Positions 1-34,785 of a stretch of DNA of 34,785 nt are shown here, piece by piece. Under the pieces are notes generated by a model. It was not told where the DNA came from. It saw nothing but the letters and a program-made list of their open reading frames with translations, and did not search any database. Source of the stretch: a virus. The stretch is from the UHGV virus genome UHGV-1780165; one strand, given 5' to 3'. The translations under genes were made by a program, and so were the position numbers. How positions within the stretch are numbered: the first letter of the stretch is position 1; each line of letters opens with the position of its first letter.

Positions 1-675
1 CAAGGCTGGGACGGAAGTCACTGTCGTTCTCAAAATCGGTGGAGCTGCATGACAAAGTCATCGGGCATTATCTGAACATAAAACACTATCAATAAGTTGG
101 AGTCATTACCCCATTTTTTACTGACCTTAAAAGCAAAATCAAAACGATGATGAGGATGATCGCCAGAATCTGGCTAATAACAGGCGCATCTAAAAATGCA
201 CTCAGGAACTGAAAAAAAGCAGTCATTAAGGTGGTTCCTTGTCAAATGTAAAGGAGCACTTGCTCACGTTGACGTAGAAACCCAACCCCTATATAGTTGG
301 ATTCGGTGAAAGAAAGTCGTTAACGTGAGCTTACGGCACATGTTTTCGGAACAACATCAGGGAACGGCTAATTCCTTGATGCGGATGGGGTCTGTAATGC
401 AGACCCTATCTATTAACGTCATGATTGCATCTCAAATTTTCTCCTTATCTTCATTAATCAAAATTCATTTCATTTGTGAAACATCACAATATTTAGAAAA
501 TGGCCCTCTTGCAAGTGCATAACTTTGTGGATAAATCAGGAAGAAAAAAGTTGATTCTGCGCACGGCAAGGCAGATAAGCTGTGCACAAAAATCAATGGG
601 AAAAGAAAAAAAATTAAAAGTTACTTTGCTGGTTAAATAATAGTCGTTACGCAATTGTTCTGGATGGGATTTGAT

Positions 676-927
676 ATGCACGATTGGAATATTGCAGCTA
701 AAAGTCAGGAAGAACGGGATAAGGTTAACGTTGATCTGGCTGCCAGCGGTGTGGCGTACAAAGAGCGATTGAACATACCTGTCATAGCTGAACAGGTAGC
801 CCGCGAGCAACCAGAGAATCTGCGCACCTATTTCATGGAACGGTTACGGCACTATCGGCAGTTAAGCCTCCAGTTGCCAAAAGGGAGCGATCCGGTGTAT
901 CAGAACGAGGATGCACCAAAAAAATAA
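676..927 (+). CDS. hot: DNA polymerase III theta-subunit homolog (Hot)
   Basis: Listed ORF 655..927; internal ATG at 676 gives ~83 aa. Segment [36 protein letters not shown] resembles E. coli HolE/theta as recalled. Sits just upstream of humD as in P1. Confidence 0.8.
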
Positions 928-1012
928 CGGCAAGATGGGGGAGAAATGTGATTAGCCCCCAGCGTGGCGCGCCTACAAACCCCGCTTTCACAAACTATGC
1001 CTTTTCAATGTA

Positions 1013-1032
1013 TACTGTATGAATAAACAGTA
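1013..1032 (+). promoter_or_regulatory. LexA (SOS) box TACTGTATGAATAAACAGTA
   Basis: Perfect CTG-N10-CAG palindrome with AT-rich centre, ~20 bp upstream of the humD start codon. Confidence 0.75.
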
Positions 1033-1050
1033 TCATTGAGGTAAAACGCT

Positions 1051-1440
1051 ATGGGCTTCCCTTCTCCTGCGGCGGATTATGTTGAAAGCCGAATTTCTCT
1101 TGATCAGCAGATAATTAGACATCCTTCAGCGACCTACTTCATGCGGGCAGCTGATAGCCATCACCGTGAGGGAATATTGCAAGGTGCTTTGCTGGTGGTT
1201 GATTCCTCGCTTACTCCGGTTGATGGTTCTCTGCTTGTGTGCGCTATGGAGGGTGAATATCGCATAAAGAGATACAGGAAGTATCCGCGCCAGCACCTGG
1301 AGGATTTAAGCACCGGGAAGAAAGAGGCGTTACCAGTAGATGACGATGGATACACGGGCAGTAATGCTGTTTTTGGTGTGATCACTCATGTCATCAATGA
1401 TGCCCGAAGTGGGGAATTTGATGATTGTCCGGTTATTTAA
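1051..1440 (+). CDS. humD: UmuD-like S24 peptidase (HumD)
   Basis: 129-aa ORF with GAGG RBS 9 nt upstream; UmuD'-like sequence; LexA box immediately upstream; P1 synteny hot-humD-phd. Confidence 0.85.
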   Translation: MGFPSPAADYVESRISLDQQIIRHPSATYFMRAADSHHREGILQGALLVVDSSLTPVDGSLLVCAMEGEYRIKRYRKYPRQHLEDLSTGKKEALPVDDDGYTGSNAVFGVITHVINDARSGEFDDCPVI

Positions 1441-1512
1441 GCTGCAAAGTGCTGGTGCTTTATGCCTGTGAAGTTTATAATTGTGTACACATAACGAGTA
1501 CACGAGGTGTTT

Positions 1513-1734
1513 ATGCAATCCATTAACTTCCGTACCGCGCGTGGCAACCTTTCTGAAGTGCTCAACAATGTTGAAGCCGGGGAAGAGGTTGAAATCACCC
1601 GCAGAGGCCGTGAGCCAGCAGTAATTGTCAGCAAGGCTACTTTCGAAGCCTACAAAAAAGCGGCGCTGGATGCTGAATTTGCATCCCTGTTTGACACCCT
1701 GGACTCCACCAACAAGGAACTGGTTAACCGATAA
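1513..1734 (+). CDS. phd: Phd antitoxin (prevent host death)
   Basis: 73 aa from ATG 1513 ([73 protein letters not shown]) matches P1 Phd as recalled; stop overlaps doc start (TAATG). Confidence 0.95.
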
Positions 1735-2114
1735 TGAGGCATATATCACCGGAAGAACTTATTGCGCTTCATGATGCGAATATAAGCCGCTACGGCGGCC
1801 TGCCGGGAATGTCTGATCCGGGTAGGGCAGAGGCCATTATCGGGAGAGTTCAGGCCAGAGTTGCCTACGAAGAGATCACCGACCTTTTCGAAGTCTCCGC
1901 CACCTACCTGGTGGCTACAGCGAGAGGGCATATATTCAATGATGCCAATAAGCGTACCGCGCTAAACAGTGCGCTGCTATTTCTACGCCGTAACGGGGTG
2001 CAGGTATTTGATTCACCTGAACTGGCAGACCTTACTGTAGGCGCTGCGACTGGCGAGATATCTGTATCTTCTGTCGCCGACACGTTACGTAGATTGTATG
2101 GTTCTGCGGAGTAG
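1734..2114 (+). CDS. doc: Doc toxin (death on curing), Fic-fold kinase
   Basis: 126 aa with Fic-type motif [11 protein letters not shown]; translationally coupled to phd. Confidence 0.95.
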
Positions 2115-2118
2115 ATTA

Positions 2119-2298
2119 ATGGCACGCAAATACAACAAATTGTCCCGTGAAGCGTTAAAGATGCTTCTTGATGGCGTGAGTCGCCGCAAGGTAAAGCAAT
2201 ACCTGGTTGGTAAGCAAATTGGAGTCAGGACCGCTATTGCTGTGTTATGCCGTCAGGAAATGGTTGTGCTTAAACAGAGAATGCCGGGCAGCAGATAA
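2119..2298 (+). CDS. pdcA: small post-doc protein (PdcA-position)
   Basis: Listed ORF 2098..2298; ATG at 2119 preceded by GGAG; assignment by position downstream of doc. Confidence 0.4.
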   Translation: MARKYNKLSREALKMLLDGVSRRKVKQYLVGKQIGVRTAIAVLCRQEMVVLKQRMPGSR

Positions 2299-2325
2299 AG
2301 CCCAATCAGTGATTAAAGGTGTGAT

Positions 2326-3369
2326 GTGAAAGCCGTAATTACTCCCTTTGTACAGAAAGAGCTTGGCCTCGCCACGTTCAAAGTGGATCAGGAGGTCAGA
2401 AAGCTGGTGGAGGCTGGCCGTAAATTTATTATGGAGCCGGTGCCGCGTGAGTTAATCGAGCACATGGAAGACGGCCTCGTTGTTACCGAGCAAACCATGG
2501 CAACAAATGAGGCGTTGCAGCCGTTTTTTAACAGCGATGAACTGTTTCGCCGTATTGGTGGAATTGACGCGCTGGTGGCGTGGTTGCGTAGGAAAGAGGG
2601 TCAATGCCAGGCCGCAGATCGTAGTTGGTGTGACAACCATATTGTCCACGCTGAACGAGACAATAGCGCGGTGTTGTTGTGCTGGCATCACGATAACCAT
2701 TACCGGATGCGTGGTTTTAATGAGCTGAAAGAAACGCTGCACAATAATCGCGTTAACTGGATACTGGATGTCGCCCGTCAGGAAATGGGCCTTTCAAATA
2801 GCCATGATTTAAGTATTCAGGAGCTGTGCTGGTGGGCTTTCATGCGCAACATGATGCACCTGATGCCGGAAGAAGTCTGCCGCATATCAATAAATAAGAT
2901 GAAGGCTACTCCGCAGGATAGCGGACCTCTGAAAGAGGCGGATATTCGCCCGTATGACGATCGCGCTACAGCATATGTTCAGATGATGGAAGAACGCGCC
3001 GCGCCGATGCGTGCAAAAGTATGCCCTGTGGATGTTGACGCCGACCCTGGCATGGCGCATTTCAAAATACCAAAACTTCAATCGCTAAAATTGCCCGAGT
3101 ACATGGATTTTGTGGCTTCCCGTCCATGCTGTGGCTGTGGAGCTGCGGGAGCTGGCGCTCACATTACGCCTTATATCGTTCGTCATAGTCGATTATGCGC
3201 GCATGACATTTATGCTGTTCCTCTGTGCCAGTCATGCCAGCGTGATATTGAGCGTGACCGCGATAATTGGGAGAAGACGCACGGTAGGCTGGCGATGCAT
3301 CAACGATTGTTCTTTGATTACGCGCTTGGAGTCGGCGCTATCACAAGTCATTCGTCGAGCGTTAGATAA
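2326..3369 (+). CDS. pdcB: PdcB-position protein with Cys-rich C-terminus
   Basis: 347-aa ORF with GTG start after AAAGGTG; C-terminal [12 protein letters not shown]...[17 protein letters not shown] cysteine cluster; position as in P1. Confidence 0.55.
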
Positions 3370-3370
3370 A

Positions 3371-3400
3371 ATTGCTCTAATGTATTGCTATTTCTTTAAT
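3371..3400 (+). promoter_or_regulatory. C1 repressor operator(s), ATTGCTCTAATGTATTGCTATTTCTTTAAT
   Basis: Matches P1 C1 operator consensus ATTGCTCTAATAAATTT, with a second overlapping ATTGCTA half-copy; upstream of lpa. Confidence 0.65.
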
Positions 3401-3457
3401 CGAGGGTATTATATTCGACGTTGATTAGTTGACATGGGCTAATCAGTAGGTGACAGG

Positions 3458-3910
3458 ATGTTACTTAACTGGCAGGGACGCCACTTCATGGAAATAAATC
3501 ACTCACGAATAACATCGTACGAGATTGCGGATTACATGATCCGCACTAAATCTCTTCTATCAGCGAAAGATCTCGCAGCAATTCTTGAAAAGGAATACCC
3601 GCATCTGGATGTCGATAAGCGCGATGTTTATCTGCGCTTAAAGGCTATCGCTGTGTCTAAGTATTCGTCTGTTTTGATTGATGACAGTACACGCCCACGT
3701 AGATTTCAGATCCACTCTCTGAATCCTGAATTCTTTCGCCGCAGCCGCGCTCCGCGCCGGTTTGATGAAAAACTCCAGAACGAACTCTATATGACGCAGG
3801 ACGAAAAGGAACGCCGGGAGCACCAGCCTTGGGTGATGGCGCGTCAACTTTTCAATAAGGTGGTCCGTCAGCACCGTCATTACGGTAATGCCACATCCGC
3901 ACGTATCTGA
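3458..3910 (+). CDS. lpa: late promoter activator (Lpa)
   Basis: 150-aa ORF directly upstream of pacA and preceded by a C1 operator, as in P1. Confidence 0.6.
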   Translation: MLLNWQGRHFMEINHSRITSYEIADYMIRTKSLLSAKDLAAILEKEYPHLDVDKRDVYLRLKAIAVSKYSSVLIDDSTRPRRFQIHSLNPEFFRRSRAPRRFDEKLQNELYMTQDEKERREHQPWVMARQLFNKVVRQHRHYGNATSARI

Positions 3911-3936
3911 TTGATTGCTTGCCCGTTCCGGGCCTT

Positions 3937-3950
3937 TTGACATGTGACTT
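3937..3950 (+). promoter_or_regulatory. candidate late-promoter element TTGACATGTGACTT
   Basis: Contains the (A)GTGACTT core that recurs upstream of mat, prt/darB and lyz; ~50 bp upstream of pacA start. Confidence 0.4.
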
Positions 3951-3996
3951 TCGTTACCCTCGCGTCAAAAAGAGTTTTATACGAAAGGAAGCATAA

Positions 3997-5190
3997 GTGA
4001 CCTGGGACGATCACAAGAAGAATTTTGCTCGCCTGGCGCGAGATGGTGGTTACACCATCGCACAATATGCCGCCGAGTTTAATCTCAACCCAAACACCGC
4101 ACGTCGTTATCTCCGTGCATTCAAAGAAGACACCGGAACAGCGGACAGCCGTAAGCCAAATAAGCCTGTCAGAAAACCACTAAAAAGCATGATCATTGAT
4201 CACGCTAATGATCAACGTGCAGGTGATCACATTGTGGCTGAAATGGCTGAAAAACAAAGAGTTAATGCTGTTGTCAGTGCCGCAGTCGAGAACGCGAAGC
4301 GCCAGAATAAGCGCATAAATGATCGTTCTGATGATCATGACGTGATCACCCGCGCCCACCGGACCTTACGTGATCGCCTGGAACGCGACACCCTGGATGA
4401 TGATGGTGAACGCTTTGAATTCGAAGCTGGCGATTACCTGATAGATAACGTTGAAGCGCGGAAGGCCGCGCGCGCTATGTTGCGTCGGTCCGGGGCCGAT
4501 GTTCTGGAAACCACTCTTCTGGAAAAGTCTCTTTCTCATCTCCTTATGCTGGAGAACGCCAGGGATACGTGTATTCGCCTGGTGCAGGAAATGCGCGATC
4601 AGCAAAAAGACGATGATGAAGGTACTCCGCCTGAATACCGTATCGCGAGCATGCTAAACAGCTGTTCCGCGCAGATAAGCAGCCTGATCAACACCATTTA
4701 CAGCATCCGGAATAACTATCGAAAAGAAAGCCGGGAGGCGGAAAAGCACGCTTTGTCTATGGGGCAAGCTGGCATTGTTAAGCTGGCATACGAACGAAAG
4801 CGTGAAAATAACTGGTCAGTGCTGGAAGCAGCTGAATTCATCGAGGCGCATGGCGGGAAAGTGCCGCCCCTGATGCTGGAGCAAATCAAAGCCGATCTGC
4901 GTGCTCCTAAGACCAATACCGATGATGAGGAAAGGCAAACAGCCGTCGGTGGCCCTTCTCTTGAAGATCTGGACAAAGTTGCGCGAGAACGGGCCGCCAA
5001 CCGCCGCGCCGATGCCGCATTGTGGATTGAGCAGCGTAGGGAAGAAATCGCCGATATCGTTGATACAGGCGGTTATGGAGATGTTGATACTGAAGGTGTA
5101 TCAAACGACCCATGGCTGGAACAAGACCTGGACGAAGACGAGGAGGAAGACGAAGAAGTTACCCGCAAGCTATACGGGGATGATGATTAA
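3997..5190 (+). CDS. pacA: terminase small (pac-recognition) subunit PacA
   Basis: 397-aa ORF with GTG start after AAAGGAAG; contains the pac site; acidic C-terminal tail; stop overlaps pacB start. Confidence 0.9.
4189..4376 (+). other. pac packaging site (clustered TGATCA/G Dam-site hexamers)
   Basis: Four TGATCA elements at 4190-4231 and four TGATC(A/G) elements at 4318-4375 inside pacA, the known P1 pac architecture. Confidence 0.85.
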
Positions 5191-6674
5191 TGGCCAGAAG
5201 TTGCGTAACGGATCCACGTTGGCGCGAGCTGGTGGCGCTATATCGTTATGACTGGATTGCGGCCGCTGATGTTTTGTTCGGCAAAACACCTACCTGGCAG
5301 CAGGATCTGATTATTGAGTCTGTGCAGGAACAGGGTAGCAAGACATCTGTTTCGTCTGGTCACGGTACCGGGAAATCAGACATGACTTCTATCATGATCA
5401 TGTTGTTCATAATCATGTATCCAGGTGCCCGTGCCATTATCGTTGCGAACAAAATTCAGCAGGTAATGACCGGTATATTCAAGTACATCAAGATAAACTG
5501 GGCTACTGCCACCAGCCGTTTCCCATGGCTTGCTGATTATTTTGTTCTGACAGAAACCGCTTTCTATGAGATTACTGGTAAAGGTGTATGGACTGTAGTA
5601 CCGAAGGGCTTTCGTCTGGGAAGTGAAGAAGCTCTCGCCGGTGAACACGCAGATCATCTTCTGTATATTATCGATGAAGCCTCCGGTGTCAGTGATAGAG
5701 CTTTCGGTATCATCACCGGTGCTCTTACCGGACAGGATAACCGCATCTTATTGCTGTCACAGCCTACACGCCCAAGCGGCTATTTCTACGATACACACCA
5801 TAAACTGGCCAAGCGTCCTGGTAACCCTGATGGCGTTTATACGGCGATCACGCTTAACAGTGAGGAATCACCGTTGGTAACGCCAGCATTTATCAAAATG
5901 AAGCTGGCGGAGTACGGCGGGCGTGATAACCCTATGTACATGATTAAGGTACGCGGCCTATTCCCTAAATCACAGGATGGCTTCCTTCTTGGACGTGATG
6001 AGGTTGAACGTGCAACGCGGCGGAAAGTCAAGATTGCAAAAGGATGGGGCTGGCTTGCATGTGTGGACGTTGCTGGTGGTACGGGACGGGATAAGTCCGT
6101 TATCAATATCATGATGGTGTCCGGCCAGCGAAATAAACGCCGTGTAATCAACTATCGAATGCTGGAATACACAGACGTTACAGAAACGCAGCTTGCCGCC
6201 AAAATTTTCGCAGAATGTAATCCTGAGCGATTCCCAAATATCACCATAGCGATAGACGGCGATGGCCTGGGTAAAGCAACGGCGGATCTGATGTACGAGT
6301 ATTATGGTATTACCGTACAGCGTATACGCTGGGGTAAAAAGATGCATAGCCGTGAAGATAAGAGCCTGTACTTTGATAAACGTGCTTATGCCAACGTTCA
6401 AGCCGCAGAGGCCGTAAAATCTGGTCGTATGAGACTGGATAAGGGTAATGAAACTATTGAGGAAGCGTCGAAAATCCCTGTAGGGATTAACTCCGCAGGT
6501 CAATGGAAGGTGATGAGTAAGGAGGATATGAAGAAAAAACTCAACCTGCACTCACCAGACCATTGGGATACATATTGTTTCGCTATGCTGGCTGATTATG
6601 TTCCCCAGGATGAAGTGCTTAGCGTCGAAGACGAAGCGCAGGTTGATGAAGCTCTGGCATGGCTTAATGAATAA
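5190..6674 (+). CDS. pacB: terminase large subunit PacB
   Basis: 494-aa ORF with Walker A-like GHGTGKS; translationally coupled to pacA. Confidence 0.9.
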
Positions 6675-6698
6675 CTCATTGACCATGCCGGATAGAAA

Positions 6699-7550
6699 CT
6701 ATTGCGCGCTTTCGGGGTTGTCGTTTACTGGCTGCCCCTTCTTAGTTTTACGGCTGCGCGTAACTGATGCGGCTGATTTGACCTTTTTCTCTTCGCGAGT
6801 GATGGCAATTTGTTTTTTTACATTTTCAATATCTGCCAGGCGATATATTTTTGCCTGCGGCCAGCGGTCGCAGATGATCGGTTCTATAGAGTCATAAAGG
6901 CTAAATTTTGCTTTCTCGAATTCACCGTTGATGATGATTCCATCACGGAGAGTTTCATCGCAGATAAACACACCACACAGCGGCACATGGTAACTAACTG
7001 ATTTACCATCATTGTAGTTAGGGCTACTGGAAATGTAGTGGACGCGCAGCATTGTTTCGCTAAAGCCGTGTACACGCATACGGAATTTTTCATCCTCCGG
7101 GTACTGCTTCATTAGCTCTTTTGTTGCTTCCAGGTTCTCTATGTATTTCGCACTGTGCTCATTGATCCCCGCGCTTTTCTGGATGCGAATGTCCTTATCA
7201 ATCAGATGAATAATGCGGCCAGCGGTCATGTTGACGCTGTTCACAGCTTCTGTCTGATAAGTCGTAACCTTACGCACACCGCGAAGGATGTTAGGCACAG
7301 GATATAAAATAGTCTTTGGGATATTGAGGTCTGGGTACTGTTCCAGTTCCCGCGCCATTAAAGTCCATTTATCAATTTCAGCCTGAATGCTGTCCGTTTC
7401 TTTGAACGGCAGAACGACAACCGGGCGTACAGGACGACCGTCGCTGGCGGCATCAACGTGTTGGGCGCGTGCAACAGCTTTTTTTAGAAAGAGATCCCTG
7501 AAGCTGACGAACTCCTGGTACAGTTGTTCGCCGTAGACATAATTTATCAT
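6699..7550 (-). CDS. c1: C1 immunity repressor
   Basis: 283 aa, the length I recall for P1 C1; convergent with pacB; coi immediately upstream; operator consensus sites nearby. Confidence 0.85.
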   Translation of the reverse strand: MINYVYGEQLYQEFVSFRDLFLKKAVARAQHVDAASDGRPVRPVVVLPFKETDSIQAEIDKWTLMARELEQYPDLNIPKTILYPVPNILRGVRKVTTYQTEAVNSVNMTAGRIIHLIDKDIRIQKSAGINEHSAKYIENLEATKELMKQYPEDEKFRMRVHGFSETMLRVHYISSSPNYNDGKSVSYHVPLCGVFICDETLRDGIIINGEFEKAKFSLYDSIEPIICDRWPQAKIYRLADIENVKKQIAITREEKKVKSAASVTRSRKTKKGQPVNDNPESAQ

Positions 7551-7660
7551 TGATCCTCCTCCAGAATTGACATGGCCAACAACTCACAGCGGATTACACT
7601 GGGAGTTGTTGGCCACCATTATAGAAGGATCCAACGAAAATAATAGATTTATTAGTGCAT

Positions 7661-7870
7661 TTATTGTGAGTCTGGCTGGTTAGTGGCCATGAGATATTCG
7701 ATTGTGTCAGTGAGATCATCCAGGTCGTCTTGGGTGATGCGGTACTCCTGATTGGATATCTTTGAGTAGTGTTCAGCAATGGCGCGGGCAGCGTCGGTTT
7801 CGGCGGGGTCTACAGATAAAGCGTTAGAGCAATGTCTAACGTCGTCGATGGTTGGTGGAATGAAAGCCAT
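7661..7870 (-). CDS. coi: Coi, C1 inactivator
   Basis: 69-aa ORF directly upstream of c1 on the same strand, matching P1 Coi size and position. Confidence 0.75.
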   Translation of the reverse strand: MAFIPPTIDDVRHCSNALSVDPAETDAARAIAEHYSKISNQEYRITQDDLDDLTDTIEYLMATNQPDSQ

Positions 7871-8109
7871 AATTATGCCTCACTGTATTGACAACACAGA
7901 GCCTGAAGCTCTGACCTACTGTTTCACCCATGATCCATGCTGGGGTAATCTAACAACATTGCGCTGTGTGTAAGATGAGCAATGCATAGCTGTAATGCCG
8001 TTGTATAAGGTTTCCCTGTTTGCTCATTTCCTTCTGAGCCGCTCTACAACGCTGAAGACACATTAAATAGTGAATCCAAAGTCGTATTACGAAACGGCGG
8101 CAAAACTAT

Positions 8110-8125
8110 AATTTATTAGAGCAAT
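8110..8125 (-). promoter_or_regulatory. C1 operator (reverse complement ATTGCTCTAATAAATT)
   Basis: Exact match to the operator consensus on the minus strand, upstream of coi-c1. Confidence 0.7.
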
Positions 8126-8192
8126 TGTCAAACAACTATGAAAAACAATCCAGTTTTTGGCTGGTGGAGTGGGATTTTTCTCTCAAAATTTA

Positions 8193-8209
8193 TTGCTCTA
8201 ATAATTCTT
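8193..8209 (+). promoter_or_regulatory. C1 operator ATTGCTCTAATAATTCT
   Basis: Near-consensus operator between coi and loxP. Confidence 0.65.
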
Positions 8210-8251
8210 GATTTTTATGCGCAGCTGGACGTAAACTCCTCTTCAGACCTA

Positions 8252-8285
8252 ATAACTTCGTATAGCATACATTATACGAAGTTAT
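8252..8285 (+). other. loxP recombination site
   Basis: Exact 34-bp ATAACTTCGTATA-GCATACAT-TATACGAAGTTAT. Confidence 0.98.
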
Positions 8286-8474
8286 CTTAAGGGTTATTGA
8301 ACATGATCAATTTACCTGTAAATCCATACAGTTCAATACCTTATCAGGTCAAATAGTGATCACTTGATCATTTGATCAAGGTAGCGCTACGTAAAATCTG
8401 CGAAATGTTGGCGGTGTTAGTCCTACAGATTTCGCGTAGCGCACTTAGCACCACCAATCAATCAGAGGTGAAAA

Positions 8475-8696
8475 ATGGGATATTCAGCTGCCAAAGTGTC
8501 CACTCATCTTGAGCTTGAGAAAAACCGTGGTTACTGGCGGGCAAAAGGGTTTGATCGTGATAGTTGTCAACTGTCATTATCGCGCGGTGAAGAGAAAATA
8601 GAACGCACGCGCGGTCGCTGGCGTTTCTATGACGAGAACCATAAACAGGTAAAGGCAGAGCCGATCCTGTACACTTTACTTAAAACCATTATCTGA
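8475..8696 (+). CDS. small basic protein between loxP and cre (hypothetical)
   Basis: 73-aa ORF with strong RBS (GAGGTG 7 nt upstream); ends 8 bp before cre. Confidence 0.4.
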   Translation: MGYSAAKVSTHLELEKNRGYWRAKGFDRDSCQLSLSRGEEKIERTRGRWRFYDENHKQVKAEPILYTLLKTII

Positions 8697-8703
8697 GTGT
8701 TAA

Positions 8704-9735
8704 ATGTCCAATTTACTGACCGTACACCAAAATTTGCCTGCATTACCGGTCGATGCAACGAGTGATGAGGTTCGCAAGAACCTGATGGACATGTTCAGGG
8801 ATCGCCAGGCGTTTTCTGAGCATACCTGGAAAATGCTTCTGTCCGTTTGCCGATCGTGGGCGGCATGGTGCAAGTTGAATAACCGGAAATGGTTTCCCGC
8901 AGAACCTGAAGATGTTCGCGATTATCTTCTATATCTTCAGGCGCGCGGTCTGGCAGTAAAAACTATCCAGCAACATTTGGGCCAGCTAAACATGCTTCAT
9001 CGTCGGTCCGGGCTGCCACGACCAAGTGACAGTAATGCTGTTTCACTGGTCATGCGACGGATCCGAAAAGAAAACGTTGATGCCGGTGAACGTGCAAAAC
9101 AGGCACTGGCGTTCGAACGCACTGATTTCGACCAGGTTCGTTCACTCATGGAAAATAGCGATCGCTGCCAGGATATACGTAATCTGGCATTTCTGGGGAT
9201 TGCTTATAACACCCTATTACGTATAGCCGAAATTGCCAGGATCAGGGTTAAAGATATCTCACGTACTGACGGTGGGAGAATGTTAATCCATATTGGCAGA
9301 ACGAAAACGCTGGTTAGCACCGCAGGTGTAGAGAAGGCACTTAGCCTGGGGGTAACTAAACTGGTCGAGCGATGGATTTCTGTCTCTGGTGTGGCTGATG
9401 ATCCGAATAACTACTTGTTTTGCCGTGTCAGAAAAAATGGTGTTGCCGCGCCATCTGCCACCAGCCAGCTATCAACTCGCGCCCTGGAAGGGATTTTTGA
9501 AGCAACTCATCGATTGATTTACGGCGCTAAGGATGACTCTGGTCAGAGATACCTGGCCTGGTCTGGACACAGTGCCCGTGTCGGAGCCGCGCGAGATATG
9601 GCCCGCGCCGGAGTTTCAATACCGGAGATCATGCAAGCTGGTGGCTGGACCAACGTAAATATTGTCATGAACTATATCCGTAACCTGGATAGTGAAACGG
9701 GGGCAATGGTGCGCCTGCTGGAAGATGGCGATTAG
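8704..9735 (+). CDS. cre: Cre tyrosine recombinase
   Basis: 343 aa beginning MSNLLTVHQNLPALPVDATSDEVRKNLMDMFRDRQAFSEHTWK and ending MVRLLEDGD; matches Cre as recalled. Confidence 0.98.
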   Translation: MSNLLTVHQNLPALPVDATSDEVRKNLMDMFRDRQAFSEHTWKMLLSVCRSWAAWCKLNNRKWFPAEPEDVRDYLLYLQARGLAVKTIQQHLGQLNMLHRRSGLPRPSDSNAVSLVMRRIRKENVDAGERAKQALAFERTDFDQVRSLMENSDRCQDIRNLAFLGIAYNTLLRIAEIARIRVKDISRTDGGRMLIHIGRTKTLVSTAGVEKALSLGVTKLVERWISVSGVADDPNNYLFCRVRKNGVAAPSATSQLSTRALEGIFEATHRLIYGAKDDSGQRYLAWSGHSARVGAARDMARAGVSIPEIMQAGGWTNVNIVMNYIRNLDSETGAMVRLLEDGD

Positions 9736-9785
9736 CCGTTCATTTGCGCTTGATTGTTCTAATCATTTGATATTTATGGTGACAC

Positions 9786-10097
9786 ATGCGGAAGGATTTC
9801 AAAATAGACGGAAAATATGTGGTGCTGTCTGTAAGCTCTCAAATTCAGTCACCATCTGTCATTGTCACCGTAAAGTTGAGCGATAGGATGCCTGATATCG
9901 ACTCGATATCTGTTGCGTTCCCCGTTAAAAGTATGCGGAGTGCTGAACATTTTGTGATGAATGCAACGGAGGAGGAAGCGCGGCGCGGGCTTACTAGAGT
10001 GATGGTGGAATTTGGCGAACTCCTGGGTAAGGTAAACAATGCCCTTTCAATCAGTTCAGCAAGATCCAAAGCGTTAACAGCTTCCATGATGAAATAA
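9786..10097 (+). CDS. cra: Cra (cre-associated) protein
   Basis: 103-aa ORF directly downstream of cre, as in P1. Confidence 0.65.
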   Translation: MRKDFKIDGKYVVLSVSSQIQSPSVIVTVKLSDRMPDIDSISVAFPVKSMRSAEHFVMNATEEEARRGLTRVMVEFGELLGKVNNALSISSARSKALTASMMK

Positions 10098-10102
10098 AAA
10101 AA

Positions 10103-10121
10103 GCCTGGCAAGGAGCCAGGC
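10103..10121 (+). terminator. hairpin GCCTGGC-AAGGA-GCCAGGC after cra
   Basis: 7-bp GC-rich stem preceded by an A-run; U-tract is on the opposite strand, so it may act bidirectionally or on antisense transcripts. Confidence 0.45.
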
Positions 10122-10228
10122 TGCACAAAAGAGCGGGTTTGTATTCCGCATCCAATCAATCAAGAAGGAGTATAGCACACAGGTACTGAAGTGAAAAAAT
10201 GTGATTCGCGATTAACAAAATATCTACC

Positions 10229-10258
10229 ATTGCTCTAATTGATTGCTATAATTAAGCC
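10229..10258 (+). promoter_or_regulatory. tandem C1 operators overlapping a TATAAT -10 element (ref promoter region)
   Basis: ATTGCTCTAATTGATTGCTATAATTAA: two overlapping operator-like copies with TATAAT inside. Confidence 0.6.
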
Positions 10259-10312
10259 GCAGTTTTTGTCAACTACGAAGACGTTGCCATTACTTAACTC
10301 CTTGACATCATT

Positions 10313-10338
10313 GGCGGCCATTAGGCCGCCTTTTTTTT
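10313..10338 (+). terminator. intrinsic terminator-like hairpin GGCGGCC-ATTA-GGCCGCC plus T8 in the ref leader
   Basis: Perfect 7-bp GC stem followed by TTTTTTTT, ending 6 bp before the ref ATG. Confidence 0.6.
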
Positions 10339-10343
10339 GCCAT

Positions 10344-10904
10344 ATGAAAACAATCGAACAAAAACTTGAACAGCGCCGCGAGTGGCAGAAGGCAGCCAGA
10401 GAACGAGCGATCGCTCGGCAACGGGAAAAGTTGGCTGACCCCGCCTGGCGAGAATCGCAATATCAGAAAATGCGGGATTCTATCGACCGCCGTATCGCTA
10501 AACAGAAAGAGCGCCCACCAGCCAGCAAAACGCGGAAAAGTGCGGTAAAGATAAAATCTCGTGGCTTGAAGGGGCGAACATCGACAGCGGAGGAACGGAG
10601 CATCGCCAATGCTCTTGGCGCTCTCCCCTGCATTGCCTGCTATATGCATGGAGTAATATCTAATGAGGTGTCTCTGCACCATATCGCCGGTCGTACCGCG
10701 CCGGGTTGTCATAAAAAGCAATTGCCACTTTGTAGATGGCACCACCAGCATGCAGCACCGGCTGAAGTAAGAGAAAAATACCCCTGGCTGGTCCCTGTTC
10801 ATGCCGATGGTGTGGTTGGAGGCAAGAAAGAATTCACCTTGCTGAACAAGTCAGAGATGGAGTTGCTGGCTGACGCCTATGAGATGGCAAACATCATGCA
10901 CTAA
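10344..10904 (+). CDS. ref: Ref, HNH-family recombination enhancement nuclease
   Basis: 186 aa from ATG 10344 (MKTIEQKLEQRREW...); Cys/His-rich HNH-like C-terminal half; the listed ORF start 10239 is an in-frame read-through of the leader. Confidence 0.85.
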   Translation: MKTIEQKLEQRREWQKAARERAIARQREKLADPAWRESQYQKMRDSIDRRIAKQKERPPASKTRKSAVKIKSRGLKGRTSTAEERSIANALGALPCIACYMHGVISNEVSLHHIAGRTAPGCHKKQLPLCRWHHQHAAPAEVREKYPWLVPVHADGVVGGKKEFTLLNKSEMELLADAYEMANIMH

Positions 10905-10940
10905 TAAATATATTATTTTTAATCTGAAATAATTGACAAC

Positions 10941-10959
10941 TGACAAGTGACTTCAGTCA
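10941..10959 (+). promoter_or_regulatory. candidate late-promoter element TGACAAGTGACTTCAGTCA
   Basis: Near-palindromic; shares the AAGTGACTT core with sites upstream of pacA, prt and lyz. Confidence 0.4.
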
Positions 10960-11065
10960 GAATCATCACATGCCCGGTACGGATGGATCCCTTTTCAAAT
11001 ATTCCATGGACGGCACAGTCTGAGTACCGGGCGCTACCTTCAGTTGTATTGCTAAGCCGCCGCTG

Positions 11066-11734
11066 GTGGCTTTTCTTTTTTGTAGGGGCGCTATGGATAA
11101 GAAAATATGCGTTGTTTCGATGAGCGTCGGTAAACCGGCGTCAATGACTGCTGCATGGATCAACAACGAGCTGATAATGGCTGAGCGGACCAGCTACCCT
11201 GAACGCCGCCGCGATATGGAACTCCAGCTGCTGCGCGAATTGCGAGAAAAAGAGGAAAAGGGTTTTATCGTGCTGGTGGAAGAGGAAAACAGCTTTATTA
11301 CTGGTCGAGTTGGCCAGCGTGTAAGGTTGCGCGATCCCTTCATGAACGGCAGGCCGGTACTAATTGAGGCCATGCAGATTTATAAGGAGCTGGAACGCCA
11401 GAAAGCAATCAAGTTACCGCGCAAGGAATCCGGCAAATACATCCTCCACCAAAGCATCTTCGATTCCGAACACGATAAAAAAGGCGATGAATTTTTCAAC
11501 ATCAACTGGAGCGAAATAACGACAGAGCATGTTCTGACGTTACTCTGTTGCTTTGCGACGGAATACAACAACGTTGCCAGCGCAGACTACATCAGGGCAA
11601 TGGCTTGTGAAGTGGATAGTCGTGATGACTCATCGCTGATAGCGTCATATATAAACATCATCAAGAAAACTCAAATTATGGGATGCGCTAGAGTTCCTCA
11701 AGGAATACTCACCGGAAAGAATAATATTCTATAA
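11066..11734 (+). CDS. hypothetical protein at the position of P1 mat
   Basis: 222-aa ORF (alternative ATG at 11093); assignment by position only. Confidence 0.45.
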   Translation: MAFLFCRGAMDKKICVVSMSVGKPASMTAAWINNELIMAERTSYPERRRDMELQLLRELREKEEKGFIVLVEEENSFITGRVGQRVRLRDPFMNGRPVLIEAMQIYKELERQKAIKLPRKESGKYILHQSIFDSEHDKKGDEFFNINWSEITTEHVLTLLCCFATEYNNVASADYIRAMACEVDSRDDSSLIASYINIIKKTQIMGCARVPQGILTGKNNIL

Positions 11735-11751
11735 CCTACGAAGGTTATTTG
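11733..11751 (+). terminator. weak hairpin TAACCT-ACGA-AGGTTA followed by T-rich tract
   Basis: 6-bp stem then TTTGTTACTTTCT, immediately after the mat-position stop codon. Confidence 0.35.
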
Positions 11752-11778
11752 TTACTTTCTGCGTAAACCCACAACTCA

Positions 11779-11798
11779 CCTTCCTAAGTTAAGGAAGG
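11779..11798. terminator. hairpin CCTTCC-TAAGTTAA-GGAAGG between convergent genes
   Basis: Perfect 6-bp inverted repeat between the mat-position ORF (+) and the 346-aa ORF (-). Confidence 0.35.
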
Positions 11799-11831
11799 TA
11801 TTTATCATGAAGTTTAGACATAAGCGTATTA

Positions 11832-12872
11832 TTACATGGGATTAACCACAACCTTTCCATATATATCAAGTTTTGATTGTAATACGTTGAGGTGAGACAA
11901 TTCTTTATTCGAACTAACTTTATCTAAAATTATATTTTTATCTTTTTCAGTCATGTTATACCCTAAGGTAATTTGCTTGAATGCAGAAAAAGGAATTTTC
12001 TTTAAGTTAATTTCATGATAGTCATGAAAAACATCAGGATACTCATTTAATAGGCAATCATCAATCGATGGAGAGACAATGCTTCCTATTTTTCTCTCGC
12101 AATCAGCCAATGGAAAAATAATTCTACTTTCATTTTCAGGAAGCCACTCTTCACCTTTTGTATAAAGAAGCCTATTAATAAAAAGCTCGCGAACTGAATC
12201 TCGATTTAAGATTCCATGCAATGTATTATCTTTATTCTTTATATCTATATTCCTCGATGGCGCAGGATAGCCATTAAATCGCACAGCGCCTTTATAATAG
12301 GTTACAGATGCTCTATCTTCTGGATTATAACTAACATCACACGGCCGATATATTTTGAAAAAATCGTGTGTTTCATCGAAAACTACAGCAAACCCCTTTC
12401 CTATCGATGCATAATGAGTCCACATGTGTAGATTGCAATCACTTTTTGATAGAGAGAACACACCAAGATGACAGCTTACGGCTTCTACTAAATAATCGTT
12501 AAGGTACGTTACTATTTCTTGGAGTTTAGATTCATCATATGAATCCATTGAGGTAAAACCTTCATTGATTAACAAGTGTGGAAAATCCTCTCCGTATCGT
12601 TTCCCGCAAGGTTTTAAATAATACTCTAACTCTTGTATAGATGGGACATAAGATGGATCTCGTTGCATTTTCTTAAATTCATTTCTAGCCCATGCGTAAT
12701 CGGCTGGTGAAAATTTATTAAAAAATGGAAGAAGTCGCGACTCACTCGACGGATCATTAAGATACTTTGGTTGCGTTGCTCTAAAGAAACCATCCTCCAG
12801 ACAAGATGTTCTAATGTGCATGCCCGGCCAAGGTTTATCCATATAACTCTCGCCTATATATTTAACTAACAC
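11832..12872 (-). CDS. AT-rich 346-aa protein of unknown function in the slot where P1 has res/mod; candidate defence/abortive-infection protein
   Basis: Long uninterrupted ORF; visibly lower GC than flanks; no Walker A, methyltransferase or HNH motifs seen; internal core GVFSLSKSDCNLHMWTHYASIGKGFAVVFDETHDFF. Confidence 0.6.
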   Translation of the reverse strand: MLVKYIGESYMDKPWPGMHIRTSCLEDGFFRATQPKYLNDPSSESRLLPFFNKFSPADYAWARNEFKKMQRDPSYVPSIQELEYYLKPCGKRYGEDFPHLLINEGFTSMDSYDESKLQEIVTYLNDYLVEAVSCHLGVFSLSKSDCNLHMWTHYASIGKGFAVVFDETHDFFKIYRPCDVSYNPEDRASVTYYKGAVRFNGYPAPSRNIDIKNKDNTLHGILNRDSVRELFINRLLYTKGEEWLPENESRIIFPLADCERKIGSIVSPSIDDCLLNEYPDVFHDYHEINLKKIPFSAFKQITLGYNMTEKDKNIILDKVSSNKELSHLNVLQSKLDIYGKVVVNPM

Positions 12873-12893
12873 TGTATATCGATCCTGTTGTTT

Positions 12894-12914
12894 AAGCCCA
12901 TATCATATGGGCTT
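12894..12914. repeat. perfect palindrome AAGCCCATAT-C-ATATGGGCTT
   Basis: 10-bp arms with a 1-nt spacer, partly extended by TTT/TAAA; lies between the lxc stop and the 346-aa ORF start. Confidence 0.8.
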
Positions 12915-12924
12915 TAAATGATTA

Positions 12925-13173
12925 TTAATCAGCATTCAGAAGCAATGCGTTATCTATGATGATCTGCTCCCATTCTTCGAATGCCCGATCGCGGACACCT
13001 TGGGGAACACTGTTAGTTTTGAAATCGACGACCGTCCGCCATTTCCCGTCCGGGCGGTACATGCGCAGAGCTTTACTTCCCCCTTCCCTGCGCACCTCAA
13101 CGTTGTGCTTGTCAGCAAACTCTTGTAATGCTCGTAGCGTCCCATGCTTTACTGTGTAGTATCGCTTTTTCAA
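12925..13173 (-). CDS. lxc: Lxc-position protein (modulator of C1 repression)
   Basis: 82-aa ORF directly downstream of the ulx-position gene; backbone-like GC; positional assignment. Confidence 0.5.
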   Translation of the reverse strand: MKKRYYTVKHGTLRALQEFADKHNVEVRREGGSKALRMYRPDGKWRTVVDFKTNSVPQGVRDRAFEEWEQIIIDNALLLNAD

Positions 13174-13610
13174 GTTTTCTCTCCAGCCTGTGCTAAGGCT
13201 TCAACTTCCAAATCGTAAGACTCAAACTCATAGTCCTGGTCGTCAACCTCTTCAGGTACTGGCAGTAAATGCCAGGCTGAGTATATCTGACCATTATCAA
13301 AACGCTCCTGGCTGTAGAGCGTCGCAGCTATGAGCGTCAGCGCCGGGCGGTCATAACGGTAAATTTTGCGAACGTCACGGTCAACGAGACGACCGAAATT
13401 ACCATAACCGCGCTCCAGTAATAATTTTTTAATTTCCGGCCAGTATGGACCATAGCTGCGGTACAGGCGGGGATTTTTCAGTAATCGCCCGCGTAGCCCT
13501 GACAGGAAGAAATCAACGTATTCGTCTTCTGTCTTTCCTAACAACGCTGTACGGAGTACCGCCTCAAGATATGTTTTATTCGGTTTTATTGTATCAGATA
13601 GTGTGGCCAT
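13170..13610 (-). CDS. ulx: Ulx-position protein (DarB packaging accessory)
   Basis: 146-aa ORF immediately downstream of darB on the same strand; overlaps lxc start by 4 bp. Confidence 0.5.
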   Translation of the reverse strand: MATLSDTIKPNKTYLEAVLRTALLGKTEDEYVDFFLSGLRGRLLKNPRLYRSYGPYWPEIKKLLLERGYGNFGRLVDRDVRKIYRYDRPALTLIAATLYSQERFDNGQIYSAWHLLPVPEEVDDQDYEFESYDLEVEALAQAGEKT

Positions 13611-13643
13611 ATTATGCGACGCCCGGCGAACCGGGCGCTCCTG

Positions 13644-16600
13644 TTATGCGTATTGTTGGATGACGGCCAGAACGTCCGCCACGTTGTGTTTTGTCTCGAT
13701 AATCCACCAGTTACCCGGGAAATCGCTGTTCTTCGCCTTCGCTGGCAGCCAGCGAGCGCCGAATTTCGCCTTGATTGCGTCTTTCGCACGGAAAAGAACG
13801 CCTTTCATGCCTGAGGCTTCCTGAAGCCCAAATACCTCGCCAGCGGCGAATTTTGGTGCGTACATCATCTTCAGGTCGGCGGTGGATACGCGATAATTCA
13901 GACCAAGAGACTGAGCTATGCTGGTGGCATCACCCTGTATTGATGATAACTCTTCTTGTTTCTCGTTTCTGGCGGCAATTTCTTCCTCCGTGATGTTGCC
14001 AAGGGCCAGGTTTATCCGATCAGCGTCGGCCTGTTTCTCTTCATCGGTGCGCCCGGCAAGAACCGTGTTAATTCTCTGCAATATCTCCACATGATTCTTG
14101 CGCATGCTGAGCAATTCCGGCGTAACCTCGTTAAGATCCACCAGCCCAAGGATGGCAAGGTCGGAAAACATTGATACCAGGTTGTAGGTCATGCGATAGC
14201 TGAGTTGGCCATAGGCTGATGGCAACTGCACCGCATCCATTTGATAGGCATCCATAAATTTAGAGCCGTCGTTTACGACATCCGCAATTGCAGGTGTGAT
14301 TTTCCCTGTGGTGGCGGCCTCCCTGATTGCTGTTACCCATGATTGAGTCAGTGCGGCGACTGCATGATTCAGATTGGCTTCCCGTTCTGCTGCGATGCGC
14401 GCGCTTGCTGAGTCCATTGCCTGCTTGATCTCGGCTTTATTGCTGTAAATGCCAATGGTGCCAAACTGTGCTGTGGTGATCTCATAATCTGACGCCCGGA
14501 ACTCATGGGTACCGAAAATGGCATTGGTGACCTCAAGTTCAGAATCCCCGTTACGAGTAGCCCCCTGGCTTGTTTTCTCCGGCATTTTTGCGATCGCATC
14601 CGCTATTTTCTCCTGAATTGCTTCAGGGGATAGCGTATCTCCGTATGACGCGATTACATCGCCATAATTGGAGCCAAACAATTCAACCAGGAATGTTTCT
14701 GCCGAACGGATCTGGCGGTTATTCCCTTCCGACATCATACCAAGCACCCATTTTGCAATTGACGACTTCAGCGCGCCGTCACGGCGATCCGGGTAAACCG
14801 CATGCTTCAGTGGGTCCGTATAGGTACCAACAAAATCAATGCTATAGCCTGACTCTGTAGTCTGAACGCCGTACGAGTCAGTGATTTTGATCATGCCGCG
14901 CTGCTGGAAACGGTAGAAATCGTCACAGGAAATGATGTCGTTAATCCCGGCGATGGAGACGCCACCACTGATTTTCTGCATAACAGCATCTTCATCGGGA
15001 GTTACATCCACCTGTTTATCCAGCGTCTTCACATCCCAGTTACCCGATTTGGTGCCTTTGAAGGTAAAGATGATCTCCACGTCTGCGCGCTGGCTGTCGA
15101 AGTCCAGCGACTTAATGCGAACGATATCACCGGCACAATCGTAGTATTGGCCTACACGCCATGAGCGATCGCCGATAACAAGGAACTCACTCGCATGGTT
15201 AACCAGGTCAGGATCTACATCCAGAATGCCTTTATTTATTGCATCCTCCACCAGCGGGCGCAGGCGTTTGATATCCGTCGCGGCCTTCTGAGTACGGTTC
15301 AATAATTTCTCATAGCGGGAGATGGCTTGAGAGATATTAGCCTTGCGCTGAATGGCGCTTTTCAACGACGCGCGATACTGTGCTAACAACATACGGTCTG
15401 TGTGATGGACACTCCCCCAGCGGGCCTTCCAGTCTGCGTTATCCGCTGCCTTGGCCATTGCCGCCTGTTTGAATTTAGCTACCTCGGCGGTGGTCTTTTC
15501 AAGTTCCGCTTTGCTTCGCTCTAATTCAGCGGTAAGTACCTCCACATCCTCGCCAGCTGCGTGCTGCGCCTTGATGTAGTTCTGAAGGTCGATAGTAGCC
15601 TGTTCTTTCTGGCGAGCGCGTTGCGCGGCTTTCGCCTTATCCATTTGAACCTGCATCATTGCCAGACGTTCGCCATCATCCTTAGCGGTATACATCTGCA
15701 TTTCGATCATATCGTTGGCGTCGGCGTTCTCCATTTCAGACTTATCTGAGCGGAGGATATCGGAGATCCAGCCTGCTTTACGCTTCAGCGTCTTCAGTCG
15801 GTATTCATCGAAAGAACCCTTGCCGCAGTAGTAGTGAACGCGAACGCTTGCACGGTTGGAACCAACTCGGGCACCGCGACCGTTACGCTGTGCGATACTG
15901 GCTGGTGTCCATGGCAACGTCAGATGATGGATGTCAGTCGTTCCTCGATGCAGGTTGATACCCACCTCTGCCTTTTTGTTGCAGATGATGATCGGAGTCC
16001 GGCCCTCCTGGAAGTCGGCAGCAATCTTTTCCAGCCCACCCAGCGACATTTCATTTTGCTGCGCGATATAGGCGTCATACAGAGCCATTTGCTCGTTGTA
16101 TTTCGCTATCTGTGCATCTGTTGGTTCATCCGGTAGCTCTTTCGGTGGTTTAACCGCTTTCAGTTTCTTACCGGTTTTACCTGCCTCGGCAACCGTCTGA
16201 GCATTCAGGATCCCCACCTTTGAAGGTTCAAGGTTAAGAGCATTGCAGATAATGCGCTTGAGCTTCTGGTGTTGCGTTTTTTCATCGGTGAAGATGATTT
16301 GCTTACCTTCCGGGAAAAACTCCTTCAGCGTGGCAATCAGCTTCGCGTATTTGGGCGTAACGGGGTGAGTTACGGTCTGTTCGTCAATGCCAAACTTGGC
16401 CAGGCGCTTATTCACTTCCTGCTCAAATGCTTCCGGTACCTGCAACTGAATAAACTCGCCCTTATCTATCAGGGAGTATTGCGATTGCTGCGTGATCGAA
16501 TCATCACTGTCGTCGTCTTCGCTGGTGGCTTGTTTAGGCAAACTGTCCGCCAGCTGCTGCACCGCATCGGCGTACTCCGGCAGGAAACGATAGGTGATCC

Positions 16601-19600
16601 TGCGATAGTACAGGTCCATGTCAGTACATACGCGGTCCATATCCCTGATTATTGAGAAGATCGGACGGGCTTTCTCGTGCTCAATCACGCCGTCTTCATT
16701 GACCGAGGTCGTTACGCCATTGTTGGCTTTGGCTGCCGCTTCCGCCTGCTGACGCAATTCTTCATACGCCGCCAGTTGTTCTTCCGTAAGTGGTGCATCC
16801 TGCTGGTGTTCGTCCAGTTCCGGGATCTCCACGGTATCCTTAACGTCTTCCGCCGTTTTAAGCGTTGTCCAGCGATGGAATATGCCGCGCAGCGCATCAA
16901 GGTTTTCAAAGCCCACCAGCGCCATTTTTTCTTCAACTTCACCGCTGATTTTCTGTACCGTTTCCAGCCTGGTCTTGCCGAAGAATTTTACGAAGTCATC
17001 AGGACTGTAGATCCCCATCTTCTGCCAGTATTCCTTCGGCAGAACATGAGAAAGCATGTTGTATGCATCGATCGGGGTGTTAACGACTGGCGTTGCAGTC
17101 AGGAGAACCGGTCCGCGCCCACCATTCTTTTTCATCAGGTACGCGTTTTTAATTGCCATATCCCGCGCCGATTGCGCCACCGCGCTGGTGGGCAGATAGG
17201 CCAGTTGTGACGCTTCGCGACCATTTTTATAGCTATTGCGGTAGTTGTGACCTTCGTCAGCGATCACACTATCGAAGCCCATATCCTCAAAGTACGGATA
17301 CTTCTCTGCTTTTTCGGTGCCGGTATCTGAATACTCCGACAATACCCGGCGACGCGCGGCCTCTTTGCGGTGGGAGTCGGAGTCCATTGCGCTGGCTACG
17401 CGCCCGGCGGCAACGAAGTCATAAAGCATATCCTGTGCATGCTCATCTACGGTGTCATCACGTAGCGGAATGCGGGCGTATTGTTCTTTGGTAAACACGA
17501 CTGCACGGTAATTTGAGTGCGGGATCGCGTTCATCCGCGCCGTGATAGTGGCTTCATCTGCCAGCTTAAGAGCATCGCGCATAACTGGAGTGCCATCAGT
17601 ACCAAGAACAGGTTTACCGTTCTCATCGAGCACCGGCACCTGGCGAATCTGATCGCCATCCATCAGCACATCAAGACCGACGAACAGGTAGTTACTGAAT
17701 GCCTCTTCACTCAGGAATTCTTTTGCTTCGTAATACCAGTTTTCCAGCACTGATTTAGGCACTACATACGCAGTACGGGTGGAGCGACCGTTCTCATAGT
17801 TGAACGCCTCAAGCGCCAGCGCGGTCGTGGTTTTACCCAGCCCGGTGCCGAAGCCCAGGATGCCGCGCCCATCTTCGGACAGTCGGCGCACCTCGCTATT
17901 CTGGTAATCAAATGGCTGGCGCTTACCGCTTAATCCCTTCAACCCAAGCGGATCGCCAGAGTGTTCATACGGGATATTGCTATTGAACACATCGTTGTAT
18001 TTGGCAACCAGCTCATCGTAGCGATCGTGCGTCTTGATCCACTTATTGAACTGGTCCTCAAGCAGTGCCATCTGCTCGCGGTAGCCGTTCGCCGTCGCGC
18101 TATCTTTGCCACCGATACGCGCACCATTGAGATACTTTTCCAGCTGTGCCGGGAACCCGGTCGCGTTTTCACCTGATTTACGGTCCCACTCGTAGCGGAT
18201 CTCGCCTGTTTCTTTATCCTTGCGCTGGACGACACCGTATCGGTGCCCGACGAACAGACCATCACCACCGTGATAGGTGTCAGAAACCATTTCGTCGCCT
18301 TCCAGCTGCACTGACTGCACATAGCGAAGATCCGGATAGCCGTTTTCCTGCAAAAATTCCAGAATGACGGAACGGTCGAACCAACGGCTATTGAGCTTAA
18401 AGCGGATATTCTCTGCTGGCGTCTTGATGCGCTTCTCTTCGATCGCTGCCAGCTGATTAAGGACGTTGTTCTTTACTGGACCGTCGGGGAGTGTGGCAAG
18501 GAATTCCTGTTTTGGTACCACTATCTCGTTAATGTCGCCGCTGGTGGCGCGGGCGAACGGAACAATCCCGCCATACGGTGAAACCGCAATGCCAGGGGTG
18601 CTGGCCAATAAATTAAGCAACTCGTCATCACTGGCTGGCAGTTCGCCGGTAAACGCAAGGCGGAAATCATCGAGCTGGATTGGATCGCGAGTGAGATCAC
18701 TGTAGAGATAACGCAGGGTGTCCTGATAGCTGGTGGAGTCATAACTGGCGCTGGAATCATGCGTAACCAGTTTTCCTGTCAGCTCGTCAGAAATAGTGCC
18801 ATCCAGCTTAATTGCACCACGGAAAGCAAACCAGGCGCGCGCACCGCTCCCCGATAATTTCGCTATCGGACCGCGACCGGGGTTACCAAAACGGTCAATC
18901 TCTGCCTGCAAACGGGATACCAGAGAAAGGCGCTGCTGTTCGATTTGTTCAGCACTATGCCCGGCGGCCTTCATGTCCTGATATTCAATTAACATCCGGC
19001 CAATCATCGCCCCGCGATACAAGCGTTCACGGTATTTTTCAGGCTGGCTGTTAATCCAGTCCACCAGCTGCACCATATCGTCGCTGATTGATGTGGTGTA
19101 CTTATCGCGGACATTTGCCATCTGGGTAAATGTCATACCGAGACGGCCTTCTGTTGTAGTCAGGTTACGCTGAAGAGCCTCCCAGCTGTCCGCGCCATAA
19201 CTGGCAACATCAATCTTCAGCTCCTTCCCTGCATCAGCTTCAATCCAGCGACCACCAGCATATTTTTGCCATACGCCATTAATCAGGCGCATTTCCCCTT
19301 CATCAACAACGTCTGCGGTCGGTGACGGTTCAGCCATATTGAGCAAAGACCAGTCGATACGACTTTCGAAACGATGAATCAGCTTCGCTTTAAGAGCCTG
19401 GTTATCAATCTGCCCGTCGGCACGAACCTCAATACGCCCCTGGAATCCCTTCTCCTGAGTGCCATGAACAAACCGGCGGCCGTCCTTTTCAAACCACTTG
19501 CCAGAAATAAACGTTGGCCAAAGCACATTTGCCGATTCAAGAGTGCCTTCATCCACCAGGGGGATTTTCTCAGCCATCTCCGCCGGATGTTTGCGCATCA

Positions 19601-34785: not shown

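Follow-up and report, generated by a model that had tools for sequence, protein, structure and literature searches.

The leader of the ref gene in the P1-like phage genome analysed here (the window, a stretch of 34,785 nucleotides) contains a GC-rich hairpin followed at once by eight T residues (TTTTTTTT). On its sequence and conservation, this element is very probably a functional Rho-independent terminator in the 5′ leader that works as an attenuator of ref. The hairpin is real and non-random, is strand-specific, is conserved in structure with compensatory changes, and is tied to a C1-type operator and promoter. It is also a rediscovery: the attenuator in P1 ref described by Windle, Laufer & Hays (1988, J Bacteriol 170:4881), a paper with deletion analysis whose title speaks of "attenuator-antiterminator control", is the same element at the same locus, and nothing essential differs between the two, the window being that of a P1 relative. 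Our additions to the 1988 element are modest and comprise covariation in other clades, the link to the C1 operator, the position of the predicted P1ref promoter relative to the stem, and a parallel hairpin at mat. The features of the region are as follows.

8475–8696: cra (P1 annotation mapped from AF234172).
8704–9735: cre (P1 annotation mapped from AF234172).
9786–10097, + strand: c8, open reading frame upstream of the ref leader, named from AF234172.
10224–10229, + strand: −35 element of P2ref (AF234172 annotation).
10229–10245, + strand: C1 operator Oref (ATTGCTCTAATTGATTG), three mismatches to the consensus; monovalent Oref in AF234172.
10244–10252, + strand: extended −10 element of P2ref, TGcTATAAT (from the sequence and AF234172), overlapped by the operator.
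10262–10282, + strand: predicted 5′ stem-loop of the leader (minimum free energy folds), a structure not conserved in other clades.
10284–10311, + strand: predicted P1ref (TTGCCA at 10284–10289, 16 nt, TGaCATCAT with CATCAT at 10306–10311), 9/12 matches plus TG in our scan; "predicted sigma 70 promoter P1ref" in AF234172.
10313–10330, + strand: terminator stem-loop with 7 G-C pairs and an ATTA loop (sequence, scans, fold and covariation).
10331–10338, + strand: T8 tract, the expected release site, polymorphic from T7 to T10 among isolates.
10344–10904, + strand: ref, open reading frame for a 186-aa RecA-dependent HNH nuclease (PF16786), with an ATG that lacks a Shine-Dalgarno (SD) sequence.

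Bases 10090–10950 of the window match Escherichia phage RCS47 most closely (99.2%) and P1 (AF234172) at 96.6%. Within the ref leader (10200–10343) there are four differences from AF234172, and the hairpin stretch is identical. P1 annotation was transferred from AF234172 22–4483 (locus L001) with an offset of +8288; by this annotation c8 lies between cre and ref, where a preliminary description of the sequence had named cra. The Ref protein of the window is 98% identical to a "Ref family protein" carrying PF16786. The AF234172 record has no terminator annotation in the mapped stretch, which includes the ref leader, and M23246, the sequence of the 1988 study, spans the region to the end of the stem. 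The H-NS core motif of the ref 5′ region, CGATAAA in P1 (PMC4713147), reads CGATTAA in the window (10208–10214).

The hairpin consists of GGCGGCC (10313–10319), the loop ATTA (10320–10323) and GGCCGCC (10324–10330), with the T8 tract followed by GCCAT (10339–10343) and the ref ATG (10344–10346). The positions given in the preliminary description were exact, and only its 6-bp distance from the T tract to the start codon needs correction, to 5 nt. Intrinsic terminators have a GC-rich stem of 5–12 bp, a short loop, and at least six U directly 3′ of the stem on the transcribed strand only; this element has seven G-C pairs, a 4-nt loop, and T8 beginning at the first base past the stem. There is no A-tract upstream, which makes the hairpin directional for + strand transcripts. 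As RNA it folds at −16.2 kcal/mol (z = −3.7), a stability reached by 0 of 200 shuffled sequences, and it was the top terminator-like site in scans of both 8.5–12.5 kb and 1–18 kb. Under strict criteria (a perfect 7-bp stem, at least six GC pairs, at least seven T in eight) the window has four such sites on both strands together, compared with none in 300 dinucleotide shuffles, placing the element far beyond chance. The variation from T7 to T10 among near-identical P1-like isolates could tune both termination and the spacing to the ATG.

Conservation was assessed in a P1-clade sample of 82 loci with 48 distinct 130-nt leaders. The alignment-based locus search returned close relatives only and a scan of genome contigs gave three loci only; distant clades were collected individually. 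In the P1 clade the stem is almost invariant, and its few variants are either G.U pairs or a shortening, both at the bottom pairs, while the loop (ATTA, ATCA, TAAA), T-run, spacer and flanks vary. A sister clade with Ref about 65% identical (six loci) shares this arrangement: operator core ATTGCTCTAAT, then TATAAT, some 55 nt of diverged leader, the hairpin GACGGTC-T(T/A)CG-G(A/G)CCGTC (for example GACGGTC-TTCG-GACCGTC with T8), the T-run, and after 12–13 nt an SD-less ATG or GTG. In a Pantoea alvi locus (L265; Ref 60%), a C1-type operator is followed by GCCGCC-TCCG-GGCGGC with T7; here about 95 nt separate the hairpin from ref, which shows that a position next to the start codon is not conserved. 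The T-run is T7 to T10 in nearly all loci and T5ATT in one sister-clade locus (L268). When the leaders are aligned on the hairpin, 98.8% of cells pair and 3/7 pairs are changed on both sides, the compensatory pattern expected of an intrinsic terminator; in slid controls, 17–70% of cells were paired and at most one pair was changed on both sides.

Within 300 nt of ref, no such hairpin was found in the Ref clades that lack a C1-type operator (D6-like, Klebsiella 171-aa and Pantoea agglomerans types, and the loci L266 and L269–L272). Its restriction to clades with a C1-type operator indicates that the terminator is part of the C1-type regulatory module rather than of ref itself. Where Ref clades lack the terminator, an inverted repeat (GTTAGAAAATC...TCTAAC) precedes ref (L085, about 1110–1145; L269 and L271, about 525–560; L270, about 527–558), and this repeat is probably the operator of a different type of repressor.

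A scan with the C1 operator consensus gave seven matches in the window (0.18 expected), and the operator core is invariant across the P1 and sister clades. The preliminary description had placed a pair of C1 operators over a TATAAT element. One operator stands at no more than three mismatches (10229–10245); the second half (10242–10258) has five mismatches and is not conserved in the sister clade, and to judge by its sequence it is a degenerate repeat, really the −10 region. TATAAT stands at 10247–10252 and is preceded by TGn, giving an extended −10 element that the operator overlaps. TATAAT is invariant across clades, and TG is kept with C, T or A as the middle base among P1-clade loci. By its layout P2ref would start transcription at about 10259–10261.

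In the attenuation mechanism that we propose, RNA polymerase arriving from C1-repressed P2ref, or reading through from cre/c8, would mostly stop at 10331–10338 and release a leader RNA of about 80 nt without the ref start codon. The ref mRNA would come only from the fraction that reads through, and translation would begin at the SD-less ATG 5 nt past the U-run, which may serve as a landing site for ribosomal protein S1. Together, the terminator, SD-less initiation, and repression by C1 and H-NS would hold the dose of a toxic nuclease low even after derepression. Termination in vivo is suggested by the title of the 1988 study and by the logic of the sequence. It was argued earlier that an intrinsic terminator stands in the way of transcripts from the operator-overlapping promoter, pointing to attenuation or antitermination. 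This argument gains support from the compensatory conservation in three clades, where the hairpin invariably lies after a C1-type operator/promoter and before ref, and it agrees with the 1988 title.

As an alternative, the preliminary description had proposed that the hairpin ends the transcript of the genes upstream. Our scans found no + strand terminator between c8 and the ref-leader hairpin, and the hairpin just after c8 (10102–10122) has its T-run on the − strand only, so that cre/c8 transcripts should also run to the ref-leader terminator. The element thus probably ends these transcripts too, a role that is not exclusive of attenuation, with c8 in place of the gene originally named.

Ref, a RecA-dependent nuclease, is described as toxic to its host and as boosting ciprofloxacin killing in P1 lysogens. 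Because of this toxicity and ciprofloxacin enhancement, how tightly the Ref dose is controlled is relevant to phage-antibiotic synergy and to genome-editing tools built on Ref. Ronayne et al. (2016, PMC4713147) report that ref mRNA rises 73-fold after c1ts induction and peaks at 30 min, slightly later than ssb, dmt and kilA, that H-NS binds the ref 5′ region, and that Ref is toxic. A 73-fold induction implies that substantial read-through or bypass of the terminator occurs. For the read-through itself, we lean mildly towards a constitutive leak over an increase brought about by a phage-encoded antiterminator.

Three models remain for how ref escapes the terminator: it is leaky, a factor acts on the polymerase or promoter, or a promoter bypasses the hairpin. 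The comparative results narrow the choice to these because the hairpin occurs only with a C1-type operator, no RNA switch is conserved, and no motif is shared with the mat leader.

Regulated antitermination, in which a factor from P1, or an induced one from the host, alters RNA polymerase or binds to the leader and thereby lets the ref terminator, and perhaps the mat hairpin, be read through in lytic growth, is a possibility to be taken seriously, if somewhat against the odds. The 1988 title favours it, as does a second promoter-hairpin-gene unit at mat. Piya et al. (2023) can be counted on its side since the ref leader terminator is one of two sources that they cite for the idea of a P1 antiterminator; however, the same paper states that direct evidence from experiments is lacking for one. 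Its setting resembles the lambda N/nut (tR1, tL1) and Q (PR′-tR′) systems, where a phage promoter is followed by a close intrinsic terminator that has to be overridden and a short terminated RNA is a by-product. Unlike lambda N/nut, the ref leader contains no boxA-like sequence: no + strand match to boxA (CGCTCTTTA) with at most one mismatch was found in 10253–10343, and the window-wide count was at chance. A further difference from the N and Q systems is that no antiterminator protein is known in P1 from the papers cited here. No motif common to the ref and mat leaders was found either, as 75/300 shuffles reached the observed local alignment score, and the clades have no conserved antiterminator helix in common. 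These data would fit a leaky terminator just as well.

Promoter bypass, in which the hairpin only insulates ref from cre/c8 and P2ref and the productive mRNA comes from P1ref, is in our judgement unlikely. The P1ref site (TTGCCA-16-TGaCATCAT) is a reasonable candidate by its score and its AF234172 entry, and even the P1-clade leader that diverges most retains the extended −10 (TGaAATCAT). In the window this −10 ends 2 nt 5′ of the stem, which would place the start site at about 10317–10319 within the 5′ arm, and in such transcripts the hairpin cannot form. However, P1ref is a prediction only, its −10 is absent from the sister clade and the Pantoea alvi locus, which retain the operator-terminator-ref layout, and our scan found no + strand promoter-like site downstream of their hairpins. 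Moreover, ref behaves as a gene under C1 control, whereas P1ref has no operator.

We regard as improbable a reading in which the terminated leader is made for its own sake, as a small RNA of about 80 nt under C1 control, and ref is a by-product of read-through. The leader is predicted to fold into a 5′ stem-loop, a single-stranded C/U-rich linker of about 25–30 nt and the terminator with U8 (z = −4.1), although this architecture is generic. A CUCC/UCCU motif lies just 5′ of the hairpin in all three clades, but conservation of the linker between clades does not go beyond these 4 nt. As a precedent, the terminated late transcript of a Stx phage yields a short RNA (PMC7547250). In Rfam 15 no family reached its gathering score; the best matches (15–24 bits, gathering scores 37–75) were to Hfq-type small RNAs, but matches so far under threshold are typical of any terminator. 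In the stronger form, the RNA of about 80 nt would be a trans-acting small RNA of the lytic phase, with a C/U-rich single-stranded stretch that carries the conserved CUCC, and ref would be made by read-through only; this form is comparably improbable, as is the related option that ref and mat share a P1 antitermination system acting on the leader hairpins.

Attenuation by a leader peptide or riboswitch, where an alternative fold would sense translation or a ligand, is largely refuted by the missing conserved alternative helix and leader ORF, and we give it a very small chance. As in the trp and his leader-peptide attenuators, a GC-rich hairpin with U8 in the 5′ leader would cut transcription into the gene. 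A possible switch exists in the window, where GUUGCCA (10283–10289) can pair with UGGCGGC (10312–10318) before the 3′ arm is made; the terminator outweighs this competitor by 9.6 kcal/mol, however, and the helix takes another position in the sister clade and is missing from the Pantoea alvi locus and one sister-clade locus (L267). The ref leader thus differs from the trp and his leaders in having no conserved antiterminator or anti-antiterminator helices, and it has no peptide ORF: of the ATG, GTG or TTG ORFs in the other two frames, none stops at or close to the hairpin, and indels that vary among isolates disrupt the upstream frame continuous with ref. We rejected a leader peptide or translational coupling on these sequence grounds. 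A DNA palindrome bound by a protein is the least probable reading of all, for although the compensatory changes keep the dyad symmetry of the DNA too, natural G.U variants are tolerated in RNA and mismatched in DNA, the T-run is conserved on one side only, and the stem sequence differs between clades while its geometry is kept.

Returning to the attenuator, the ref start codon downstream of it has no recognisable SD sequence, as first described: pairing of positions −20 to −3 with the anti-SD gave −1.5 kcal/mol (median over 30 ORFs, −4.5), and pairing is as weak or weaker in 42% of random 18-mers. Initiation without an SD through ribosomal protein S1 at U/AU-rich leaders is established, reportedly for instance in work by Boni and Komarova. 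The ref leader resembles such sites in that 13 unpaired, mostly U nucleotides precede the ATG without anti-SD complementarity; it differs in that the U-run of the Pantoea alvi locus lies about 95 nt from the ATG. The mean unpaired probability of the ref start codon (0.47–0.51) is within the range of neighbouring genes, and we rejected unusual occlusion of the start on this basis.

A wrongly assigned Ref start codon, which would have undercut the earlier argument, is not borne out, the upstream frame not being preserved and the N-terminus being conserved. Among P1-clade loci, T-runs of 7–10 and the spacers GCCAT, GACCAT and ACCTT put the upstream sequence into different frames, and a stop 18–40 nt upstream of the ref ATG occurs in many loci. 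Ref homologues with 53–66% identity start at the aligned position with MK(T/L)..(E/Q)(Q/K). We also rejected a longer Ref that would begin at the in-frame TTG at 10239, because that frame is lost among isolates and stops intervene.

A second terminator-like hairpin (11054–11081, site 11054–11095), AAGCCGCC-GCT-GGTGGCTT with TTCTTTTTT, folds at −13.2 kcal/mol. Situated downstream of Pmat/LPmat, it precedes an ATG at 11093 (MDKKICVV...) by 21 nt. The P1 record starts Mat at an upstream ATG, equivalent to 10983. The G-run at 11084–11087 is G4 in the window and 35 loci and G5 in 24–25 loci, and the upstream ATG lies in another frame, with a stop, in 44/79 loci. The probable start of Mat is at 11093, in which case mat would share the promoter/operator-hairpin-gene layout of ref.

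We also observed several features on the − strand. Leaders of the sister clade contain a − strand promoter-like site oriented toward the ref promoter (L268, 609–638; L115, 1108–1136), which reads TTGACA-18-AATTAT (10/12) in L268. The corresponding TTGACA in the window (10276 to 10271) is only 13 nt from AATTAT and is thus not a promoter there. Directly after the c8 stop, AGCCTGGC-TCCTT-GCCAGGCT with T7 (10122 to 10102) forms a strong − strand intrinsic terminator. Upstream of it lies a TG-extended − strand promoter-like site (10197 to 10169), and the two together would yield an RNA of about 65 nt; for this region (10095–10197) Rfam gave a sub-threshold match only (SorX, E = 0.011). A further − strand promoter-like site (10894–10939; TTGTCA-16-AATAAT, 10/12) abuts the C1 operator Omat and would drive antisense transcription through ref toward the terminator at 10122–10102. 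Its −35 element lies in a TTGACAA/TTGTCAA palindrome that it has in common with Pmat.

What the first reader, a model, noticed from the sequence alone, without database searches (positions are those of the whole stretch)
11832..12872. AT-rich single gene occupies the slot where P1 carries the EcoP1I res/mod system
Between the mat-position gene and lxc, where I recall P1 has the ~5 kb type III res/mod genes, this element has one 346-aa ORF. It is visibly more AT-rich than the flanking backbone, suggesting horizontal acquisition. It is co-oriented with and immediately downstream of the darB-ulx-lxc antirestriction operon. It is bounded by a perfect palindrome (12894..12914) on one side and hairpins (11733..11798) on the other. 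I see no Walker A, methyltransferase or HNH motifs. The core GVFSLSKSDCNLHMWTHYASIGKGFAVVFDETHDFF looks conserved-like; I associate an F-S...MW-x-HYA pattern with DUF2971-type proteins from defence islands, but that is an uncertain memory. Best hypothesis: a single-gene anti-phage, abortive-infection or superinfection-exclusion determinant swapped into a defence hotspot.
Basis: partly seen in the sequence, partly recalled or inferred. Interest (0 to 1): 0.85.

Follow-up and report, generated by a model that had tools for sequence, protein, structure and literature searches.

The report
ART-like defence candidate in P1 slot
In this P1-like phage-plasmid, the slot that holds the EcoP1I restriction system in P1 instead holds one foreign, AT-rich gene for a DUF2971 protein with a predicted ADP-ribosyltransferase fold, which is most likely a single-gene anti-phage determinant but belongs to an already recognised family.

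Summary
A 346-aa ORF (11832-12872, minus strand) lies between mat and lxc. Its GC is 0.35 against about 0.50 in the flanks. It sits in a 1311-bp segment (11614-12924) that differs between P1 relatives.

In the same slot, P1 and P7 carry type III restriction-modification. SJ46 carries CapRelSJ46, a validated anti-phage system. JL22 carries a PIN protein, another phage an EAL plus AraC pair, and RCS47 nothing.

Homologues sit in prophage cargo positions and next to retron-type and AbiL/AriA-like genes. One DUF2971 protein, lactococcal Aristaios, is a proven abortive-infection gene.

Best reading: a self-contained ART-type defence gene expressed from the prophage. Its target, trigger and phenotype are untested. 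RefSeq already names it, and it occupies 90 of 699 P1-like plasmids, so it is a new member of a known kind.

The parts
11832..12872 (-). Single gene for a 346-aa DUF2971 protein with a predicted ADP-ribosyltransferase fold. Candidate catalytic residues are R31, Y154 and E246-x-E248. The C-terminal alpha/beta domain spans about aa 285-346.
11614..12924 (.). Variable, horizontally exchanged segment of the mat-lxc slot (1311 bp, GC 0.352). It includes the last ~40 codons of mat as a divergent allele.
   Evidence: BLAST breakpoints against six P1 relatives. Junction sequences and GC.
12891..12917 (.). Cassette-specific palindrome or hairpin between the lxc stop and the ORF start. It has a 9-10 bp stem and no U-tract on the minus strand, so it probably allows read-through from lxc.
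   Evidence: Other cassettes carry different hairpins at the same position.
11734..11799 (.). Two hairpins between the convergent mat and ORF346 genes, forming a likely bidirectional terminator region.
   Evidence: Terminator-like site at 11778-11799 on +. Inverted repeats. Minus-strand RNA fold z = -4.69.
11066..11734 (+). mat, the left border of the slot. Backbone identity ends at about 11613, inside the gene.
12925..13173 (-). lxc, the right border of the slot. Backbone homology resumes exactly at its stop codon. It is the probable source of transcription into ORF346 (inferred).

Best explanation
ORF346 is accessory cargo of a P1-like prophage-plasmid. It encodes a cytoplasmic, single-polypeptide enzyme of the ADP-ribosyltransferase superfamily (DUF2971 family) and most likely acts as a single-gene anti-phage, abortive-infection-type determinant.

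Shown:
- The gene is real, intact and conserved.
- It is foreign in composition.
- It occupies a slot where P1 relatives swap defence cassettes.
- Its predicted fold is closest to the nucleic-acid-modifying ARTs DarT and Tpt1.
- R31 (strand 1), Y154 (after strand 2) and E248 (start of strand 5) are invariant across the family, and E246 is at least 90% conserved.
- No partner gene lies in the cassette.

Inferred:
- It is transcribed in the lysogen by read-through from the lxc promoters. Only 52 nt separate it from lxc, no sigma-70 match is predicted there, and the hairpin lacks a U-tract.
- The protein is held inactive in uninfected cells by auto-inhibition, because there is no antitoxin.
- A component of an infecting heterologous phage activates it.
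- It then uses NAD+ to ADP-ribosylate a target. Judging by its structural neighbours, the target is most likely DNA or RNA, or otherwise the transcription machinery.
- This blocks phage gene expression or replication, as reported for DarT and for the DUF2971 protein Aristaios, which blocks phage transcription.
For: Family and fold.
- Pfam DUF2971 scores above the gathering threshold, and all 28 diverse family members match it.
- Four PADLOC PDC-S31 models match, best E = 4e-16.
- The AF2 model has pLDDT 89.3 and pTM 0.84.
- R31, Y154 and E248 are invariant, and E246 is at least 90% conserved, down to 21% identity.
- The helical inserts between strands 1-2 and 4-5 match the published description of DUF2971 as an ART similar to DarT and AbiGi (PMC12522546).

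Precedent. Aristaios is a 316-aa single-gene DUF2971 abortive-infection system that affects phage transcription (PMC11381338, PMC13064643).

The slot.
- Other occupants are EcoP1I/EcoP7 type III restriction-modification, CapRelSJ46, which is validated (PMC9712102), and a PIN_12 protein with a partial PDC-S34 match.
- All cassettes are AT-rich, with GC 0.33-0.39.

Contexts of homologues.
- Salmonella: a P2-like prophage, between gpV and gpS on the opposite strand.
- Serratia: the end of a prophage.
- Klebsiella: an island carrying a retron-type RT.
- Klebsiella: an islet next to a HEC-04/AbiL/AriA-like ATPase.
- Vibrio: a plasmid, next to PIN_12 and nSTAND genes.

Abundance. The cassette is present in 90 of 699 PLSDB plasmids that carry lxc-ulx, and in 63 of the 699 complete E. 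coli genomes that carry lxc-ulx (5426 screened).
Against: - No phenotype, toxicity or enzymatic activity has been measured.
- I could not inspect the 3-D arrangement of R31, Y154 and E248, because no coordinates or superposition were available.
- The PDC-S31 matches cover only about half of the profiles, and PDC-S31 is itself an unvalidated candidate.
- Aristaios is a distant relative from a Gram-positive host, and its sequence was not compared here.
- The most frequent slot occupant (EAL plus AraC-HTH, 149 plasmids) is not a known defence system, so the slot does not hold defence genes exclusively.
- The gene lies directly downstream of an anti-restriction operon, which also fits a counter-defence role.
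Confidence: 0.55

Rival explanations
1. Counter-defence or host-takeover enzyme. The ART acts for the phage as a functional extension of the darB-ulx-lxc anti-restriction block. It would modify a host defence or transcription component during P1 infection, as T4 Alt/ModA/ModB or the ART-type anti-CRISPR AcrIF11 do (examples from my own knowledge).
For: The gene is co-oriented with and 52 nt downstream of lxc/ulx/darB, and no promoter of its own is predicted. The ART fold is used by phages for host takeover. In the Vibrio plasmid the homologue lies a few kb from traY, possibly near the leading region.
Against: Other occupants of the same slot are defence systems, not anti-defence. Homologues occur in chromosomal islets and in prophage cargo positions, on the strand opposite to the late genes. 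They lie next to retron-type and AbiL/AriA-like genes. The only tested family member is an abortive-infection gene. The family matches a candidate listed in PADLOC's defence database.
Confidence: 0.15
2. Competition or addiction toxin. The ART mainly stabilises the plasmid prophage or excludes related mobile elements (superinfecting P1-like phages or plasmids), rather than defending against unrelated lytic phages.
For: It is carried on a low-copy plasmid prophage. DarT-like enzymes are toxins. The slot is single-occupancy and turns over between relatives.
Against: No antitoxin gene lies in the cassette, and no macrodomain or ADP-ribosylhydrolase is annotated anywhere on the 100%-identical plasmid. 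P1-like elements already carry phd-doc. Homologues also sit in integrated prophages and in chromosomes.
Confidence: 0.1
3. Cargo with another or no current function. Examples are a secreted or virulence-type ART effector, as proposed for some Legionella DUF2971 proteins, or a catalytically inert relic.
For: The Legionella survey predicts about 18% of DUF2971 proteins to be effectors. The function of the family is unproven.
Against: There is no secretion context. The reading frame is intact in 88 plasmids at 95-100% identity. Catalytic-type residues are invariant. Comparison with the allele in phage record MH422554 gives dN/dS of about 0.2, but from only 9 differences, so the power is low.
Confidence: 0.08

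Closest known systems
Aristaios (Lactococcus plasmid pUCCL641_199; Grafakou et al. 2024, PMC11381338)
   Different: Aristaios has a measured abortive-infection phenotype and blocks phage transcription. ORF346 has no data.
DarT of DarTG toxin-antitoxin systems (PDB 7yk3, 7omv, 8baq)
   Different: There is no DarG macrodomain antitoxin next to the gene or elsewhere on the plasmid. There is no Pfam DarT hit even at E of 10 or less. ORF346 is about 130 aa longer, with two large helical inserts and an extra C-terminal domain. Motif I is an invariant Arg.
PADLOC candidate PDC-S31
   Same: Four PDC-S31 HMMs match (E from 4e-16 to 5e-6). It is a single-gene candidate in PADLOC's defence database.
   Different: The matches cover only about 25-56% of the profiles. 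Shorter relatives such as P0123 match far better (5e-27), so ORF346 belongs to a divergent 346-350-aa branch. I found no paper that validates PDC-S31.
CapRelSJ46 (Salmonella phage SJ46; Zhang et al. 2022, PMC9712102)
   Same: It occupies the identical mat-lxc slot of a P1-like phage-plasmid as an AT-rich single-gene cassette. It is a self-contained toxin without a separate antitoxin, and it is prophage-encoded defence.
   Different: Its chemistry is unrelated (a RelA/SpoT tRNA pyrophosphokinase) and it lies on the opposite strand. Its trigger and mechanism are known.
EcoP1I / EcoP7 type III restriction-modification (P1, P7)
   Same: The same slot and the same orientation. It is lysogen-expressed defence cargo of the same backbone.
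   Different: It is a two-gene, 5-6 kb restriction-modification system. ORF346 has no methyltransferase, helicase or nuclease domains.

Membership tests
Pfam DUF2971 (PF11185) | HMM score at or above the curated gathering threshold | tested here: met
   28.3 bits against a cut-off of 22, covering aa 150-251 and the full profile 1-89. All 28 aligned relatives also match. RefSeq names the protein 'DUF2971 domain-containing protein'.
ADP-ribosyltransferase superfamily | Split beta-sheet ART fold | tested here: met
ADP-ribosyltransferase superfamily | Conserved catalytic set: H/R on strand 1, Y or S-x-S at strand 2, and E or ExE at strand 5 | tested here: inconclusive
   R31, Y154 and E248 are invariant and E246 is at least 90% conserved in 28 sequences down to 21% identity. 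S140 is invariant only within the close subfamily. The residues lie on or next to the expected strands of the model. Their spatial arrangement around an NAD+ pocket could not be inspected.
ADP-ribosyltransferase superfamily | NAD+ binding and ADP-ribosyl transfer | not testable with these tools
   This requires biochemistry.
DarTG toxin-antitoxin | Adjacent DarG macrodomain antitoxin | tested here: not met
   The 1311-bp cassette holds only ORF346. No macrodomain or ADP-ribosylhydrolase is annotated on the identical 96-kb plasmid.
DarTG toxin-antitoxin | Sequence membership in the DarT family (Pfam DarT/DUF4433) | tested here: not met
   No hit to any ART Pfam family other than DUF2971 at E of 10 or less, for ORF346 or for 27 relatives.
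PADLOC PDC-S31 | Match to the PDC-S31 HMMs with adequate coverage | tested here: inconclusive
   The E-values are good (4e-16, 2e-14), but profile coverage is only about 25-56%. PADLOC's own coverage rules were not run.
Aristaios-type single-gene DUF2971 defence | Stand-alone DUF2971 gene on a mobile element | tested here: met
Aristaios-type single-gene DUF2971 defence | Measured anti-phage (abortive infection) phenotype | not testable with these tools
   This requires phage challenge experiments.
Type III restriction-modification (the P1 occupant of the slot) | Mod methyltransferase plus Res helicase-nuclease | tested here: not met
   No such domains are found. There is no DNA similarity to P1/P7 res-mod.

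The most novel reading that the evidence does not exclude
ORF346 would be the E. coli-tractable prototype of a very large family (7947 clusters at 50% identity) of antitoxin-less, DarT-like ADP-ribosyltransferases. Such enzymes would be auto-inhibited, be switched on by a phage cue, and modify nucleic acid. The P1 mat-lxc slot would be a general single-cassette immunity locus, so its other common but uncharacterised occupants (the PIN_12 protein and the EAL plus AraC pair) would also be new anti-phage systems.
Probability: 0.25. Interest if true: 0.7.

Novelty: new member of a known kind. Interest (0 to 1): 0.45.

Why it matters
P1-like phage-plasmids occur in about 13% of complete E. coli genomes (699 of 5426 carry lxc-ulx). 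This cassette is one of the commonest alleles of their mat-lxc slot: 90 plasmids, against 108 with EcoP1I-like res and 22 with CapRelSJ46.

If it protects against phages, it adds an ART-type, antitoxin-free immunity gene to the E. coli repertoire. It would also give a genetically easy system (P1, E. coli) for finding the target and trigger of the DUF2971 family, for which no molecular mechanism is known.

It would further mark the mat-lxc slot as a place to mine for new single-gene systems.

Tried and rejected
Searches that found nothing.
- Foldseek against the PDB and against BFVD viral models: no match with E of 0.001 or less.
- Family profile against all PDB sequences: 0 hits at E of 10 or less.
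- NCBIfam: no family.
- Pfam at E of 10 or less on 28 members: only DUF2971, with no DarT or AbiGi.
- Consensus promoter scan: no sigma-70 site between lxc and the ORF, so an own-promoter model was dropped in favour of read-through.
- The fold of the upstream hairpin region is not exceptional (z = -0.75), so I make no riboswitch or attenuator claim.

Literature.
- 'PDC-S31' gave no papers.
- PF11185/IPR021352 gave only the two papers already found.
- No paper I read describes the mat-lxc slot explicitly as a hotspot.
- The P2 hotspot papers do not mention the gpV-gpS position.

Weak or rejected lines.
- dN/dS between two alleles has low power: 9 differences, ratio 0.2.
- I rejected a remnant of res/mod (no similarity), a DarTG module (no DarG), and a structural or core P1 gene (absent from P1, P7 and RCS47).

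Limitation. The counts of alternative cassettes in PLSDB were not individually checked to lie in the slot. The res count includes non-Escherichia plasmids.

Full report
**1. Observation**

The window is a P1-like phage-plasmid backbone. The gene order is cre (8704-9735), cra, ref, mat (11066-11734, +), then on the minus strand a 346-aa ORF (11832-12872), lxc (12925-13173), ulx (13170-13610) and darB (13644-20411).

The ORF stands out in composition. It has GC 0.351 and GC3 0.277, whereas the neighbouring genes have GC 0.47-0.52 and GC3 0.46-0.58. The lowest GC of any 1041-bp window that does not touch the cassette is 0.418.

The palindrome at 12891-12917 and the hairpins at 11734-11799 are present. 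The region downstream of the ORF is strongly structured as RNA (z = -4.69). The only plus-strand ORFs inside the interval are 44 and 71 aa, so the minus-strand ORF is the gene.

**2. The slot is an exchange site**

BLAST of 11401-13300 against six relatives shows backbone identity (92-98%) ending at about 11613, inside mat and about 40 codons before its stop. Identity resumes exactly at the lxc stop codon, 12925.

The interval between those points holds different content in each relative:

| Element | Interval length | Content |
|---|---|---|
| RCS47 | 160 bp | empty; mat and lxc are 39 bp apart |
| SJ46 | 1392 bp | a 373-aa RelA/SpoT protein |
| JL22 | 1184 bp | a 316-aa PIN_12 protein |
| Ro157c2YLVW | 1890 bp | an EAL protein plus an AraC-type regulator |
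| P7 | 5203 bp | EcoP7 res/mod |
| P1 | 6402 bp | EcoP1I res/mod with IS5 |

All filled cassettes are AT-rich (GC 0.33-0.39) against a backbone of about 0.50, and several cassettes carry their own, different hairpin sequence next to the lxc stop.

The SJ46 protein is CapRelSJ46, an experimentally validated fused toxin-antitoxin anti-phage system (PMC9712102). It matches PADLOC PDC-S33 at 7e-87.

The window's mat 3' end is a diverged allele, not unrelated sequence. Compare ...VPQGILTGKNNIL with ...VPRGELTGKGNYL. The cassette was therefore probably brought in by homologous recombination with a divergent P1 relative.

**3. How common the cassette is**

The identical cassette occurs in two phage records, MH422554 and MH445380, at 98.5% identity. 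The ORF is not annotated in either.

It also occurs in 90 PLSDB plasmids from Escherichia, Salmonella, Shigella and Klebsiella, and in 63 of 5426 complete E. coli genomes, almost always on plasmids.

The flanking lxc-ulx backbone is in 699 PLSDB plasmids and in 699 of 5426 complete E. coli genomes. The allele frequency is therefore about 9-13%.

For comparison, these cassettes occur in the following numbers of PLSDB plasmids. The positions were not individually verified.

| Cassette | Plasmids |
|---|---|
| CapRelSJ46 | 22 |
| PIN_12 | 23 |
| EcoP1I-like res | 108 |
| EAL/AraC | 149 |

**4. What the protein is**

- Pfam gives DUF2971 (PF11185) above threshold, over aa 150-251.
- PADLOC gives four PDC-S31 models, best 4e-16, with partial coverage.
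- PHROGs gives phrog_1762, of unknown function.
- NCBIfam gives nothing.
- RefSeq calls it 'DUF2971 domain-containing protein'.

The closest relatives outside the P1 cassette are only 53% identical. They come from Klebsiella, Serratia, Vibrio, Shewanella and Salmonella.

A profile search of 1.84 billion representatives finds 7947 clusters at E of 1e-3 or less, but only 40 at 1e-30 or less. This is a divergent 346-350-aa branch of a very large family.

**5. Structure and candidate catalytic residues**

AlphaFold with a 25-sequence alignment gives pLDDT 89.3 and pTM 0.84.

In an alignment reaching 21% identity, the invariant residues are K4, R31, D40, Y154, G160, K239, W243, E248, R250 and G304. 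E246 is at least 90% conserved.

- R31 lies on strand 29-33.
- Y154 follows strand 136-142 (G-V-F-S-L-S).
- E246-x-E248 opens strand 248-254.

Large helical inserts lie between strands 1-2 and 4-5. This is the architecture published for DUF2971 as a DarT/AbiGi-like ART with a conserved Tyr and an ExE motif (PMC12522546). Here motif I is an invariant Arg. I could not superpose structures, so the catalytic geometry is inferred.

**6. Precedent and genomic company**

Aristaios is a 316-aa single-gene DUF2971 protein from a lactococcal plasmid. It is an experimentally shown abortive-infection system that interferes with phage transcription (PMC11381338, PMC13064643).

Homologues of ORF346 sit in the following places:

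- In a Salmonella P2-like prophage, between the baseplate gene gpV and the tail gene gpS, on the opposite strand.
- At the end of a Serratia prophage, beside smpB.
- In a Klebsiella AlpA/MobA island that also carries a retron-type reverse transcriptase (RT_VI, 6e-63).
- In a Klebsiella islet next to a HEC-04/AbiL/AriA-like ATPase.
- On a Vibrio conjugative plasmid, directly followed by a PIN_12 protein and nSTAND genes. PIN_12 is the same Pfam family as the JL22 slot occupant, though only 23% identical.

**7. Mechanism proposed**

The gene has no partner. The cassette holds nothing else, and no macrodomain or ADP-ribosylhydrolase is annotated on the 100%-identical plasmid pMTY1586_IncY.

Only 52 nt separate it from lxc, no sigma-70 match is found there, and the intervening hairpin lacks a U-tract. 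I therefore infer expression in the lysogen by read-through from the lxc promoters that P1 annotation places inside ulx.

I propose an auto-inhibited ART that is activated by infection and ADP-ribosylates nucleic acid or the expression machinery, aborting the infection. The fold, the conserved residues, the slot and the neighbourhood are shown. Expression, activation, target and phenotype are inferred.

**8. Rivals**

A counter-defence ART extending the dar operon is the main alternative. It is favoured by position only. The identity of the other slot occupants, the chromosomal and prophage-cargo contexts, and the Aristaios phenotype all argue against it.

An addiction or exclusion toxin and a non-defence cargo are less likely; the reasons are given in the rival explanations.

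**9. Comparison and novelty**

ORF346 is a member of Pfam DUF2971. It is not a DarTG module, because there is no DarG and no DarT sequence match. It is related to, but poorly covered by, the PDC-S31 models.

The family, its predicted ART nature, one validated defence member, and the presence of varied defence systems on P1-like elements (bioRxiv 10.1101/2025.09.12.675607) are all already public. The finding is therefore a new member of a known kind.

What is not in the papers I could search is the explicit description of mat-lxc as a single-cassette immunity slot, and any test of this enterobacterial DUF2971 branch.

**10. Verdict**

Interest is moderate at 0.45: this is a good experimental lead rather than a surprise.

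Noticed in passing
window 12842-12872; NZ_CP135714.1 52295-53335: Databases disagree on the start codon. PLSDB/older RefSeq gives 346 aa from the GTG (WP_024188256.1). The current RefSeq copy gives 336 aa from an internal ATG at codon 11 (WP_023352828.1). The N-terminal MLVKY is conserved across the family, K4 is invariant, and it forms the first beta-strand of the model. This favours the GTG start.
   Followed up: partly
L001 (MH422554.1) 2041-3230; also MH445380.1: In both GenBank phage records that carry this cassette, the ORF is not annotated at all. This leaves a 1.19-kb gene-free gap between mat and lxc.
   Followed up: yes
window 11614-11734: The left recombination breakpoint lies inside mat. 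The last ~40 codons are a diverged allele, still homologous at protein level to the P1/RCS47 version. The Ro157c2YLVW mat 3' end is different again. Whether the Mat C-terminus co-varies functionally with the cassette is unknown.
   Followed up: partly
L005 (MH160767.1) 1482-3056; 149 PLSDB plasmids: By count, the commonest alternative cassette matched in PLSDB (slot position not individually verified) is an EAL-domain protein (199 aa) plus a divergently oriented AraC-type regulator (240 aa). It has no PADLOC match. A c-di-GMP phosphodiesterase module in a slot otherwise filled with defence genes is unexplained.
   Followed up: partly
L004 (JL22) 1378-2328; L019 9093-10100: A PIN_12 protein fills the slot in JL22 and in 23 plasmids. 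A distant PIN_12 protein (23% identity) lies immediately downstream of the DUF2971 homologue on a Vibrio conjugative plasmid. The two gene types are alternatives in P1 and neighbours elsewhere.
   Followed up: partly
slot occupants in window, L003, L004: Three consecutive PADLOC single-gene candidates map to this one slot: PDC-S31 (window), PDC-S33 (CapRelSJ46, since validated) and PDC-S34 (partial, the JL22 PIN protein).
   Followed up: no
right junctions next to the lxc stop in window, L002, L003, L004: The window, SJ46 and JL22 cassettes and the 'empty' RCS47 allele each carry a different GC-rich hairpin directly next to the lxc stop codon. No such hairpin was evident in the P1, P7 or Ro157c2YLVW junctions. 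The function is conserved but the sequences are unrelated, which suggests each cassette brings its own terminator or insulator.
   Followed up: partly
window 8001-8500, 1-500 and 33501-34000: These are other AT-rich stretches (GC 0.38-0.41) in the window, outside the finding. They were not examined.
   Followed up: no
L015 8001-9050 (Salmonella P2-like prophage): The DUF2971 homologue P0036 sits alone on the opposite strand between gpV (baseplate spike) and gpS (tail completion), in the middle of the late operon. It is recorded in 121 index blocks of the assembly collection. From my own knowledge this is the position of the non-essential orf30 in P2. It is not the gpA-gpQ hotspot described by Rousset et al..
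   Followed up: partly

Follow-up and report, generated by a model that had tools for sequence, protein, structure and literature searches.

A perfect palindrome beside the lxc stop codon of a P1-like phage-plasmid, most likely a stem-loop ending a phage transcription unit

In the 34,785-nt virus genome analysed here (UHGV-1780165, the whole stretch being referred to as the window), a perfect palindrome separates the stop codon of lxc from an AT-rich cargo gene. What is such an element doing at the edge of an exchangeable cassette? A sequence-only reading of the locus had offered three possible answers: a binding site for a dimeric regulator, a hairpin involved in RNA processing or stability, and a scar left by cassette exchange. 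We compared the junction with those of elements having the same or different cargo, analysed its RNA fold and the transcription signals around it, and weighed these options together with further ones.

The palindrome and its setting

Judged by its sequence, the window is a P1-like phage-plasmid. Over positions 10900-13700, P1, P7 and many IncY-type plasmids match it with 97-100% identity, the plasmid of NZ_CP135714.1 with 100%; 708 PLSDB records matched. The backbone assignment is confirmed by a perfect loxP (ATAACTTCGTATA gcatacat TATACGAAGTTAT, 8252-8285) together with C1 operators. The latter are two near-consensus sites just upstream of loxP, at 8109-8125 and 8192-8208. A minus-strand block of darB, ulx, lxc and a DUF2971 gene runs convergent with mat on the plus strand, lxc being the last conserved gene of the darB-ulx-lxc block. 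The DUF2971 gene occupies the mat-lxc slot, in which P1 carries the type III restriction-modification genes mod-res.

20411-13644, minus strand: darB, start of the minus-strand block darB-ulx-lxc
13610-13170, minus strand: ulx, between darB and lxc
12925-13173, minus strand: lxc, 82 aa, C1 co-repressor gene (ORF; 97% DNA identity to annotated P1 lxc)
12891-12917, no strand assigned: extended imperfect inverted repeat, TTTAAGCCCATAT / ATATGGGCTTTAA, 13-nt arms with one bulge, 92% complementary
12894-12914, minus strand: palindrome, 9-bp stem with 3-nt loop when folded as RNA
12883-12886, minus strand: AGGA, Shine-Dalgarno-like, 7 nt past the hairpin and 10 nt before GTG 12872 (read from sequence)
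11832-12872, minus strand: AT-rich DUF2971 gene, 346 aa from GTG 12872 (ORF; Pfam DUF2971 4.4e-6)

The palindrome was confirmed, in sequence as well as in position, exactly as first reported: a perfect 10-1-10 repeat, AAGCCCATAT-C-ATATGGGCTT, with the full 21-mer AAGCCCATATCATATGGGCTT at 12894-12914. The distances to the neighbouring genes had to be revised. As the lxc stop codon lies at 12925-12927, the gap on this side measures 10 nt instead of 11 bp, and the cargo start, previously put at about 40 bp, is really 21 nt away when GTG 12872 is taken as start codon, or 51 nt away with ATG 12842. With the GTG start, the spacer between lxc and cargo amounts to 52 nt, made up of 10 nt, the 21-nt palindrome and another 21 nt.

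Records differ in where this cargo gene begins. The PGAP record CP083412.1 sets the start at ATG 12842 (336 aa), and in some RefSeq records the annotated CDS extends into the 12842-12872 stretch. An Aeromonas homologue, 49% identical, aligns from residue 1 (MLVKY) with the ORF opening at GTG 12872, which supports this codon; GTG 12872 is thus probably the true start, mis-set in some annotated records. The gene has a GC content of 0.28-0.40 compared with about 0.5, and its product, a candidate single-gene defence protein, matched PDC-S31, a candidate defence family, at 3.5e-16 in a comparison with PADLOC. By tblastn against plasmids, it was present at 95% identity or more in 89 plasmids, and the only other homologues were distant ones (below 60% identity), five from Aeromonas and one from Pseudoalteromonas. 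When the cassette only was searched by blastn in 5,426 E. coli genomes, 63 genomes matched, with 64 of the 65 places lying on plasmids. Neither search, tblastn in plasmids or blastn in the E. coli genomes, identified a donor context other than P1. In the Aeromonas plasmids, the homologue adjoins a PIN-domain gene and a gamma-mobile-trio gene (gmtX); the one distant Aeromonas homologue that we examined had no related palindrome upstream.

The 21-mer is single-copy in the window, even when up to 3 mismatches are allowed, and 0 of 100 shuffles matched. Moreover, perfect hairpins with arms no shorter than 10 bp and a loop no longer than 10 nt number three in the window, where Markov simulations predict 0.39; besides the palindrome, they comprise loxP (8252-8285) and, at 26356-26379, a site resembling a canonical terminator. 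Given its uniqueness and this excess, we consider the palindrome a real feature and not a chance product.

The junction with the same and with other cargo

We next compared elements bearing the same cargo. The identical 21-mer was found in 26 of 26 DUF2971-type junctions fetched. An lxc-based probe, which is independent of the palindrome, returned 15 such junctions from IMG/VR, and scanning metagenomes with Ns in place of the palindrome returned nine further ones, all of them identical. The 63-nt junction occurred in 90 PLSDB plasmids, consistent with the 89 found above to have the DUF2971 gene (at least 95% identity); 56 copies were identical and 34 had one mismatch. Four of the one-mismatch plasmids were sampled; in each, the change affected position 12878 or 12882, both SNP sites of the 52-nt spacer falling outside the palindrome, which was intact. 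Absence from related elements with the same cargo, named beforehand as a finding that would count against the proposal, was therefore seen neither in the 26 junctions nor in the four sampled plasmids. Since all copies are more than 98% identical, this invariance says little about constraint, and the stem, being invariant, shows no compensatory changes. In E. coli H15 plasmid A (NZ_CP010179.1; L101 3990-4000), an IS1 end is located at the equivalent of window position 12887, 7 bp from the palindrome; palindrome and lxc are kept, and the DUF2971 gene and mat are gone. Considered as an example of the same hairpin with different cargo, this plasmid was rejected, as it represents an IS1-associated loss of the DUF2971 gene and not a different cassette. 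Besides it, we found no case of the same hairpin accompanying different cargo.

A column-by-column comparison with 11 other junction types delimited the segment that is exchanged at this locus.

11606-12924, no strand assigned: swapped variable segment
11093-11734, plus strand: mat, maturation control protein, conserved left flank of the cargo slot (annotation in the near-identical CP083412.1)
11778-11799, plus strand: second hairpin, ACCTTCCTaagttaAGGAAGGT, separating the stops of the convergent mat and DUF2971 genes

The segment extends from inside the 3' end of mat to the last base before the lxc stop codon and holds its own mat C-terminus, the DUF2971 gene and both hairpins. Cross-type homology starts at the lxc stop codon itself, so that the palindrome, described earlier as marking the cassette boundary, is indeed part of the swapped segment, whose lxc edge is 10 nt away. 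Over its final ~43 codons (11606-11734), the window's mat is highly diverged from all other junction types, and the upstream part is near-identical, which identifies the alternative Mat C-terminus as part of the swapped block. The hairpin at 11778-11799 is terminator-like in the mat sense (plus strand) only, where it is followed by the tail ATTTATCATG. A search for direct or inverted repeats flanking the cassette yielded short chance pairs only.

The more informative comparison was that across cargo types. An lxc probe collected 87 P1-like junctions, which represent 21 sequence types and about 11 cargo groups: the empty slot (39 or 29 bp), mod-res, two RelA/SpoT-like variants, two 434/435-aa variants, two 201/202-aa variants, a 316-aa protein, a 132-aa protein and others. 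In nearly all types, the lxc stop is followed by a perfect, GC-based stem-loop of 6-12 bp that ends 0-15 nt beyond this codon, and at the level of cargo groups, a hairpin beside the stop codon is found in about 9 of 11, with cargo either convergent or tandem to lxc. The stems are unrelated in sequence and have no common core between cargo types, as illustrated by the following examples.

RCS47 (empty slot): TGCCCGG-n7-CCGGGCA
SJ46: CTATGCCTGGCT-t-AGCCAGGCATAG
JL22: TTAGGCCACT-n11-AGTGGCCTAA
L053: TCTCCGGCCTA-n7-TAGGCCGGAGA
L036: TTTCCCGGTAT-n6-ATACCGGGAAA
L050: TTTATCGGGCAG-n6-CTGCCCGATAAA

The empty site of RCS47, with 39 bp from mat to lxc, is essentially the hairpin alone, having a TCTTTC tail in lxc sense. 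Four types (RCS47, L036, L050 and L054) carry a U-rich tail on the lxc-sense side only. JL22, the other tandem cargo type, shares the layout of the window: it has 7 nt from stop to hairpin and 23 nt from hairpin to ATG, compared with 10 nt and, up to the GTG, 21 nt in the window. One hairpin is common to the empty site L057 and to L023, which has RelA/SpoT-like cargo; here the L023 cargo lies to the mat side of a backbone hairpin. The main exception is the mod-res type of P1 itself, which lacks a strong hairpin and in which the annotated P2mod promoter overlaps the lxc stop. In addition, L033 has no hairpin within 70 nt, that of L027 is 30 nt away, and L026, of the JL22 subtype, has a single G-to-A mismatch in its stem. 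This right-arm change (L026, L047 and L055) gives a G.U pair in the lxc-sense RNA and a C.A mismatch on the other strand, and it hints at the lxc-sense transcript being the selected structure; as a single event, it is only suggestive.

Three kinds of cargo occur in two diverged versions each, namely the 434/435-aa protein (L053 vs L054), the RelA/SpoT-like protein of 379/378 aa (L003 vs L023) and the 202/201-aa protein (L022 vs L075), and each diverged version has a different hairpin beside lxc. Within the GCCCGG-stem family, the stem is conserved and the loop is free to vary (4-7 nt).

Across the 87 junctions, it is thus the position of the hairpin beside the lxc stop that is conserved, and not its sequence. 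This pattern argues for a structure serving the 3' end of the lxc transcript. The comparison with P1-like genomes carrying other cargo, which had been proposed with the first description of the site, hence turned up unrelated hairpins at the same place and favours the RNA hairpin among the options listed there. The feature can be dispensed with, as is shown by P1, which lacks a hairpin here.

RNA structure, termination and read-through

The bare 21-mer folds with -11.1 kcal/mol. In a 61-nt context, the value is -13 kcal/mol for the lxc-sense RNA and -15.4 kcal/mol for the plus strand (z = -3.1), the plus-strand fold being the stronger. The stem rests on four GC pairs (GCCC/GGGC), and its GC core (GCCCATAT/ATATGGGC) continues into UUUAAAUGAUUAUU on the plus strand and into UUAAACAACAGG in lxc sense; the tails following the stem read UUAAACAA in lxc sense and UUUAAAUG on the plus strand. 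Within the extended repeat at 12891-12917, the AA...TT(T) around the GC core would act as short A and T tracts. Measured against an intrinsic terminator, the palindrome has the stem (GC-rich, 5-14 bp, with a short loop) and the position, 10 nt past the lxc stop codon; on neither strand does it have the U-tract, taken as about five or more U in the 8 nt right after the stem. We therefore did not file it as a canonical terminator. A consensus terminator scan likewise flagged nothing at 12894-12914 on either strand. The earlier statement that neither strand has a U-tract thus holds for a canonical tract and fails for truncated ones, as UU follows in lxc sense and UUU on the opposite strand. A terminator index gave low values on both strands, placing the site among the weakest junction hairpins in lxc sense and higher on the plus strand; this index is of the d'Aubenton-Carafa type with modern energy parameters; its absolute threshold is unreliable, and it serves to rank strands and junction types only. 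Altogether, the window hairpin is among the weakest of the junction-hairpin set.

Additional insight came from the occurrence of the exact 21-mer among 185,579 GTDB species genomes, where it turned up in one E. coli contig of the P1-like kind and otherwise only as part of two unrelated terminators.

L005 160-180 and L006 1599-1619: identical 21-mer in Clostridia/Acinetobacter genomes, stem of A-run/T-run terminators

In the Acinetobacter and Clostridia genomes, the 21-mer lies 4 nt and 43 nt beyond ORF ends; with A runs and T runs five or more nucleotides long at its sides, it has the canonical shape of a bidirectional terminator. As the same 21-mer builds these textbook-shaped terminators, its stem is of terminator grade, and the window palindrome can be read as such a stem in which only the A/T tracts are truncated (AA...TTT). 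The Clostridia and Acinetobacter copies themselves look like convergence on the same stem.

Two promoters upstream of lxc could be mapped from the P1 annotation.

13218-13246, minus strand: counterpart of P1lxc (P1 annotation mapped; hexamers identical to P1)
13396-13424, minus strand: counterpart of P2lxc (P1 annotation mapped; sequence identical to P1)

The lxc promoters were reported to be constitutive and outside C1 control (PMC8546580). The window counterpart of P2mod from P1 has degraded hexamers (ACGCAT / TAATAA), and no sigma-70-like site was found between lxc and the cargo start. With AGGA and GTG following only 7 and 21 nt past the hairpin, there is no room for a promoter of the cargo's own. 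In the region as a whole, two sigma-70-like sites were found as compared to 5.8 expected from shuffles, that is, no enrichment. The best match, ATGACA-17-AATAAT (10/12, 12468-12496, plus strand), is antisense within the cargo gene and directed toward the palindrome and lxc. We found no literature treating the lxc-cargo junction.

Weighing these data, we hold with somewhat more confidence than doubt that the palindrome acts as an RNA stem-loop of the lxc transcript, as a leaky terminator and/or a 3'-end stability hairpin, with read-through into the cargo. In the mechanism we propose, leftward minus-strand transcripts starting at the conserved lxc promoters would form a 9-10 bp stem-loop ten nt past the lxc UAA, and this structure would provide the 3' end of the lxc message, the role that the unrelated hairpins may have in almost all other P1-like elements. 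With a U-tract of only UU in lxc sense, the hairpin is expected to be leaky, working as a weak terminator, an exonuclease barrier or both, and not as an efficient stop. If it is leaky, part of lxc transcription would continue into the DUF2971 cargo gene, and read-through across a leaky hairpin is the simplest reading of how tandem cargo genes could be expressed. On the plus strand, where the tail is UUUAAAUGAUUAUU, the same stem may damp antisense transcription running from the AT-rich cargo toward lxc. The suggestion of an RNA processing or stability hairpin, one of those made at the outset, is in this way supported by the comparison of same-cargo and other-cargo junctions.

Known systems resemble the site to different degrees. 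Like intrinsic terminators, it has a perfect GC-based stem with a short loop about 10 nt past a stop codon and AA...TT(T) around the GC core; the identical 21-mer with full A/T runs at Acinetobacter and Clostridia gene ends and the hairpin of the RCS47 empty site are similar. It departs from them in having just 2 (lxc sense) or 3 (plus strand) uridines, and in the tandem gene 21 nt further on, which full termination would silence. REP hairpins between malE and malF block 3'-5' exonucleases and thereby act as intercistronic mRNA stabilisers. The window stem-loop resembles them in lacking a U-tract and in lying past the upstream stop and before the next ribosome-binding site, and by analogy, its effect may be a differential stability of the upstream message; unlike them, it is single-copy, has no REP consensus and belongs to no dispersed repeat family. 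An Rfam scan of 11600-13300 gave no family at an E-value of 1 or below. The morons of temperate phages are extra genes between conserved phage genes, bracketed by transcription signals of their own. The AT-rich cargo, which is framed by conserved genes and has hairpins on both sides (11778-11799 and 12894-12914), fits this description, except that it has no recognisable promoter and that its upstream hairpin is placed to serve the lxc unit and not the cargo. Compared to the lxc-mod junction of P1 (NC_005856), the backbone position is the same and the next gene is likewise tandem with lxc; P1, however, has two annotated mod promoters and no strong hairpin, whereas the window has a degraded P2mod and a hairpin instead. 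With integron attC sites, finally, the palindrome has in common that it lies at the edge of an exchangeable gene cassette. It differs in size (21 bp vs 57-141 bp) and in lacking an R''/R' core pair, extrahelical bases, an integrase and attI, and the edges of the window cassette are set by homology with mat and lxc. An attC site was accordingly considered and rejected, as the flanks GTTTAAG / CTTTAAA, compared by eye, do not fit the R''(RYYYAAC)/R'(GTTRRRY) cores, the 21 bp are perfect and the slot contains no integrase.

Alternative explanations and implications

Could the palindrome instead be a relic without present function, a terminator from a donor or a diverged P1-like lineage that arrived with a young cassette? 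The exchange of the whole 1.3-kb segment as one block, divergent mat 3' end included, would fit such a history, as would the U-tract truncated on both strands, and copies more than 98% identical show no constraint by being conserved. The stem is still perfect, however, and among 11 independent cargo groups, about 9 have a hairpin beside the lxc stop, far above what random capture would give and pointing to selection at this position; we therefore regard a mere relic as rather unlikely. We give slightly less credit to a role exerted mainly on the plus strand, by which the hairpin would stop antisense transcripts from spurious promoters in the AT-rich cargo and shield lxc-ulx-darB. This strand has the stronger fold (-15.4 kcal/mol, z = -3.1) and, with UUUAAAUGAUUAUU, a tail more U-rich than that in lxc sense; the 10/12 sigma-70-like site at 12468-12496 lies on the plus strand of the cargo gene, and the mat-side hairpin is likewise terminator-like on the plus strand only. 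Yet promoter-like sites are not enriched (2 vs 5.8 expected), the plus-strand tail falls short of a canonical one, and the better tail of other cargo types is on the lxc-sense side, leaving this an unlikely main function.

The remaining alternatives place the function in the DNA itself. The half-sites of a 10-1-10 palindrome are centred 11 bp from each other, roughly one helical turn, a spacing that suits helix-turn-helix dimers, and with the site 21 nt before the start codon and just downstream of the position of the P1 P2mod -10 element, it could be an operator through which a dimeric regulator of the host or the element controls the DUF2971 gene or a promoter over the lxc stop. The cassette, however, encodes no regulator, the hexamers resembling P2mod are degraded, nothing related to the site lies upstream of the 49%-identical Aeromonas homologue, and natural operators are rarely perfect over 10 bp. 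Unrelated palindromes at the same spot whatever the cargo orientation fit a structural role better. The C1 operator of P1 is an asymmetric 17-bp consensus, ATTGCTCTAATAAATTT (PMC8546580); as a candidate it was rejected, since none of its seven matches in the window at 3 or fewer mismatches is near 12894-12914, and an operator as a whole is improbable to our judgement. Less probable still is a recombination site or scar, where hairpin or cruciform DNA at the lxc edge would mark or promote the exchange of mat-lxc cargo. The palindrome does lie 10 nt from the homology break, hairpins occupy this spot in nearly all cargo types, and the IS1 end in plasmid H15-A is 7 bp away. Against this, the break falls on the lxc stop codon and not on the hairpin, and the left break lies inside mat, as expected of homologous exchange between diverged relatives; nor is there a common hairpin core, an attC-type RYYYAAC/GTTRRRY pair, a recombinase gene in the slot or a pair of cassette-flanking repeats. 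The scar contemplated in the sequence-only reading thus fares poorly. A related idea, marginally less probable, is that the lxc-stop hairpins form a landmark by which exchange is concentrated in the mat-lxc slot, for instance through cruciforms or stalled forks that seed illegitimate joins. Were it true, P1-like phage-plasmids would have in this slot an integron-like cassette site that works without a recombinase.

Returning to the favoured reading of an RNA stem-loop at the end of the lxc transcript, the hairpin at 12894-12914 is most likely an ordinary, previously undescribed case of a well-known kind, a stem-loop ending a phage transcription unit. It helps to define the mat-lxc cargo slot, which has a sharp right edge at the lxc stop codon that is usually closed by a hairpin, and which holds mod-res in P1 and DUF2971, RelA/SpoT-like or other cargo elsewhere. 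With regard to annotation, the likely start codon of the DUF2971 gene has been corrected. Tandem cargo, including a candidate defence gene, would probably rely on the constitutive lxc promoters, by way of read-through, and such a dependence would bear on the expression levels of cargo in lysogens and on the engineering of cargo in P1 vectors.
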